Source: Promethearchaeota archaeon (GTDB taxonomy: Archaea; Asgardarchaeota; Lokiarchaeia; Sigyniarchaeales; SOKP01). Taken from it: 64,000 nucleotides of DNA. Positions 1 through 64,000 of the stretch are shown here, one piece after another. The notes beneath the pieces were generated by a model that saw only the letters and a list, made by a program, of their open reading frames with translations, searched no databases and was not told the origin of the DNA. The stretch lies in the NCBI GenBank assembly GCA_019058445.1, contig JAHPZA010000002.1, positions 128,415 through 192,414 on the forward strand, given 5' to 3'. Each line of letters opens with the position of its first letter. The first letter of the stretch is position 1. A program made the translations under genes and the position numbers.

Positions 1-23
1 AACTTGATTTATACACAAAAATC

Positions 24-1154
24 ATGAATCGTACGCGGAAAGCTGAAAAACGTAAGAAAAGAAAAATTATTTTATTGTTTATTTTAGGTTTCGCTATCGG
101 TAACATCTCTACAAATATTGTATCATTTTTTTTTCAGGAAAAAGTCACTCACATATATATCATATATAGTTCTGAAAAGGCAAGCTGGATGACCTATGCT
201 TATTCAGAGTTTTTAGAAGAGTGGAATATGAAGCACCCTGATGATAAGATAATAATACATATGCATCCTTATGGTTCATCGGACTCGATGATAAGCATTT
301 TGAACGGAGAAATAACACCGACAATATGGAGCCCTGCAAGCTCCATATGGATGCCCCTATTAAATGAAAAATGGAAAGAATATATGGATACAGATAAAGA
401 TATTGTAGATATTGATGAAGCTGTAAAAATTATTTTTTCTCCTATAGTAATTGCCACATGGGAGGATTTTAACAAAACTCATAAAATTCATGGATTTTCC
501 GATTTATATGAGTTAAATAAAGATGATGATGTGGAAGTTAAAATGGCCCATACTGATCCAAGATTGTCAAATTCGGGATTTATGAGCACAATAATGGCAT
601 TATCTGCTAGCTCTGGAATCGATACTAAAGATTTAGAAATGGACGATTTAACAGATTCAGAAAACCAAAAATGGTTAACTACATTTGAATCTAGCGCTGT
701 TATGTATGGAAAATCTACAGGATTTTTGGCTAGGTACATGCAAGATGGAGGTCCAGACAAATTAAATGTAGCCTTTCTCTATGAGAATTTAATCAAAGAT
801 ATTTCAAGTGAAGCGGAGGGAGGTAAAGTTATTGCTATATATCCAGAAGAGGGTACGATGTATAGTGATCATCCCTTTTGTATTTTAGATGCAGACTGGA
901 TTTCACCAAAACAACGAGAAGTAGCAGAGGAATTCCTAGATTTTCTGGAGGAAAGTAAAACTGTCAAAGATGCTATGGATTATGGTTTTAGACCAATCGA
1001 TCAATCAATAGAATTAGACAAGGATGTGTTTGATTATGATGATAATGGAATTGCATATAATTTGACTGTTCCTGAATTAAAAACGCCTGATGATGGAGAT
1101 GTATTAGAAAGAATCCCAGATCTATGGTTGCTTTGTAAAGCAACAGCGTATTAA
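24..1154 (+). CDS. ABC transporter extracellular substrate-binding protein with N-terminal membrane anchor
   Basis: Basic N-terminus then one TM helix. Motifs IWSPASSIW, SPIVIA, HTDPRLSNSG, YENL and AIYPEEGT..SDHP are typical of a class II SBP subfamily. Directly upstream of a permease. Confidence 0.8.
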   Translation: MNRTRKAEKRKKRKIILLFILGFAIGNISTNIVSFFFQEKVTHIYIIYSSEKASWMTYAYSEFLEEWNMKHPDDKIIIHMHPYGSSDSMISILNGEITPTIWSPASSIWMPLLNEKWKEYMDTDKDIVDIDEAVKIIFSPIVIATWEDFNKTHKIHGFSDLYELNKDDDVEVKMAHTDPRLSNSGFMSTIMALSASSGIDTKDLEMDDLTDSENQKWLTTFESSAVMYGKSTGFLARYMQDGGPDKLNVAFLYENLIKDISSEAEGGKVIAIYPEEGTMYSDHPFCILDADWISPKQREVAEEFLDFLEESKTVKDAMDYGFRPIDQSIELDKDVFDYDDNGIAYNLTVPELKTPDDGDVLERIPDLWLLCKATAY

Positions 1155-1180
1155 TAATTAAAAATTATAAAGAGAATAAG

Positions 1181-2848
1181 ATGACAAAACAAACTGAAAT
1201 TTTAAGTGAACGAGAAATAATTGATGAAATTGAATTACCTTTTAGTTTGAAATTCGATAGATTTTTTTCTAAGCCTGTATATCGTAAAAGTTTAGATGCA
1301 ATAACTATATCTTTCTTTATCTTAGTTGTTATTGGCCCTATAATTTTCATTTTTTTAACAATCTTGCTGAATATTTCCACCATACAAAAGGAGGTTTTTA
1401 ATGATAAATTGTTGGGAGATTTAAAATGGCAAATGATGCTTGAGTCTCTGATAATATCGTTTACAATCGCTGCAATTGCTGTGGCTGTCGATTTGGTTAT
1501 AGCTTTTCCAACAGCCATTATTTTGACTCGTTATAAATTTAGAGGAAAGGAAATTATCGATGCCTTAGTGGATTTACCGATGGCAGTACCGACTGGAGCA
1601 TTAGGCTTTTCCATTTTATTATTCTGGGGTCTTTTTCTCATTGAACCCGGATTCTATTTAATCCTTCTAGGACATGTAGTATTTACTTTTCCTTATATAG
1701 TTCGTAATATGAAAATTGTTTTAGAAAAGGCAGATGTATTATATGAAGATGCTGCAAGAAGTTTAGGGGCACCAGGAGTTACTGTTTTTCGTACGATAAC
1801 TCTTCCAATGATGAAAGAAGGTATTATCGCAGGAGCCATTCTTGCGTTCACGAGAAGCCTTGGCGAGACAGGAGCAACATTAATTTTATCAGGTTTAGTA
1901 GAGACATCACCTATTTTAATTGTCGGATTTCGTAGACAATTAGAGCTGCCTGCAGCTTCACTCCTTGCTGGAATCTTAATAGCAATATCAATTACACTTC
2001 TCTTTTCAGTTAAATTCTTTACAAGGAAGATTGGATTTCCTATTAAAAGTGTTTTACCCGAATTTGAAAGAAGATTAAGTCATAGATATTTGCGGTATAT
2101 AAGAGACGGATTGGTAGCAACGATTATTATTGTGATGATATTAGTTCCTTCATTTTACGTGATTTCTCAAGTATTTGATGTGACAATAATTGATGAGGTA
2201 TTTTTTGGCCCAGATTACAAATGGGCCTATTTATATGTAGCTTTAATGAATTCAATACAAATTGCTGCTCTAGCTGTTATTATTAATCTGATTTTCGGTA
2301 TACCTTTTGCTTTTATAATTGTCAAGAGAAATTGGGGAAAAGCCATAACTTTTTTAGATACAATCTTAGATATACCAATTGCAATACCATCTGCTGCCCT
2401 TGGTTTTGCTGTATTTATGTTTTGGGGACCTGCCGGAATAGGCTTATTTCAACCAGGATTTTATATGATTCTATTTGTTCATGTTACATTCACTTTTCCA
2501 TATATGGTTCGACCTATTATTGGAGTTTTAGAATCTACTAATGTAGGGGTTGAAGAAGCTGCTCGAACTTTGGGAGCATCGAATATGACTGTATTTAGGC
2601 GAATTACACTTCCAAGTATTAAGCAGGGAATTATTGCGGGGTGTATTATGGTTTTTACCCGCTCACTTGGAGAAACAGGGGCAACAATCGTTGTTATGGG
2701 CGGGATACGAACAGTTCCAGTTTTAATAGTTGATTGGGTTGAGGCAAATGCTTTTCCTAGTGCTATATTCGCAAGTACTATCGTTATTATTTTTAGTGCT
2801 TTCTTAATTTTTGCTTTAAGAACAGTTCGAAAAAAAGGAGGTGAATAA
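1181..2848 (+). CDS. ABC transporter permease with two fused TM domains (FbpB/ThiP/CysTW-like)
   Basis: Two EAA loops (EDAARSLGA, EEAARTLGA) and two FTRSLGETGAT repeats; about 12 TM helices. Confidence 0.9.
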   Translation: MTKQTEILSEREIIDEIELPFSLKFDRFFSKPVYRKSLDAITISFFILVVIGPIIFIFLTILLNISTIQKEVFNDKLLGDLKWQMMLESLIISFTIAAIAVAVDLVIAFPTAIILTRYKFRGKEIIDALVDLPMAVPTGALGFSILLFWGLFLIEPGFYLILLGHVVFTFPYIVRNMKIVLEKADVLYEDAARSLGAPGVTVFRTITLPMMKEGIIAGAILAFTRSLGETGATLILSGLVETSPILIVGFRRQLELPAASLLAGILIAISITLLFSVKFFTRKIGFPIKSVLPEFERRLSHRYLRYIRDGLVATIIIVMILVPSFYVISQVFDVTIIDEVFFGPDYKWAYLYVALMNSIQIAALAVIINLIFGIPFAFIIVKRNWGKAITFLDTILDIPIAIPSAALGFAVFMFWGPAGIGLFQPGFYMILFVHVTFTFPYMVRPIIGVLESTNVGVEEAARTLGASNMTVFRRITLPSIKQGIIAGCIMVFTRSLGETGATIVVMGGIRTVPVLIVDWVEANAFPSAIFASTIVIIFSAFLIFALRTVRKKGGE

Positions 2849-2850
2849 AG

Positions 2851-3996
2851 CTGCCAAGTATAGAACTCATGAATGTAACTAAAACATTTGATGATGGGAA
2901 AGTTCTTGCTGTTGACAATATTTCTTTAATAATAAATGATGGAGATTATATATTTCTGCTTGGACCAAGTGGTTGCGGTAAAACTACCACATTACGAATG
3001 ATTGCAGGCCTAGAACAGCCAACAGAGGGAAAAGTGTTGATTGACGGTAAAGATGTTGAGGGAGTTCCGCCTGAAGACAGAGATATGGGATTTATATTCC
3101 AGCATTTTGAAATATTCGATCAAATGACTGTTTGGGAAAATGTTACCTTTGGACTGGAAATGCGGGGATATGAGGAGGATTACATCATTAAAGAAGCCAA
3201 AAAAGCATTAAAAACAGTTGAGTTATTAGAGTATGCTGATGAGTACCCTTCGATTTTTGGTAATCCAGGATTGCAAAAATTAGGAATAGCAAGGGCCATA
3301 GCAACTGGGGCTAAAATTCTTATTATGGACGAACCACTAGGGTCTTTAGATCCCAAAGTTTCAAAAGTGTTTCGTCATGAATTAAGGAACCTCATTAAGG
3401 ACTTAGGTCTTACTGCTATACATGTTACGCACAATCAAGAAGAAGCAATGGCAATTGCAGATAAAATTATTGTTATGAGGGCAGGAAGGATTCTTCAAAT
3501 GGGCACACCATATGAATTATATGAAAATCCAAAAAGCATATTTGTTGCCAATTTTTTAGGAGAAACAAATTTTTTTCAGGGTTTTGTTCTAAAATTGCTC
3601 GGAGATGGAATAATAAAAATTTGGACTCGTTTAGGAGGTCCCAAATTATTTTGCAATGATTATGGTAATGGATTTAACTTAGATGATAATATCGTTATAG
3701 CATTTCGGTATGAGGATATTTACCTATTTCCTTTAAATTATAATTTTGAAAAGAGCCGCTATGATTGGTCTAAAATGGAATTTTTTAAAGCCGTCTTAAA
3801 ATCCAAGAGATTTATAGGGAGTACTAAAAGGTTTTATTTAGCTTTAGACAATGATGATAAATTCTTATCAACAAAACCGGGAACTTTTGTTGAAAACTAC
3901 AAACCCGGAGAAGAATTAATCGTGGGTATCCACCAAGACGACATTCATGTATTTAAAGCCCCTGATGACCTTATGTATGAATTATCTTTAATGTAA
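2851..3996 (+). CDS. ABC transporter ATP-binding subunit 1 (degenerate signature motif; probable CTG start)
   Basis: Walker A GPSGCGKT, Q-loop FQH, Walker B ILIMDEP, H-loop VTH; signature reads FGNPG. The ORF track starts at ATG 2869, but in-frame CTG 2851 follows the SD GGAGGTGA. Confidence 0.9.
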   Translation: MPSIELMNVTKTFDDGKVLAVDNISLIINDGDYIFLLGPSGCGKTTTLRMIAGLEQPTEGKVLIDGKDVEGVPPEDRDMGFIFQHFEIFDQMTVWENVTFGLEMRGYEEDYIIKEAKKALKTVELLEYADEYPSIFGNPGLQKLGIARAIATGAKILIMDEPLGSLDPKVSKVFRHELRNLIKDLGLTAIHVTHNQEEAMAIADKIIVMRAGRILQMGTPYELYENPKSIFVANFLGETNFFQGFVLKLLGDGIIKIWTRLGGPKLFCNDYGNGFNLDDNIVIAFRYEDIYLFPLNYNFEKSRYDWSKMEFFKAVLKSKRFIGSTKRFYLALDNDDKFLSTKPGTFVENYKPGEELIVGIHQDDIHVFKAPDDLMYELSLM

Positions 3997-4013
3997 AAGG
4001 AGGTAATATTTTT

Positions 4014-5237
4014 ATGGTAGAAATTAAATTAAAAAATGTTTCAAAGTCTTTTAAGGATTTGAAAGCACTTGACAATGTATCTCTTACAATTAAGGATAAA
4101 GAATATTTCATAATACTCGGTCCGACTGGAGCTGGAAAAACAACCTTACTAAAAATAATTGGCGGACTTATCAAACCTGATTCTGGAGAAGTTCTTTTTA
4201 ATAACAAAAACGTGACAAAGCTTAGTCCTGGAGAGAGGAACTTAGGTTTTATGTTTGAAAATTACGCATTATTCCCCCATATGACTATTTATGATAATAT
4301 TGCTTATAGCTCACGGGTTCATGCTCGAGACCCAAAACAGACTCAAAAAATAGTGGAACAAGTTTTAATGATGACTCTGTTGACTGGAAGAAACGAAGCC
4401 TTACCAGAGGAAATGAGCGGCGGAATGAAGCAACGAGTTGCACTCTGTCGTGCACTCATGAATTTAGAGCAAACCAAATTATTAATATTAGATGAGCCAT
4501 TAAAAGCCCTCGATGCTGGACTTAGAATGAGTTTAAGAAGGGAATTATTATTAATGGCAAAATCTCAGTTATTAGAGTTAACTGTTATACATGTGACGAA
4601 TGAGGAAGAAGAAGCTATGATGCTTGCTGATAGAATAGCTGTTATGAATGAAGGAAAAGTTGTTCAAGTTGGAACACCTTATGAGATATATTATCAACCT
4701 AAGAATCTTTTTGTAGCAAACTTTATGAGTGAAATAAATTATTTTAATGGCAAATGTGTAAAAAACGGAGAAGTGTTGAATCATAATAATCTAAATTCTG
4801 AAAAATTGGATGATATATTTTTACAAATTAAAAAATCTTCAATTCCAATGCAAATCGATATCGGAATGAATAATTTTCTTACTGCTTTTATAGAAAGAAA
4901 GACCTATAACGAGATGAAAAATGGAGATAGAGTTCTATTGGTTGTTAGGGCCAATCATATTAAAATTCGGTTGGGTCATCGTAAGAAAGATAAACATAAT
5001 GCCATCTTAGGAAGAATATCTAGAAGAAAATTTATGGGTGTTTTTTATCGATTTGAAGTGCTTGTAAAAATAAATGGTTCAGAAAAAATCATAATTGTAA
5101 CAAATCCCGCTACTTCTGAAATCCATAATTCTATTTTAGAAGATTCAGAAGTTACAATTTATTTTCCGGAAGAGTTGGGAATTATCTTTAAGCATCCGGG
5201 AAAAGATGTTGTTAATAAAGTATTGAAATTAGAATAA
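4014..5237 (+). CDS. ABC transporter ATP-binding subunit 2 (Q-loop and H-loop substituted)
   Basis: Walker A GPTGAGKT, signature MSGGM, LILDEP; Q-loop reads FEN and H-loop reads VTN; C-terminal TOBE-like region. Confidence 0.9.
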   Translation: MVEIKLKNVSKSFKDLKALDNVSLTIKDKEYFIILGPTGAGKTTLLKIIGGLIKPDSGEVLFNNKNVTKLSPGERNLGFMFENYALFPHMTIYDNIAYSSRVHARDPKQTQKIVEQVLMMTLLTGRNEALPEEMSGGMKQRVALCRALMNLEQTKLLILDEPLKALDAGLRMSLRRELLLMAKSQLLELTVIHVTNEEEEAMMLADRIAVMNEGKVVQVGTPYEIYYQPKNLFVANFMSEINYFNGKCVKNGEVLNHNNLNSEKLDDIFLQIKKSSIPMQIDIGMNNFLTAFIERKTYNEMKNGDRVLLVVRANHIKIRLGHRKKDKHNAILGRISRRKFMGVFYRFEVLVKINGSEKIIIVTNPATSEIHNSILEDSEVTIYFPEELGIIFKHPGKDVVNKVLKLE

Positions 5238-5271
5238 ATATGGTTAAAAAATACAATAAGAGGAAATAAAG

Positions 5272-5955
5272 ATGAGTTCATTATCTGAATGGTTTAAGTC
5301 TCGTAATGAGCAAAGTGTAATTAATAAGACATTAGTTCATATGCAAAAAATTCTGGAAGTTGTTGTTGAATTTGAAAAAGGATTGACTTTTTACTTGGAA
5401 GAAAAAAATTTAGAACTCGCAATAAAAGTTTTCAACAGAGTTACGGAATTAGAACATCAAGCAGATAGAATCAGGCGGAATATATTAAATATGATCTCAA
5501 AAGCTGAAATTTCTATAACAATTCGTGAAAATTTAGTACACCTTACGCAAAGGATTGATGATATTGCAAATGCCACTAATGCTTGTGCCAGGATACTTCT
5601 CTACATGAACCATTCTGATTTTTTAAATTTAGAAAAAGAAGTTCATTCAAAACTTTTAGAAATTGTCAGAATTACTGTAGAGGCTGTTAAAAAAGTAAAT
5701 AAAATGGTAAATGAAATATTAAAAATAGGTGAAGCTGAAATTCAAAAATTAGGGGAAGAGGTTAATATTTTAGAACACAAATGCGATGAGTTGCGTTTTG
5801 ATATCAATAAAATACTAGTTTCCAACCATCCGGATATTAATCCGTTCAGTGCAATCGAGATTCATAATTTTATATCAATAATAGAAGCTATTAGTGATAA
5901 TGCTGAAGATGTTGCAGATTACATAATAATGCTAACAGTTGCAAAAAGAACATAA
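5272..5955 (+). CDS. DUF47 / PhoU-like phosphate transport regulator
   Basis: LEHQADRIRR, IDDIAN, LEHKCD and EAISDNAEDVAD repeats. Confidence 0.85.
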   Translation: MSSLSEWFKSRNEQSVINKTLVHMQKILEVVVEFEKGLTFYLEEKNLELAIKVFNRVTELEHQADRIRRNILNMISKAEISITIRENLVHLTQRIDDIANATNACARILLYMNHSDFLNLEKEVHSKLLEIVRITVEAVKKVNKMVNEILKIGEAEIQKLGEEVNILEHKCDELRFDINKILVSNHPDINPFSAIEIHNFISIIEAISDNAEDVADYIIMLTVAKRT

Positions 5956-6205
5956 TGGTAATACAAAACTCAAGGTTTTTTTTTTGTTATTTTATTCAAG
6001 TATGAGTTTAATTCTAAAATAAGAATAAATCAAGAAATCACAATTTTTTGGATATCTTTCTTAGGTTCTGCTATGGTTTTTTTACCTCTTTTTCATCTAT
6101 ATAGTCTATTTAGAGAATAATAATAATTCATATATGAATAATAAATTTAAATTATCTCTATAGATTATGTAAAATATATTTAGATTAGATTCACATATTA
6201 GAATA

Positions 6206-6877
6206 ATGATTGATCTTACTGATTTATCTGATAAAAACTTAAAGAAGTTAAAAATTGACGATTTAACCCATATGTTCATGGACAGTATAAATGAACAGAC
6301 TTTAAAAATGATCGAGGGAATAAATTATCTAATAAAAGAAGACTTCGATAATTTTGAAAAGAATTTAAGGTATGTTATTGACACTAAAACTGAAATTCAA
6401 ATAAAAAAAGCATTTGAAGCGAAAATATTTAAGTCTAAACTTATGTTCTCAAAAGCAGATAGATTAAAGGTTTTTTCTAAAATAAATGATATAAAAGATA
6501 TTGGAGAATATTTAGCAAATAAATTACTTGTTTATAAAGTAGTATTTCCTGATGAAAAATTTAAACTCAGGATTGAGCTTATTCTTAAATATCTTAGAGA
6601 AATTTCGGTTAATTTGGTTGACGCGGTAAAGACAATAGGGACAGATTTAACACATGCCCATGATATCTGCGAACACATTAAAGATGAAAGAAGAAAAATG
6701 AGAGTTGAGGAGTGGAATTTATTAAGACGGCTTTGGAATTATGAAATGGATTATATTCCTAAAGAATTCATATATCTTAAAGAGATGATTGAGGGCATTA
6801 TGATGTTAGCCGACCATATTAAGAAATTTTCGGAGTATATTCAGTTCTTGGCTACTAAATATTATTACTTTAAATAA
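6206..6877 (+). CDS. Divergent DUF47 / PhoU-like helical-bundle protein
   Basis: Same length and helical pattern as its neighbours; C-terminal LADHIKKFSEYI resembles ISDxxEDVADYI; lies just upstream of PiT. Confidence 0.55.
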   Translation: MIDLTDLSDKNLKKLKIDDLTHMFMDSINEQTLKMIEGINYLIKEDFDNFEKNLRYVIDTKTEIQIKKAFEAKIFKSKLMFSKADRLKVFSKINDIKDIGEYLANKLLVYKVVFPDEKFKLRIELILKYLREISVNLVDAVKTIGTDLTHAHDICEHIKDERRKMRVEEWNLLRRLWNYEMDYIPKEFIYLKEMIEGIMMLADHIKKFSEYIQFLATKYYYFK

Positions 6878-6899
6878 TCAAAACCTTGGGGTTAAATAT

Positions 6900-7931
6900 A
6901 TGGAATTTGAAATAGCGGGTATTATAGTTATTTTTTTAATCACATTAGCTATAGGGTTAGCATTTTCTATTGGTGCGAACGATGAGACATCAGCACCCTT
7001 AGCCGCTGCGGGAACATTAAAGATAAGAATGGTGTTAATAATTGGGGGCGCGGCAATTGCATTTGGTACGATCTTCTTATCCCAAGGAGTCGCGAGTATG
7101 GTTGGAGAGAAAATTTTAGGACCGGGAATTAAATACACTATTTTCATGCTTTTTGCGGTATTAATAAGCAGTATAATATGGCTGGTGATCGGGTCCTTTG
7201 CAGGAATACCTTTATCCAGTACTCACAGTCTTATAGGGAGTATTTTTGGGGTAGTTATTGTATATGCATTGTTTTATGGAGGTGTGGATCCTGCCACAGC
7301 ATTTAATTGGGATAAATTAGGAAGCGTTGTTATCTCATGGTTTTTAAGCCCATTATTTGGTCTTTTAGTAACGTACGGACTATATAAGCTAATCGAGAAG
7401 TTTTATTTATCAAAAAAAAAAGGATTAAATGAAATAGAGATTTCTGAGAAGAAATTTGCGTGGGCACTTGTGATAGCAATTATATTTGCAGAAATTTGGG
7501 TTGGAGCAAATTCAGCAGAAGCACTTGGTATATTATATGCGCTCTACAGCAATGGAGAAATAGATTTAGTTACTTATTATTTTTTTGTGGTAATATGTGC
7601 AATCCTAGCATTTTTGGGGTTATACATTGCTGGTCGCTATGTGATACGTAATTTGGCTAGTCAGCTAACGGATGCCCGTCCCTCTGATGGTTTCATTATA
7701 CAACTCAGTGCGGCTATAATATTAATGTTTTGCACCGTTTTTTATAGCGTTCCGATTAGTCACAGCCATGTCATCGTATTTAGTATTATAGGCTTAAATA
7801 TTGCGCAAAAGAAAGAAGTGGATTATGGAAAATTAGGCAAAATGTTTGTATTTTGGGTCTTAACGTTTCCGTTAGCAGCCCTTATGGCCGGACTTATCTA
7901 CTTCGGATTTCTTTCATTTGGATTTTACTAA
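6900..7931 (+). CDS. PiT/PHO4-family inorganic phosphate (anion) transporter
   Basis: GAND signature, PLSSTHSLIGS, second-half GANS and PISHSH; multiple TM helices; flanked by DUF47 genes. Confidence 0.85.
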   Translation: MEFEIAGIIVIFLITLAIGLAFSIGANDETSAPLAAAGTLKIRMVLIIGGAAIAFGTIFLSQGVASMVGEKILGPGIKYTIFMLFAVLISSIIWLVIGSFAGIPLSSTHSLIGSIFGVVIVYALFYGGVDPATAFNWDKLGSVVISWFLSPLFGLLVTYGLYKLIEKFYLSKKKGLNEIEISEKKFAWALVIAIIFAEIWVGANSAEALGILYALYSNGEIDLVTYYFFVVICAILAFLGLYIAGRYVIRNLASQLTDARPSDGFIIQLSAAIILMFCTVFYSVPISHSHVIVFSIIGLNIAQKKEVDYGKLGKMFVFWVLTFPLAALMAGLIYFGFLSFGFY

Positions 7932-7993
7932 TCTAAATAAAATATATATTTCTATATTTATTATTTAATCAATGAAAAAAAAAATATGGTAGA

Positions 7994-8692
7994 GTGGAAA
8001 AAGTGGGTTCATTAATTGAATATTTTAAAAAAAAAACCGCTGAAAATGTGCTGGAAAAAGCAATTAAACATGCCCAAAAAGTACAAGATTGCGTAAAAGA
8101 GCTTGATAAAGGTATTGAGACCTTACTTGAGGAGAGGAATGTTGAAAAATCCCATGAAATCTTTCATAATGTTGACTTGTTAGAAGGTGAAGCAGATACT
8201 ATCAGAAGAGATATATTAGCAGATATTTCAAAAGGAGAACTAAATCCTAGCGTAAGATTAGATTTATCTCATTTAATTAAACGATTGGATGACGTTGCGA
8301 ATTGCGCAAACGGAGTCGCTCGAAGAATTGCAACAATCCCGAAGGTTTTTTGGGAACAAAGCAGCGCAAAAACAATAGAATTAATACGAAATATGATGAA
8401 AATTACTGTAGAATGTGGTGATTACCTGGATAAAATGGTACTTGATTTATTAGAAGAGAGAAAGAATTTAAAGGAATATAGTAGACAAATAAACATTCTT
8501 GAACATAAAGTAGATCTACTAAATATTGATTTAAGAGGAAGTCTTCAAGAAACTGATTATAAAATCAATGCTTTTACAATTTTTACTGTGGGAAACACGA
8601 TAGATATTTTAGAAGCAATTTCAGACGCAATGGAAGTTGTAGCTGATTATATTATGCTTTTAATGAGAAGTGCGAGTGCAAGTTCATTATAA
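7994..8692 (+). CDS. DUF47 / PhoU-like phosphate transport regulator
   Basis: LEGEADTIRR, LDDVAN, LEHKVD, EAISDAMEVVADY. Confidence 0.85.
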   Translation: MEKVGSLIEYFKKKTAENVLEKAIKHAQKVQDCVKELDKGIETLLEERNVEKSHEIFHNVDLLEGEADTIRRDILADISKGELNPSVRLDLSHLIKRLDDVANCANGVARRIATIPKVFWEQSSAKTIELIRNMMKITVECGDYLDKMVLDLLEERKNLKEYSRQINILEHKVDLLNIDLRGSLQETDYKINAFTIFTVGNTIDILEAISDAMEVVADYIMLLMRSASASSL

Positions 8693-8861
8693 TTTTTAAG
8701 TGCTTTTTTTGCTATTTTAGGCTTTTATCTAAATTAGATATTAGAATAAATAGCTAATTTGTATCAAATAACATCAGTTTAATAAATTCCTAATGAAAAA
8801 TATAATAACTACTTGTATTCTTTATTTCAATTAGGGAAAGGAAAAAAATAATTGAACGAAA

Positions 8862-10214
8862 ATGGATCATAATTTTATACATCCAGTGGAGACCCGTTAT
8901 CGTACAGAAATCGCAAAATTGTTTACTGAAGAGCAAAAATTACAAAATTGGATGCGAGTAGAATCTGTATTAGCGAGTGTTCATGCGGAATTAGGTAACA
9001 TACCAATAGAAGCCGCAAAGGAAATAGAGAAAGCTAGAAAAAATGTAAAGTTAGAAAGAGTTAAAAAAATCGATAACGAAATTCATCATGATTTAATGGC
9101 TATGGTAAAGGCTCTGGCCGAGCAGTGTAAAGGAGATGCTGGCAAATATATTCACCTAGGCGCAACAAGTTATGATATTGAAGATACTGCTATAGCATTA
9201 CAGTTAAAAGAAGCATTAAAGTACATAAAGGATTCTCTATTGGATTTGTTAAAAGAATTAATTAGATTAATGGAAGAGAATAAAAAGCTTGTTTGTATAG
9301 GGCGAACTCATGGTCAACATGCAATTCCCACTACATATGGGATGAGGTTCGGGATTTGGGCATATGAAATTGATAGACATTTAGAGAGAATCTCTGAGAC
9401 ATTAAATCGGATTTCATTCGGAAAAATGTCTGGAGCTGTGGGTACCATGGCAAGTTTTGGTGAGAAAGGAATTCAGATTCAAGATGCGGTTATGAAGAAA
9501 TTAGATCTAAATCCCGTATTATTGGCAAATCAAATTGTTCAGAGAGATCGTCATGCTGAGGTAATTCTATTAACGTCAATGATAGGACAAACTCTGGCAA
9601 AAGTAGCAAGAGAACAACGAATTTTACAGCGCAATGAGATTGGGGAGATGTTTGAGCCTTTTAAGAAGAGCCAAGTTGGTAGTTCCACAATGCCACATAA
9701 AAGAAACCCCCATAAATCAGAACGCATATGTAGTTTAGCACGAGTGATAAAATCAAATGCTTTAGTTGCCCTAGATAATATAATTTTAGAAGATGAAAGG
9801 GATTTAACAAATTCTGCATCCGAACGAGTTATTTATGCTGAAAATTTTATATTTCTTGATTTTATGATAAAACAACTTACACAAATTCTTCAGGGGTTAG
9901 AATTCAATGAAAATAAAATAGAAGCAAATCTTAATCTTACGAAAGGAGCGTGTTTGGCCGAAAGAATAATGGTTGAATTAGTAAATAAGGGAATTGGAAG
10001 ACAAGAGGGGCATGAAATACTTCGACAGGCTGCCATTCAAGCTCGCAATGAAAATATCTATATGAAAGATATCCTAATTAAACATGATAAGATAAAAGAT
10101 AAATTCACAAAAAAAGAATTAGATGATGTTTTCAATCCCCATAATTATATTGGCAAGGCAGTTGAACAAGTTGAAAATCTAACGAAAATTCTAAAAAATA
10201 AATATAAAATATAA
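8862..10214 (+). CDS. purB: Adenylosuccinate lyase
   Basis: IHLGATSYDI, GRTHGQHA, GSSTMPHKRNP signature. Confidence 0.95.
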   Translation: MDHNFIHPVETRYRTEIAKLFTEEQKLQNWMRVESVLASVHAELGNIPIEAAKEIEKARKNVKLERVKKIDNEIHHDLMAMVKALAEQCKGDAGKYIHLGATSYDIEDTAIALQLKEALKYIKDSLLDLLKELIRLMEENKKLVCIGRTHGQHAIPTTYGMRFGIWAYEIDRHLERISETLNRISFGKMSGAVGTMASFGEKGIQIQDAVMKKLDLNPVLLANQIVQRDRHAEVILLTSMIGQTLAKVAREQRILQRNEIGEMFEPFKKSQVGSSTMPHKRNPHKSERICSLARVIKSNALVALDNIILEDERDLTNSASERVIYAENFIFLDFMIKQLTQILQGLEFNENKIEANLNLTKGACLAERIMVELVNKGIGRQEGHEILRQAAIQARNENIYMKDILIKHDKIKDKFTKKELDDVFNPHNYIGKAVEQVENLTKILKNKYKI

Positions 10215-10221
10215 TTAGATT

Positions 10222-11400
10222 ATGACCGATAATAAAGATATATATTCTCAATTAGGAGTCTCATCTAAAAAAGAAGATGTTCATAAAGCTATTGAAAAGT
10301 TCGATAAAGGTTTATTTCCAGGAGCATTTTGCAAAATTGTAGAAGATGTAAATGGTCGCCCTGACTTTTGCTCAATTTTCCATGCGGATGGTGCTGGTAC
10401 TAAAACAAGTTTAGCTTATATGTATTACAAAGAAACCGGAGACATCTCGTCATTTCGAGGGGTGGTAAGAGATGCTATTGTCATGAATATTGATGATATG
10501 CTTTGCGTAGGTGCTACTGGGCCTATGTTTTTATCTAATAATCTTGGCAGAAACAAGACATTTATATCCGGAGAAATTGTGGCAACGATTATCGATGAAT
10601 ACTACGAATATAGTAAAAAATTGACATCATTAGGATTAAAAACAATAATGTGCGGGGGTGAAACTGCCGATATTGGAGATTTAGTGAAGACGTTAGTAGT
10701 TGATGCATCGGCATTTACTGCAATGAAACGAGAAAATGTGATAAATGTTGAAAACATCCAGACGGATGATGTGATAATTGGGTTAGCTAGTTACGGAAAG
10801 GCTTCATATGAAGAAGAATACAATAGTGGAATCGGTAGTAACGGTTTAACATTAGCTAGGCATGGTACAATTAAGCATGAATATTTTAATAAATATCCTG
10901 AATGTTTTAATGAAAATATTGATGAAAAACTATTATTTTTTGGAAATTATAGATTAACCGATAGAATAGAAAAGCTTGGACTTACAGTTGGTAAAGCATT
11001 ATTATCTCCGACGAGAACGTATGCCCCAATTCTATTAAATGCCCTAAAAGAATATAGAACCGAAATTCATGGGATAATCCATAATACTGGAGGGGGCCAA
11101 ACTAAAAACCTTCACTATGGAAAGGGGATAAAATATCTTAAAAATAATCTCTTTACTCCTCCAAAAATCTTTGAAATAATTCAAAATTCATCTGAAACTC
11201 AATGGAGAGAGATGTTTAGTGTGTTTAATATGGGACATAGAATGGAGTTATTTTGTAATGAGTCAATTGCAAGGGAAATCATTGCAATTGCTAAGAAATA
11301 TGATATTGAGGGAAAAATTATCGGGCAATGTGAAAAATCTGCTTTTAAAGAAAAAAACATGGTTGAGATTAAATCTGAATATGGAAGTTTTATATATTAA
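10222..11400 (+). CDS. purM: Phosphoribosylformylglycinamidine cyclo-ligase (AIR synthase), long type
   Basis: HADGAGTK, MNIDD, GGETAD, GIGSNG, LSPTRTY, HNTGGG, FNMG; directly follows purB. Confidence 0.9.
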   Translation: MTDNKDIYSQLGVSSKKEDVHKAIEKFDKGLFPGAFCKIVEDVNGRPDFCSIFHADGAGTKTSLAYMYYKETGDISSFRGVVRDAIVMNIDDMLCVGATGPMFLSNNLGRNKTFISGEIVATIIDEYYEYSKKLTSLGLKTIMCGGETADIGDLVKTLVVDASAFTAMKRENVINVENIQTDDVIIGLASYGKASYEEEYNSGIGSNGLTLARHGTIKHEYFNKYPECFNENIDEKLLFFGNYRLTDRIEKLGLTVGKALLSPTRTYAPILLNALKEYRTEIHGIIHNTGGGQTKNLHYGKGIKYLKNNLFTPPKIFEIIQNSSETQWREMFSVFNMGHRMELFCNESIAREIIAIAKKYDIEGKIIGQCEKSAFKEKNMVEIKSEYGSFIY

Positions 11401-11414
11401 TTAGGTGATGCTTT

Positions 11415-12365
11415 ATGGGAAAGAAATTTGATGTAATTTGTTCAGGAGCAGCTTTGGTTGATATGGTTGCCAAGGTAGAGAGACATCCGTTGGATGATGA
11501 TGAAGTATTCGTTTCAGATTTAACACTGTTATCAGGTGGTGCCGCGGCAAATACTGCTTATGCTTGTGGAAAATTGGGGTTAACTTCTGCTTTCTTGGGG
11601 AAATTAGGAGAAAATGATGTATTTGGGAGTAAAATAATTGAAGATTTCAACGAAGTGAACGTGAGTACTACATTATTGAAGTATTCGAAACAATATGGCA
11701 CGGGTTCGGCTTATGTGGCGCTCAATAAAGAAGGAGATCGGAGGATATATGCCCATAGTGGAGCTGCGAATTACCTTTCAAAAGAAGATATCATAGAACA
11801 AGAAATTTTAGCTACAAAGGTAATATTTTTAAGTAGTCTAAAGAATCTGGAACCTTTTATTGAAGCTGCTAAAATAGGTAAAAAAAATGATATTCCTGTT
11901 ATCTTGAATCCAGGCATGTTAATTATTGATCAAGGGTTTAATTCCATAACAGAATTACTTCAAAAAATTGATATTTTTATCCTATCTCAAAGAGAATTTT
12001 CTACGCTTTTACATATTCAAGAAAACCTAGAAGATCAAATTATAATAGAAAAAGCGAACATTCTCTTAGAGCTTGGAATAAAAGTACTTATAGTGACTAT
12101 GGGAGAAAGAGGTGCGTTCTTATTAACTGGACAAGAGTCAGAATTAATTCCTTCAGTTAAGGTTAAGCAAGTAATTGATACAACTGGAGCAGGCGATGCG
12201 TTTTCTGCAGGATTTATTTACGGATTTGTAAATAACTTAAGTTATGCATTTGCAGATTTAAAGCAAAATGTAACCATCGGGAATTTTGTGGCTGGTGAAT
12301 GCATACAAAAATTAGGTGCCAGAAATGGTATTCCTACTTCTAAGAAAGTAAAACTAATTCTATAG
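11415..12365 (+). CDS. PfkB/ribokinase-family carbohydrate or nucleoside kinase
   Basis: GGAAANTA and DTTGAGDAFSAG signatures. Confidence 0.9.
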   Translation: MGKKFDVICSGAALVDMVAKVERHPLDDDEVFVSDLTLLSGGAAANTAYACGKLGLTSAFLGKLGENDVFGSKIIEDFNEVNVSTTLLKYSKQYGTGSAYVALNKEGDRRIYAHSGAANYLSKEDIIEQEILATKVIFLSSLKNLEPFIEAAKIGKKNDIPVILNPGMLIIDQGFNSITELLQKIDIFILSQREFSTLLHIQENLEDQIIIEKANILLELGIKVLIVTMGERGAFLLTGQESELIPSVKVKQVIDTTGAGDAFSAGFIYGFVNNLSYAFADLKQNVTIGNFVAGECIQKLGARNGIPTSKKVKLIL

Positions 12366-12457
12366 TTTAATCAAAACAAAAAAGTTTATAATTTTTCAAT
12401 AAAATTATTTGTTAATTAAATTTTCTACAATTTCAAAACTTCTACGGATGACTCAGA

Positions 12458-13516
12458 TTGACTGAGATAAAAAATCAAATAATAGCTGAAAGAGGCAGAT
12501 TTCTTTTAGAAGTGTTTCTTATCTTTTTTGGAATTATGCTGTTCTCTCTTATTCCATGGTTTGTGCTGCCACTGTTTATGAATACTGAATCCATTTTTTA
12601 TGGTCCACTATATTATTTATTGCGAGCATTGGCAATAATTATAAGTGTTCCTTTGTTCTTATTTTTCTCCAATAAAATCCTTGAAACACCTAAACGGACT
12701 CAAATTATAAGGGAAGATATTAATCCTGCGTTAGAGTATTTAAAATTATATTCATTTCCAGAGAATAGTTTTAAAGACCAATTGTTATATGGCATTTTAC
12801 TTTTATTTATAATCTTTATTCCTTTAGATTTTCTCGTATATTTTTTGATACCCGATATGTTAAAATACACGGGCGAAGTATTATCTTCCCAAGCAACGGA
12901 TTCTTACTTCTTACAGAGCTATTTTGTGTTCCTTTTTTCAGTAATCATAATACAGATATGTGTTTCTATCTATGAGGAATCGGTATCGAGAGGATTTTTA
13001 ACGATGAGAGGCAAGGAATACGTCCATAAAATATCGGCAGTTATTATTGCTTCTTTATACTTCGGTTTGATGCATTTTGCTTATTTTCTTACTCCCACAA
13101 GTAAGAACTATCCGTTCTGGTTTCCATTTATTTGGTTTTTGCAAACATTTTTAGTCGCTATTATTCTATCAATATTAGTATTAAAGAAAAAGAGTTTATT
13201 TCCTGTCATTTTTGCCCATGCGCTAAATAATATTATATCGGCTCATGCGGTGTGGAATTATCTTCAAGGTAATGATTTCAGCTTAATGGTATATTATATA
13301 TACATTCCATTAATGATTATTGGGGTGATCCTATTTATTTGGCAGTTTTCGACCATAAAAACAGGAGTTTCAGTTATATATGCTGATATCAAAGAGTACT
13401 TTAAGCCTGATGAGAAATTCGGAGAGGTAAAAGGAGATGTATACTTTAGAATATTAATTGATTTACTTATTGGAATTGTAATTCTGGCACTTGGTTTATT
13501 TATTTTTGGAGTTTAA
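12458..13516 (+). CDS. CPBP (CAAX/Abi-like) intramembrane metalloprotease
   Basis: EESVSRG, FGLMH and HALNN motifs in a multi-TM protein. Confidence 0.85.
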   Translation: MTEIKNQIIAERGRFLLEVFLIFFGIMLFSLIPWFVLPLFMNTESIFYGPLYYLLRALAIIISVPLFLFFSNKILETPKRTQIIREDINPALEYLKLYSFPENSFKDQLLYGILLLFIIFIPLDFLVYFLIPDMLKYTGEVLSSQATDSYFLQSYFVFLFSVIIIQICVSIYEESVSRGFLTMRGKEYVHKISAVIIASLYFGLMHFAYFLTPTSKNYPFWFPFIWFLQTFLVAIILSILVLKKKSLFPVIFAHALNNIISAHAVWNYLQGNDFSLMVYYIYIPLMIIGVILFIWQFSTIKTGVSVIYADIKEYFKPDEKFGEVKGDVYFRILIDLLIGIVILALGLFIFGV

Positions 13517-13531
13517 AGAAGGTTTTGTAAA

Positions 13532-14053
13532 ATGGTCAAATTTGGGATATTATCCGATACACATATAACCTCTGAAGTTGATCCGAAAAAAGCAAACGAT
13601 TTATTGGAACAATTAAAAGATGTGTTTAGGGATGTAGATGAGATTATTCATGCAGGAGATGTCTGTGAAGAGTTTTTTCTGGACAAGCTTAAAAATATAG
13701 CTCCTACTAAAGCTGTAAAGGGGAAGTTAGATAAAATAAAAGATTCCAAAGAATTTATCACGTTTAATGCTGGTATATACAATGTTGGTGTTATCCATAA
13801 ACCACCTGAAAATTTGGAAGCTTTTTTTAAAGAGAATGATTTACATATATTAATCTACGGTCACACCCACATCCCTCTAATAAAAGGAACACAATATAAT
13901 ACTTTAATTTTGAATCCCGGATCTACCACTTACCCCAAACCCCCTCCTAAAAAACCTATGTTTAAAGAACCTGTTGCCCGACCCAGTGTAATGACATTGG
14001 AAATCGATGAAAATGACTTGCTAAAAACGTTTATAATAAATTTGAAGATTTAA
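13532..14053 (+). CDS. YfcE/Vps29-type metallophosphoesterase
   Basis: SDTH, HAGD, GHTHIP, NPGS. Confidence 0.9.
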   Translation: MVKFGILSDTHITSEVDPKKANDLLEQLKDVFRDVDEIIHAGDVCEEFFLDKLKNIAPTKAVKGKLDKIKDSKEFITFNAGIYNVGVIHKPPENLEAFFKENDLHILIYGHTHIPLIKGTQYNTLILNPGSTTYPKPPPKKPMFKEPVARPSVMTLEIDENDLLKTFIINLKI

Positions 14054-14186
14054 TTATTATAACTAATTTACATTAATGTTAAATATTTCTTTTTCCTTCA
14101 ATATAAATGGGATGAATTAATTTTTATTTTTTTTTTGAAAATCGCTATTATGTGGTATAAGCAATCATAGAAATGGTGTTTTATCA

Positions 14187-16805
14187 ATCAAAAATGATAA
14201 ATCAGAGAGAACTAAAGCATTAAATGAAATAGCAGAAAAATATTCTGCTATTGTAAAAGCCTTTGATGGTTTAATATATATATGTTCACAAGATTATAAA
14301 GTTGAATTTATGAATGAAAGATTTATCGAAAGAACTGGTTATGACGGAGTAGGAGATCTTTGTTATAAGGCATTACATAATTTTGACTCTATTTGTCCTT
14401 GGTGTGTTAATGATCGTGTGTTTTCAGGAGAGACGGTAAAATGGGAAGTAAAAAGTCCTAAAGATAATCGTTGGTATTATGTAGTTAACACTCCGATATC
14501 TCATCTTGATGGAACTATTTCTAAGATGGCAATGATATTGGATATCACTGAACAAAAAGAAGCTCAACAAAAATTAAAAGAGTCTGAGGAAAAATTTGCT
14601 AAAGCCTTTAACAGTAATGCATTATCAATGTCAATAAGTTCAATTGAAGAAGGACGGTTCGTCGAAGTTAATGATGTTTTTTTAGATGACCTCGGATTTA
14701 AAAGGGAAGAAGTCATCGGCAAGACATCAGAAGAACTAAATATATGGGTTGAGAGAAGTCAACGAGATTTATTGATACAAACCCTTAAAGAAGAGGGAAA
14801 GGTAACCAATATGCAGTGCAAATATAGAACCAAAGAAAACAAAATTAAGTATGGACTTTTTTCTGTAAATATAATAATTCTTAATGAAAAACCGTATCTT
14901 TTAAATATAGTGAATGACATAACAAGACGAGTTCACTATGAACAAAAATTAAAAGAATCTGAGGAACAATATCGAACAACCATAAATTCTCTAGCTGATC
15001 CATTGCTCGTTATAAACAGAGATTTTAAAATTGTTCTCTTAAATTCCGCATTTAAACAATGGCTTGATGATTTAAGTGTTAAAAAGGATATATTGGGTCT
15101 AACGGTCTTCGAGGCATTTCCCTTTTTACCTGATGAAGTTCGCGAGGAATATGAGCGAGTATTCAATAATAGAGAGATTACTTTTACTGAGGGAAGCACA
15201 CTTTTAGATAATAAAGAAGTCATTACAGAGTCGAGAAAAATTCCGATATTTAAGGAAGGAAATGTTAGTCAGGTTATAACTATTGTGAGAGATATAACTA
15301 AAAGGAAGAACACAGAAAAAAAATTAAAGGAATCCGAAGAAAAATACCGTGCATTGATAGAAAATGTTAATGATGTAATCTTCACTCTTGATATTGAGGG
15401 TAATTTTACATATACTAGTCCAGTCATAGAACAGTTTAGTGGATATAAAGTCGACGAGATTATTGGAAAAGCATTTTCTTGTTTCATATTTCCTGAGGAC
15501 TTACCCCACTTGTTAGCCAGCTTTGAACGCACTCTGGCGGGTCGGAAAGAACCATTGGAATTTCGGATTATAGTTAAGGATGGTTCAATACGCCACGTAC
15601 TCACCTCAAGCAGTTTGATTATAAAACAAGGTCAGCCTGAGGGATTGATTGGCGTGATGACCGATGTCACTAATAGAAAGAAAGCAGAGATAAGACTAAA
15701 AGAATCTGAGGAAAATTATAGATTAATTACGGAAAATGCTAATGATTTAATTAGTATCGTTAATCCAAATTTCAAAGTCGAATTTATCAACGAACAAACT
15801 TACTTTAATATTTTAGGTTATTCCAAAGAGGATATTATTGGAAAAACGGGATTTAATTTTGTACATCCTGATGATTTGGAGCGAGGTATTAATGCATATA
15901 AAGAGGGACTTGTAAAAAGTGAGGGAATCGTCGAACTGCGACTTAGACATAAACAAGGACATTATCAATGGTTTGAATTTAAAGGAAAAAAATATTTGGA
16001 TCCTAAAGGAAATATAAAGGGATTATTAATAGGCAGAGAGATCTCTAAACGTAAAGAAGCAGAACAATTAATTTTAGAAGAAAATAGGAAATTATTAGAA
16101 TTGGAGAATATGAGAGAAAACATTATCAATAGAATTTCTCATGAATTAAAAACACCTCTAACCCTAGTAATTTCTGGTTCCGAACTTCTTACAACAGTAT
16201 ATAGGAATCAATTAAAAAAAGAGGCTCAGGAAATAACAGAAATGATTAATAGAGGGGGTTCAAGATTAAAATTATTAATTGAGAATTTATTGGATACATC
16301 TAAAATTGATAATCATAAATTTGAATTAACCAGAAAAAGAGAAAATCTTATTGATTTGATTTCAGAAAGCATAAAAGATTTATCTTTTTTTGCTCAAAAT
16401 AGACAACTTAATATCAACTTAAACCTCCCCAATACAATATTTTTTAATATTGATAAGTTTCGAATGCAGCAAGCTATTACAAATATTTTATCAAATGCGA
16501 TTAAAAACACACCAAAGGGGGGAGACATATATATAACTGCAGAAGAAAATTTGGAATATATTAAAATTAAAATAAAAGATACTGGTGTTGGTTTAACTAA
16601 TGAAGAAAAAATAAGACTATTTGAAAAATTTGGCAAAATAGAAAGATACGGCTCGGGATTGGATGTAGATATTGAGGGATCGGGACTTGGTTTATATATT
16701 TCAAAACATATCGTAACTGCTCATAATGGTGAGATCCTTGTTGAATCTGAAGGAAGAAATAAAGGAAGTCTTTTTATTATAAGATTGAGAAAAAAAGAAG
16801 AGTAA
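14187..16805 (+). CDS. Soluble multi-PAS sensor histidine kinase (true start uncertain, upstream of ATG 14310)
   Basis: About 5 PAS repeats joined by LKESEE linkers; HisKA SHELKTPL; HATPase NILSNAIK, DTGVG, GSGLGL. The frame stays open from 14139 and encodes the start of the first PAS domain (EKYSAIVKAFDGLIYICSQDYKVEF) before ATG 14310. Confidence 0.9.
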   Translation: MKNDKSERTKALNEIAEKYSAIVKAFDGLIYICSQDYKVEFMNERFIERTGYDGVGDLCYKALHNFDSICPWCVNDRVFSGETVKWEVKSPKDNRWYYVVNTPISHLDGTISKMAMILDITEQKEAQQKLKESEEKFAKAFNSNALSMSISSIEEGRFVEVNDVFLDDLGFKREEVIGKTSEELNIWVERSQRDLLIQTLKEEGKVTNMQCKYRTKENKIKYGLFSVNIIILNEKPYLLNIVNDITRRVHYEQKLKESEEQYRTTINSLADPLLVINRDFKIVLLNSAFKQWLDDLSVKKDILGLTVFEAFPFLPDEVREEYERVFNNREITFTEGSTLLDNKEVITESRKIPIFKEGNVSQVITIVRDITKRKNTEKKLKESEEKYRALIENVNDVIFTLDIEGNFTYTSPVIEQFSGYKVDEIIGKAFSCFIFPEDLPHLLASFERTLAGRKEPLEFRIIVKDGSIRHVLTSSSLIIKQGQPEGLIGVMTDVTNRKKAEIRLKESEENYRLITENANDLISIVNPNFKVEFINEQTYFNILGYSKEDIIGKTGFNFVHPDDLERGINAYKEGLVKSEGIVELRLRHKQGHYQWFEFKGKKYLDPKGNIKGLLIGREISKRKEAEQLILEENRKLLELENMRENIINRISHELKTPLTLVISGSELLTTVYRNQLKKEAQEITEMINRGGSRLKLLIENLLDTSKIDNHKFELTRKRENLIDLISESIKDLSFFAQNRQLNINLNLPNTIFFNIDKFRMQQAITNILSNAIKNTPKGGDIYITAEENLEYIKIKIKDTGVGLTNEEKIRLFEKFGKIERYGSGLDVDIEGSGLGLYISKHIVTAHNGEILVESEGRNKGSLFIIRLRKKEE

Positions 16806-16964
16806 TATGATTTAAAAATATTTTGAAATGAATGTCCCAAACTCCAACCTAAGAAAACCATATTTAGAGAATCTATCATCATAATAAAATATATAATATT
16901 AGATCTCGATGAATATAATATTTTAAAAATTTTTATTATAAATTTGAAAACGTTAATGATACTT

Positions 16965-17306
16965 CTAAGAGTCTATTAATAAAGCATTTAAAAATTCATC
17001 GATTTTAATTTTAAGAGTCTCCATTTTACAATTATTTTCTATGTATAATAGCAATAAAGTCTCTTGTTCGAGATAACCTATTAATGTTAGTGAGGAATCT
17101 TTATAAATAAAATGAGTTAATGAAAGATCCATTATTTTTTGAGACATTATTTGGGAAAAATCGATAAGTAATTTTTTGAAATCACTTGAGTTGCTGGGAT
17201 ATTGATAAAATTTTAGACTTGATGAAAATTTTACAATTCCTACAGAAATTATATTTGGAATTTGCTTGAATCCATCAATAAATTTCTTATAATCCATAAA
17301 ACTCAC
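16965..17306 (-). CDS. Small roadblock/longin-like (profilin-fold) protein
   Basis: 113 aa with a helix-beta2-helix-beta3-helix pattern; overlaps the stop of the upstream longin-like gene. Confidence 0.45.
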   Translation of the reverse strand: MSFMDYKKFIDGFKQIPNIISVGIVKFSSSLKFYQYPSNSSDFKKLLIDFSQIMSQKIMDLSLTHFIYKDSSLTLIGYLEQETLLLLYIENNCKMETLKIKIDEFLNALLIDS

Positions 17307-18063
17307 TTATTTCTTGAAATTTCTTGTTGAATTTTTCAATATCAGAGATAGGATCTAATTTTCCAGGTAAAAATATCAATATGTCAAGATTTACAGCAAT
17401 ATGGTAAACGTAAATCGAAAATCTATCGTAATCCGTAAATGCAAGTTGTATATCATCCGGATCTAAAAAATTAGAGGTTAAATCTGCTAATTTTTTTTGT
17501 TTTTGGACAAATGAATCAATAATTTTACTTTTTAAAAATGTAACTAATTCAAAATCATTAGATTCTCGAAAATATTCGCTGTCTTTCTTATAATTATAAT
17601 ATATTCTGTATCCATAAATTTCTGGAAAGATATTCATCATTTTCATTAATGAGTTATTTATATAAGAAATAGTTTCTTCATCGCTTAATATAAATATCTT
17701 TTTAGCTACTTCAATTAAATCATCAAATATATGTATTTCACCCTCCCATACGTTCCAATCCACATGGTCATTAAATAATTTTGCGACACGTTTAATTTTT
17801 GGTAAATTTAATTCTGTATTATCATTTTTATCACATATTAAGGCTACTAATATAAAACCATGTTTATAAGTCAGAATTTTTTTTTCATGAGTAATAAAAC
17901 TATGAATTTGTCCCATACTTAATTCATGGAGGAGAGATTCAATCGCTTTTACAACTCCACTCATTAACAATCCTTTACCTTTATCTATACCAGTTTCAGA
18001 TAATTTAATACTAGCAAGGTTACTTCCCGATTCAGAATGTAAAATTATTAAATTATATTTCAA
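17287..18063 (-). CDS. Longin-like domain protein with a second roadblock-like domain
   Basis: N-terminus LIILHSESGSNL...LLMSGVVKAIESLLHEL...ALICD...WEGEIHIF matches the Asgard longin-like pattern; the C-terminal ~130 aa shows a similar alpha/beta pattern. Confidence 0.6.
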   Translation of the reverse strand: MKYNLIILHSESGSNLASIKLSETGIDKGKGLLMSGVVKAIESLLHELSMGQIHSFITHEKKILTYKHGFILVALICDKNDNTELNLPKIKRVAKLFNDHVDWNVWEGEIHIFDDLIEVAKKIFILSDEETISYINNSLMKMMNIFPEIYGYRIYYNYKKDSEYFRESNDFELVTFLKSKIIDSFVQKQKKLADLTSNFLDPDDIQLAFTDYDRFSIYVYHIAVNLDILIFLPGKLDPISDIEKFNKKFQEISEFYGL

Positions 18064-18171
18064 ACTCGTATTAATTCCTTTTGTCTGTATTATCTAAAAT
18101 CTTTTTCAATATTTGTATAAATAATTATTTGATTATTAATAACACTTATGTGAGGTATTAGAGAAAAGCTA

Positions 18172-19218
18172 TTAGAAATAAGCATACTTTAAAGCTAAAG
18201 ATATAAATTCTCCAATTTTTTCAATAGATACATTATGTGGGATCATATGTTGAGTTGCCAATACATAACGACCATTTGGTTTACCTATTTTTATAGTTTC
18301 TCTTATAATATGTTCCATGAAATCTAATGTCCAATCTCCTAATTCTAAATTATTAACATTTCCGAATAAAGTATATTTCCCCTCTGATTTCTTTTTTAAT
18401 TCTTCAAGATCATCGTTTGCTGATGGGAACGTGCCAATAACTCCTGTTTTATTAAATAGATCTGCAAATGGAAGAATATTCCCTCCAGCAGTATAAAACA
18501 CAATTGGGACTTTAAGGTCTCGAGTAATTCTTTGATAGAGGGGAATTACTAGTTCTTCAAACATTTCTCTAGGGATACTTGTAGCTGTTGCAAGCCCATC
18601 GACTAATACTAATATATCTGCTCCGGCTTCTATATGTTCTTTTGCCCATTGTTCTCCAAATTTTAAAGAAAAATCTAAAACGCTTTGAATTTTATCAGGA
18701 TTAATCAGAATAGATTCAAACCAGGCAGATGCCCCCATTAATAGAGATGGAAACGAAAATGGACCAGTTTGCACCGATAATATTGGTTTTTTTCCTTTAT
18801 AAAGCTCTGTTAATCCTTTAGTAGTAGTTATAGTCTTTTGGTATGCTGGATGTTCATTTAACGTAGGGATCTCATTATTAGTAAAAAAATCTATTGTTTT
18901 CGCGATTGGTTCACCTGTGTTTGGAGAACCGCCCTCAAAAAATAATGTATTCATTCCAAATATTTCAGACTCAATTGCAAGATAATAAAAATTAGAGACA
19001 TAATCAAGATTTAGTAACTCCTGTAGCTTACTTTGTCCCTCTATCACGCTTTTTGCTGAAGAGTAATATTTTTTAATTGAGAGGTTTAATAACTTTGAAC
19101 AAAGAGAATCAATCATAGGGAATATTGGAATTCTATCAGTAGGTTTCCCTAATACCGTGGCCATAATTCGATCAATAGCATTCGATTTATCTTTCTCATA
19201 ACCTTTAACTAAAGACAA
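18172..19218 (-). CDS. Uroporphyrinogen decarboxylase / MtaA-CmuA-like family protein (HxC zinc motif absent)
   Basis: DRIPIFP, GPFS, EAGAD, LFGNV, GRYVLAT; adjacent to a corrinoid protein. Confidence 0.8.
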   Translation of the reverse strand: MSLVKGYEKDKSNAIDRIMATVLGKPTDRIPIFPMIDSLCSKLLNLSIKKYYSSAKSVIEGQSKLQELLNLDYVSNFYYLAIESEIFGMNTLFFEGGSPNTGEPIAKTIDFFTNNEIPTLNEHPAYQKTITTTKGLTELYKGKKPILSVQTGPFSFPSLLMGASAWFESILINPDKIQSVLDFSLKFGEQWAKEHIEAGADILVLVDGLATATSIPREMFEELVIPLYQRITRDLKVPIVFYTAGGNILPFADLFNKTGVIGTFPSANDDLEELKKKSEGKYTLFGNVNNLELGDWTLDFMEHIIRETIKIGKPNGRYVLATQHMIPHNVSIEKIGEFISLALKYAYF

Positions 19219-19220
19219 TT

Positions 19221-19931
19221 TTACATCCCCCTTTTAAAATATCTTCTTAGTATTTTAAATCTCTTTTTTCTTTTTGAAACTCGCCCTATAATTTTATCCA
19301 TCAAAAGATAGACATCTTCTGCAGAACCATCTGCTCCAACTTTCTCAATTAAACCATAATTATAGTTAAATGGAGCACCTCCTACAAAAAATTTAACTTT
19401 ATCTCTGAGGTTTCGTTGAAACAATATATCTCCAACTCTTTTTACTCCAATTATATTATGTAACATCATTGTACTTACAAAAATATATTTTGCATCATGT
19501 TCTTGAGCAGCATCAACAAATTTCGCAGGTTCCACATCTAATCCTAGATCTATTACTTCGAAATTTTCCATTTCAAGAAATAATTTTAAAATTTTCTTTC
19601 CTAGTCCATGAAAATCGTTTTTAATAGTACCAAGAACAATTTTATCTTTAATATTTTCAGTTTGGTTATCTTTAATTAACCAAGGTTTAATTTTCTCTAG
19701 ACTATCTTCGGCAATCTTCCCAACAGCTAATAGTTGAAATGCTGAAATGTTAATATACCCCTCATCAAAATAACTCTGAAACTTTTTTAGAATATCTAAA
19801 ATGCCCTTGGTTATCAATTGATCAGGAGGAAGTCTTTCAGCTAATGCATTATCAACAAGAGATAATGCCTCTTTATATTTTCGCTCATATGTATAGCTAT
19901 AGAATTTATCTTTAAATTCTGTAATGTTCAT
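19221..19931 (-). CDS. Corrinoid (B12-binding) protein, MtaC-like
   Basis: DFHGLGK (DxHxxG), IDLGLDV, STMM, VGGAP; N-terminal cap domain. Confidence 0.9.
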   Translation of the reverse strand: MNITEFKDKFYSYTYERKYKEALSLVDNALAERLPPDQLITKGILDILKKFQSYFDEGYINISAFQLLAVGKIAEDSLEKIKPWLIKDNQTENIKDKIVLGTIKNDFHGLGKKILKLFLEMENFEVIDLGLDVEPAKFVDAAQEHDAKYIFVSTMMLHNIIGVKRVGDILFQRNLRDKVKFFVGGAPFNYNYGLIEKVGADGSAEDVYLLMDKIIGRVSKRKKRFKILRRYFKRGM

Positions 19932-20047
19932 CTAATATAACTTCGGTTAAAATAACTTCCGTGATTGCTTATATAGAATATTAAGTCTAATTTTATTAAA
20001 TTCTTTACTTTATAAAATATAAAATTTTTATTAGCATGAAAAAATAA

Positions 20048-20275
20048 ATGAATTTTAGGCTATTATCTAATGTATACTATAAACCCCCTGCCCACTTTAA
20101 CATTCGCAGATCCATCTATGTGTATTGCTTTTTCGTGAATGTTGCAGAATTCGGTGATTCCTTTATCTATACACCGGAAAAGGAACACATTGAAAGATCC
20201 TTACCACCAAAAGAAGAGGCTATAATTTATAAAGATGTGGATCTCTTCAAATTATGCTCCGAACGCAAAAAATAG
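20048..20275 (+). pseudogene. Probable C-terminal fragment of a carbon-nitrogen hydrolase (nitrilase superfamily)
   Basis: FVNVAEFGDSFIYTP...EEAIIYKDVDL resembles the nitrilase C-terminal consensus (aN..g..G.S.I.dP..EE.ii.adiDl); the catalytic N-terminal part is absent. Confidence 0.4.
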
Positions 20276-20332
20276 GAAGGAGAGTAAAGTAAAGTATAAA
20301 AATTTATCCAAAGTACGAGATAAAGAATTTAA

Positions 20333-20977
20333 TTACTTTTTACCTATGGCAGCAATATATCCTTTTTTCTCTTCAATATTTATTGATATTTCATTAAAAC
20401 CTGCTTCCAGCATAAATTGTTCCATTTCTTGAGGAGTATGGATTGGAAAATTACCTAATTTCGACCATTTTTCATTCCGTTTACGAAGTTTCTCATCATT
20501 ACACTTATAAGCTTCATTGACTAAAAGTAATGTGCCTCCTGGCCTTAAAACATTAAGTATTCCCTTAAGATCATTAATTAAATCCGGCCAAAAATAATAA
20601 GTCTCAAAACCAGTGACCAAATCAAACGAGCTTTCAGAGAAGGGTAATGAAGAGACTGAACCTTTTTTAATTTCCACAATTCCATTTTTGATGAATTTCT
20701 CGTTTAATTTTTTTGAAACCTGCACAGAGACATCAGAATAGTCAATTCCATATACTTTACCTCCATTGATTTTCTGAGCAAAATTGTATATAATCATACC
20801 TCCACCACATCCAATGTCCAAAATGATATCCCTTGGATTAAATGAAATATAAGTCACGCCCCAAAACGCCATTTCAGAATGTCCTTTATTCATTCCTTTA
20901 GCAATCCATTTTCCAAATAGCCCTTTTGGTTTTCGGCATTGATTAATGAATTTTTCTTTTAATCCCATAAAAGTCAC
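20333..20977 (-). CDS. Class I SAM-dependent methyltransferase
   Basis: ILDIGCGGG, GIDYS, FDLV, VLRPGG. Confidence 0.9.
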   Translation of the reverse strand: MTFMGLKEKFINQCRKPKGLFGKWIAKGMNKGHSEMAFWGVTYISFNPRDIILDIGCGGGMIIYNFAQKINGGKVYGIDYSDVSVQVSKKLNEKFIKNGIVEIKKGSVSSLPFSESSFDLVTGFETYYFWPDLINDLKGILNVLRPGGTLLLVNEAYKCNDEKLRKRNEKWSKLGNFPIHTPQEMEQFMLEAGFNEISINIEEKKGYIAAIGKK

Positions 20978-21159
20978 ATTAATTTTTTAATTTTAATTGC
21001 ATTTATTTTTTATCAAATTATACAGGTTTGTTGAAGAGGGATAAAAAACGGAAAATGTAGTTATAACCATTGAACATTGAATCAATTATATATACAATTT
21101 AAAATTTAAAATAAGTATTTAGTAAATTATATCAATTTGTCCATTATGAATGAGTTAAA

Positions 21160-21813
21160 ATGACAAATATTGATGAGATATCCAAGAAAAAAGCTGCAAA
21201 AGCAGCAGGTCTCTCCTTTATAGCAATATTAATTCTAGGTCCAATCGCTATTCTCTTTATTCTTGATAGTTTGTTAGTGACAGGAAATGCAGCAACAACC
21301 CTCAGTAATATTAGGGCTAATCAAATGCTTTTTGGTCTCGGGATTGGGCTATATCTTTTCATCCTTGCATTAGATGTTATTATTTCAGTAGCACTTTATA
21401 TTATTCTTAAACCAGCAGATAAGAATTTAGCTATGCTTCAAGCGGTCCTTAGGTCGCTTTATATCGCGACTATGGCAATATTTCTTATTGCTCTAGCATT
21501 CTTATATGTCGAAGCGTACTTTTATGCAGAACCTATTGCTTATATATTTTTTATCTCTCATCTCTTTGTACTAGGTATTGTAGTTTTCAAGGCAGGCTAC
21601 GTTCCTAAAGTTTTAGGGGTCTTATTGATAATCGCTTCCATTTCTTATATAATCCTAACTTATGGAATGTATATTTTTCCTGAAGACCTGAATGAAATTT
21701 TAATGATGATTGCCTTCCTTCCAGCTGTTATAGGTGAAATAACCTTTGGAATCTGGATTCTAGTGAAAAGTTCTAAACTCCAGGAGAGAATAGATGATAA
21801 TATAGATAAATAG
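21160..21813 (+). CDS. DUF4386-like membrane protein
   Basis: GNAATTLSNI, DVIISVALY, VPKVLGVLL and GEITFGIWILVK patterns; multi-TM. Confidence 0.7.
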   Translation: MTNIDEISKKKAAKAAGLSFIAILILGPIAILFILDSLLVTGNAATTLSNIRANQMLFGLGIGLYLFILALDVIISVALYIILKPADKNLAMLQAVLRSLYIATMAIFLIALAFLYVEAYFYAEPIAYIFFISHLFVLGIVVFKAGYVPKVLGVLLIIASISYIILTYGMYIFPEDLNEILMMIAFLPAVIGEITFGIWILVKSSKLQERIDDNIDK

Positions 21814-22006
21814 ATTTAACTCTTTTTTGATTTTTTATTTCAATACTAAAAAAGATATATTTTTTTAATATCATACTTTCTCCTCACACTAAAAATCCGA
21901 TAGTAAGACTTTGAATAATTATATATACTTTTTTAGATCAATATATATCTTAAGCAAATAATCTTGAACTAAGATGATAAATTGCATTCTGTAAAGGAGA
22001 ACTTGA

Positions 22007-24697
22007 TTGATTGTTAATTTAAAAAATACTGAAAAGCGAGATATAACTGATTTGGGGGGAAAAGCTGTTAGTCTTAGTAAATTAATCCGGAACGATTTTC
22101 CTGTACCCGATGGATTTGTTGTCACCACAGAAGCATACTCATTATTCTTGAAAAATAATGATCTCATCGAAATTATTAATAACAAATTATCGAGCATTAA
22201 TTACACTAATCATGATATAATAGAAAATTGCTCTAATGAAATTCAAGAGGCAATAAACAAAGGTAATTTGCCAACAGTTGTTATCGAAAGAATTAAAGAA
22301 GCTTATGACAATCTATATACTACCAATGTAGCAGTACGATCATCTGCAACCGCAGAAGATCTGCCAACAGCCTCCTTTGCTGGGCAATATGATACTTTTC
22401 TAAATTTAAAGACACTAGGACAAGTAACTCAACATATCAAATCCTGCTATGCCTCTCTCTGGACAAGTAGGGCCATGGTATATAGGTATGAAAACCGTAT
22501 TCCACAAAGCGATGTTAAACTAGCGGTAATTATTCAAGAAATGATTTCAGCTAAAAGTGCTGGAGTTCTTTTTACAATGAATCCTATATCGATGAATAAA
22601 AAGGAATTAGTAATTGAATCCAATTATGGACTCGGAGAATCCATTGTTTCGGGCCAATGCAGCCCTGATCAATTTTTGGTCAAAAGAGAAAGCCACCATG
22701 GACTCGGAGAATTTATGATTGTAGATACTCAAATTGGAAAAAAAAATGTTGCGGTGTATCCAAAAACTTTAGAAGCTGAGAGCGGAACTATGTTAACTGA
22801 GCTTACCGAAAATGAAAATAAATGCTCTTCTTTAACGAATCAGCAAATTATTCGCCTTTCTCAAATAAGTTCTCAAATCGAAAGGATTTTTAAAGCCCCT
22901 CAAGATATAGAATGGGCGATAGATCAGGATGATAAAATTTATATTCTCCAATCCAGACCAATCACTTCTCTGGAATCTATTAAACACGAGGATGATGTGT
23001 ATTGGACTAGAGGTTATAGTGACGATTATTGGAACGACTGTTGTACTCCTTTATTCTTTGATTTGTTGGGAGATCCGCTGACCAATATTGTGAGTGTAGA
23101 ACTTAATAATATCATGGGATATAAAGACATTGACACAAACCTATTGAAATTGTACCACGGTCATGTGTATTTCAATTTAAACGTTTTACGGAATAGAGTC
23201 AAATACGAAATTCCTAAAATTTTCCGAAATGAGGATCTGTTGAACTACTTTCCCGAAGGTTCGGGACATTATGGGAAAGAAACAATGAAAAATCTTCCTT
23301 TCCGAATATTTAGGCGGATATTTTCTGAAGTTCGCATCATGATTTTCGATCCCAATGGTTCGATGTCAAAAACAGCTCCTACATATTATGAATGGAGTAA
23401 AACTGAATTCGAACCATTTTGCAAAGAATTTGACTTAAGACTTGAGAGGTTATCGAAAAATGGAGATCTTCTCGGGTTGGCTGATTTAGCATATAAACTT
23501 GATCGTGTAATGGTTTCCCATTACCGCTTAATCCGGTACGGTCTTGCTGTTCATAATATAGGGATGAATTTAATGCTTCAATACCTTCTTACCAAATTTT
23601 TAGGGAAAGAAGATTCCTTACATTATTATCCCATATTGATTTCGGGATTGGAACATAAATTAACCGAAACAAATGATGATCTTCGGTATTTGGCTTCTAT
23701 TATCCAAAAATCTCCCGAACTGGAATCAATAATTAATGAACAGGATTCACAAGATTTATATGCATACATTTCATCGAGTAAAAATCCTAAAGTACAAAAT
23801 TTTTATAAAGAATTTAACGGCTTTTTGGATAAATTCGGTGAACGCGGATTTACTAGGGAAGTTTTTTACCCTAGATGGAATGAAGAACCCCGATACTTAT
23901 TCGATATCCTAAAAACATTAATTAAAGGTAAGGATCGGGACTACAGGGAAATTAAAGAAAAACAATTAAAGTACAGAGAAAAAATTGAAAAACTTGTAGA
24001 AGCAAAAATACGGTCACAACGATTTGGACTAATTAAATGGCTGTTATGTTCAAAAATATTAGATTCTGCCCGTACCTATCTCATATTTCGAGAAGGACAG
24101 AGATATAATCTCGATCGCTGGACATACAGAAATCGAAAGGTTTATTTGGAAATTGGTAAAATTTTCAAGCAAAAAGGGATATTAAAGGACACTGATGATA
24201 TTTTCTTTTTGCATAGAAGGGAAATTAAAAAAATATTGGACCAACCAGATGTGGAGTTTACTTCTATAATAAAAAAGCGACGGGATGTATTTTTTAAATA
24301 TGAGTATACCATTCCCCCTAAATTCCTTCATGGTTCCCGTGAATTTGATGATTTGTTTCAATATGATCAAGAGAGTCTTTCTTTTAAAGGGATTCCTGCG
24401 AGTCAAGGAATATTAACGTCAAAAATTCGCGTTATTAATAAGATTGAAGAGATCTCAAGTGTACAAATAGGAGAAATACTTGTTGTTCCAAAAACAGATC
24501 CAGGTTGGACTCCCGTTTTTTCAAAACTCGGGGGATTAATAACCGAAACGGGAGGTATACTGTCCCATGGTGCTGTTGTTTCTCGTGAATATGGCGTTCC
24601 TGCCGTCACCAATATTATTAATGCTTGTCAGCTCTTTAAAACGGGTCAGGTAGTTACTATTAACGGATATAATGGGACGGTTGTAATAAAAAAATAA
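22007..24697 (+). CDS. PEP-synthase-like dikinase with rifampin phosphotransferase/PigC-type domain order
   Basis: GGKA, VRSSATAEDL..SFAGQY and DIEWA..LQSRPIT ATP-grasp; central domain; C-terminal His swivel GGILSHGAVVSREYGVPAV. Confidence 0.85.
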   Translation: MIVNLKNTEKRDITDLGGKAVSLSKLIRNDFPVPDGFVVTTEAYSLFLKNNDLIEIINNKLSSINYTNHDIIENCSNEIQEAINKGNLPTVVIERIKEAYDNLYTTNVAVRSSATAEDLPTASFAGQYDTFLNLKTLGQVTQHIKSCYASLWTSRAMVYRYENRIPQSDVKLAVIIQEMISAKSAGVLFTMNPISMNKKELVIESNYGLGESIVSGQCSPDQFLVKRESHHGLGEFMIVDTQIGKKNVAVYPKTLEAESGTMLTELTENENKCSSLTNQQIIRLSQISSQIERIFKAPQDIEWAIDQDDKIYILQSRPITSLESIKHEDDVYWTRGYSDDYWNDCCTPLFFDLLGDPLTNIVSVELNNIMGYKDIDTNLLKLYHGHVYFNLNVLRNRVKYEIPKIFRNEDLLNYFPEGSGHYGKETMKNLPFRIFRRIFSEVRIMIFDPNGSMSKTAPTYYEWSKTEFEPFCKEFDLRLERLSKNGDLLGLADLAYKLDRVMVSHYRLIRYGLAVHNIGMNLMLQYLLTKFLGKEDSLHYYPILISGLEHKLTETNDDLRYLASIIQKSPELESIINEQDSQDLYAYISSSKNPKVQNFYKEFNGFLDKFGERGFTREVFYPRWNEEPRYLFDILKTLIKGKDRDYREIKEKQLKYREKIEKLVEAKIRSQRFGLIKWLLCSKILDSARTYLIFREGQRYNLDRWTYRNRKVYLEIGKIFKQKGILKDTDDIFFLHRREIKKILDQPDVEFTSIIKKRRDVFFKYEYTIPPKFLHGSREFDDLFQYDQESLSFKGIPASQGILTSKIRVINKIEEISSVQIGEILVVPKTDPGWTPVFSKLGGLITETGGILSHGAVVSREYGVPAVTNIINACQLFKTGQVVTINGYNGTVVIKK

Positions 24698-24796
24698 CGT
24701 ATTTTAATAAATTCCCACCATAATTTCCAGCAAATTTAAAAAATATTGAGCATTGAAAACTAAAATAAATCAATAATAAAATTAATAAAGTGAAAA

Positions 24797-25630
24797 ATGA
24801 ATCATATAGAAGATGAATATGAGGGTGTAGATGGTACTAAATTATATTACCAAGCGTGGATTCCAGAAACTCCCAAAGCTGTCGTGCAGCTCATTCACGG
24901 TTTTGCCGAACATTCCGGGAGATATAAAAATGTGGCAAATCAGTTAGTGCCTAATGGCTATTTAATTTATGCTCACGATCTTAGGGGTCATGGGAAATCT
25001 GAAGGTGAAGAAAACTATGTGGATTCAATGGATCAATACGTCGAGGATGAGAAAAATTTTTATGATACCATTAAGCAAAAACATTCTAATCTAAAGATCT
25101 TCATGCTAGGGCATTCGATGGGATCTGGCATTGCAATGTACTTTACGAAAAAATACGAAAGCCTCTTAACCGGATTGATTCTCTCTGGAACCGCAAAATA
25201 TTTCGGAGGAGAAGCTGGTAAAGTGAAGAAGGTTTTTGCAAAAAAGATGTCAAAAACTTTCCCTAAATTAAGAGCTAGTTCTGGGGTTGATCCTCAGCTA
25301 CTGAGTCATGATCCTGCAGAAGTAGAAACATATAAGAACGATCCTCTAGTACATTATAAGAAAATTACAGCTCGGCTTGGATGGGAAATGATTAAAGGTT
25401 TTGAAGAAGCTACTGAAATCGTTGGGGACTTTAAACTTCCTGTTCTTATTCAAAGGGGAGGTGAAGACAGTGTAATGACAGGAACAGAAGAATTAAAGGA
25501 TGCATTTACAGTTAGTGATTTAACCTATATAGAATATGAAGGATTATATCACGAAATTTATAATGAATTAGAAAAAGATCGCACGAAAGTTTTACAAGAT
25601 TTAACTGATTGGCTTGATAAGCATCTTTAA
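24797..25630 (+). CDS. Lysophospholipase / monoacylglycerol lipase (alpha/beta hydrolase)
   Basis: HGFAEHSGRY, DLRGHG, GHSMG, YHEIYNE. Confidence 0.9.
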   Translation: MNHIEDEYEGVDGTKLYYQAWIPETPKAVVQLIHGFAEHSGRYKNVANQLVPNGYLIYAHDLRGHGKSEGEENYVDSMDQYVEDEKNFYDTIKQKHSNLKIFMLGHSMGSGIAMYFTKKYESLLTGLILSGTAKYFGGEAGKVKKVFAKKMSKTFPKLRASSGVDPQLLSHDPAEVETYKNDPLVHYKKITARLGWEMIKGFEEATEIVGDFKLPVLIQRGGEDSVMTGTEELKDAFTVSDLTYIEYEGLYHEIYNELEKDRTKVLQDLTDWLDKHL

Positions 25631-25649
25631 ATTCATAGATGTTATTCAA

Positions 25650-26561
25650 TTAAACTTTTTCCGTTCTTAGATGTTCTGACATCCCTGATCCAATTTCATT
25701 GTTATCCAAATCTTTCATTACAACCATTTCCTCGAATAATTCAGTAAAACCATCCGGAAATTGTCTTGCAAACCGAAAAATAGAATTTTTATCGATTAAT
25801 TTCGCTTCAATATTATAGTTTTTTCCGTGTACATCCGTAATATGGTATGTCGTAATAAGAGGAGTTTTTAATTTATCGTTATCGTCAATTATATCAATTT
25901 CCACATCTCTAATAGGTATAGTTCCATTATTATCTGCTATATACCTGGAGACATCGATTTTATTCTGATAATAATCTTTTCTCAAGCCGCAGTTCCAATC
26001 TTTAAACTGAAATTGACCTGCAATCCAATGGTCAACCCCATGCCAATCTCTTATTCCCCAACTTTTATCTCTTTGTCCGAATCCCCGTATCTTTCTTACT
26101 TTGCCGTCCCTATATATAAATTCTCCCGTAATTATCCCGGATGATTCAAAATGAGTATGCCATGCCACAGAAAAATCATTTTTAAAAACGTGCGTATTAA
26201 ATCTGGTATCCCAGTTTATCTTGAATTCGAATTTCGTACAATTATAAATAATTTCCCAATTTTGGAACGGTGTAATTAAATTATAGGCGAGTCTTTTATC
26301 CCGCAGCATAATCTCTATATCTTCAACATATTTGTGAAGGATTGGCTCCCGATAGTAGATTATCCTTTTATTATCCACAAATAGGGAGAAGAATAATTCC
26401 CTTCTTTGTTCATTAGGAATAATTCCGATGGTAGAACATCCGGTAATTCTATTTCCGAGATCAATCCAATTCCAATAGTAAGCTTCACGCCATTTTTGAA
26501 TCTCTCCAGGTTTGTGGAGTAACTCATCGTCGTCCTTTAGAGTATTATTTTTATCTTTCAA
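25650..26561 (-). CDS. Beta-rich hypothetical protein (tocopherol cyclase/AttH-like), paralog of 26699-27688
   Basis: WREAYYW and GQRDKSWGIRDW motifs. Confidence 0.55.
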   Translation of the reverse strand: MKDKNNTLKDDDELLHKPGEIQKWREAYYWNWIDLGNRITGCSTIGIIPNEQRRELFFSLFVDNKRIIYYREPILHKYVEDIEIMLRDKRLAYNLITPFQNWEIIYNCTKFEFKINWDTRFNTHVFKNDFSVAWHTHFESSGIITGEFIYRDGKVRKIRGFGQRDKSWGIRDWHGVDHWIAGQFQFKDWNCGLRKDYYQNKIDVSRYIADNNGTIPIRDVEIDIIDDNDKLKTPLITTYHITDVHGKNYNIEAKLIDKNSIFRFARQFPDGFTELFEEMVVMKDLDNNEIGSGMSEHLRTEKV

Positions 26562-26698
26562 TTCTATACTTAAGTATAAAGCTTTTTTTAAAATTTTAAA
26601 TAACTTTAAAACCTTAAATTATTTAAACTTTTTAAACAACCATTCAAGATGTTTTACTTAATTGTTTACAAAAAAATGGAAAAGAGAGGCATTTAAAG

Positions 26699-27688
26699 AT
26701 GGAACCAATCACACATAAATGTGATTCTGATCATCCAGAGTGGAATGAGTCTTACTATCTAGCATTTTTTAACAAAGAGCAGAATATAGGCGGGGTAAGC
26801 AGAATCGGATTTAAACCCAATAAAAGGGAAGGAATGACTTTTTTCTTTTTGTTCTTACCTGATGGGACAGCTGCTATATATCATAAAGAAGAAGAAATTA
26901 ATGACTATTTAAATTTTCCGCCTGTGGGTGGTATGATTCATAATTGTCAATCCGATGGAAAATGGAATTATGAATTTGAGGGCAAGATGGTTTTTCTACA
27001 TAATCCAGAAGATCTACCGAAGATAAGTGAACAATCAAAATTGAGTTTGTTATTCAAAGTAATTCGTAAAAAATTATACAAAAAACAAGTTAAAATGCGT
27101 CTTACATTTACACCTATTAATGATGTGTATGAATATAGCGAGTTCATGACTCCTGAATCTTTAGAACTCGGAAAGAAAGCAGGAGATGAGCACTGGGAAC
27201 AAATTGCGATTATATCTGGAGAAATAAAAATAGGAAATAAAACATATCTTATCGAAAATACTATCGGACAAAGGGATCATACTTATGGGATTAGAGACTG
27301 GACGGGAGTTGGTGATTGGTTATATTATGTAATTTGGTTTAATAAAAACTTGGCGATTAATCCTGCAGCTATCATAGCTGATGATGGCCGTTTATCTATA
27401 GGGGGTTTTCTCTTTAAAGATGGAAAAAATATTCCATTAAAAACCGTTCGAATTATAGATCAGCAATTTCGAGAAGATGATGTCCTGCCTATAAGTTCCG
27501 AATTAGAGATTGTCGATTTTTCAGGAGTGAAACATATCTTAAAAGCAAAAGTTGGACCTATTATCCCAGTCCCATTTGAAGATAAAGAAGGAAACAAATC
27601 GATTTTAGTTCAATCATTTGGAAGTTTTGAATTAGATGGGATTTCGAACGGGTACGGAACATTCGAAACCTTAAGACGAGTGAATTAA
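26699..27688 (+). CDS. Beta-rich hypothetical protein (tocopherol cyclase/AttH-like), paralog of 25650-26561
   Basis: WNESYY, HWEQ and GQRDHTYGIRDW motifs. Confidence 0.55.
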   Translation: MEPITHKCDSDHPEWNESYYLAFFNKEQNIGGVSRIGFKPNKREGMTFFFLFLPDGTAAIYHKEEEINDYLNFPPVGGMIHNCQSDGKWNYEFEGKMVFLHNPEDLPKISEQSKLSLLFKVIRKKLYKKQVKMRLTFTPINDVYEYSEFMTPESLELGKKAGDEHWEQIAIISGEIKIGNKTYLIENTIGQRDHTYGIRDWTGVGDWLYYVIWFNKNLAINPAAIIADDGRLSIGGFLFKDGKNIPLKTVRIIDQQFREDDVLPISSELEIVDFSGVKHILKAKVGPIIPVPFEDKEGNKSILVQSFGSFELDGISNGYGTFETLRRVN

Positions 27689-27844
27689 CATTATTTTTCA
27701 TCCTAAATTTTATAATTTTAAGGATTTTTGATATTTAGTAAGTGATAAAGGAGTTTAAAATAGAAACCAATAAACATAAAATTAAATATGTTTTAGTTTT
27801 TATTATTCATACATAGAAAAATTCAGCGAGATGACAATAAGAAT

Positions 27845-28243
27845 ATGGTTTCCCGCTTGGAATTAGTGCTTAAAGAATTAAATGAAAATGGGAACTTTCG
27901 GGCATCCTTGTTCTCAACTAATACGGGTTTAGTTCTCGCTTCACAAAAAGCAGAGGAAGTTGACGAGAGGGTTGTTGCTGCCATGGGATCGCTACTGAGC
28001 GATGCAGCAATAAAGGCTGGTGAAGAAATGGATTTATCTGAAGCTGAGGTAATGAAAATTTTTTATAGAAAGGATTATATTATCTGTAGGACTATCTTTA
28101 TGCCAGATGGCAAGACTCAATTTTTATTAGCCGTGTTATCAAAAATTCCTGAAAGTGATGATGTAGAGAAATATTTCGACCAGCTCTTAGACTGGGCTGT
28201 GGAGAACTCTACTCCAGATTTAGAAAAACTCTCAAGTATATAA
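27845..28243 (+). CDS. Roadblock/LC7 domain protein
   Basis: LELVLKEL..ASLFSTNTGLVLAS..DERVVAAMGSLL is the classic roadblock pattern. Confidence 0.85.
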   Translation: MVSRLELVLKELNENGNFRASLFSTNTGLVLASQKAEEVDERVVAAMGSLLSDAAIKAGEEMDLSEAEVMKIFYRKDYIICRTIFMPDGKTQFLLAVLSKIPESDDVEKYFDQLLDWAVENSTPDLEKLSSI

Positions 28244-28358
28244 CTTATGCAAAATTAATGGTTCTCTATTTTTTATTTTACAGAGGAGCTTAAATAATTA
28301 AAATTGTTTATAATTTAGAATTGTAAATTATAAATATCTATTTTACGTCTCTACATTT

Positions 28359-29396
28359 ATGAAAGCGGCATTTATTAAAGAACATGGTGATTTGGATAAA
28401 GTTCAAATAGGAGAAGTAGATGTACCTCAAGTTGGTCCTAATGAGGTACTTATTGAGACTAAATTTGGGGCATTAAATCATCTGGATCTTTTTGTAATTA
28501 GAGGTTGGCCTGGATTAACCCTATCGATGCCACATGTCATTGGAGCGGATGGTAGTGGGATTATAAAGGAGGTAGGCTCAGAAATTTCAACTTTATCTCA
28601 AGGTGATCATGTTACCATTAATCCCGGACTGAGTTGCGGAAAATGCAATATGTGTCTTTCGGGTCAGCAAGTACTTTGTAAACAATTTTCCATTTTAGGG
28701 GAAAATAAATGGGGTACATTTGCTCAATATGTTAAAATCCCAGAAATTAATGTTTTAAAGATACCAAAAGATTATCCATTTGATAAAGCTGCCGCGGCTC
28801 CTTTAACTTTTCTAACTGCTTGGAGAATGTTAACCACTCAGGGAAAAATTAAACATGATGATTTTGTATTTATCCATGGAGCAGGTGGAGGAGTATCGTC
28901 TGCTGCAATTCAAATCGCCAAATATCTAGGGGCAAAGGTTATAGCAACTACTAGTACAGTTGAAAAAATTGAAAAAGCGAAAGAATTGGGCGCAGACCAT
29001 GTTATTAATTATAAGGAAATGAAAGATTATACAAAATTTGTATATACAGAATTAACTAACAAGCAAGGGATAGATATTGTTATTGACAATGTTGGGCAGG
29101 CAACATTTCAAACGAGTATTCAATTGTTAAGACCTGGAGGAAGATTGATAACCTGCGGAGTAACATCCGGTCCATTTACAAAAATTAACGTCACAAATAT
29201 CTTTTGGAAGCATTTAGAAATTAAAGGTTCTACGATGGCTAATCAAGGTGAATTTCGGGAAGTTATGCAGTTAGTATTAGCAGGCAAATTACATCCCGTT
29301 ATTGATAAAATATATACTCTTGAAAAGGTCAAAGAATCTGAACAATACTTAAGTGAGGGAAACCAATTCGGGAAAGTCTTAATAGAGGTTTCTTGA
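28359..29396 (+). CDS. Zinc-binding dehydrogenase / quinone oxidoreductase (MDR family)
   Basis: LNHLD, structural Zn site CGKCNMC..C, GAGGGV, GKVLI. Confidence 0.9.
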   Translation: MKAAFIKEHGDLDKVQIGEVDVPQVGPNEVLIETKFGALNHLDLFVIRGWPGLTLSMPHVIGADGSGIIKEVGSEISTLSQGDHVTINPGLSCGKCNMCLSGQQVLCKQFSILGENKWGTFAQYVKIPEINVLKIPKDYPFDKAAAAPLTFLTAWRMLTTQGKIKHDDFVFIHGAGGGVSSAAIQIAKYLGAKVIATTSTVEKIEKAKELGADHVINYKEMKDYTKFVYTELTNKQGIDIVIDNVGQATFQTSIQLLRPGGRLITCGVTSGPFTKINVTNIFWKHLEIKGSTMANQGEFREVMQLVLAGKLHPVIDKIYTLEKVKESEQYLSEGNQFGKVLIEVS

Positions 29397-29402
29397 TTTC
29401 TT

Positions 29403-30059
29403 TTAAATTATGGACTGGTAAAATTTAAATACTTCATCAGCAGCTTGTGTATCATATCCCCAGTAGAAATGATCACATCTCTCTAGGATCTTAAAATCCT
29501 TTGGATCGTTATAAAAATCGTAATGGCTCTGAAAATTACTGTAATTGGCCACATCATCTCTATCTCCTTGAATAAACAATTTCGGTTTAGTTGATTGGGA
29601 TAATTTTTTATATTTCGTACCCATAAAATCCCAGGGAAATGAAATAGAAGTATATCCTATTATCTTTTTGGAGTGATTAACTGTAGAACATCCAATAGCA
29701 GCTCCATAGGAATATCCACAGATTAAGATTTTCTCGACTTGTTTAGTATTGATTAAAAAATCGATGCACGCTTTAACATCACTTATTTCTCCTCTTCCAC
29801 TTGAATGTGAACCAGTAGATCTTCCAACGGCTCTGAAGTTAAAGCGTAAGCAAGAGATATCATTTCGCTTAAAGATATTAAAGACCGCAGAAATAACATT
29901 GTTGTACATATTTCCCCCAAATTCCACTTAACTGAGAAACTCTCAATCAATCTGAGGATGCGGGTGGCATACGAGAACTGCGGAGGATTTATTTGAGCTT
30001 GATTCAAAATATTCTGCTTCTAGTTGAATATCATCATTAGATATGAAAATATTTCCCAT
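29403..30059 (-). CDS. Alpha/beta-fold hydrolase (HPHPxxGGxM family) in two parts: exon 1 30059-29952, exon 2 29921-29403; 208 aa if spliced
   Basis: ATG 30059 gives 36 codons ending VCHPHPQ, then a 30-nt insert with in-frame TGA and TAA, then FGGNMYNNV..RFNFR..GYSYG..GDRDD..DHFY. The catalytic Ser/Asp/His motifs are intact. Confidence 0.8.
29922..29951 (-). other. Candidate bulge-helix-bulge (tRNA-endonuclease-type) mRNA intron, 30 nt
   Basis: Minus-strand RNA: CCUC [AG|A] UUGAUUGAGA GUU UCUCAGUUAA GUGG [AA|U] UUGGGGG. Cutting after the second nucleotide of each 3-nt bulge restores CAG UUU (HPHPQ-FGGNM). Confidence 0.65.
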
Positions 30060-30108
30060 AATATTAATTAAGTATTGAGATTATAAAAAGTATATAAAAG
30101 AGAAATCG

Positions 30109-30969
30109 ATGATTATGGGCTACAATAAAATCGTCATTGAGAAAAAATTACGCGATTTTTTAGAAGAAGATTGTAACTTTATCGATGTCAGTAGTATTAA
30201 CATTCCCGAGGATGCTGAAGTTACAGCCAAAATTATCGCTAAAAGCAGTGGTTTTGTTTCTGGGCTTGGGGAACTAAAAATCTTGTTTGATATGTTGAAT
30301 ATAACCACAACTTTCTTAAAAAAAGATGGGCAAAAGGTGAAGAAAAGAGAAGTTGTAGTGGAATTAAAAGGAAAAGTTAAAAATATCCTATTAGGAGAAA
30401 GAGTTGGTCTTAATCTCGTTACTCATATGAGTGCCATTACTACAACAACCAGAAAATTTGTTAAAATTATTAAAGAGTCAGGGAAAAAAGTTAAAATAGC
30501 ATGTACACGAAAAACATTGCCCGGAATTCGAATTTTTGAAAAAAAAGCAGTGACTTTAGGTGGTGGTGATCCCCATCGATTTTCATTGGATGATATGATT
30601 TTGTTAAAAGATACTCATTTAAGATATTACAAAGGTGACATTGAAATGCTACTTAGAGACGTGAAGGAGACTGCTAGCTTTTCCAAAAAAATTGAAATCG
30701 AGGTTGAAAAACCTAATGATGCTTTAATCGCAGCACAAAATGGAGTCGATATTATTATGCTAGATAATATGTCTCCTGATCAGGTTGAAGATGTTATAAG
30801 GTTACTAAAAGAGCACAATTTACGAGATGATGTTATAATAGAAATTTCTGGAGGGATTAATGAAGAGAATATCGTCGATTATCTAATCTCTTCACCTGAT
30901 ATCATTAGCACAAGTGATTTAACCCAATTTCCCTCAGAAAAGGTGGACTTATCATTGCGATTCGATTAA
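30109..30969 (+). CDS. nadC: Nicotinate-nucleotide pyrophosphorylase (carboxylating)
   Basis: GERVGLN, TRKTLPG, HRFSLDDMILLKDTH, EIEV, MLDN, EISGGI. Confidence 0.9.
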   Translation: MIMGYNKIVIEKKLRDFLEEDCNFIDVSSINIPEDAEVTAKIIAKSSGFVSGLGELKILFDMLNITTTFLKKDGQKVKKREVVVELKGKVKNILLGERVGLNLVTHMSAITTTTRKFVKIIKESGKKVKIACTRKTLPGIRIFEKKAVTLGGGDPHRFSLDDMILLKDTHLRYYKGDIEMLLRDVKETASFSKKIEIEVEKPNDALIAAQNGVDIIMLDNMSPDQVEDVIRLLKEHNLRDDVIIEISGGINEENIVDYLISSPDIISTSDLTQFPSEKVDLSLRFD

Positions 30970-30970
30970 A

Positions 30971-31363
30971 CTAATCTATAATGATCTCGTGAATTGAACT
31001 AATTACTTCTTTAATTTTAGATAAAGAATTTTTTAAATCTTTAATTAAACCAAATTCTCCTACAGCCAAGATAAGTTCAATTTTTTTATCAACAATACGC
31101 CAATCGGTTATAGTCTTTATTATTTGTTTATATTGAGTATAAATTTCAGTTATTTCATCAATTATGACTTCTTTAAAGGGATAAACCAAACTTATGGTCA
31201 TAATTTTATAACCTTCTAGATTTTCAAATTTCTCTTGATCTTCAATGAAGTTAACTATCGCTTCCCTTAAGGCTTCGCTTTTTGAATTGAACCCGCTTAC
31301 ATTTCGCACTTTTTCAAACCGTTCTAATAAATCATCACTTATTTGTAGTGAAATAATTGGCAT
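30971..31363 (-). CDS. CopG/NikR-like ribbon-helix-helix regulator with ACT-like C-terminal domain
   Basis: MPIISLQISDDLL..GFNSKSEALREAI; C-terminal alpha/beta domain. Confidence 0.75.
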   Translation of the reverse strand: MPIISLQISDDLLERFEKVRNVSGFNSKSEALREAIVNFIEDQEKFENLEGYKIMTISLVYPFKEVIIDEITEIYTQYKQIIKTITDWRIVDKKIELILAVGEFGLIKDLKNSLSKIKEVISSIHEIIID

Positions 31364-31543
31364 TATAAACTCACATAGTTAAATTTTCTAATTAAAAACA
31401 ATTCGAACATAAATAAATTCTATAAATTACGTATTTTTTTAAATTCATTTAATTTTTTATAATTATAATCACAAGCTTTAATATTTTAAAAAAGAACTAA
31501 ATTACCATTTAAAACGAAACATCCGTAGAAATTAGGGATTAAT

Positions 31544-32902
31544 ATGGAAAATACAAATTCTAATAAACTTAGTACTAGAACAAAACTAGGATACGCGTTA
31601 GGAGCAATTCCAAACGGGCTTCTCGTATATATGTTCGATTTAAAGTACATTGAATTCTTTTTCAACGACCTTCGGTTGCTTCCTTTATATTTTATCGTAG
31701 GACAAATTATTTATTTATTTATAAATGCAATTAACGATCCGCTGTTAGGACACCTTTCAGACAAAACTAATCGTGAAAAATGGGGGAGTAGAAGAATTAT
31801 CTATATAAAATATTTTGGACCTGTGTGGGCATTAGCATTTATTCTTGTATGGTTTCCGTGGAGTTTGGACAATCAAATAATAATATTTATCCACTACTGT
31901 GTAACTATATGCTTGTTTGATACACTATTTACTTTGGTAGTGACAGTTTGGTTGGCGCTTTTACCTGAGATGACCTCTGATACGGATGAAAGGAGTAAAA
32001 CTCAGTTCTTAGTATTGGTTATCGGAGCAACTGCCGTATTACCAATGTTTTTGATAATAGGAGAAATGAAACCCATTTCTTCAACATTTAAGATTCTTAT
32101 AATTATAGTCGCAATCATCTCAACGATAATGCAACTTATTGTCGCTAAGATGTGTAAGGAGAGACCAGAATTTCAAAAAGATGAGGTATTTCCGTTATGG
32201 AAATCATTGAAAGAATGTATTAAATTAAAATCATTTAAACTTTACTTAGGATGGATATTTTTCGCGACGCTATATGGCAGTATAAATTTAAGTTATTTAT
32301 TTGCTTACTTATTAATTCTAGGGGAAAGTGGATTTATTATCTTTTTCTTATTATACGTCTTTGGTTACTATACTTCGTATGCCATTTGTTTGAAGTTAAG
32401 ACCAAAATGGGGTATAAGAAAGATATTACTTCGATTCGGAGTATTAAGAGTAATTGGAGCAACAGCCTGTTTCTTTTTATGGTTTTCAACCGCTTTAACC
32501 TTTTTTATAATACTGGGTTATGCATGCTTAGTATTTTTTGGAGGTTACTCAATCTTTACATTTCCATTATTATATTTGTCGATCGACGAGGATGAAGTTA
32601 TCCATGGGACACGTAGAGATGGTATGTTCCAAGGTCTTCAAGCGCTCTTCAATAAACCAGCAACTAGTATTGGTCCTATTATTGCAACCATAATTTTAAT
32701 ATCATATGGATATGTCCAGGGTTCAGAAAATCAACCAGATTCAGCTTTATTTGGCATAACGCTATTATTTTTGATTTTTCCCGCCGTAGTGATCGGACTA
32801 AGTCTAATTTTTATCTACTTCTATCCTTTACATGGTGAATTGTTAACGGAAATGCAGGGGAAGCTTGAAGAGATTCATAAAAAGAAACGAGATTTGTTAT
32901 AA
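31544..32902 (+). CDS. MFS transporter, GPH (MelB-like) family
   Basis: KLGYALG, AINDPLLGHLSD..WGSRR, IDEDE..GTRRDG; 12 TM helices. Confidence 0.9.
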   Translation: MENTNSNKLSTRTKLGYALGAIPNGLLVYMFDLKYIEFFFNDLRLLPLYFIVGQIIYLFINAINDPLLGHLSDKTNREKWGSRRIIYIKYFGPVWALAFILVWFPWSLDNQIIIFIHYCVTICLFDTLFTLVVTVWLALLPEMTSDTDERSKTQFLVLVIGATAVLPMFLIIGEMKPISSTFKILIIIVAIISTIMQLIVAKMCKERPEFQKDEVFPLWKSLKECIKLKSFKLYLGWIFFATLYGSINLSYLFAYLLILGESGFIIFFLLYVFGYYTSYAICLKLRPKWGIRKILLRFGVLRVIGATACFFLWFSTALTFFIILGYACLVFFGGYSIFTFPLLYLSIDEDEVIHGTRRDGMFQGLQALFNKPATSIGPIIATIILISYGYVQGSENQPDSALFGITLLFLIFPAVVIGLSLIFIYFYPLHGELLTEMQGKLEEIHKKKRDLL

Positions 32903-32965
32903 ATTAATTCTATAACCATTTCATAACTTTTGTTAATAAAATTTTTTTTTTCTTTTTCTAAAAGA

Positions 32966-33643
32966 TTATTTCTTTTTCAATCGTCGAGGATAGCAAGCAA
33001 ACAACGTATTGAATAGTTTTTCATGTTCCTCAAAATTCTCTTCGGGTATAGTGAATACCGTCTCTCCAACTTGTAATGCGCCCCAGTAGATTTTTGCTAT
33101 TTTTTCTAAAAACACCGCGAATCTAACAGCATGATCTACTGATTTTCCACATACAATAGCACCATGATTAGCAAGAATCGCAGCATTATTAATTCCTAAA
33201 GCATTTATTGCGCTTGTCCCCATCTCATCTGTATGAGCCTTGGTAATATCCGTACAATGAATTTCTCCTCCGAGAAAGATTATCTGTTGTTCCATTAGGA
33301 TTGGTATACCCTTTCTGAGAACTGAAAGCATTGTGACATATGGAGAGTGTGTGTGAATGATAGATCCCACTTTTGGTCTGTCTCTGTACACTCCCAAATG
33401 CATTTTCACTTCTGTGGAAGGCATAACACCTTTACTAAATACATTTCCATCTAAATCCATATGAACCATTTTTTCCGGAACTAATTGATCGTAGTTCGTC
33501 GAGCTTGGAGTTACCAATATTTCAGTTTTGTTTATTCTCGCACTAGTGTTGCCCTCTCCATCTTCGTTTATGCCTCTAGCGTATATTTTTTGAGCTCCTC
33601 TTACAATATCCTTTCTTAATCGTTCAATTTTGTCCGATGACAT
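32966..33643 (-). CDS. Class II aldolase/adducin family (FucA-like)
   Basis: GNTSAR, TPS, PSTEVKMH, HTHS, NHG. Confidence 0.9.
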   Translation of the reverse strand: MSSDKIERLRKDIVRGAQKIYARGINEDGEGNTSARINKTEILVTPSSTNYDQLVPEKMVHMDLDGNVFSKGVMPSTEVKMHLGVYRDRPKVGSIIHTHSPYVTMLSVLRKGIPILMEQQIIFLGGEIHCTDITKAHTDEMGTSAINALGINNAAILANHGAIVCGKSVDHAVRFAVFLEKIAKIYWGALQVGETVFTIPEENFEEHEKLFNTLFACYPRRLKKK

Positions 33644-33726
33644 ATGCTTGGTAATAAGTCAAGGTTAATGAATTTTGGGATTGCAAAATTTAGCAAGGTT
33701 TATTAGAGAAACTTATTTAAAATAGT

Positions 33727-34830
33727 TTGATGGATTCTCTTACGAGATTTAATTTGTTAATGAACAGACAATCTGAAGATTTGGATCGAATCCTAATTGA
33801 TTATTGGGCAGGTTCAAACGTAGATCAAAGATTGTGTGAATATTATAAGGTCAAAGAAAAAGAAGAATTACTAGATTTATTGGACATAGATTTTCGCTAT
33901 ATAGAGGGTCCAAGCTATATTGGACCAGATTTGTCAAAATATCCAGGTGATAGCGAAAATGATATTTGGGGCGTACCCAGAAAGAAAGTATATTATGGAA
34001 AAGGCGAACATCAAGGATATTATAAAACAGTTGTAAAACATCCTCTTGCTGATGCTAAAACTATTGATGATGTTGAATCCTATGAACATTGGCCTGATCC
34101 TAAGTGGCTTGACTATGACGTGGTTAAAGATCAATGTGATCTTGTGCATGAAAAACAGCGAGTCGTGATGTTTATGGGGGATAGATTAAATCGCATAGCT
34201 CAACTTAAACCTATGATGTACTTACGGGGAATAGAAAAGGCTCTTAGCGATCTAGGTCGGAAAAAGTCTCCGATATTTGATGCGATTTTGGAAAAATTAG
34301 TGAATTTTTATAAGGAGTATCTTGAAAGAATCTTACTAGCAGCTCACGGAAAAATTGATGTACTTGTTACTGGAGATGATTTTGGCCAACAACATGGATT
34401 AATTTGCAGCCCTAAAACATGGAGAGAAAAGTTATTACCTGGTTTTCGCGATTACATTCTTATTGCTAAAAAATATAATGTATATGTAATGCATCATACG
34501 TGCGGCTCAGTAACTCCAATTATCCCCGATATGATTGATGCAGGTTTAGATATTTTAAATCCCATTCAACCTTTGACTTATAATATGGATCACTCGATCT
34601 TAAAGGAGAGGTGGGGTCATAGTTTAATCTTCCATGGAGGAGTGTCACTTCAGGGGCCTCTAAGATTTGGTAATCCATCTGAAGTAGAAAAAGAAGTAAA
34701 AACATGTTGCGAAATTTTAGGCAAAAATGGAGGGTACATTATTTGTTCTGCTCATAATTTAAACGCAGACATGAAAATAAAAAATATAGTTACTCTATTT
34801 AAGGCTTATCAAAAGTATTGTCCCTATTAA
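33727..34830 (+). CDS. Uroporphyrinogen decarboxylase family protein (HxC motif retained)
   Basis: DIWG, GDDFG, MHHTCG, LNPIQP, FHGG, GGYI. Confidence 0.85.
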   Translation: MMDSLTRFNLLMNRQSEDLDRILIDYWAGSNVDQRLCEYYKVKEKEELLDLLDIDFRYIEGPSYIGPDLSKYPGDSENDIWGVPRKKVYYGKGEHQGYYKTVVKHPLADAKTIDDVESYEHWPDPKWLDYDVVKDQCDLVHEKQRVVMFMGDRLNRIAQLKPMMYLRGIEKALSDLGRKKSPIFDAILEKLVNFYKEYLERILLAAHGKIDVLVTGDDFGQQHGLICSPKTWREKLLPGFRDYILIAKKYNVYVMHHTCGSVTPIIPDMIDAGLDILNPIQPLTYNMDHSILKERWGHSLIFHGGVSLQGPLRFGNPSEVEKEVKTCCEILGKNGGYIICSAHNLNADMKIKNIVTLFKAYQKYCPY

Positions 34831-34961
34831 GCCATAAAGGAGTATAATTTAAATTAAAATTATTAAACTAATATGGTCTTGAATTATTAATGGTTGATTG
34901 AAATATCACATTTGATAGTATTAATCTTGATCTTTGAATTGTACTTTTTTAAAAATAAATA

Positions 34962-36047
34962 ATGGACCGTATAATATTACACTGCGACTTGGATTGTTTC
35001 TTTGCCTCAGTTGAGATCCGCGATAATCCTGAATATAAAGGAAAGCCAGTAATAATTGGTGCAGACCCAAAGAAGGGCAAAGGTCGTGGCGTTGTATCCA
35101 CTTGTTCATATGAAGCTAGAGTTTTTGGGCTTCATTCAGCTATGCCAATTTCGCAAGCTTTTAAAAGGTGCCCACACGGCATCTATTTAAGACCTAATTT
35201 TGAAAAATATCATAAAGCTTCTAAAGCGGTAATGGGTATTATCAAGTGCTATTCTTCTTTATTCCAACAAGTTGGTATTGATGAGGCTTATTTGGACCTG
35301 ACAGAACGGTGTTCAAATTACAATGAAGTGCGAACTATCATTAAAAAAATAAAAAATGAAATTTATGAAAAGGTTGGCATAACCATTTCTGTGGGCTGTG
35401 CACCGACTAAATCTCTTGCAAAAATTGCTTCTGATTATAATAAACCAAATGGCATTACTATTGTAAAGTCTGATGATTTTAAAGAGTTTTTAAAAGATTT
35501 AGATATTACTCGTATTCCCGGAATAGGTAAAAAAACAAAAGTATATTACTATAAAAAAGGTATACGGAAAATAGGAGATATATTAAACACCCCCTTAAAG
35601 AAGATGAGATCGAAATTTGGGAAAAACGGAGTATGGGTATGGAAGATCGCCAATGGCCTTGATTCGAGGCAAGTCAAGGAATATAATGAAGAGAGAAAAT
35701 CAATCAGTAAGGAGAGGACATTCTTAGAGGATAGCTCTGATTTCGAATTCATTTTAAGAAAACTTGAGGATATAAATGAGAGAATTAATAAGACAGTCAT
35801 AAAACATAACATTTATTATCGCACGATTACGCTAAAAATAAGATTAAAAGGATTTGTAACATATACCCGCTCTAAAACGCTTCCTCATCATATTCAAGAT
35901 AAGGGAAAAGTCATGAAAGTTATCTTAGAACTTTATAATGAATTTTCAAGTTCAAAAAAGATCCGATTAGTCGGAATAAAACTCTCAAATTTAGAGAAAA
36001 ATTTAAGCTTAAAGCAATCAAATCTCATAAAATATGCATCAGTATAA
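34962..36047 (+). CDS. dinB: DNA polymerase IV (Y family)
   Basis: HCDLDCFFASVE, CSYEAR..G, IDEAY, AKIASD..KP; C-terminal PIP-like QSNLIKY. Confidence 0.95.
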   Translation: MDRIILHCDLDCFFASVEIRDNPEYKGKPVIIGADPKKGKGRGVVSTCSYEARVFGLHSAMPISQAFKRCPHGIYLRPNFEKYHKASKAVMGIIKCYSSLFQQVGIDEAYLDLTERCSNYNEVRTIIKKIKNEIYEKVGITISVGCAPTKSLAKIASDYNKPNGITIVKSDDFKEFLKDLDITRIPGIGKKTKVYYYKKGIRKIGDILNTPLKKMRSKFGKNGVWVWKIANGLDSRQVKEYNEERKSISKERTFLEDSSDFEFILRKLEDINERINKTVIKHNIYYRTITLKIRLKGFVTYTRSKTLPHHIQDKGKVMKVILELYNEFSSSKKIRLVGIKLSNLEKNLSLKQSNLIKYASV

Positions 36048-36082
36048 AAAAATCAAGCAGGATTATGCTCCTTAATTCTTGT

Positions 36083-37009
36083 TTAAATTGAAAAGAATTT
36101 ATCTCTAATAAATACAGCCACTTCATCATGCAAAGCGCCGTTAGAAGTAATAATACCAGGAGCTTTTAAAATACATTTCTCCTCTTCGAATGTGAGGCGC
36201 TCCTCGTCAAGATCGGTTACTCTTCCCCCTGCTTCTCTTACTAATAAATCCCCCGGGGCATAATCCCATGTAAATGCTCGAAATCCCATTATTGGTTTGA
36301 TGTATAGATCATAACTTCCATCAGCTACTAAGCAGAATTTGGCCATGCTATCCATTTTGATCCGTTTTTCTATTCCTAACTTATCAGCAAATTGCGTAAC
36401 CCAAGGCAAATCATAATGTAGTGATTGACATAATCTAGCTTTTTTAAGATTATTGTGGTCACTTACGTGAATTGCTTCAAAATCTTTTCCTCCATAAGAG
36501 GCTTTCGCACCTTGACCTTGTTCAGCAACAAAGATTGTAAGACCATTTTTCTTATACTCAGGAACACTAATAACACTGATTTTGGTATCTGAATTTACCA
36601 TTAATCCAATTCCAATAGCGTATTTTAAACCCTTCATGAATCCTTTTGTTCCATCTATGGGATCAATGGTCCATTGTCTTGAAGACTTTTGACCACGATA
36701 ATTTAATAAATTTTTTAAGTCAGATATGTTGGCGATATCTAACTGAGTAAAACATTCATTAATTTGTTTAGCTGAATGATCATCAATCAATCCAGTTTCA
36801 CTTTCTTCAGCAATTACTTGATCTTTGGGAAATTCTTCCATTAATTGATGTAAAATATAAATTTGAGAAGAAAAATCCGCAACAGTAGCCGGAGATCTGT
36901 CCTTTTTTAAATAGGTCTCTACCCCCTTTTTTTTAAACCATTCGGTTATTTCAGAGGCTTTTCTAACAAGATCCACAGCTAACGATATTTCCTTACTAAA
37001 TTGTGACAA
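36083..37009 (-). CDS. Inositol monophosphatase superfamily, 3'(2'),5'-bisphosphate nucleotidase (Hal2/CysQ-like)
   Basis: SPATVADFSSQ, AEE, WTIDPIDGTKGF, WDYAPG..EAGG. Confidence 0.85.
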   Translation of the reverse strand: MSQFSKEISLAVDLVRKASEITEWFKKKGVETYLKKDRSPATVADFSSQIYILHQLMEEFPKDQVIAEESETGLIDDHSAKQINECFTQLDIANISDLKNLLNYRGQKSSRQWTIDPIDGTKGFMKGLKYAIGIGLMVNSDTKISVISVPEYKKNGLTIFVAEQGQGAKASYGGKDFEAIHVSDHNNLKKARLCQSLHYDLPWVTQFADKLGIEKRIKMDSMAKFCLVADGSYDLYIKPIMGFRAFTWDYAPGDLLVREAGGRVTDLDEERLTFEEEKCILKAPGIITSNGALHDEVAVFIRDKFFSI

Positions 37010-37159
37010 TAGCTTTAAACCACCCTTTCATTAAATTATAAGAAAAAAAATACACTAATCGATTTCAATAGTATTTGATTCTTATTAAATTAATTATATA
37101 ATGAGTCATTAAAAGTTCCTAGTTGGTAAAATAACATTTAATTATTCACATACTTCATA

Positions 37160-37993
37160 TTAAATGATTACTTTTCGTTCGAGTTCCATAGTTTCCAAGT
37201 CAATAAGACTGTACACAATAGAATTCTCATGATAATGAGATTGACCGGGTTGTATTGATATTGTTCTCCCTATTTTGTTGTACCATTTACCAGAAACTTC
37301 AGCAGATTCATGTATGTGGCCATGAAAGGATAGTAATGGTTGATTTTTTTTTATAAAATCGTATACAGCCTTTGAGCCTACTTTTCTCCCATCATGACAG
37401 ACATCTAAGGATAATTTACATGGAGGTGTATGTATAATATATATTGCCTTTTCCATGTTGGAAGGTCTTACTAAACTATTCATTTCCTCCTCGATTGTAG
37501 GTAAAGTGTCAACATAAGAAAACCAGTCAGCGATCTTATTCCAACCATTCGATGTAGATATAACTGGCTTTCCAAATTGTTTTGGAAATTCAAACTCCTT
37601 GGCATCCTTTCTGGCCCTATCTTTTAGGGCGAATGGAAGGTCTGGAACCAGATTCATTCCGATAAATTCGAATCCATTAAGTTCAAATATTGTATTTCCA
37701 ATATTAATTATATATTCATATTTATCGCATGTTTTTTGAAAAATCTCATCAAATTTCTGAAGATCATCGTTTCCTAACATTGTAATATAATAAATTCTTT
37801 CTGAGTTAAACTGTGAGAAATAATCATCAAGGTATTCAATAATGAATCTATCTTGATGCAATAAATTGCCTCTTAAGGGTAGCATATCTCCACCATTGAG
37901 CACTATATCAATATTTTCTGTTTTAGCGATTTCAGAGATGCGGTCATATTTCCACTCGGCACCATGAAGATCTGTAATATATAAAATTTTCAT
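37160..37993 (-). CDS. Metallophosphoesterase (Icc-related)
   Basis: TDLHG, GGD, GNDD, HTPP, GHIHE. Confidence 0.9.
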   Translation of the reverse strand: MKILYITDLHGAEWKYDRISEIAKTENIDIVLNGGDMLPLRGNLLHQDRFIIEYLDDYFSQFNSERIYYITMLGNDDLQKFDEIFQKTCDKYEYIINIGNTIFELNGFEFIGMNLVPDLPFALKDRARKDAKEFEFPKQFGKPVISTSNGWNKIADWFSYVDTLPTIEEEMNSLVRPSNMEKAIYIIHTPPCKLSLDVCHDGRKVGSKAVYDFIKKNQPLLSFHGHIHESAEVSGKWYNKIGRTISIQPGQSHYHENSIVYSLIDLETMELERKVII

Positions 37994-38238
37994 CGAGTTA
38001 TCTGTAATATGTTTGTTAAAACAAATAAATAAAGGGTAATACTCATAAATAGATTTCCAAGCATTTTAAAATGTATATTTTAAAGTATTCTAATCAATAT
38101 TATAAAAACAAATAAGAAATAAGTTACTTTAAAAAAGAAGCTTTAGCGTATTTTTTATGGTTTATAAAGTTAAGTTATAATAAAAAAAAAGAATTCAGTA
38201 AAATAATAAGAACGCAAAAAAATTTGTAAAAGGGAATA

Positions 38239-38595
38239 ATGAAAGCAATCGGAATTGTCATGCTCTATGACAGGCGGGTTGGAGAACCCCAAGAAATTTC
38301 TAAAAATTTTTTTGGAGAGAATTTTTCAATTGTATCAGAGGGACTTGTATCTCAGGAATTGATTGATTTAATTCAATTGAAAGAAATATTGGATTCAAAG
38401 TCGATTTATTGGGCAGGCATACGGGAGAATTTTGAAAAAATTCTCGAAGATGATGAGGCAATTGGTCGTCTAGCGTGGAAAGTCTTTAATGATCAATCTG
38501 GTAAAGAATCTTCTGATGAAGTTAAGAGTTTAGTCTATGATGGATTGAAAGCACCATGGAAGTTTACCTTAATGGCCTGTGTGTTATATGAATAG
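38239..38595 (+). CDS. Hypothetical protein
   Basis: 118-aa ORF with purine-rich leader and normal composition; no motif recognised. Confidence 0.6.
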   Translation: MKAIGIVMLYDRRVGEPQEISKNFFGENFSIVSEGLVSQELIDLIQLKEILDSKSIYWAGIRENFEKILEDDEAIGRLAWKVFNDQSGKESSDEVKSLVYDGLKAPWKFTLMACVLYE

Positions 38596-38668
38596 AAAAA
38601 ATCTTCTATCCTATTAAAAAAATTATTATGGGATATATATTCTTAAATCTTTTTTTTTAAATCTTTTT

Positions 38669-40717
38669 TTAAGTTAATCTGTTTGGGAATAAAACAAATG
38701 ATTTTCTTTCTTGGGTCTGGTGCTTAAGTTTAGCTTCCCTATTAGTTAATTTCAAAAGCCAAAAAAGCGAATATATTTCGATTTTTCTCTCAAAATCCTT
38801 ATCTAGTTTATGGTATTTATTATATCCATGGTAAAATGCTCTAGTAAGTTCGGGTTGATTGAGAAATTCTAAATCCCAGTGTATAATTTTAACAAAGTCC
38901 TCTGCTTTGACACCAATACCCCAATTATCAAAATCTATTATTCCATTTATTTTAAGGGAACCTATATCATCATTCACAATAATATTTTTACTATGAAAAT
39001 CATTATGTAAGAGAACTGCCTCATTTTCTTCTTCAATTAAAGCCTTATTCTCATTAAAAAATTCGGTCATTTCTTCAATATTATTCACTTTATATTTTTT
39101 GGCCTCTTGAATTTCCATATTTAACCTTTTGTGAAAGATTTCTGACCAAGTTTTTTCAGTTTTTTTACCAATTTCATAAATATCTTCATAAAAAGAGCTA
39201 AATTTTATTTGGTGTAATTTTCCTAAAATTTCACCTATATTTTCAAATAAATTTATGAATTTTGAAGTACTTAATTCAAGGTTAAAATCTTCGATTATGT
39301 TCTGCTCTAACATTTTATGCAATGAAATTCCATCAATATAGTCTTGCACAGTAAATAGATAGGGAATTAATTTTTTAGACTCATCATAGTAAATCAGATT
39401 ACCAACGGGTATAACCGGGGGATTTTGTTTATTAAAGTGATAATTCCCTGCTGGAGATAAAAGAATTTCTTTTATTTTTTCTTCGAGTTTAGAGGAAAAC
39501 GGATATAAGCTCCCGTCTAAAAGAGGGAATAACACTTTTTCCTTGGCAATATTTTCATATTGAAATGCTTTAGACGTCCGAAATCTAAATACTAATTGTG
39601 AATTTTCAAAATTAACTCTATAAATGGTGTTCGTTTGCCCCTCTAAAGGCCCTGCAATTTTTTTAATTTTTCCTTGCTTAATTAAAACATCAACAGTCGA
39701 AAAGATACTAATTATATCTTTCAAATCATATAATTCACCCTTATTCAAAGCATAAAGTTGAAAAATTAATTTCTGATTCAAAAGATAATTGATGGTAACT
39801 TCAATTCTGGTTTTAGTTATATCCTCTAATTCTCTCTGAAAAGGTGGTGAAAGGATATTTAGTTCTTCAATAGGAGTTTTTAATACATCCTTGTATAAAT
39901 AAAGAAAAGCATATTTCAATCCACGTTGTACTTTTCCTTCATTCATCTTAATATCATAGATTTTATTTCTAAGATCATCGAGCTGTTCTTGGTGTTGAGT
40001 AAGTTCTAAAACATTATCTTCGAGGGCCGCTTTGTATAATTTTGAGCAAATATTTGACAAGTTTGCTATTCCAGGTACAATTCCCGCATAATTTCTCAGT
40101 TCTATTGGTATTAATTGTAAAAAGAATGAAAATCGGCTTTCTTCTCCACAAAATACAGAAAAATTCTCATTTAATAATTCGATGTAAGCTTTATAATTAG
40201 AAATCTTGTTAGAGGCATCTTTGATCCCTTTTAAATTCTCAAATTTCAATAAATCCCTTACAATTTTTGGCTCTATTTCATTTCCAGTAAACATTTCTGG
40301 ATTATGATACAAAAAAATATCATTTTTGGAAGTTAAGGAACCTAAAATATTTTCAAAGTGAAACTTAAATTCTTCACCTGCTAATTTTTTTGAAAAGGGA
40401 GGAGCGATAAAAAAATTGAGAGTGTTAAATTTCTTTGCCAAAATATCTATCTGATCAATGACATCATCTACTTCATTTCCAAATGCTCCTAATAATAGTG
40501 GTATTTTGTCATTAATTTTTGTGGAAACATTCAGCAATTTTATTTTTTCATTTAATTTATCTGAAAAAAAAATTCCTTCTCCAGTGGTTCCAAATAAATA
40601 TATCGCATTAGCCTTGTTTAATAAAGCATGGCGAATTAAAATTGAATTTAATTCTGTATTAATCTCGAAGTTATTATTAAAAAACGTTATAGATGGAACA
40701 ATGACGCCGTTTATCAT
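38669..40717 (-). CDS. Fusion of a DHDPS/NAL-family aldolase and an APH/choline kinase-like phosphotransferase
   Basis: N-terminal GTTGE, LYHNP and GIKDAS (Schiff-base Lys); C-terminal LLHNDFHSKN and IIDFD. Confidence 0.85.
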   Translation of the reverse strand: MINGVIVPSITFFNNNFEINTELNSILIRHALLNKANAIYLFGTTGEGIFFSDKLNEKIKLLNVSTKINDKIPLLLGAFGNEVDDVIDQIDILAKKFNTLNFFIAPPFSKKLAGEEFKFHFENILGSLTSKNDIFLYHNPEMFTGNEIEPKIVRDLLKFENLKGIKDASNKISNYKAYIELLNENFSVFCGEESRFSFFLQLIPIELRNYAGIVPGIANLSNICSKLYKAALEDNVLELTQHQEQLDDLRNKIYDIKMNEGKVQRGLKYAFLYLYKDVLKTPIEELNILSPPFQRELEDITKTRIEVTINYLLNQKLIFQLYALNKGELYDLKDIISIFSTVDVLIKQGKIKKIAGPLEGQTNTIYRVNFENSQLVFRFRTSKAFQYENIAKEKVLFPLLDGSLYPFSSKLEEKIKEILLSPAGNYHFNKQNPPVIPVGNLIYYDESKKLIPYLFTVQDYIDGISLHKMLEQNIIEDFNLELSTSKFINLFENIGEILGKLHQIKFSSFYEDIYEIGKKTEKTWSEIFHKRLNMEIQEAKKYKVNNIEEMTEFFNENKALIEEENEAVLLHNDFHSKNIIVNDDIGSLKINGIIDFDNWGIGVKAEDFVKIIHWDLEFLNQPELTRAFYHGYNKYHKLDKDFERKIEIYSLFWLLKLTNREAKLKHQTQERKSFVLFPNRLT

Positions 40718-40918
40718 TTTTCTATACTCTGTTTTATTACGAAAAAAAGTCTAAATAGATTTTCAGATTTTATTTTGTAAGAATCAGTATTGTCAAATTT
40801 TGTGAATTAAAATGAATTTAATCATTAATAGTTTATTTTAAAGATAACTTCGTTAATATTTTTGATGTTAATTTATAACTTTTAAGAGAAAAAAAAAATA
40901 AATTTAAAATTTGAAATT

Positions 40919-41431
40919 CTATTTCATTTTAACTGCGCCTATAAAAACAATAAACGCAGCTAACAATCCTATAAAAAATCCTGTACCAAGCCCCCATGTC
41001 CAATTCCCATGAGTTCCATAAAATACATTATATTCATCTCCAGATAGAAATTCCAATACATCAAGAAATCTTCCAAAATTTTCCCATGTTGAAAGAGCAT
41101 ATAGAAAAAGTCCAATTCCAATAAACATCATCAATGAGCAAAGAATTGCCAGATTTTTAGATTCTTTGATCGCACCAATCATCGCAATAAATGCACCTAA
41201 CAAAAATATAACACCCGCTACAGTTCCAATATTACCTAAAATTTGCCTGTCCTCGGAATATCCAAAAGCGTTTATGTAATAATTTCTCTCAAATCTCCAG
41301 AATTCCCACGTTAATTGCCACCAAGCTCCTATGGATTCTGATACATAATAAGATAACACTGAAAAAATACCAATTAGGGCTCCTAAAATAACTACTACTT
41401 TATATGAGTCATTACGTCCCATATTTATCAT
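40919..41431 (-). CDS. Four-TM membrane protein
   Basis: Four hydrophobic segments with two external loops; WW after TM1; WGLGTGFF before TM4. Confidence 0.65.
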   Translation of the reverse strand: MINMGRNDSYKVVVILGALIGIFSVLSYYVSESIGAWWQLTWEFWRFERNYYINAFGYSEDRQILGNIGTVAGVIFLLGAFIAMIGAIKESKNLAILCSLMMFIGIGLFLYALSTWENFGRFLDVLEFLSGDEYNVFYGTHGNWTWGLGTGFFIGLLAAFIVFIGAVKMK

Positions 41432-41598
41432 CTTTTTTAATTTTGATTTTTAGAAATCTATACCAATGACTGATAAAAGATAAATGAACATTATGCACAA
41501 GCATATTTAAAAATATTCTAGATCCCATTTTTGTAGGTTTTTTAAATAAGCTGTGGGAAAAAAATTGATTTTTACAGGAAAGGATAATCTAATTGCCA

Positions 41599-42231
41599 TT
41601 AATTAATAAATTTTCTAATTACTTCGCCTTTTGGCTTCTCCTCTTCAAATAATATCGCCTGAAAAGAGTAAATCTTGGTGTTTTTATCTTTCCAATCATC
41701 AGCTGACAGCCATGCTTTTTGGCAAGTATGTCTTAAAAATTCCTCAACTGACCAATTTCTATCATGGTCAACCGGAACTTGAGGTAATAATAAACCTCTT
41801 CTCATTCCCTTTTCGGCAATTAATCCATCCCTTCCGATTACAATTTTCTCCAAATATTCTTTAGGTTCATTAACTTCAATTAACTTCGGAGGAGTTAAAA
41901 TAGATATTTCTATTACAATATTATCCATTTCTTTAAGTGTAACGGAGGGAAAACGGGGATCTTCGGTTGCAGAACTTATAGAAACCTTATGAATAACGTC
42001 ATATAACGGATAAATAGGCTCAATATATCCAATACAACCTCTTAAAGGATTTCCAGAAACATTATATGTATTTAAAGTCACAAATGCTCCATATTTATCC
42101 CCAAATTTTTGTTTGATTACTTCGGGAACGGGCATTCTTTTACTTTGCTTTAAAAAATTTTCAATATTTTCTCTTGCAAACTGGATTAAAAGTTTCCCAT
42201 CTTCCACACGAAATGGTTCTTCGTCTGACAT
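41599..42231 (-). CDS. AMMECR1 / TIGR00296-family protein
   Basis: GAFVTL, LRGCIG, DPRF, GLLLPQV, C.KA. Confidence 0.9.
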   Translation of the reverse strand: MSDEEPFRVEDGKLLIQFARENIENFLKQSKRMPVPEVIKQKFGDKYGAFVTLNTYNVSGNPLRGCIGYIEPIYPLYDVIHKVSISSATEDPRFPSVTLKEMDNIVIEISILTPPKLIEVNEPKEYLEKIVIGRDGLIAEKGMRRGLLLPQVPVDHDRNWSVEEFLRHTCQKAWLSADDWKDKNTKIYSFQAILFEEEKPKGEVIRKFIN

Positions 42232-42294
42232 AATCCCTTATTAAAATTTTATACCTATATCATATTATGTTTAACGATTTTTTATATTTTATAT

Positions 42295-43674
42295 TCACTT
42301 CATTAGTATTTTTCCTTTTGGTTCAGAGCTAATCTCAGAACCCCCTATAAATACCTTCCATATCTGAACCGATGTTTTAAATCCTTCATAGGGAGAATAT
42401 TTTGCTTTAGTCTTGAAATTTTGGGATTTAATTTCATATTCTGGTACTTTATCCACAATCAGTAAATCAGCATCATACCCTTCTTTAATAAATCCTTTTT
42501 TCTTTAAATTAAATTGTTTAGCAGGATTTTGTGAAGCGATTTTCACAAAAATTTCTAAAGAAAGTTCATATTTACATACTTTATCTAAAATTAACAGTGG
42601 ATATGTTTCAAAACCTGGAAATCCTGAGGGAGCCTTATTGAATGGTTTAAGTTTCTCCTTGATCGTATGAGGAGCATGATCCGTTCCAATTAATTCTATA
42701 TTTCCTTCTTTAAGTTGATTATATAAAAATTGAGTATGTTCATCATCCCGTAATGGAGGGAGTACTTTACCAAAATTTTTATTGGATAATGTGATTTTAT
42801 TTGACAAAAGAAGATGATGAGGGGTAATTTCAAAGCTTATTTTTAACCCACTATATTGTTTTTGGGCTTTTTTTATTAGCGCATAACTGTCCTTGCAACT
42901 TATATGACAGAAATGAATAATAGGATATTCCTCCTTATTTAAGTCATTATCAGCAATAATTTTGTATAGATTTTCAAGAATAAAATTAACATATCTTGCT
43001 TCCATCTGGCATGGAAACAGTTCATTATGTAATTCTAACACATTATAATTTTCCAAGGTGTATTCTTGGAGAACTTTCTCTTTTTTATCGATGGATAGAG
43101 GCCAATCAGGGTGTATAAATATAGGAATTTGAAATTTAGAGGAGATAAGGAGTAGTTTTTGAATATTTAAATAATCAGTCCAGTCAACTTCATTCAAAGA
43201 GCCAAGAGGATAGATTTTAAATCCAACCACTCCAAGATCAATAATTTTCATGATCTCATTATAATCAAGTGCCTTAGGAATCCCTGCGATAAATCCCACA
43301 TTGACATGAACATTATTCTTAGCTTTATCCATCCATTTCTTAACTTGGTCTGACGTGATTGCAGGTGGAATAGTATTTGGCATATCAAAAACCGTCGTTA
43401 TTCCTGCATTAGCTGCTGCATTAGTTCCAGTTAAAAAGGTTTCTTTCTCACTCTGTTCCATATCTCTCAAATGTGCATGAATATCAATAATGCCAGGGAG
43501 GATGATTTTATGCTCGCAATCTATTTCTTTTTTATCTACATTGAGCTCAGAAAGTTCTTTTAACTCTTCTTTTTTTGGTTTATAAATAATCTTTTTAATT
43601 ATATTCTTATCAATAAGAATAACTCCATCCCGTAGTAGTCCATCATTATATATTTTTGCGTTTTTTAAAATCAT
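42295..43674 (-). CDS. pyrC: Dihydroorotase
   Basis: PGIIDIHAHLR, DMPNT, HIS, TPHHL, GTDHAPH. Confidence 0.85.
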   Translation of the reverse strand: MILKNAKIYNDGLLRDGVILIDKNIIKKIIYKPKKEELKELSELNVDKKEIDCEHKIILPGIIDIHAHLRDMEQSEKETFLTGTNAAANAGITTVFDMPNTIPPAITSDQVKKWMDKAKNNVHVNVGFIAGIPKALDYNEIMKIIDLGVVGFKIYPLGSLNEVDWTDYLNIQKLLLISSKFQIPIFIHPDWPLSIDKKEKVLQEYTLENYNVLELHNELFPCQMEARYVNFILENLYKIIADNDLNKEEYPIIHFCHISCKDSYALIKKAQKQYSGLKISFEITPHHLLLSNKITLSNKNFGKVLPPLRDDEHTQFLYNQLKEGNIELIGTDHAPHTIKEKLKPFNKAPSGFPGFETYPLLILDKVCKYELSLEIFVKIASQNPAKQFNLKKKGFIKEGYDADLLIVDKVPEYEIKSQNFKTKAKYSPYEGFKTSVQIWKVFIGGSEISSEPKGKILMK

Positions 43675-44378
43675 AAATTCAAATTTTTTGTGCTCTCTTG
43701 TTGATCTATTCGAAAATTAATATATAAAATTTTATCTTCTGTGGATTTTATTTGATTTAAGGATGTTAAAACAATATTCTCCAGCATTGACGGAAATACG
43801 CGAACCACAGAATACAAGAAATTTATGAGAGGTTTATTAATATGGGAGGGTACTGAAATAATAATAAAAAATGTGGACGGAGTATTGAACTCGCTGAATT
43901 TTTTAATTGGAGGTAAATCATACATATGTGCTAAAAAAGGAATCTCAGAAGCGGATATTGAATTTGAGATACAGAGAATATTTTTTAATTCTATAAGTTT
44001 TAGCCATAATACAAATGCATCGGGATTACTGAACTTTTTCACATAAATTCCAGGAGTAGATTTCATCCACTCATCTGTATATGCACTTTCATAGAGAGGT
44101 GCTTTTTCTAGGGCTTTTTGCAATAAGAGAGCTTGCGATCTCTCATCAGAACTTAAATACCTTAAACTACGACCTTCAAATCTAATTAATACGTTTTTGT
44201 TCTGAAAAAATAAGTAGAGATTAGTATTTTTTCTAATCGCATAGGAAAGGCAAAATGTCTCTCTTATACAACAACAAATATTATAGATATCAAGCGGAGT
44301 ATTTCCTCTATCAATATCTTTTTTGTTATAATCAGTAAAATTTTCAATAAGTAATAAGAAATTGACCAATTTTATCAA
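43671..44378 (-). CDS. Divergent TrmY-like (tRNA pseudouridine-54 N1-methyltransferase family) protein
   Basis: LSYAIRK, RFEGRSLRYLSSDERS and STPGIYV match the TrmY N-terminal half; the C-terminal SPOUT motifs are not recognisable. Confidence 0.55.
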   Translation of the reverse strand: MIKLVNFLLLIENFTDYNKKDIDRGNTPLDIYNICCCIRETFCLSYAIRKNTNLYLFFQNKNVLIRFEGRSLRYLSSDERSQALLLQKALEKAPLYESAYTDEWMKSTPGIYVKKFSNPDAFVLWLKLIELKNILCISNSISASEIPFLAHMYDLPPIKKFSEFNTPSTFFIIISVPSHINKPLINFLYSVVRVFPSMLENIVLTSLNQIKSTEDKILYINFRIDQQESTKNLNL

Positions 44379-44396
44379 TCAATATATTTATAACAG

Positions 44397-45785
44397 TTAA
44401 AATTTAAAGTCCTTTGCCATCTTCTTCATAAATTGCTCTGCGCCCTTCCCCATGCCCGGCATCCCCGGCATCCCCGGCATCCCACCTTTTCCCTTCTGCC
44501 TCATTTGCATAAATCGCTTCATCATCTTTTTCATTTGGTTATATTGATCGAGCATCTTATTGATGACAGAGTATTCTGTGCCAGAGCCTATGGCAATTCT
44601 TCTTTTCCGGGTCTTTTTGATGATTTTTGGGTTTTCTTTTTCAAGAGCGGTCATAGAATCTAAAACTACACGCCATTTTTCGATATTCTTTTCAGCATCT
44701 TCTTTTAACGCATCCGGAATATTTCCACCGCCCATCATAGCAAGTATTTGCTTAAACTTCCCTACTTTTTTGATTGACTTGAGCTGTTGATATAGATCTT
44801 CAAGCGTGAACTTACCGCGCATTAATCTTTTTACCGTTTCTGGATCAGGCATAGCTTCTGCTTCTTGCACGCGCTGAATTAATCCTTCTAAATCGGGAAC
44901 TCCCAAGATGGTACCTACAAAAGTGGTTGGTTCAAATTCTTCGAATTCATCTATTTTTTCACCTACACCTACAAATCTGATGCCAACATTTGCGGCAACA
45001 CAAGCAGATAAAGCGCCACCTCCCTTAGCAGTACCATCTAATTTAGTTACAATAATTGACCCAAGGTTTGTTGTTTGTGCAAAAACTTCAGCTTGATTAT
45101 ATGCCTGCTGCCCGAGAGTGCCATCGATTACCAGAATAACTTCGTTGGGTTTTAATTTTTGTTCCAAAACAGCCATTTCTTTCATTAATTCCTTTTCTTC
45201 CTTGTGTCTTCCTGCAGTGTCTACAATAATGAGTTCATTTCCATCATTTATTGCTTTTTTCATTTCTTGGACGCCAATTTTAACAGCGTTTTTCTCTTTA
45301 GGATTTCCATAGCATTTCACTCCGATTTGTTTTGTTAATTGAACAAGTTGCTCATAAGCTCCTGGACGATATGTATCTGTAGTAACTGCTGCCACTTTGT
45401 AGCCTTTACTTTTATAAAAGTGAGCTAGTTTGCCAATTGTAGTAGTTTTACCTGAACCTTGAATTCCAACAAGAAGAATTACATTTTTCTTGCCTGGTTT
45501 GATTCTGATTGGAGCTTTCTTTCCTCCTAATGTTTTTATTAGCTCATCATGAACAAGCTTAATGATAAAGTCTTTTCTCTTAGCTTTTTGGAGGGTGGTA
45601 TTCATTGCTTCTTTTTTAATATTTTCTGTCATTTCGAAAACTAACTCAACTTTAACGTCTGAACTCAACAAAGCTCGCTGTAGATCTTGTATTAACGCAT
45701 TTATTGCATCTTTATCTATTTGAGGCAGCCGTCTTATTTTCCTTATTGCGGAATCCAAGCTTCTACCCAGTTTCTCTAATACCAT
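44397..45785 (-). CDS. srp54: Signal recognition particle protein Srp54
   Basis: GIQGSGKTTT, DTAGRH, TKLDG.AKGGG, M domain RIA.GSG, Met-rich tail. Confidence 0.97.
   Translation of the reverse strand: MVLEKLGRSLDSAIRKIRRLPQIDKDAINALIQDLQRALLSSDVKVELVFEMTENIKKEAMNTTLQKAKRKDFIIKLVHDELIKTLGGKKAPIRIKPGKKNVILLVGIQGSGKTTTIGKLAHFYKSKGYKVAAVTTDTYRPGAYEQLVQLTKQIGVKCYGNPKEKNAVKIGVQEMKKAINDGNELIIVDTAGRHKEEKELMKEMAVLEQKLKPNEVILVIDGTLGQQAYNQAEVFAQTTNLGSIIVTKLDGTAKGGGALSACVAANVGIRFVGVGEKIDEFEEFEPTTFVGTILGVPDLEGLIQRVQEAEAMPDPETVKRLMRGKFTLEDLYQQLKSIKKVGKFKQILAMMGGGNIPDALKEDAEKNIEKWRVVLDSMTALEKENPKIIKKTRKRRIAIGSGTEYSVINKMLDQYNQMKKMMKRFMQMRQKGKGGMPGMPGMPGMGKGAEQFMKKMAKDFKF
44449..44483 (-). repeat. 9-bp in-frame tandem repeat encoding GMP-GMP-GMP-GM in the Srp54 tail
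   Basis: Plus strand cccatgcccggc atccccggc atccccggc atccc. Confidence 0.7.
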
Positions 45786-45979
45786 GAATTATAAAATCTC
45801 AATTTTTTTTTCTTTAGTATGATCTTAAAAAAATGATATCTTTTTAATTAGATATTTTTTTACTTTTGTAAAGAAGTAAAAAAAATAAATATCAAAGAAT
45901 TTTAATATATAAAAAAATAGAATTATCAAAATTAAAAATATTTGTAAAACAATTCAAAAAGTAAATGGTGTAATTAGAT

Positions 45980-46408
45980 TTGTCAATTAGAAGGACAGAG
46001 ATACAAAAATTGAAAACAGGACAGTATATCATGGTTGATGAAGAACCATGTGTAATTAAAAGTACTGAGCGATCCAAAAGTGGAAAGCATGGTCACGCAA
46101 AAGTAAGAGTAGTTTGTGTTGGAGTATTCGACGGCAACAAAAGAAGCCTTACAATTCCGAGCGGGCATATGTGCGAGGTTCCTGAGATTATTAAAGGCAA
46201 TGCGCAAATAAATTTTATTGAAGATGCTTTGATTAATATTATGGACTTAGAAACTTATGAGTCTATGGATGTCAATTGGCCAGCTGAAGAGGAATTAGTA
46301 AATAAACTTAAAGATTTACAAACTGATCCAGGTAAAATGTCTGCTTCACAAGTTGAATATTGGTCTTTAGCAGGAAAAACCCTCATCAACAGAGTTTTCC
46401 AGAATTAA
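45980..46408 (+). CDS. eif5a: Translation factor aIF5A
   Basis: Hypusination motif SGKHGHAK; TTG start. Confidence 0.95.
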   Translation: MSIRRTEIQKLKTGQYIMVDEEPCVIKSTERSKSGKHGHAKVRVVCVGVFDGNKRSLTIPSGHMCEVPEIIKGNAQINFIEDALINIMDLETYESMDVNWPAEEELVNKLKDLQTDPGKMSASQVEYWSLAGKTLINRVFQN

Positions 46409-46488
46409 TTTATTTCCCATGTATTATATTTATTATTTTTTTAAATGAAGACTTTAATGATTAATTTTAGAGATTTAATTAAGTAGTT

Positions 46489-47406
46489 TTGAGTAGTATG
46501 GAAAAAAAATCTATCGCCTTAGCTTGTCGAATGGATTCAGAGAGAGCCATTAAATTATCTAAGAGGATTTTTGAATTTTTAGTGAAGAAAGGAGAGGTAG
46601 TGTACTTAGAAACTCGGATTGCTCCAAAAATCTTCCCTCATAATGGGATAGATTTAAATAGCATGACGTCTAAAAATACCAAATTCCTTATTTCTGTAGG
46701 AGGGGATGGTACACTCCTCCGGGTGGCAAACGGAATATCTCAAAGTGATCCTCCACCTATTTTAGGGGTGAATATTGGATCGATTGGTTTTTTAGATGAA
46801 ACAAATGATAGACGTGTGTACAAAGATTTAATTAAAGTTTTAAAAGGAGAATTTATAATTGAAACGTGTGTAAAATTAGCTCCTTATATCGTAAAAAATT
46901 CTGAAGAGATTAAGCTCAACAACGCGTTAAATGAAATTTTAATTGTTTCCTCTAAAAATTCTAAAGTTCTGCAAATTTCAGTTAAGGTGAATGGAATTTT
47001 TCTGAATCGCAGTTATTTAGATGGAGTGATTATCTCTACATCTACTGGCTCAACAGCATATAATCTAAGCGCAGGAGGATCGATAATAACTCCTACTTTA
47101 GATATTATGCAGATAACACCAGTAAACAGTTTTGCTCGTTCTGGATTAAGACCTATGGTTCTTCCGATTGATTCTGAAATTGAAATTACTCCCTTAAGAC
47201 CCCGGTTGAACGCGAGAATCATTATCGATGGCCAACAAACAATCAAAAAAGTAATGCCACACACAAGGATTAGAATACGAAAAGCAAACTCTCACGTAAA
47301 ATTTATTCGCTTAACAGATAACTATTATGAAAATTATTTCAGACGTTTAAGAAAAAAAATTATTGGAACTATAAGAACTCCATTTGATGATAGCCCTGAA
47401 GAATAA
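46489..47406 (+). CDS. nadK: NAD(+) kinase
   Basis: GGDGTLL, GFL, NALNE, STGSTAYNLSAGG. Confidence 0.92.
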   Translation: MSSMEKKSIALACRMDSERAIKLSKRIFEFLVKKGEVVYLETRIAPKIFPHNGIDLNSMTSKNTKFLISVGGDGTLLRVANGISQSDPPPILGVNIGSIGFLDETNDRRVYKDLIKVLKGEFIIETCVKLAPYIVKNSEEIKLNNALNEILIVSSKNSKVLQISVKVNGIFLNRSYLDGVIISTSTGSTAYNLSAGGSIITPTLDIMQITPVNSFARSGLRPMVLPIDSEIEITPLRPRLNARIIIDGQQTIKKVMPHTRIRIRKANSHVKFIRLTDNYYENYFRRLRKKIIGTIRTPFDDSPEE

Positions 47407-47944
47407 TCCAATCTTAATTTTTGATACGAACATCTTTTTATTGGGCATAGATTTTAATGTAATTGAAGGTGCTATTTATACAACGCCTAGAGTTATTGAG
47501 GAAGTTAAACACAAAAGATATACCAATAAAAATAGGAATATAATTAATAGAATTCAAGTGGCCATTGAAAGTAAAAAGTTGGTATTACAAACCCCTTCAA
47601 ATAGAGCTATTCAAGATATTGAGACGAGTTCAAAAACTACAGGAGATTATAGAGCCTTATCGATAGTAGATAAGGAACTAATTGCATTGGCTTTAGAACT
47701 GAAGTTAATTCTTAATGTGGATGTAATTCTCTATACTAATGATTATTCAATGCAGAATTTGTGCTCTGAATTGAGTATTCCTTTTTCAGCTTTAATACGA
47801 GATGGAATTAAAACCAGAGTTATTTGGGAAGTTTTCTGCCCTTTCTGTAATGAAATAAAAGCAGTTGAAGAATTCGGTAAAGAGTGTGAAATATGTGGTA
47901 CAAGACTTAGACGAAGAAGGAAAGATGAAATAAAATTAATTTAG
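47384..47944 (+). CDS. nob1: Nob1 rRNA-processing endonuclease (PIN domain plus Zn ribbon)
   Basis: IFDTN, LSIVDKELIALA, TNDYSMQN, CPFC..CEICG. Confidence 0.88.
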   Translation: MMIALKNNPILIFDTNIFLLGIDFNVIEGAIYTTPRVIEEVKHKRYTNKNRNIINRIQVAIESKKLVLQTPSNRAIQDIETSSKTTGDYRALSIVDKELIALALELKLILNVDVILYTNDYSMQNLCSELSIPFSALIRDGIKTRVIWEVFCPFCNEIKAVEEFGKECEICGTRLRRRRKDEIKLI

Positions 47945-48044
47945 AATTTTAATATTCAGAGCGGAGAACTCAATATAGTGGAAAATATATATTAACATTT
48001 CCAAATATTAATTGATAATATAATAATTATAATCTAGGAGAACC

Positions 48045-49100
48045 ATGGGAGTAAAGATAAACGAATTAGTTAAGCAAGTTAGTAGAACGATTACTTTTGA
48101 AAATCTACTAGGAAAGTCTATAGCTATTGACGCTTTCAATACTATTTATCAATTTTTAGCAATCATACGTCAGAGAGATGGAACTCCTCTTAAGGATTAT
48201 AATGGAAACGTAACTTCTCATCTTTCAGGATTATTTTATAGAACCATAAATTTTTTTGAACATAGTATTAAACCAATTTATGTTTTCGATGGGACTCCGT
48301 CAGAACTTAAATTAGAGACCATAAAGGAAAGAAAAAAAATTAAAGAAGAAGCTAAGGAAAAGATGATTAAGGCCCAAGAAGCAGAAGATTTCAGAGAAGC
48401 GAGGAAGTTTGCACAACAAACATCCAAATTATCCACAGATATGATAGAAGAGAGTAAAAAATTGATTGAATATATGGGAATCCCTGTTATCGAAGCTAGC
48501 TCTGAGGGTGAAGCTCAATCAGCGTATTTAGTTGAAAAAGGCGATGCTTGGGCATGTGCCTCTCAGGATTATGATACGCTATTATTCGGTGGAGAACGAT
48601 TAGTGAGGAATTTTGCGGTAAGCAGAAGTAAAAAGGTAAAAGATACAACAGTTACCCTTGACATAGAATATGTTTCGCTCCCCAAACTTTTAGAAAATTT
48701 AGAAATTTCACGAGAACAATTAATTGAAATGGGATTATTAATTGGTACTGATTTCTTTGATGGTATCCCAGGGATTGGGCAACATAAAGCCTTAGATCTA
48801 ATTAAGAAGTATGGAACTATCCAAAATATAATTGATAATGAAATCAAAATCGGAAAACAAGAGATTCAAATCGCTCCAGAAATAATTGCGCGAGTAAAAG
48901 AGATTTTTATCAAGCCGGATGTTATAAAAGATTATCCCAAATTGACATGGAAAAAAATTAATTTCGAAAAGATAGAAGAATTGCTGGTAGAACAACATAA
49001 CTTCTCAAAACAGCGTGTTGAAAATGCACTCACTCGTCTAAGAAAATTAGATTCTTCGAAAACACAAATATCACTTGATAGTTTTCTAAAAAAAAATTAA
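48045..49100 (+). CDS. fen: Flap endonuclease 1
   Basis: DAFNTIYQFL..RQRDG, VFDG, EGEAQ, SQDYD, GTDF; PIP box QISLDSFL. Confidence 0.96.
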   Translation: MGVKINELVKQVSRTITFENLLGKSIAIDAFNTIYQFLAIIRQRDGTPLKDYNGNVTSHLSGLFYRTINFFEHSIKPIYVFDGTPSELKLETIKERKKIKEEAKEKMIKAQEAEDFREARKFAQQTSKLSTDMIEESKKLIEYMGIPVIEASSEGEAQSAYLVEKGDAWACASQDYDTLLFGGERLVRNFAVSRSKKVKDTTVTLDIEYVSLPKLLENLEISREQLIEMGLLIGTDFFDGIPGIGQHKALDLIKKYGTIQNIIDNEIKIGKQEIQIAPEIIARVKEIFIKPDVIKDYPKLTWKKINFEKIEELLVEQHNFSKQRVENALTRLRKLDSSKTQISLDSFLKKN

Positions 49101-49190
49101 CATGTATTTATAAATTGAAATACAAAAGTTTTTACTAGTTAATTGCATTAAATTAATTAAAGAAGTGATTCACCAAAAGAATGATAGTAT

Positions 49191-51425
49191 ATGTCAGAAG
49201 GAGAGACAAATAACGTAGATGGTAAGGAAAAAAGATTCACACTTCGCGTCCAAAAAGCGAAGAAGAGGGATATCGGTAGGAATATTATAAGAATTGATCC
49301 CAAAACTATGGAAGATTTAAACATTCAAACAGGAGATGTAATTGGACTATTTGGTAAAAAAGAAAGTGCCGGTATTGCTTGGCCAAGTTATCCTCAGGAT
49401 AATGGATTAGGAATTGTACGAATTGATTCGAGATTGAGAAAAAATACGGGCACTAGCATCGACGATACCATTGAAATTTTTAAGGTAAATGCCAAGGTTG
49501 CTCAAAACATCGTTTTAGCACCTTCCAGTGTAAAAATAAGAACGAATCCGAGATTTGAATCCTTTGTAAAAAGAAAATTAAATAATTATCCCGTAACACT
49601 TGATGATCTCATCCTAATTTCAATAGGGATCAGTAGAGAGATTACTTTCAAAGTTATTAGTCTCAGACCTAAGGGGATTTGTGTTATTAAACAAGAGTCC
49701 GCATTACATATAAGTGAGCATGTTACTGAAGATGAGGAGAAGGGAGCAGGTTACATAACTTATGAAGATGTCGGTGGTTTGGACAGAGAAATACAAAGAG
49801 TAAGAGAAATGGTGGAATTACCATTACGCCACCCATCTATCTTTAAACGGTTAGGTATTGATCCTCCAAAAGGAGTATTGTTAAGGGGACCTCCCGGATG
49901 TGGAAAAACCTTACTAGCAAGAGCGGTTGCTAATGAAAGTGAAGCTCATTTTATCTCTATAAATGGTCCAGAAATTATGAGTAAATTTTATGGTGAATCA
50001 GAGAAAAAATTACGAAAAATATTTATAGAAGCAGAAGAAAAAAGTCCATCAATTGTTTTCATTGATGAAATTGATGCGATTGCGCCAAAAAGAGAAACAG
50101 TAACAGGTGAAGTTGAGAGAAGGGTCGTGGCTCAATTATTAGCGTTAATGGATGGGTTACACAGTAGGGGAAGGGTTATTGTTATAGGAGCCACGAATAG
50201 ACCAAATAGTTTAGACCCCGCTTTAAGGCGACCTGGGAGATTTGATCGTGAAATTGAAATAAAAGTCCCTAATGAGAAGGGCCGTCGAGAAGTATTTCAA
50301 ATACATACTCGCAACATGCCTCTGGATAAAAAAATCTCTTTAAAAGAGTTTTCTCAAATAACTCATGGATTTGTGGGAGCGGATATTTCAGCAGTGTGTC
50401 GAGAAGCAGCAATGTCAGCCTTGAGAAGATATTTACCGAAAATTAATTTAGAATCAGAGATGATTGACCCAGACCTTTTGGAACAAATAAGTGTAACTAA
50501 GGAAGATTTTGAAGAAGCTTTAAAAGAAGTATTGCCCTCGGGAATAAGAGAAGTATTTGTAGAAGTTCCTAATGTAAAATGGGATCAAGTGGGTGGATTA
50601 GAGGATTTAAAGCAAAGATTAATTGAAGCTGTAGAATGGCCTTTATCGAATCCTAAAATTTTCAAAAGAATGGGAATAACCCCTCCAAAGGGTATTCTGC
50701 TTTATGGACCTCCAGGTTGTGGTAAAACTCTTCTTGCCAGAGCCGTTGCAACTGAAAGTAAGGCAAATTTTATTTCGATAAAAGGTCCAGAACTCCTATC
50801 AAAATGGGTAGGTGAAAGTGAAAAAGCTATTAGAGAAATTTTTCGAAAAGCTAAAATGGCGGCACCTTGTATTGTATTTTTTGATGAATTTGATTCCATT
50901 GCTCCAAGTCGAGGGAGATATACTTCAAGTACAGGAGTGACAGAGAAAGTCCTATCTCAATTTTTAACCGAATTAGATGGATTGGAAGGTATGAAAGATA
51001 TTGTGGTAATTGCAGCAACAAATCGTCCTGATATATTAGATCCCGCTTTAATTCGACCAGGAAGGATAGATCGCATATTATTAGTTCCCGCCCCAGACGA
51101 AAAAACTCAAACTGAAATATTAAAAATATATACTAAAGAAATGCCTTTAGCAACGAATTTAAAAATAGAGGAAATTTTTGATATAATTGATGAAGGTTTT
51201 TCTGGTGCTGATATTGAAACTTTGTGCAGAGAAGCAGCTATGAATGCTTTAAGGGAAAATATTCGAGCAAGAAAAATTACTTTGGACCACTTTAAAGAAG
51301 CCCGGACAGAAATACATCCAACTATTACCCCTGAAATACTTAACTGGTACGAAGAATTTGGCGAAAAACTAAAGAGAAGAAGAATAGAAAAAGAAAAAGA
51401 AACAGAAGAACGTCTATTTGTATAA
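49191..51425 (+). CDS. cdc48: Cdc48/VCP-type AAA+ ATPase
   Basis: N domain plus two AAA modules (GPPGCGKT twice, DEID/DEFD, RPGRFD/RPGRID). Confidence 0.96.
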
Positions 51426-51540
51426 TATTAAAAATATTAATTATGAATTAAATATTAAACGTGATAACTTGAATTTTCTTGTTTTTTAATTAATAAATTA
51501 TAGTAAAACTAAAAAAATTAAAGTAGAAAGGTGAAAAATT

Positions 51541-51813
51541 ATAGAAGCACATCGTTGGAATCAAAAACCGATTTTAAACTCGATAATTGATATCCTTGTA
51601 AAAAATAAAGGAGAGATAATGGATAAGAGAATAGAAGAATTACTTAAAAAAGAATTTCCTTTTGTCAATTCATTATACTTAGAAGAAACCTTCATGAAAT
51701 TAGAATCAATGAATATAATAAATGTATTTAGAGTTTCTAAGAATAAAAAAATGATTGTTCTCAACAAACATAATAATTTGATTAGCGAAAAGTTAATGGA
51801 AGACTTACGTTAA
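51541..51813 (+). CDS. Small winged-helix protein downstream of cdc48 (probable ATA start)
   Basis: In-frame extension (M)EAHRWNQKPILNSIIDILVKNKGEI before ATG 51619, preceded by SD AGGTGA; MKLESMNIINV helix-wing pattern. Confidence 0.65.
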   Translation: MEAHRWNQKPILNSIIDILVKNKGEIMDKRIEELLKKEFPFVNSLYLEETFMKLESMNIINVFRVSKNKKMIVLNKHNNLISEKLMEDLR

Positions 51814-53330
51814 CTCGTTTTTTCCCATTTTAAGCACACATCTGTAAGTGATAGGTTTTCAATTTTGGATTTAAAGTTTCTTTCTCTAATATCGATAAAA
51901 ATTGGGTAATTAACAGCATTTCCTATTAACAACATTTCACCTACTCCCAAACTTGAAATCATATCGGCATATTCTTTTGATATTGCTTCAGAACTATCCA
52001 TTAAATGTTTTAAATCGTATGGATTTTTTATATTCAAAACCATTTTTGAGTTTAATTGAGATAACACAGTGGCACTCAATTTCTTTGGTCGTTGAGAAAT
52101 TAAACATAAGCATGCCATAAACTTTCTTCCCTCTCTGGCAATAGTTTCTATTATTGATTTAGAAATTGCTTTGGAATGTGCTGCTTCTGGGCAGAACTGG
52201 TGAGCTTCTTCTAAGATCAATAAGAAAGGAGGTATATTCTCGGTTCTCCTGAGGTAAAATAACCGATTGCAAAGATAATCAACAATAATTTGTTTTTTTC
52301 TTATACTAATTTCATTGGCAAGATTAAATATGGTAATTTGATTTTGATTAACAATATTGGCGATAAATGGATTTTCTTGAGGTCCAAATAAAGTTAAGCG
52401 ATGTAAATCTGATAACCACCCAATTAAGGCTTGTTTAGTACTTTTACTGCCCTCAGATTCATTTTCAATAGAGTCAATAATGTCTTGTAAGGTAAATTTC
52501 CCCTTTCTGCCTTTATCATTTTTCAATTTTTGAATATATTTAGAGAGTTCTCTAACTTGAACGTTGGAAATCTGGTCTTGATATTTTCTAAACGTCCATG
52601 CACTTAAGTTAGGTACAGCAATTTGAAAATAGGAAATGTCTTGTATAGCTACTTTATCTTGAAGTTTGGGAACATCTTTTAAATAAAGATACTCTCCATG
52701 TACATCAATTAAAATGATTGCCGGATTCCCATAAGATGTATCTCTTGTTAAAAGCTCTTCTATAAGAATAGATGTAAGATAACTTTTGCCCCCTCCCGAA
52801 ATTGAAAGAATAGCAAAATGTTTATTTAGTAATCGATCCATGTTGATTTTTGCTTCAAAATTAGAAACTTTAATATTTCCTAAATAGAGTCCTCGTTTTA
52901 TATCTAGTCCAATGAATTGGTTAAAAACATTTTCATCTAATAAATGAACATCTGCTCCGGGATTAGCGGGGTATGACATTCTTTTAATCGCTTTGATCTC
53001 CTTATTATCTCCATTTTTAAATTGAATGATTCCTAAGCACTTCACAATGGCCGTAGCAAATTCAAAATCATCACTTGGAAATAAACCCTTTAAGATATTT
53101 GGATTAGTATTACTATTGTATGACTTAATCGTTAAAGCATCAGAAAAATATTCATTTAATAAGAGTATTTGTTCAATAACACCTATTAAATAACCTTCAT
53201 TTGATTTGGTATAAACAAATAATCCCTTTTTTACTAAAATTTTATCTCTCCTTTTACTAATAACAAAAGGAAATTTTGATACATCCGGTAATTGATTAAA
53301 ATTAAAAATCGTACCAATTTTCGAAGGCAT
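51810..53330 (-). CDS. HerA-like (DUF87) ATPase
   Basis: N-terminal HAS-barrel-like region, KHFAILSISGGGKS, DVHGEY, LEEAH, REGRKF, SQRP. Confidence 0.85.
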   Translation of the reverse strand: MPSKIGTIFNFNQLPDVSKFPFVISKRRDKILVKKGLFVYTKSNEGYLIGVIEQILLLNEYFSDALTIKSYNSNTNPNILKGLFPSDDFEFATAIVKCLGIIQFKNGDNKEIKAIKRMSYPANPGADVHLLDENVFNQFIGLDIKRGLYLGNIKVSNFEAKINMDRLLNKHFAILSISGGGKSYLTSILIEELLTRDTSYGNPAIILIDVHGEYLYLKDVPKLQDKVAIQDISYFQIAVPNLSAWTFRKYQDQISNVQVRELSKYIQKLKNDKGRKGKFTLQDIIDSIENESEGSKSTKQALIGWLSDLHRLTLFGPQENPFIANIVNQNQITIFNLANEISIRKKQIIVDYLCNRLFYLRRTENIPPFLLILEEAHQFCPEAAHSKAISKSIIETIAREGRKFMACLCLISQRPKKLSATVLSQLNSKMVLNIKNPYDLKHLMDSSEAISKEYADMISSLGVGEMLLIGNAVNYPIFIDIRERNFKSKIENLSLTDVCLKWEKTS

Positions 53331-53411
53331 TATAATTTATAGTCTACAAAAAACATAAATTCACTTTATTTGAGATAAAGGTATAAAAGGAATAAATATA
53401 AAGAAGATAGG

Positions 53412-53429
53412 AGTCAAAATTTTTTGACT
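53412..53429. terminator. Short inverted repeat between two minus-strand genes (terminator or operator)
   Basis: AGTCAAAA-TT-TTTTGACT. Confidence 0.3.
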
Positions 53430-53459
53430 TATATTAAAAAAAAGAAATAAAGGATTTAT

Positions 53460-54053
53460 TTAATCATCTTCTTCTAAATCTTTTATCATGCGGAGTATAA
53501 GGTAATAACCATTGTACCAGAGGTAATTAAGAAAAAATACCAAACCTATAATTAATAGCATAATCATCCCAATAAACAAGACAATTTGTCCTTGCGAAAG
53601 CTCAGCGAATATCGTGCTAAGTGTTGTTCTCTCTCCACTTGGAGAAGGGCTGGTGAACGTATCGTAAATTATCGCAGTAAGAATACCGATTATTATTGCA
53701 AAAATACTAAACATTAATGCTCCTGCCGCTATTCTTACACCCCAGCGATTTCTATATTTGTCCTGGTAATGTTTCTTCCTAAAGATATTTCTTAAGATCA
53801 TAGTTCTTCCTTTCTTATACAGTCCAAAAAAGTAAACTACTAGGAAGAATAACCCGGCTAATAACGTTCCGATGACTGCGATTTGGTACCCGAAGTTTAA
53901 ACTTAAGAATAGCTCCATTTTTCCCGTAGCCATAACGATGTCCGCGATTGTATACACAATACCCGCGATTATGATGATTATGGTTATTGTGATCGCGATA
54001 TAGAAAATCATTGCAACCGTCTTTTGTTTCTTTGAAAAGTGAATTTCACTCAT
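53460..54053 (-). CDS. Four-TM membrane protein with internal duplication
   Basis: Two copies of F..L..G.q(I)..IG......LV..f..L...G...ILR.I. Confidence 0.65.
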   Translation of the reverse strand: MSEIHFSKKQKTVAMIFYIAITITIIIIIAGIVYTIADIVMATGKMELFLSLNFGYQIAVIGTLLAGLFFLVVYFFGLYKKGRTMILRNIFRKKHYQDKYRNRWGVRIAAGALMFSIFAIIIGILTAIIYDTFTSPSPSGERTTLSTIFAELSQGQIVLFIGMIMLLIIGLVFFLNYLWYNGYYLILRMIKDLEEDD

Positions 54054-54266
54054 AAATTTTTCAAATCTAAATGTTTTTTAATGTTTTTGTTATTTAAATA
54101 AAAGAATGACCTTTCAGATATTTAAAATTGATTATATCGTTCATTATAAATTTTACTTTTTGTTTGGTGGGTTTCTAAATATGGTAATGCCTCACATAAA
54201 AAATATGATGCAATTAGAAAAGAAATCGCAAAAAAGGATGGTGTTATTAAAAAAAGAAAAGTGGTA

Positions 54267-55799
54267 TTACGAATCTTTTATTTGATTTAAATCGTTAAAT
54301 TGTTTATATATATTGTTGCTTTTTAACAAATTATATACGTTATAGGAAAACTGATAAATTTGATCATAGATTTTATAATTATTTTCATTAGGAACCCATT
54401 TCTTATCAACTTTACATAGATTTTCCGCAGCTTTTGCTACATCTGGGAAAATTCCCGCTCCAGAAGCCGCTAAAATAGCCGCACCTAAAGAGGTTGCTTC
54501 TTCAATAACATTTCTTACACATGTTATTCCCAATACATCCGCATAAATTTGATTCCAGAAATCAGAACGGGAACCTCCACCAGTAAGCAACAACTCTTTT
54601 GGTTCAATTCCGAGTTCTTTAAAAACTTGGATATTTTTTTTCACTTCAAAGGCAACGCCCTCAAGTACTGCCCGATATAGATCTCTTCGTTGGTGACCTA
54701 GCGATAATCCAAATAAAATACCTTTCGCAAACGGATTCCAATGTGGTGCCCCCGCCCCGATTAAATGTGGAATTAGCATTAAACCGTTTGCACCAATTGG
54801 AGATTTTTCAGCCTCAGCTGTTATGATATCATAGGGATCTTGTCCTTCTGCAGCGGCCATACATTCAGGCTGTCCGATTTGATCCCTAAACCACCTTAAC
54901 ACTGCTCCAGAAGTGAAAATACTAGCTTCTTGAACCCATACGCCAGGAATCGCATGACAGCTACACAAAACTCTTTTTTCTGGATCAAACTTTGGCGCGC
55001 TTAAATAGGCCAGAATGAAACTACCCGTTCCTGTTGTACATTTTATTTCACCAGGAGACACGACTCCAACTCCTAATGCAGCAGACTGTTGATCTCCGGC
55101 ACCCGAGACTACTAATGTCTTTTTATCAAAATCCGTTTCTTCAGTAATAATTTCTCCAATATCTACCCCACTCTCAACTGGCTCGGGCATTTTATCTAAA
55201 TCAAGTCCCATCTCAGAAGCTATTTCTTCAGAATACTTCAAATTATTAATATCAAATAGCATAGTTCTGCTGAGATTGCTATGATCACTGACAAATCTAC
55301 CAGTTAACTTATAAATAATAAAATCAGAAACCAATAGAAATTTATGAGTATTATTATAGATATTTGGCTTTTTATCCTTAAACCACAAGATTTTAGTGGC
55401 AGAGAAATAGGGATCAATTGTTAAACCAGTCGTTTTATATACTTTATCGGCTCCAATCTTATTTTTAATAAATTCAACCTGATCTGTGGTACGTCTATCC
55501 TGCCATACTAATGCGTTATGAAGTGGATTACCCTCTCTATCTACGGGAACAATGGTTTCTCTCTGGTTTGTAACCGATAATGACACAATTTCACTTTTAT
55601 CGATGCCACTTTTTTTAATTGCTGCTTCTATAGTTTTTTTAATTGAATCCCACCAAGAATTCGCATCTTGTTCAACATGCGACGGAGTTGGATAAAAACT
55701 TTCCCATTCTTGATAATCACTTGCTATAACATCTCCAACTAAATTAAAGATGAAAGTCCTACATCCCGTAGTCCCCAAATCTAAAGCTGCAATATACAT
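54267..55799 (-). CDS. FGGY-family carbohydrate kinase (xylulokinase/glycerol kinase-like)
   Basis: DLGTT, NQRET, WQDRRT, GDQQ, GTGSF, GAPHW, GGGS. Confidence 0.92.
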   Translation of the reverse strand: MYIAALDLGTTGCRTFIFNLVGDVIASDYQEWESFYPTPSHVEQDANSWWDSIKKTIEAAIKKSGIDKSEIVSLSVTNQRETIVPVDREGNPLHNALVWQDRRTTDQVEFIKNKIGADKVYKTTGLTIDPYFSATKILWFKDKKPNIYNNTHKFLLVSDFIIYKLTGRFVSDHSNLSRTMLFDINNLKYSEEIASEMGLDLDKMPEPVESGVDIGEIITEETDFDKKTLVVSGAGDQQSAALGVGVVSPGEIKCTTGTGSFILAYLSAPKFDPEKRVLCSCHAIPGVWVQEASIFTSGAVLRWFRDQIGQPECMAAAEGQDPYDIITAEAEKSPIGANGLMLIPHLIGAGAPHWNPFAKGILFGLSLGHQRRDLYRAVLEGVAFEVKKNIQVFKELGIEPKELLLTGGGSRSDFWNQIYADVLGITCVRNVIEEATSLGAAILAASGAGIFPDVAKAAENLCKVDKKWVPNENNYKIYDQIYQFSYNVYNLLKSNNIYKQFNDLNQIKDS

Positions 55800-55888
55800 G
55801 CTAACATCTCTTTTTACTTTTTAATATTATAAAAATAATTATTGATTTTATAAAAATCATTATTAAGCTTTTAAAAAGTGAAATTTAA

Positions 55889-56560
55889 TTATTTCCTTTT
55901 TTCATACCCACATCGAGGACATACTAATTTACCAAATCCAACTCTATAATCCTTTATTTCTGACATAAATGAATTACACACTGGACATCTCGGGTCAAAA
56001 GAAGGATACCACGCTCCTTGAATATTAGGAACATCTTTTAATCCTCTTAGATAATTTAATTTTTCGAGATAATTTTTATCCGCGCGAAAAAGTTGGTGCT
56101 CCTCGGCTATAGATTTTCCTCTGGGTGATAGGACCATTAAAAATCTCATTTTTGAGGGATTGGTTAAGAGAGAGAGCGTTCTTAAGATCGCTTCTTTTCC
56201 ATGTTCAGAAAATAGTTTTGATAATTCTGGTGGAGCAAGTCCTACTAATATACCTTGCTCTTCAACTTTCTGAAATAAAAATTGAAACATCCTTCTATGA
56301 TCATCAAAAGCCCAAAGGAAGTTCCAGTTAGATATGTCATAATCCTCATTTTTAGGACCAATAATTCTTTTAATGCTCTGAACCCACATATAGTGATTAT
56401 ACTCAAGTATTTTTGAGTTCAAATCATCAAAAAATGAGGGTTCAATGACTGGATATGTCTTTAACACGCTTTTTAACGAGAGTATTCTTATCTGGGTTAG
56501 CTGATTTGTATCGAGATTATCCCATGGAGTTTCTGTATATACCAAAAAAAAATCTGTCAT
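55889..56560 (-). CDS. Hypothetical protein with C-terminal zinc ribbon
   Basis: CPVC...CPRCGY at the C-terminus. Confidence 0.65.
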   Translation of the reverse strand: MTDFFLVYTETPWDNLDTNQLTQIRILSLKSVLKTYPVIEPSFFDDLNSKILEYNHYMWVQSIKRIIGPKNEDYDISNWNFLWAFDDHRRMFQFLFQKVEEQGILVGLAPPELSKLFSEHGKEAILRTLSLLTNPSKMRFLMVLSPRGKSIAEEHQLFRADKNYLEKLNYLRGLKDVPNIQGAWYPSFDPRCPVCNSFMSEIKDYRVGFGKLVCPRCGYEKRK

Positions 56561-56607
56561 TATATTAGATAAGCATTTTGTGTAAATAAATTCATTTTAC
56601 GAATAAA

Positions 56608-57828
56608 TTATTTAAAAAATTGTTTAATTTGAAATCTATCAGAAATTATATCATCTATAAATATTATTTGGAATTTTTTAGATATTCCAAGCTCATTTAG
56701 CTGGTTTTTTCCAATATTCATAATATCATTTTTATTTGATTTATGAGCATTAATAACAATTATATAATTATTATAACAATTCCATCCTTCGTTCTCATTT
56801 AAATAATATTGAATGGTGTTTTCTTTAAATTTCGATTGGAATTCCCTACTAATCCTATCATCATCGATCATATCATCTTCAAATAAAAGATAATCTAAAA
56901 TAATCTCTGAATTAGTTTTATTTTTTAATATTGCTATGCCTTTCTGCTTTTGCTTCTCAAAATTAAATTGTATTTCTTTATCTAAGCCCTTTTGATAAAG
57001 TTTGAATAATAGATATTGGAAGTCTTTAAAAGTTGCCTCATTAGCTTCTTGAATTTTATTCTCTATTATTAGTTTAAAACTTTCGTTAAGTTCATAACCC
57101 ACCCCTTTTCTAAATAGACATTTTGCGACTTTAAGGGTTGTTCCGCTACCCACGAATGGATCTAATATGGTATCTCCAATAAATGAAAACATACGAATGA
57201 TCCTATATGGCAATTCTTCAGGGAACATCGCAATATGTTCCTTTTGGACGATTCCGGGAAATCTCCAATGGCCAGTATACCATTTTTTCCATTCGCTTAA
57301 TGCAATTTTAGACAATTCTTTAATTTGTGGATTGATTTTCTTCTTTTTCCCTTTATGTTTTTTAAAAATAAGAATGTGTTCATAATCATAAGTCAATAAT
57401 CCATTTCGAGGATAATAAATGGAGCCCATTAAAGAACAACCCCCCGTAGTATTGGTCGTGCTGATTTTTTGCCAAATGATATCTCCTAAAAAGTCAAATC
57501 CTAATTCTACACAGTCAGTTATTATTCTGCTGGCAATAGAAAGTATTCTATAACGGCCATATTGAGTAGTTCTTAAATATTGGTCGCCTACATTAATTAC
57601 CATTCTACATTTTGGTTCCAAAACACGGTAACACTCTTTCCATACGCTCTTAAGTCTTTTAAAATAGTCTTCAAAAGAATCAAAAAAGCCAATTTGATCA
57701 TTTAATCCATAATCCTTAATTTTACCATATGGAGGAGATGTTAAGATTAATTGAACGGAATTATCTTCCAGTTCCTCCATACTTTCAGAAGATTTATAAT
57801 AAATATGAGGTTCAGTGATTTGAAACAA
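56608..57828 (-). CDS. Beta-class N4-C/N6-A DNA methyltransferase with C-terminal extension
   Basis: TSPPY precedes HIAMFP and DPFVGSGTT; about 140 extra C-terminal residues. Confidence 0.88.
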   Translation of the reverse strand: MFQITEPHIYYKSSESMEELEDNSVQLILTSPPYGKIKDYGLNDQIGFFDSFEDYFKRLKSVWKECYRVLEPKCRMVINVGDQYLRTTQYGRYRILSIASRIITDCVELGFDFLGDIIWQKISTTNTTGGCSLMGSIYYPRNGLLTYDYEHILIFKKHKGKKKKINPQIKELSKIALSEWKKWYTGHWRFPGIVQKEHIAMFPEELPYRIIRMFSFIGDTILDPFVGSGTTLKVAKCLFRKGVGYELNESFKLIIENKIQEANEATFKDFQYLLFKLYQKGLDKEIQFNFEKQKQKGIAILKNKTNSEIILDYLLFEDDMIDDDRISREFQSKFKENTIQYYLNENEGWNCYNNYIIVINAHKSNKNDIMNIGKNQLNELGISKKFQIIFIDDIISDRFQIKQFFK

Positions 57829-57983
57829 TTTTTTGCCAATTATTATATATTTCTATTTATTCATTAATTAATTTCCCAATAATTAATTTTTTTTATTATC
57901 TATTTGATTTAAATTATAAAAAATAGATTTAAAAGCCAAAGTAATTTTTTTCAGATTAGAGAGAGATTGAGCTAGATAAACTT

Positions 57984-59132
57984 ATGAGTGGAATTTGGGA
58001 CATTAAAGCCGATGTTGTATCAGAAGGTGACAACTTAAGAGATGTTTCACCCTTAACCAGTAAAACACGCAAGGACAAGGATGGATATACTCATTATGTT
58101 TTTAGCAAAGTTATGTTTAATAATAAATGGTATGTTATTCCGGAAGATGACTTTGAATTATTTGAAAAATTTGTAGAGGGAGGATCGCGGGAATATCCTT
58201 CTGATGGAAGTATACCTTGCGATATTGTAGCAGGTCAGGCGAGAAAAGTGCTTAATGAATTAGTGGCATGTTCTAATGATCCGAATCACTATTACTGCGA
58301 AGATGCTCGTGACGCGCTAAAACATGGTAAATTTGCAGTGGTGAGAGGTACACTAAAATTATATTTAGGGAAATATACTACACGAGATTGGAGAAGAAAG
58401 AGATTTACGGATGATATAGATTTTTGGACATTTCAAACCTCATTATTAGATTCTACGCTAAAAAGTTGTAATTTTATAAAAAATCAAGACGGCGAGTGGG
58501 AAAAAAAGGTTGAATGGGTTAATCCCGATAAAAAAAAAACAAGAAATGATATTCTCTTTGCTGCGAACAACTTAAATCAATTGCTAGATTTTGGTGCTGG
58601 AGCATATCTTGAAGGATCGAGCCTCAAAGAAATTTTCGCGAAAAAAATCAAAAGAGGTCATGATGTCGATATCAGTGATATTATCAACGTTGCAATGGTG
58701 AACGACGGGATTACGGGAAAAAATAAGGATGAATGGCTACAAGCATGGTCCGCTTTCGAGGAAGCTGCAAATACTAGAAATTCAAGGACAACTTCTAACT
58801 TAATTAGTTTATGCCGATCCTCACTGGCCATTGCAGACCATCTTAAGAGAGTAAGTGAGGCATTAAAAAAATATAATGACCTCATTTTCGATAAAGAAAA
58901 ATATCCGGATGAGAAATTAAAGTGGATTTGTAGAACATCTATTCATTGGGAAAAATTTCTTGAAAAGAATGGAGGGGAAGAAACGAGAAAAATGCTCCAT
59001 TTTTTTTATCATCAAGAAGCGGAAGAAAAACCAATCCATGCTGCTAATTTAAGAAATTTTGCTTATAAAATTCTGGAGCTGCTTAACTCTAGATATAATT
59101 ATTTAAAAGTTAAATTTGAAATTGAAGATTAG
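57984..59132 (+). CDS. Putative nucleotidyltransferase (AbiEii/MenT-like motif)
   Basis: VVRGTLKLYL..R..RFTDDIDF and KIKRGHDVDISDI resemble the GG.al..R.T.DiD and K..R..D..D motifs. Confidence 0.5.
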   Translation: MSGIWDIKADVVSEGDNLRDVSPLTSKTRKDKDGYTHYVFSKVMFNNKWYVIPEDDFELFEKFVEGGSREYPSDGSIPCDIVAGQARKVLNELVACSNDPNHYYCEDARDALKHGKFAVVRGTLKLYLGKYTTRDWRRKRFTDDIDFWTFQTSLLDSTLKSCNFIKNQDGEWEKKVEWVNPDKKKTRNDILFAANNLNQLLDFGAGAYLEGSSLKEIFAKKIKRGHDVDISDIINVAMVNDGITGKNKDEWLQAWSAFEEAANTRNSRTTSNLISLCRSSLAIADHLKRVSEALKKYNDLIFDKEKYPDEKLKWICRTSIHWEKFLEKNGGEETRKMLHFFYHQEAEEKPIHAANLRNFAYKILELLNSRYNYLKVKFEIED

Positions 59133-59216
59133 TTTACAACCAAAAAGGATATTTTTGTTAATTATTCATATTTTATAGCCCTAACTTTTAATAACTTAAA
59201 TATTCATATCTAAAAC

Positions 59217-59513
59217 ATGCCAAAATTTAAAGTAGTAATTAAAAAGGATTGCTTTTTCTGCGACAAACTTAAAGAATGGCTAGCTGATAAAAAAATTGAC
59301 GTGACCTTTTTAGATTATTTAGATCCTAAAGATTTTGACGATCCTCTCATGAAAAATCAGACTTTTTACACTATCTATTGTGATTTTTCAGCCTGTGTTG
59401 AATCTATTCCTATTGTGGTTAAAAACGATAAAGAATTTTATTATGGGGAGCTATGGGACTTAGTGAATAATCAGATAATTGAGGAGAAAGCGAAAGAAAT
59501 TTTTGAAATTTAA
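59217..59513 (+). CDS. Glutaredoxin-like protein
   Basis: CFFC near the N-terminus; cis-Pro-like ESIP. Confidence 0.7.
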   Translation: MPKFKVVIKKDCFFCDKLKEWLADKKIDVTFLDYLDPKDFDDPLMKNQTFYTIYCDFSACVESIPIVVKNDKEFYYGELWDLVNNQIIEEKAKEIFEI

Positions 59514-59663
59514 TTCTATTATATCATTGTAACATCTCAGTATAGCGAACTACTCGTGAAATGAGTGTTTCACGATCTAATTCCTTTATCTAATTATCAT
59601 TACACTTTTATTTTTTTAATTCTTTTGAAATTTAAATCAGATTATAAAGGAATCTAATTAATA

Positions 59664-60230
59664 ATGAAAATCGCTGTTGATGTAGTAGGAGTATTACTAG
59701 ACAATTTGGAGACATTTATAAAAATCTATAATGAAAAGTATAAAACCAACTATATTAAAAATGATATTAGATATTGGGAATTTTTTAGAGAATTAAATTT
59801 AACTAATGAAGAATTTCTCGAACTTTTTTATCAAACTTTTGAATATCCAGAGGTTATTCCCTTTATTGATGATCAAGCTCCGATCTATATGAAAAAATTA
59901 AATCACTTGCATGATTTGTATATCCTCTCCGCACTAAATTCAAGTTATAGAAATTCTTTAATAAATCAGCTAGAATTTTATGATATAAAAAAACATATCC
60001 ATTATAAAGAAATAATTATTGTTCCAGAAATGCCATATGATATAAAAATAAAACATGGATTTGAGATTTATGTTGATGATAATCCTTACTTAATAGAACC
60101 AATAAAGAAGTTAAAAGACAGGTACTTATTGTTATTTAATCAACCTTGGAATAAAGATTCGAATTGCGAAAATAATGTAATTAGAGTGTATAATTGGAAA
60201 GAAATTTATGAAATTATTCAAAATTTATAG
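59664..60230 (+). CDS. HAD-family 5'(3')-nucleotidase (NT5C-like)
   Basis: IAVDVVGVL, LSA, K, YVDDNP, FNQPWN, RVYNWKE. Confidence 0.8.
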   Translation: MKIAVDVVGVLLDNLETFIKIYNEKYKTNYIKNDIRYWEFFRELNLTNEEFLELFYQTFEYPEVIPFIDDQAPIYMKKLNHLHDLYILSALNSSYRNSLINQLEFYDIKKHIHYKEIIIVPEMPYDIKIKHGFEIYVDDNPYLIEPIKKLKDRYLLLFNQPWNKDSNCENNVIRVYNWKEIYEIIQNL

Positions 60231-60285
60231 GTTGACAATTAATCCTAATTAAAATATTGGGAAAAATGGAAGAAGGGGAAATACT

Positions 60286-60756
60286 TTATCTTATAATGAG
60301 CAGATCACAGGGCACTTCATTTAATACTTTTTCTGGTATTGTGCCTATAAGAGTTCTTTTCAATTTAGAATGATCGCCTTTACATCCCAATACCACAAGA
60401 TCAAATCCCTCATCCTTCACAACTTTTTTAATATACTCTTCAGGGGCCTCATCTAAAATTAATCTCGTCTCAATTGATGCATTTTCAGTTTCAAATAGTT
60501 TTTTAGTATTATCTAACAATTCTGTACCTCTCTTCCGGTTATCAAAACGCATAGTTGCTAAATTAGCTGCCCCTTCTGGAATTACGGTACCTCCGCCCAT
60601 CGATATAGATGGAGGCGTTTCTGTTAACAAATGATGTTCAGTTGAGTAAAAAACTACAACTTTACTATTGTGTTTTTTTGATAATTCTAAAGTTCGTTTG
60701 GCCGCTCGAAGAGAATCTTCAGATCCATCAATACCTAGTAAAATTTTCTCAAAAAT
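60286..60756 (-). CDS. Universal stress protein (probable ATT start at 60756)
   Basis: In-frame extension (M)FEKILLGIDGSEDSLRAA; C-terminal DLVVLGCKG..LIGTIPEKV..PCDLLIIR. Confidence 0.88.
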   Translation of the reverse strand: MFEKILLGIDGSEDSLRAAKRTLELSKKHNSKVVVFYSTEHHLLTETPPSISMGGGTVIPEGAANLATMRFDNRKRGTELLDNTKKLFETENASIETRLILDEAPEEYIKKVVKDEGFDLVVLGCKGDHSKLKRTLIGTIPEKVLNEVPCDLLIIR

Positions 60757-60942
60757 AATATATCACCACATTTTTTAAAATTATAAATTTCAAACAAAGT
60801 ATGTGGGATAGCTTCTTTAAACATCTCGTCTATAATAAATTAATAGTTCCTAAACTTCAACTATATTTCGAAAAGTTTACAATAGTTTTTATTTTATTTT
60901 TTAAATAAGAGTTCTAAAATCAAGAAAAAAAGTGGTTTAATT

Positions 60943-62181
60943 ATGTATGATTATTTATTGAGTGAAGAATACAAAAAATTTAAGGAAGAAGTTCGAGAAT
61001 TTGTAAAAACTGAGGTTCCTCCCTCATTATTAAAAAAAATGGACAATGATGAGGTTCAATATCCCGGCGAATTTATTCAAGCACTTGCAAAACAGAATTT
61101 AATTGGTATACGATTTCCTAAAGAATATGGAGGTCGTGGACTAAATTGGGAGGCAGAAATTATTGCCGAAGAGGAGATTGGAGTACTTGGAAGTTCTCTC
61201 GCATGTTTATTCTCTATAACTAGCATATGTGGCGAGGCATTCCATCATTTCGGGACTGAAGATCAAAAACAAAGATACCTCAAACCTCTATGTGAGGGTA
61301 AAAAATTTTGCGCTGAAGCTCTTACAGAACCAAGAGGAGGGTCAGATTTCTTTGGAGCAACTTGTACTGCCGTAAAAGAGGGAGATAATTACATCTTAAA
61401 TGGTGAAAAAAGGTTTGTCGTAGGCGCCGAAGGTGCTGACTTCTTTTTGGTTTATGCAAAAACAAATCCTAATGCACCACCTCACGAGTCCTTAAGCCTA
61501 TTTGTTGTCGATAAATCTGATGCAGTAGAATCGGCATATATCTATGGGTTAATGGGAACTCGCGGTGGAGGAGCTGGTAGATTAGTGTTTAAAGATTGTG
61601 AGGTTCCTAAAGAAAATATTATATTAGGGGAAGGAGCAGGTGGGAAAATTTTTTATCAGATGATGGTCCCCGAACGTCTTACTACAGCTTCAGGGTGGAT
61701 TGGGTTTGCTAGAGCCTGTCATCGAATCGCTACTAAATATAGTACAAAAAGAAAAGCATTTGGACAAACCATAAATAGATTTGAAGCAGTGAGTTTTATG
61801 GTTGCTGAAAATTGCACGTTATTAGATGCAGCAAGAGCAATTGTTTACAATACCGCAAGGAGTATAGATGCCGGAGCTCCACCAACTTTACAGAGAAGGC
61901 TAGTTTCCGAGTCAAAAAAGTTCTCAACTGAAGCTTGTTGGAAAGTAATAAATAACACTATGCAGATTATGGCTGGAATTGGATATACAACTGTATATCC
62001 AATAGAACGTCTACTTCGAGATTGTCGGATTGGAATGATATGGACTGGGACTAATGAGATAATGAGTTTGATCATCCAACACGAATGGTACAAGGAATTC
62101 TTAAGCGAAAAATGGCTTGGCAGAGATATAGAGCAGGATGCTATAGCTGCGGATCATGAAGAAGAGAAGCATTATGGATAA
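60943..62181 (+). CDS. Acyl-CoA dehydrogenase
   Basis: [33 protein letters not shown]. Confidence 0.93.
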
Positions 62182-62255
62182 AAAATTATATTCAACGTAA
62201 ATGACAGGAAAACAATCCAAGATCAATTTGAAAGAGAAAATGCCTAGCTAACTAA

Positions 62256-62627
62256 TTAACTTTTTATGCCAAAAGCTTCTTCAAGATTTTTTCCTCTAAA
62301 ATATGGGTCATCTCGAGAAATCAATCCTTGTCTAATGGCAAACATGCATTTTTCATAAAGCATTTTATTTAAATCTCGTCCAATTTCTGTCAATGAATAT
62401 TCTATTTTAACTGGGCTTTTGTTCACAATCTCTTTTTTAATAAAACCATGGTGTTCTAATCTTTTTAGCTGATCTGATAATACTCTATTGCTAAGACCAT
62501 CATGTACTTCTAAAAAATCACTAAATCTCTTACATCCAAAGAACATGGATTTTATGATGCTTATAGCCCATTTTCGTGATAATTCGTTATATCCATCCAT
62601 TGTGAATTTAAATTGTTTGGTAATCAT
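62256..62627 (-). CDS. HxlR-family winged-helix transcriptional regulator
   Basis: KW..II..RFSDF..GLSNRVLSDQLKRLE..P.KIEYSLTEIG. Confidence 0.9.
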   Translation of the reverse strand: MITKQFKFTMDGYNELSRKWAISIIKSMFFGCKRFSDFLEVHDGLSNRVLSDQLKRLEHHGFIKKEIVNKSPVKIEYSLTEIGRDLNKMLYEKCMFAIRQGLISRDDPYFRGKNLEEAFGIKS

Positions 62628-62636
62628 CCAATCACT

Positions 62637-62738
62637 TTGTAACTTGTAGCTTACAATTTCTTTATAAGTAATTATAACTTATTAAATTTTATATTAATAT
62701 AAAGTAACAAATTATAACTAAATAACTTATTGTTACTT
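62637..62738. promoter_or_regulatory. Divergent promoter with three palindromic putative HxlR operators
   Basis: TTGTAA-N8-TTACAA (62637-62656), ATAAGT-N7-ACTTAT (62664-62682), AAGTAACAA-N19-TTGTTACTT (62702-62738). Confidence 0.5.
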
Positions 62739-62757
62739 ATATTTTTTTAGAAAATAG

Positions 62758-63171
62758 ATGGTTAAAATGGAAAAAATAAATGATTTGAGTAAAAGTGTGA
62801 TATTTCCCAAGGGAGAAAAAGCAACAAGTGATTATTTTACGGGAAATGTATGGGTTCAAATGCTGGTAACGGAAGAGGAATTTAATTGTCCAGTATACAA
62901 TGTAAGCTTTGAACCAGAAGCAAGGACCAAATGGCATTCACATCCAGGGGGACAAATCCTTCTTGTAACAGGAGGTAAAGGATATTATCAAGAAGAGGGA
63001 AAACCAGCACAATCGCTTCAAGGAGGAGATGTTGTGAAAATACCACCTAATGTGAAACATTGGCATGGAGCATCAAAAGATAGTTGGTTTGTTCATGTTG
63101 GTATAACTACAAATCCGAATTTAGGAAATGTTGAATGGCTAGGTCCGGTAACAGAGGAAGAATATCAATGA
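62758..63171 (+). CDS. Cupin domain protein
   Basis: YFTG.VW, WHSHPGGQ, HWHGA. Confidence 0.88.
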   Translation: MVKMEKINDLSKSVIFPKGEKATSDYFTGNVWVQMLVTEEEFNCPVYNVSFEPEARTKWHSHPGGQILLVTGGKGYYQEEGKPAQSLQGGDVVKIPPNVKHWHGASKDSWFVHVGITTNPNLGNVEWLGPVTEEEYQ

Positions 63172-64000
63172 AAGCAGCAATCTTCAAAGGTAAGGGTAAA
63201 ATTGTGATCGAGGAGCGGCCAAAACCGACTATCAAGGAATCAACGGACGCAATCGTGCGGGTAGTACTCTCCTGCGTATGCGGTTCGGATTTATGGTATT
63301 ATAGGGGTCTCTCGGATCATGAAGTTGGACCTATCGGACATGAATTTATAGGTGTGGTTGAAAAAGTTGGTTCTGATGTAAAAGAGATTAAAAAGGGTGA
63401 TTTTGTGGTTACACCTTTTGCAATAAGTGACGGTACATGTCCGCATTGCAAGGCAGGTTATCACACTGCATGTTTAAATGGAGGTTTTTTTGGAGGCGGA
63501 GAAGAAGGCATGGGATGCCAAGCCGAGTTTGTTAGAGTGCCACAAGCCGACGGTACACTAGCAGTTGTACCTGGATCAGATTTTTCTGATGAGACACTTG
63601 CTTCACTTCTTACATTAAGTGATGTTATGGGTACAGGGTATCACGCTGCTGTGAGCGCTCAGGTCAAAGAAGGGGATACAGTAGGAGTTGTCGGTGATGG
63701 CGCAGTTGGACTCTCAGGAGTATTATCTGCAAAATTGCTTGGTGCTAAGAGAATTATCATACTTGGAAGCACTCATAAGAATCGGCAGGAACTTGCTAAA
63801 GAGTTTGGTGCAACAGATGTTATCACAGTTCGCGGTGACGATGCTGTAAAAGAAGTCATGAAACTTACAAATAATATTGGAGCTGATGCCGTTTTAGAGT
63901 GTGTTGGTACAAAAGAAGCCAATGACACCTGTTTTGCCATTGCCCGTCCAGGAGCAATTGTTGGACGTGTTGGCGTACCACATGAAGTGGAGATTGATGC
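63168..64000 (+). CDS. Zinc-dependent alcohol dehydrogenase (partial, runs off the window; not in the ORF track)
   Basis: ATG overlaps the cupin stop (ATGA). MKAAIFKG..CVCGSDL..GHEF..CPHC..C..VGDGAVG. Confidence 0.9.
   Translation, partial: MKAAIFKGKGKIVIEERPKPTIKESTDAIVRVVLSCVCGSDLWYYRGLSDHEVGPIGHEFIGVVEKVGSDVKEIKKGDFVVTPFAISDGTCPHCKAGYHTACLNGGFFGGGEEGMGCQAEFVRVPQADGTLAVVPGSDFSDETLASLLTLSDVMGTGYHAAVSAQVKEGDTVGVVGDGAVGLSGVLSAKLLGAKRIIILGSTHKNRQELAKEFGATDVITVRGDDAVKEVMKLTNNIGADAVLECVGTKEANDTCFAIARPGAIVGRVGVPHEVEID

What the first reader, a model, noticed from the sequence alone, without database searches (positions are those of the whole stretch)
29922..29951. Candidate bulge-helix-bulge intron in a protein-coding gene of a probable Asgard archaeon
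Seen: the minus-strand hydrolase reads ATG(30059)...C-H-P-H-P-Q, then ATTGATTGAGAGTTTCTCAGTTAAGTGGAA (30 nt, in-frame TGA and TAA), then F-G-G-N-M. Removing it restores the family motif HPHPxxGGxM and a 208-aa protein with intact GYSYG/D/H motifs and no other lesion. The RNA can fold as central helix CCUC/GUGG (3 G-C pairs plus one U.U), 5' bulge AG|A, a 10-bp intron hairpin UUGAUUGAGA-GUU-UCUCAGUUAA, 3' bulge AA|U and an imperfect exon stem (CCCGCAU/UUGGGGG). Both departures of the hairpin from a perfect DNA inverted repeat are G.U-compatible. Established: archaeal EndA cuts after the second nucleotide of each 3-nt bulge and RtcB ligates; those two cuts give exactly this 30-nt excision. Archaeal mRNA introns are rare, the classic case being crenarchaeal cbf5. 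Inference: mRNA splicing by the tRNA machinery, possibly regulatory, in the lineage related to eukaryotes. Caveats: the motif is relaxed, a competing helix UCCUCAGAUU/AAUUUGGGGG exists, and CTCAGTT inside the insert duplicates the junction, so a template-switch insertion is an alternative origin.
Basis: partly seen in the sequence, partly recalled or inferred. Interest (0 to 1): 0.92.

Follow-up and report, generated by a model that had tools for sequence, protein, structure and literature searches.

The report
tRNA-type mini-intron splitting Asgard hydrolase gene
A 30-base insert that breaks an ordinary hydrolase gene of a Lokiarchaeon (Asgard archaea) is very probably a real intron cut out of the mRNA by the tRNA-splicing enzymes: the same site is interrupted in many relatives whose genes selection keeps intact, and in the papers I could search only one archaeal gene (cbf5) is reported to be spliced this way.

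Summary
Window 29922-29951 (minus strand) is a 30-nt insert with in-frame TGA and TAA between ...HPHPQ and FGGNM... of a 208-aa alpha/beta hydrolase.

It is not an artefact or a private lesion:
- Contigs from two other studies span it without gaps.
- 23 of about 105 orthologous loci from Promethearchaeota (Lokiarchaeia) MAGs and metagenomes carry an insert at the same junction. These give 18 distinct sequences in two unrelated intron families, 30, 32, 33 or 34 nt long.
- Lengths that are not multiples of three rule out read-through.
- Intron-bearing genes show dN/dS of 0.09-0.22, like intronless ones.
- Sixteen of the 18 variants form a canonical bulge-helix-bulge motif whose cuts restore the frame. 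Stems are kept by compensatory changes, including one pair of synonymous exon sites.

The window's copy has one U.U mismatch in the central helix. The tRNA introns I could validate in this genome are equally relaxed. EndA and RtcB are encoded.

The same genome holds more such mini-introns: CODH, an EF-2-like GTPase, an OYE reductase and three in acetyl-CoA synthetase.

This scan has noted the class before, on other parts of this genome and in other archaea. No RNA data were available, so splicing itself is inferred.

The parts
29952..30059 (-). Exon 1 of the alpha/beta hydrolase gene (36 codons, ATG 30059 to CAG 29954-29952, ...VCHPHPQ)
   Evidence: tblastn to orthologues aligns residues 3-36 up to this boundary.
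29922..29951 (-). 30-nt bulge-helix-bulge mini-intron (type A), with in-frame TGA and TAA
   Evidence: The same site is interrupted in 23 orthologous loci. Structure counts.
29403..29921 (-). Exon 2 (172 codons plus stop, FGGNM...GYSYG...D...H)
   Evidence: Abhydrolase_11 and other alpha/beta hydrolase families; orthologues in 35 of 41 relatives.
29954..29957 (-). Central helix, 5' strand CCUC (in exon 1)
   Evidence: Pairs with 29924-29927. C-G, C-G, U.U, C-G in the window. All four positions pair in G003, L077, L085 and L091.
29951..29953 (-). 5' bulge A-G|A; predicted cut between 29952 and 29951
   Evidence: Geometry. This cut, paired with the 3' cut, is the only register that restores the frame.
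29928..29950 (-). Intron hairpin h': 10 bp (29950-29941 with 29937-29928), loop GUU
   Evidence: 96.7% of cells are paired across six type-A orthologues, and two pairs show changes on both sides.
29924..29927 (-). Central helix, 3' strand GUGG (in the intron)
   Evidence: The second position is U, C, A or G in different orthologues.
29921..29923 (-). 3' bulge A-A|U; predicted cut between 29922 and 29921
29959..29964 (-). Outer exon helix h, 5' strand CCCGCA (Pro/His codons)
   Evidence: Pairs with 29914-29919. There is one G.G mismatch in the window; G002 and G003 have six contiguous pairs.
29914..29919 (-). Outer exon helix h, 3' strand UGGGGG (Phe/Gly codons)
   Evidence: The first Gly codon is GGG in 14 of 15 intron-bearing junctions against 15 of 56 intronless ones.

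Best explanation
Window 29922-29951 is an archaeal bulge-helix-bulge (BHB) intron inside a protein-coding gene.

Proposed mechanism (inferred, not observed):
- In the pre-mRNA, Pro/His codons of exon 1 pair with Phe/Gly codons of exon 2 to form the outer helix.
- CCUC of exon 1 pairs with GUGG at the 3' end of the intron to form the central helix.
- The rest of the intron folds into a 10-bp hairpin. This leaves two 3-nt bulges on opposite strands.
- The splicing endonuclease EndA cuts after the second nucleotide of each bulge.
- RtcB joins the exons to give ...CAUCCUCAG|UUUGGGGGA..., and probably circularises the 30-nt intron.
- Only the spliced mRNA encodes the 208-aa hydrolase with its HPHPxxGGxM loop. 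Unspliced mRNA ends translation after 38 residues.

Shown here: the motif, its conservation and covariation, purifying selection on the interrupted gene, insert lengths that ignore the reading frame, and the presence of the enzymes. Inferred: the cleavage and ligation themselves.
For: 1. Same-site inserts. They occur in G000, G002, G003 and G008 of one genus and in 23 of about 105 orthologous loci overall, giving 18 distinct sequences.
2. Insert lengths are 30, 32, 33 and 34 nt. In every case exact removal, and nothing else, restores ...HPHPQ|F/Y/M-GG....
3. Sixteen of 18 variants give a central helix with all four positions paired, 3-nt bulges and both flanking helices (for two of them with the cuts moved 1 nt, which alters only a synonymous Gln codon). 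The two exceptions are the window and G002.
4. There are two unrelated intron sequence families, A and B, and both fold this way.
5. Pairing is kept in 92.5% (A) and 96% (B) of cells, against 32-74% when partners are slid. Changes on both sides occur in the hairpins and at an exon pair of synonymous third positions, A-U to G-C. RNAalifold recovers the motif.
6. dN/dS is 0.09-0.22 between intron-bearing genes, against 0.19-0.27 for intronless pairs. The window gene against its nearest relative gives 0.087, and its longer branch is longer in dN and dS alike.
7. The intron changes more slowly than synonymous exon sites, for example 2 of 30 positions against pS 0.42.
8. Exon synonymous sites inside the helices are fixed in intron-bearing copies.
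9. EndA and RtcB are encoded.
10. All four tRNA introns I could validate in this genome have only 3 of 4 central pairs. The three at non-canonical tRNA positions are 27-31 nt with 8-9-bp hairpins, so a relaxed motif of this build must be processed here.
11. Other genes of the genome are split by the same kind of element at junctions where Pfam profile coordinates continue exactly or nearly.
12. The insert is in DNA contigs of two other studies, so it is not an assembly error.
Against: - No RNA evidence. No spliced read, no circular intron and no cleavage assay is available for this gene or this genome.
- The window's copy has a U.U mismatch in the central helix and a G.G mismatch in the outer helix.
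- Its single-sequence minimum-energy fold draws a shifted 3-bp central helix.
- Only one EndA-family gene was found in this 92.6%-complete MAG, whereas Asgard EndA is described as a two-subunit enzyme (PMC5829648).
- The covariation counts rest on few, related sequences.
Confidence: 0.85

Rival explanations
1. The intron family is genuine and spliced in relatives, but the window's own copy has begun to decay. The U.U mismatch in the central helix and the G.G mismatch in the outer helix would impair cleavage, making this allele a young pseudogene or a poorly expressed gene.
For: The window and G002 are the only 2 of 18 variants with 3 of 4 central pairs. The window also has the weakest outer helix among type-A copies. 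Its terminal branch in the protein tree is about twice that of its sister.
Against: - dN/dS on comparisons involving the window gene is 0.087-0.134, as low as elsewhere. Its extra branch length is shared by dS.
- The gene has no other lesion.
- G002 carries an independent mismatch (U.C) at the same position and is also conserved.
- The tRNA introns I could validate in this genome also have 3 of 4 central pairs.
- A very recent loss of function would leave no trace and cannot be excluded.
Confidence: 0.08
2. The insert is skipped by the ribosome. This would be programmed translational bypassing, as in phage T4 gene 60 or the byp elements of Magnusiomyces mitochondria, rather than removal from the RNA.
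For: The size (30-34 nt), a hairpin, stop codons soon after the take-off point and indifference to multiples of three all also fit bypass elements.
Against: - Bypassing needs matching take-off and landing codons. Here the take-off codon is CAG or CAA, while the triplet before the landing site is GAA, AAA, AUA, AAG or ACG, so none matches.
- Bypassing does not explain the conserved 4-bp helix with two 3-nt bulges, the exon-exon helix, or the fixed synonymous sites in it.
- The same element architecture sits in tRNA genes of this genome, where translation plays no part.
Confidence: 0.03
3. It is a DNA-level insertion with no removal: a replication template switch or a small palindromic mobile element. 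The gene would then be dead, or made as two separate pieces.
Against: - The same site is interrupted in 18 distinct sequences across deep branches, with dN/dS about 0.1 and no second lesion in any of them.
- The CTCAGTT resemblance is absent from the other variants.
- The insert has no other copy in the genome.
- A split at the HPHP/GG loop, which by family knowledge is the oxyanion-hole region, would cut the catalytic core.
Confidence: 0.03

Closest known systems
cbf5 pre-mRNA intron of Crenarchaeota (Watanabe 2002; Yoshinari 2006; Yokobori 2009, PMC2738675)
   Same: Both are BHB introns inside a protein-coding sequence, removed by the tRNA splicing endonuclease and ligase. Both are patchy across related lineages, which implies gains and precise losses.
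   Different: The gene differs (a metabolic alpha/beta hydrolase, not an RNA-modification enzyme) and so does the phylum (Asgard/Promethearchaeota). Here there are two unrelated intron families at one site, and the genome carries the same kind of element in several other protein genes. Splicing of cbf5 was shown experimentally; here it is inferred.
Non-canonical tRNA introns of Asgard archaea and Thermoproteales (Marck and Grosjean 2003; PMC11291895; bioRxiv 10.64898/2026.10.13.758758)
   Same: The motif is the same, as is the size and build. The three validated tRNA introns at non-canonical positions in this genome are 27-31 nt with 8-9-bp hairpins and often 3 of 4 central pairs. The enzymes are presumably the same.
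   Different: The host is an mRNA. The exon half of the motif is made of codons (CCN Pro with GGN Gly), so it constrains synonymous sites. Splicing must also compete with translation.
HAC1/XBP1 unconventional mRNA splicing in eukaryotes (IRE1 plus tRNA ligase/RtcB)
   Same: A short intron in an mRNA is defined by RNA structure, cut by a protein endonuclease, and the exons are joined by the tRNA ligase. It changes the reading frame or the product.
   Different: The endonuclease differs (IRE1, not EndA/TSEN), the cut-site structure differs (two stem-loops, not a BHB), and the eukaryotic case has a known regulatory role.
Programmed translational bypass elements (T4 gene 60; Magnusiomyces byps)
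   Same: Short hairpin-forming inserts with stop codons lie inside otherwise intact genes, and their lengths are not multiples of three.
   Different: Matching take-off and landing codons are required there and are absent here. A BHB geometry is conserved here and is not needed there.

Membership tests
Archaeal BHB (splicing-endonuclease) intron | [quoted passage not shown] | tested here: met
   The window has bulges AGA and AAU with helix CCUC/GUGG at 3 of 4 pairs (relaxed). Sixteen of 18 orthologous variants have 4 of 4. RNAalifold recovers it.
Archaeal BHB (splicing-endonuclease) intron | Flanking helices: h from exon sequence, h' from intron sequence | tested here: met
   h' is 10 bp. h forms 4 of 6 pairs in the window (5 of 7 counting one further C-G pair) and 6 contiguous pairs in G002 and G003.
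Archaeal BHB (splicing-endonuclease) intron | Cuts after the second bulge nucleotide give an exact, functional product | tested here: met
   The predicted cuts remove exactly 30 nt (30-34 in relatives) and restore HPHPQ|FGGNM in frame in every variant. This is an in-silico test only.
Archaeal BHB (splicing-endonuclease) intron | The host encodes EndA and an RNA ligase (RtcB) | tested here: met
   PF01974 at C9:770595-770843 (68 bits) and PF01139 at C1:114713-116020 (574 bits). A second EndA subunit was not found.
Archaeal BHB (splicing-endonuclease) intron | Spliced RNA or excised (circular) intron observed; cleavage by EndA in vitro | not testable with these tools
   No RNA run holds this DNA.
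Pseudogene / inert insertion | Relaxed selection and accumulation of further lesions | tested here: not met
   dN/dS is 0.09-0.22 in intron-bearing pairs, with no other stop or frameshift.
Programmed translational bypass element | Matching take-off and landing codons flanking the gap | tested here: not met
   CAG or CAA against GAA, AAA, AUA, AAG or ACG in the variants.
Group I / group II self-splicing intron | Catalytic RNA core (hundreds of nucleotides) | tested here: not met
   The insert is only 30 nt, and there is no Rfam match at the site.

The most novel reading that the evidence does not exclude
Lokiarchaeial genomes such as this one may carry a whole population of about 30-nt BHB mini-introns. 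On this reading the introns sit not only in tRNA genes but in many protein-coding genes. They tend to lie in conserved motifs where Pro (CCN) and Gly (GGN) codons can pair. They are repeatedly gained, exchanged between lineages and precisely lost. Routine, spliceosome-independent mRNA splicing would then be part of gene expression in the closest prokaryotic relatives of eukaryotes.

The hydrolase site would be a hot spot invaded by two different intron families. The mismatch between the intron tree and the gene tree would reflect intron mobility.
Probability: 0.5. Interest if true: 0.93.

Novelty: new member of a known kind. Interest (0 to 1): 0.8.

Why it matters
In the papers I could search, splicing of a protein-coding message by the tRNA machinery is documented for one archaeal gene, cbf5, and work on Asgard introns deals with tRNA genes only.

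This case shows, by comparative evidence strong enough to stand without RNA data, that an ordinary metabolic gene of an Asgard archaeon depends on such splicing. It also shows that the site has been occupied for a long time by two intron families, and that the exon half of the splicing motif shapes synonymous codon choice.

Together with the other split genes found in the same genome, it points to mRNA splicing as a regular step of gene expression in Lokiarchaeia. That bears on three things:
- Genome annotation: such genes are called as fragments or pseudogenes.
- How splicing coexists with coupled transcription and translation.
- Ideas on how intron-tolerant gene expression arose before eukaryotes.

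Tried and rejected
- RNA evidence: no listed holder of this DNA is an RNA run, so expression and splicing could not be examined. Reads were laid on DNA contigs.
- First genome-wide scan: it timed out and was rewritten.
- Relaxed BHB criteria alone are uninformative. They gave 46,173 frame-joining hits. Only ranking by energy plus Pfam continuity separated real cases.
- False or unresolved positives from that scan:
  - C4 near 257,500: a glycine-rich repeat.
  - C9 near 156,200: the second "exon" does not look coding.
  - C2 rc-index 85101: a hairpin inside an actin-like coding sequence.
  - The sulfatase-like gene on C4 near 155,140: only the C-terminal part of the domain was recovered, so it is undecided.
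- A strong BHB-like hairpin at window 318-349 (minus strand) lies inside an uninterrupted plus-strand ORF (24-1154). I judged it to be chance.
- Validating tRNA introns by in-silico splicing plus ARAGORN recovered only four, probably because most tRNA genes here have several introns.
- Rfam found nothing at the site.
- A second EndA subunit was not found with PF01974, even at E = 10.
I dropped both.
- None of the intronless relatives is close enough to an intron-bearing one (dS at least 0.14) to be read as a spliced-RNA-derived contig.

Full report
**What is there.** On the minus strand, the frame opening at ATG 30059 reads 36 residues ending ...VCHPHPQ. Then come 30 nt (29951-29922) with in-frame TGA and TAA. 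Then FGGNMYNN... runs for 172 codons to the stop at 29405-29403.
- The C-terminal part matches alpha/beta-hydrolase families.
- An uninterrupted orthologue (211 aa) is closest to the solved hydrolases 3TRD, 2I3D and 2FUK, which read CHPHPxxGGxM at this place.
- The insert has no other copy in the 4.6-Mb, 31% G+C genome.
- The genome belongs to Promethearchaeota (Lokiarchaeia), judging from the titles of its nearest relatives.

**It is real DNA and not private to this strain.** Contigs from two other studies (X9 record 16, X5 record 10) run across 29922-29951 with no gap.

A search of 41 related genomes found the gene in 35. In four of the ten genomes of the window's genus searched, the N- and C-terminal parts are separated at exactly this codon boundary: G000, G002 and G003 by 30 nt, and G008 by 33 nt. 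The others, including G007 at 84% identity, are continuous.

Adding species-representative genomes and metagenome contigs gave about 105 loci in which both halves of the gene could be placed. Of these, 23 have an insert at the junction:
- ten of 30 nt, nine of 33 nt, three of 32 nt and one of 34 nt;
- 18 distinct sequences in all;
- removing exactly the insert restores ...HPHPQ|(F/Y/M)GG... in every case.

The 32- and 34-nt inserts put the two halves of the gene in different frames. So no reading that leaves the insert in the message can work.

**The inserts are BHB motifs.** They fall into two sequence families with no detectable similarity.
- Type A is the window's type (six distinct sequences). 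Central helix CCUC/GNGG, bulges AA|A (AG|A in the window) and AA|U, a hairpin of up to 10 bp, and an outer helix made of CAC-CCN-CA with U-GGG-GG.
- Type B (twelve distinct sequences). Central helix UCCU/GGGA, one nucleotide further upstream, bulges CA|A and AA|A, and a hairpin of variable sequence. It gives the same spliced product.

Sixteen of the 18 variants have all four central positions paired (counting G.U wobble pairs) plus both flanking helices. For two of these (L079, L080) this holds with the cuts placed one nucleotide upstream, which changes the product only at a synonymous Gln codon. The window (U.U) and G002 (U.C) have a mismatch at the third position.

Across the type-A copies the intron base opposite that U is U, C, A or G.

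Counted on the alignments, 92.5% (A) and 96% (B) of cells are paired, against 32-74% when the partners are slid by 1-3 columns. Changes on both sides keep pairs in the hairpins: U-A to A-U and G-C to A-U in type A, U-A to C-G in type B. In type B they also keep an exon-exon pair made of two synonymous third positions, CCA/UUU to CCG/UUC or UAC.

RNAalifold, given only the type-A alignment, returns the outer helix, the central helix, the 5' bulge and the hairpin. These counts rest on few, related sequences. I read them as consistent support, not proof.

**The interrupted gene is functional.**
- Pairwise dN/dS between intron-bearing genes is 0.09-0.22. For intronless pairs of similar distance it is 0.19-0.27.
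- For the window gene it is 0.087 against its nearest relative (L077) and 0.134 against G002.
- The window's longer branch is longer in dN and dS alike, so there is no sign of relaxed selection.
- The intron evolves more slowly than synonymous exon sites: 2 of 30 differences against pS 0.42 (G000/G002), and 1 of 30 against pS 0.54 (L085/G002).
- Exon synonymous sites that lie in the helices are nearly fixed where the intron is present. The first Gly codon is GGG in 14 of 15 against 15 of 56. The second Pro codon is CCT in 15 of 15 against 35 of 56. The first His codon is CAC in 14 of 15 against 24 of 56. Relatedness inflates these contrasts.

**The machinery and the local precedent.** The genome encodes an EndA catalytic subunit and RtcB. 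ARAGORN finds few tRNA genes here, and nearly all of them carry introns.

I could validate four tRNA introns by removing them in silico. They are 20, 27, 28 and 31 nt long, and the three at non-canonical tRNA positions have 8-9-bp hairpins. All four have only 3 of 4 central pairs. So a relaxed motif like the window's must be processed in this organism.

Published work assigns Asgard archaea an EndA with the loop that gives broad substrate range (PMC5829648) and reports very intron-rich tRNA genes (PMC11291895; bioRxiv 10.64898/2026.10.13.758758).

**The hydrolase is not alone in this genome.** I scanned the genome for BHB-like sites whose removal joins two open frames. The hydrolase intron ranked 4th of 7653 by energy. 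Other top hits were checked against Pfam.
- A CODH/prismane gene has a 32-nt intron where the profile continues exactly, 457|458.
- An EF-2-like GTPase and an Old Yellow Enzyme-type reductase each have a 30-nt intron with near-continuous profile coordinates.
- Acetyl-CoA synthetase lies in four collinear pieces separated by three inserts of 30-32 nt. Removing them restores CTAD|IGWITGHSY, VGEP|INPEAW and DTYWQ|TETGG.

The scan caught only one of the three ACS introns, so it undercounts.

**History.** On a protein tree of 103 orthologues, intron presence is patchy. Parsimony needs 10-11 changes, and at least 6 remain when only strongly supported branches are counted. Several intron-bearing genes have intronless sisters at 97-100% support. 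This means repeated precise loss, repeated gain, or both, as described for cbf5 (PMC2738675).

The intron sequences group G000 with G002 and L085, and G003 with L077. The gene tree instead pairs G000 with L077. Support for that gene-tree node is only 80%, so this is a hint of intron exchange and not a result.

**Rivals.**
- An inert insertion or pseudogene is contradicted by the age, spread and purifying selection.
- Translational bypassing would tolerate the lengths and stop codons. But it needs matching take-off and landing codons, which are absent. It also does not explain the conserved bulge-helix-bulge geometry or the exon helix.
- Self-splicing introns are excluded by size, and Rfam finds nothing.
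- The one rival I cannot dismiss is that this particular allele, with its two mismatches, is spliced poorly.

**Known and new.** The searchable literature reports BHB splicing of a coding sequence only for crenarchaeal cbf5, and treats Asgard introns only in tRNA genes.

Earlier notes of this scan, unchecked by me unless stated, describe the same class in other genes of this genome. These include the CODH intron that I found independently. They also describe it in many other archaeal genomes, and two of those notes claim RNA contigs that lack the intron.

I therefore file this as a new member of a known kind. The wider pattern is what makes it interesting.

Noticed in passing
L023:1302-1333 (G000 C6:396802-396833, minus strand): A 32-nt canonical BHB intron in a CODH/prismane-family gene: 7-bp outer helix, GAAU/GUUC central helix, 8-bp hairpin. 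Pfam PF03063 runs 3-457 in the 566-aa upstream part and 458-512 in the 75-aa downstream part, which lies in another frame.
   Followed up: yes
L025:2616-2645 (G000 C10:684116-684145, minus strand): A 30-nt BHB intron (central helix ACAG/CUGU, 9-bp hairpin) between the G1 (DHGKTT) and G2 (ERGITI) motifs of an EF-2-like GTPase. The exons are 61 and 689 aa, and GTP_EFTU profile coordinates are nearly continuous.
   Followed up: yes
L026:2373-2402 (G000 C6:165873-165902, minus strand): A 30-nt BHB intron in an Old Yellow Enzyme-type NADH:flavin oxidoreductase fused to a pyridine-nucleotide disulfide reductase. PF00724 runs 1-105 before the insert and 119-338 after it.
   Followed up: yes
L024: about 3713-3744, 3371-3400 and 3264-3293 (G000 C10, minus strand): The acetyl-CoA synthetase gene lies in four collinear pieces separated by three mini-introns of 32, 30 and 30 nt. 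Removing them restores CTAD|IGWITGHSY, VGEP|INPEAW and DTYWQ|TETGG. Only the middle one passed my motif scan.
   Followed up: partly
L027:858-887 (G000 C10:5858-5887, plus strand): A 30-nt BHB-like insert (central helix UGGA/UCCA, 9-bp hairpin) near the start of a flavin-reductase-like gene. The downstream part matches PF01613 from profile position 35. The 49-aa upstream part is too short to score.
   Followed up: partly
L028:643-673 (G000 C4:155143-155173, plus strand): A 31-nt insert with a perfect outer helix lies ahead of a sulfatase-family ORF that holds only profile positions 126-301. The N-terminal part of the domain was not located, so this could be a multi-intron gene or a pseudogene.
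   Followed up: partly
G000 C6:1054866 (+), C1 rc-index 179371, C10 rc-index 246758, C9 rc-index 136980: tRNA-Leu, tRNA-Val and tRNA-Trp genes become recognisable only after removal of introns of 31, 28 and 27 nt at non-canonical positions. tRNA-Gln has a 20-nt intron at about position 38. All four have 3 of 4 central pairs. ARAGORN finds only 23 tRNA genes in the genome, 19 of them with introns.
   Followed up: partly
Loci L001, L003, L004, L077, L085 (hydrolase intron, type A): The intron sequences group G000 with G002 and L085 (1-2 differences in 30) and G003 with L077 (3 differences). The host-gene tree instead pairs G000 with L077, and L085 is distant (exon pS 0.54). This could mean intron exchange between lineages or old intron alleles. 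The gene-tree node has only 80% support.
   Followed up: partly
L021:1219-1827 (G000 C9): Only one EndA-family gene (202 aa, closest to the M. jannaschii enzyme) was detected in this 92.6%-complete MAG. The literature describes a two-subunit enzyme in Asgard archaea.
   Followed up: partly
window 318-349 (minus strand): A strong BHB-like hairpin (11-bp stem, 4 of 4 central pairs) lies antisense inside an uninterrupted plus-strand ORF (24-1154). I judged it a chance palindrome in coding sequence.
   Followed up: yes
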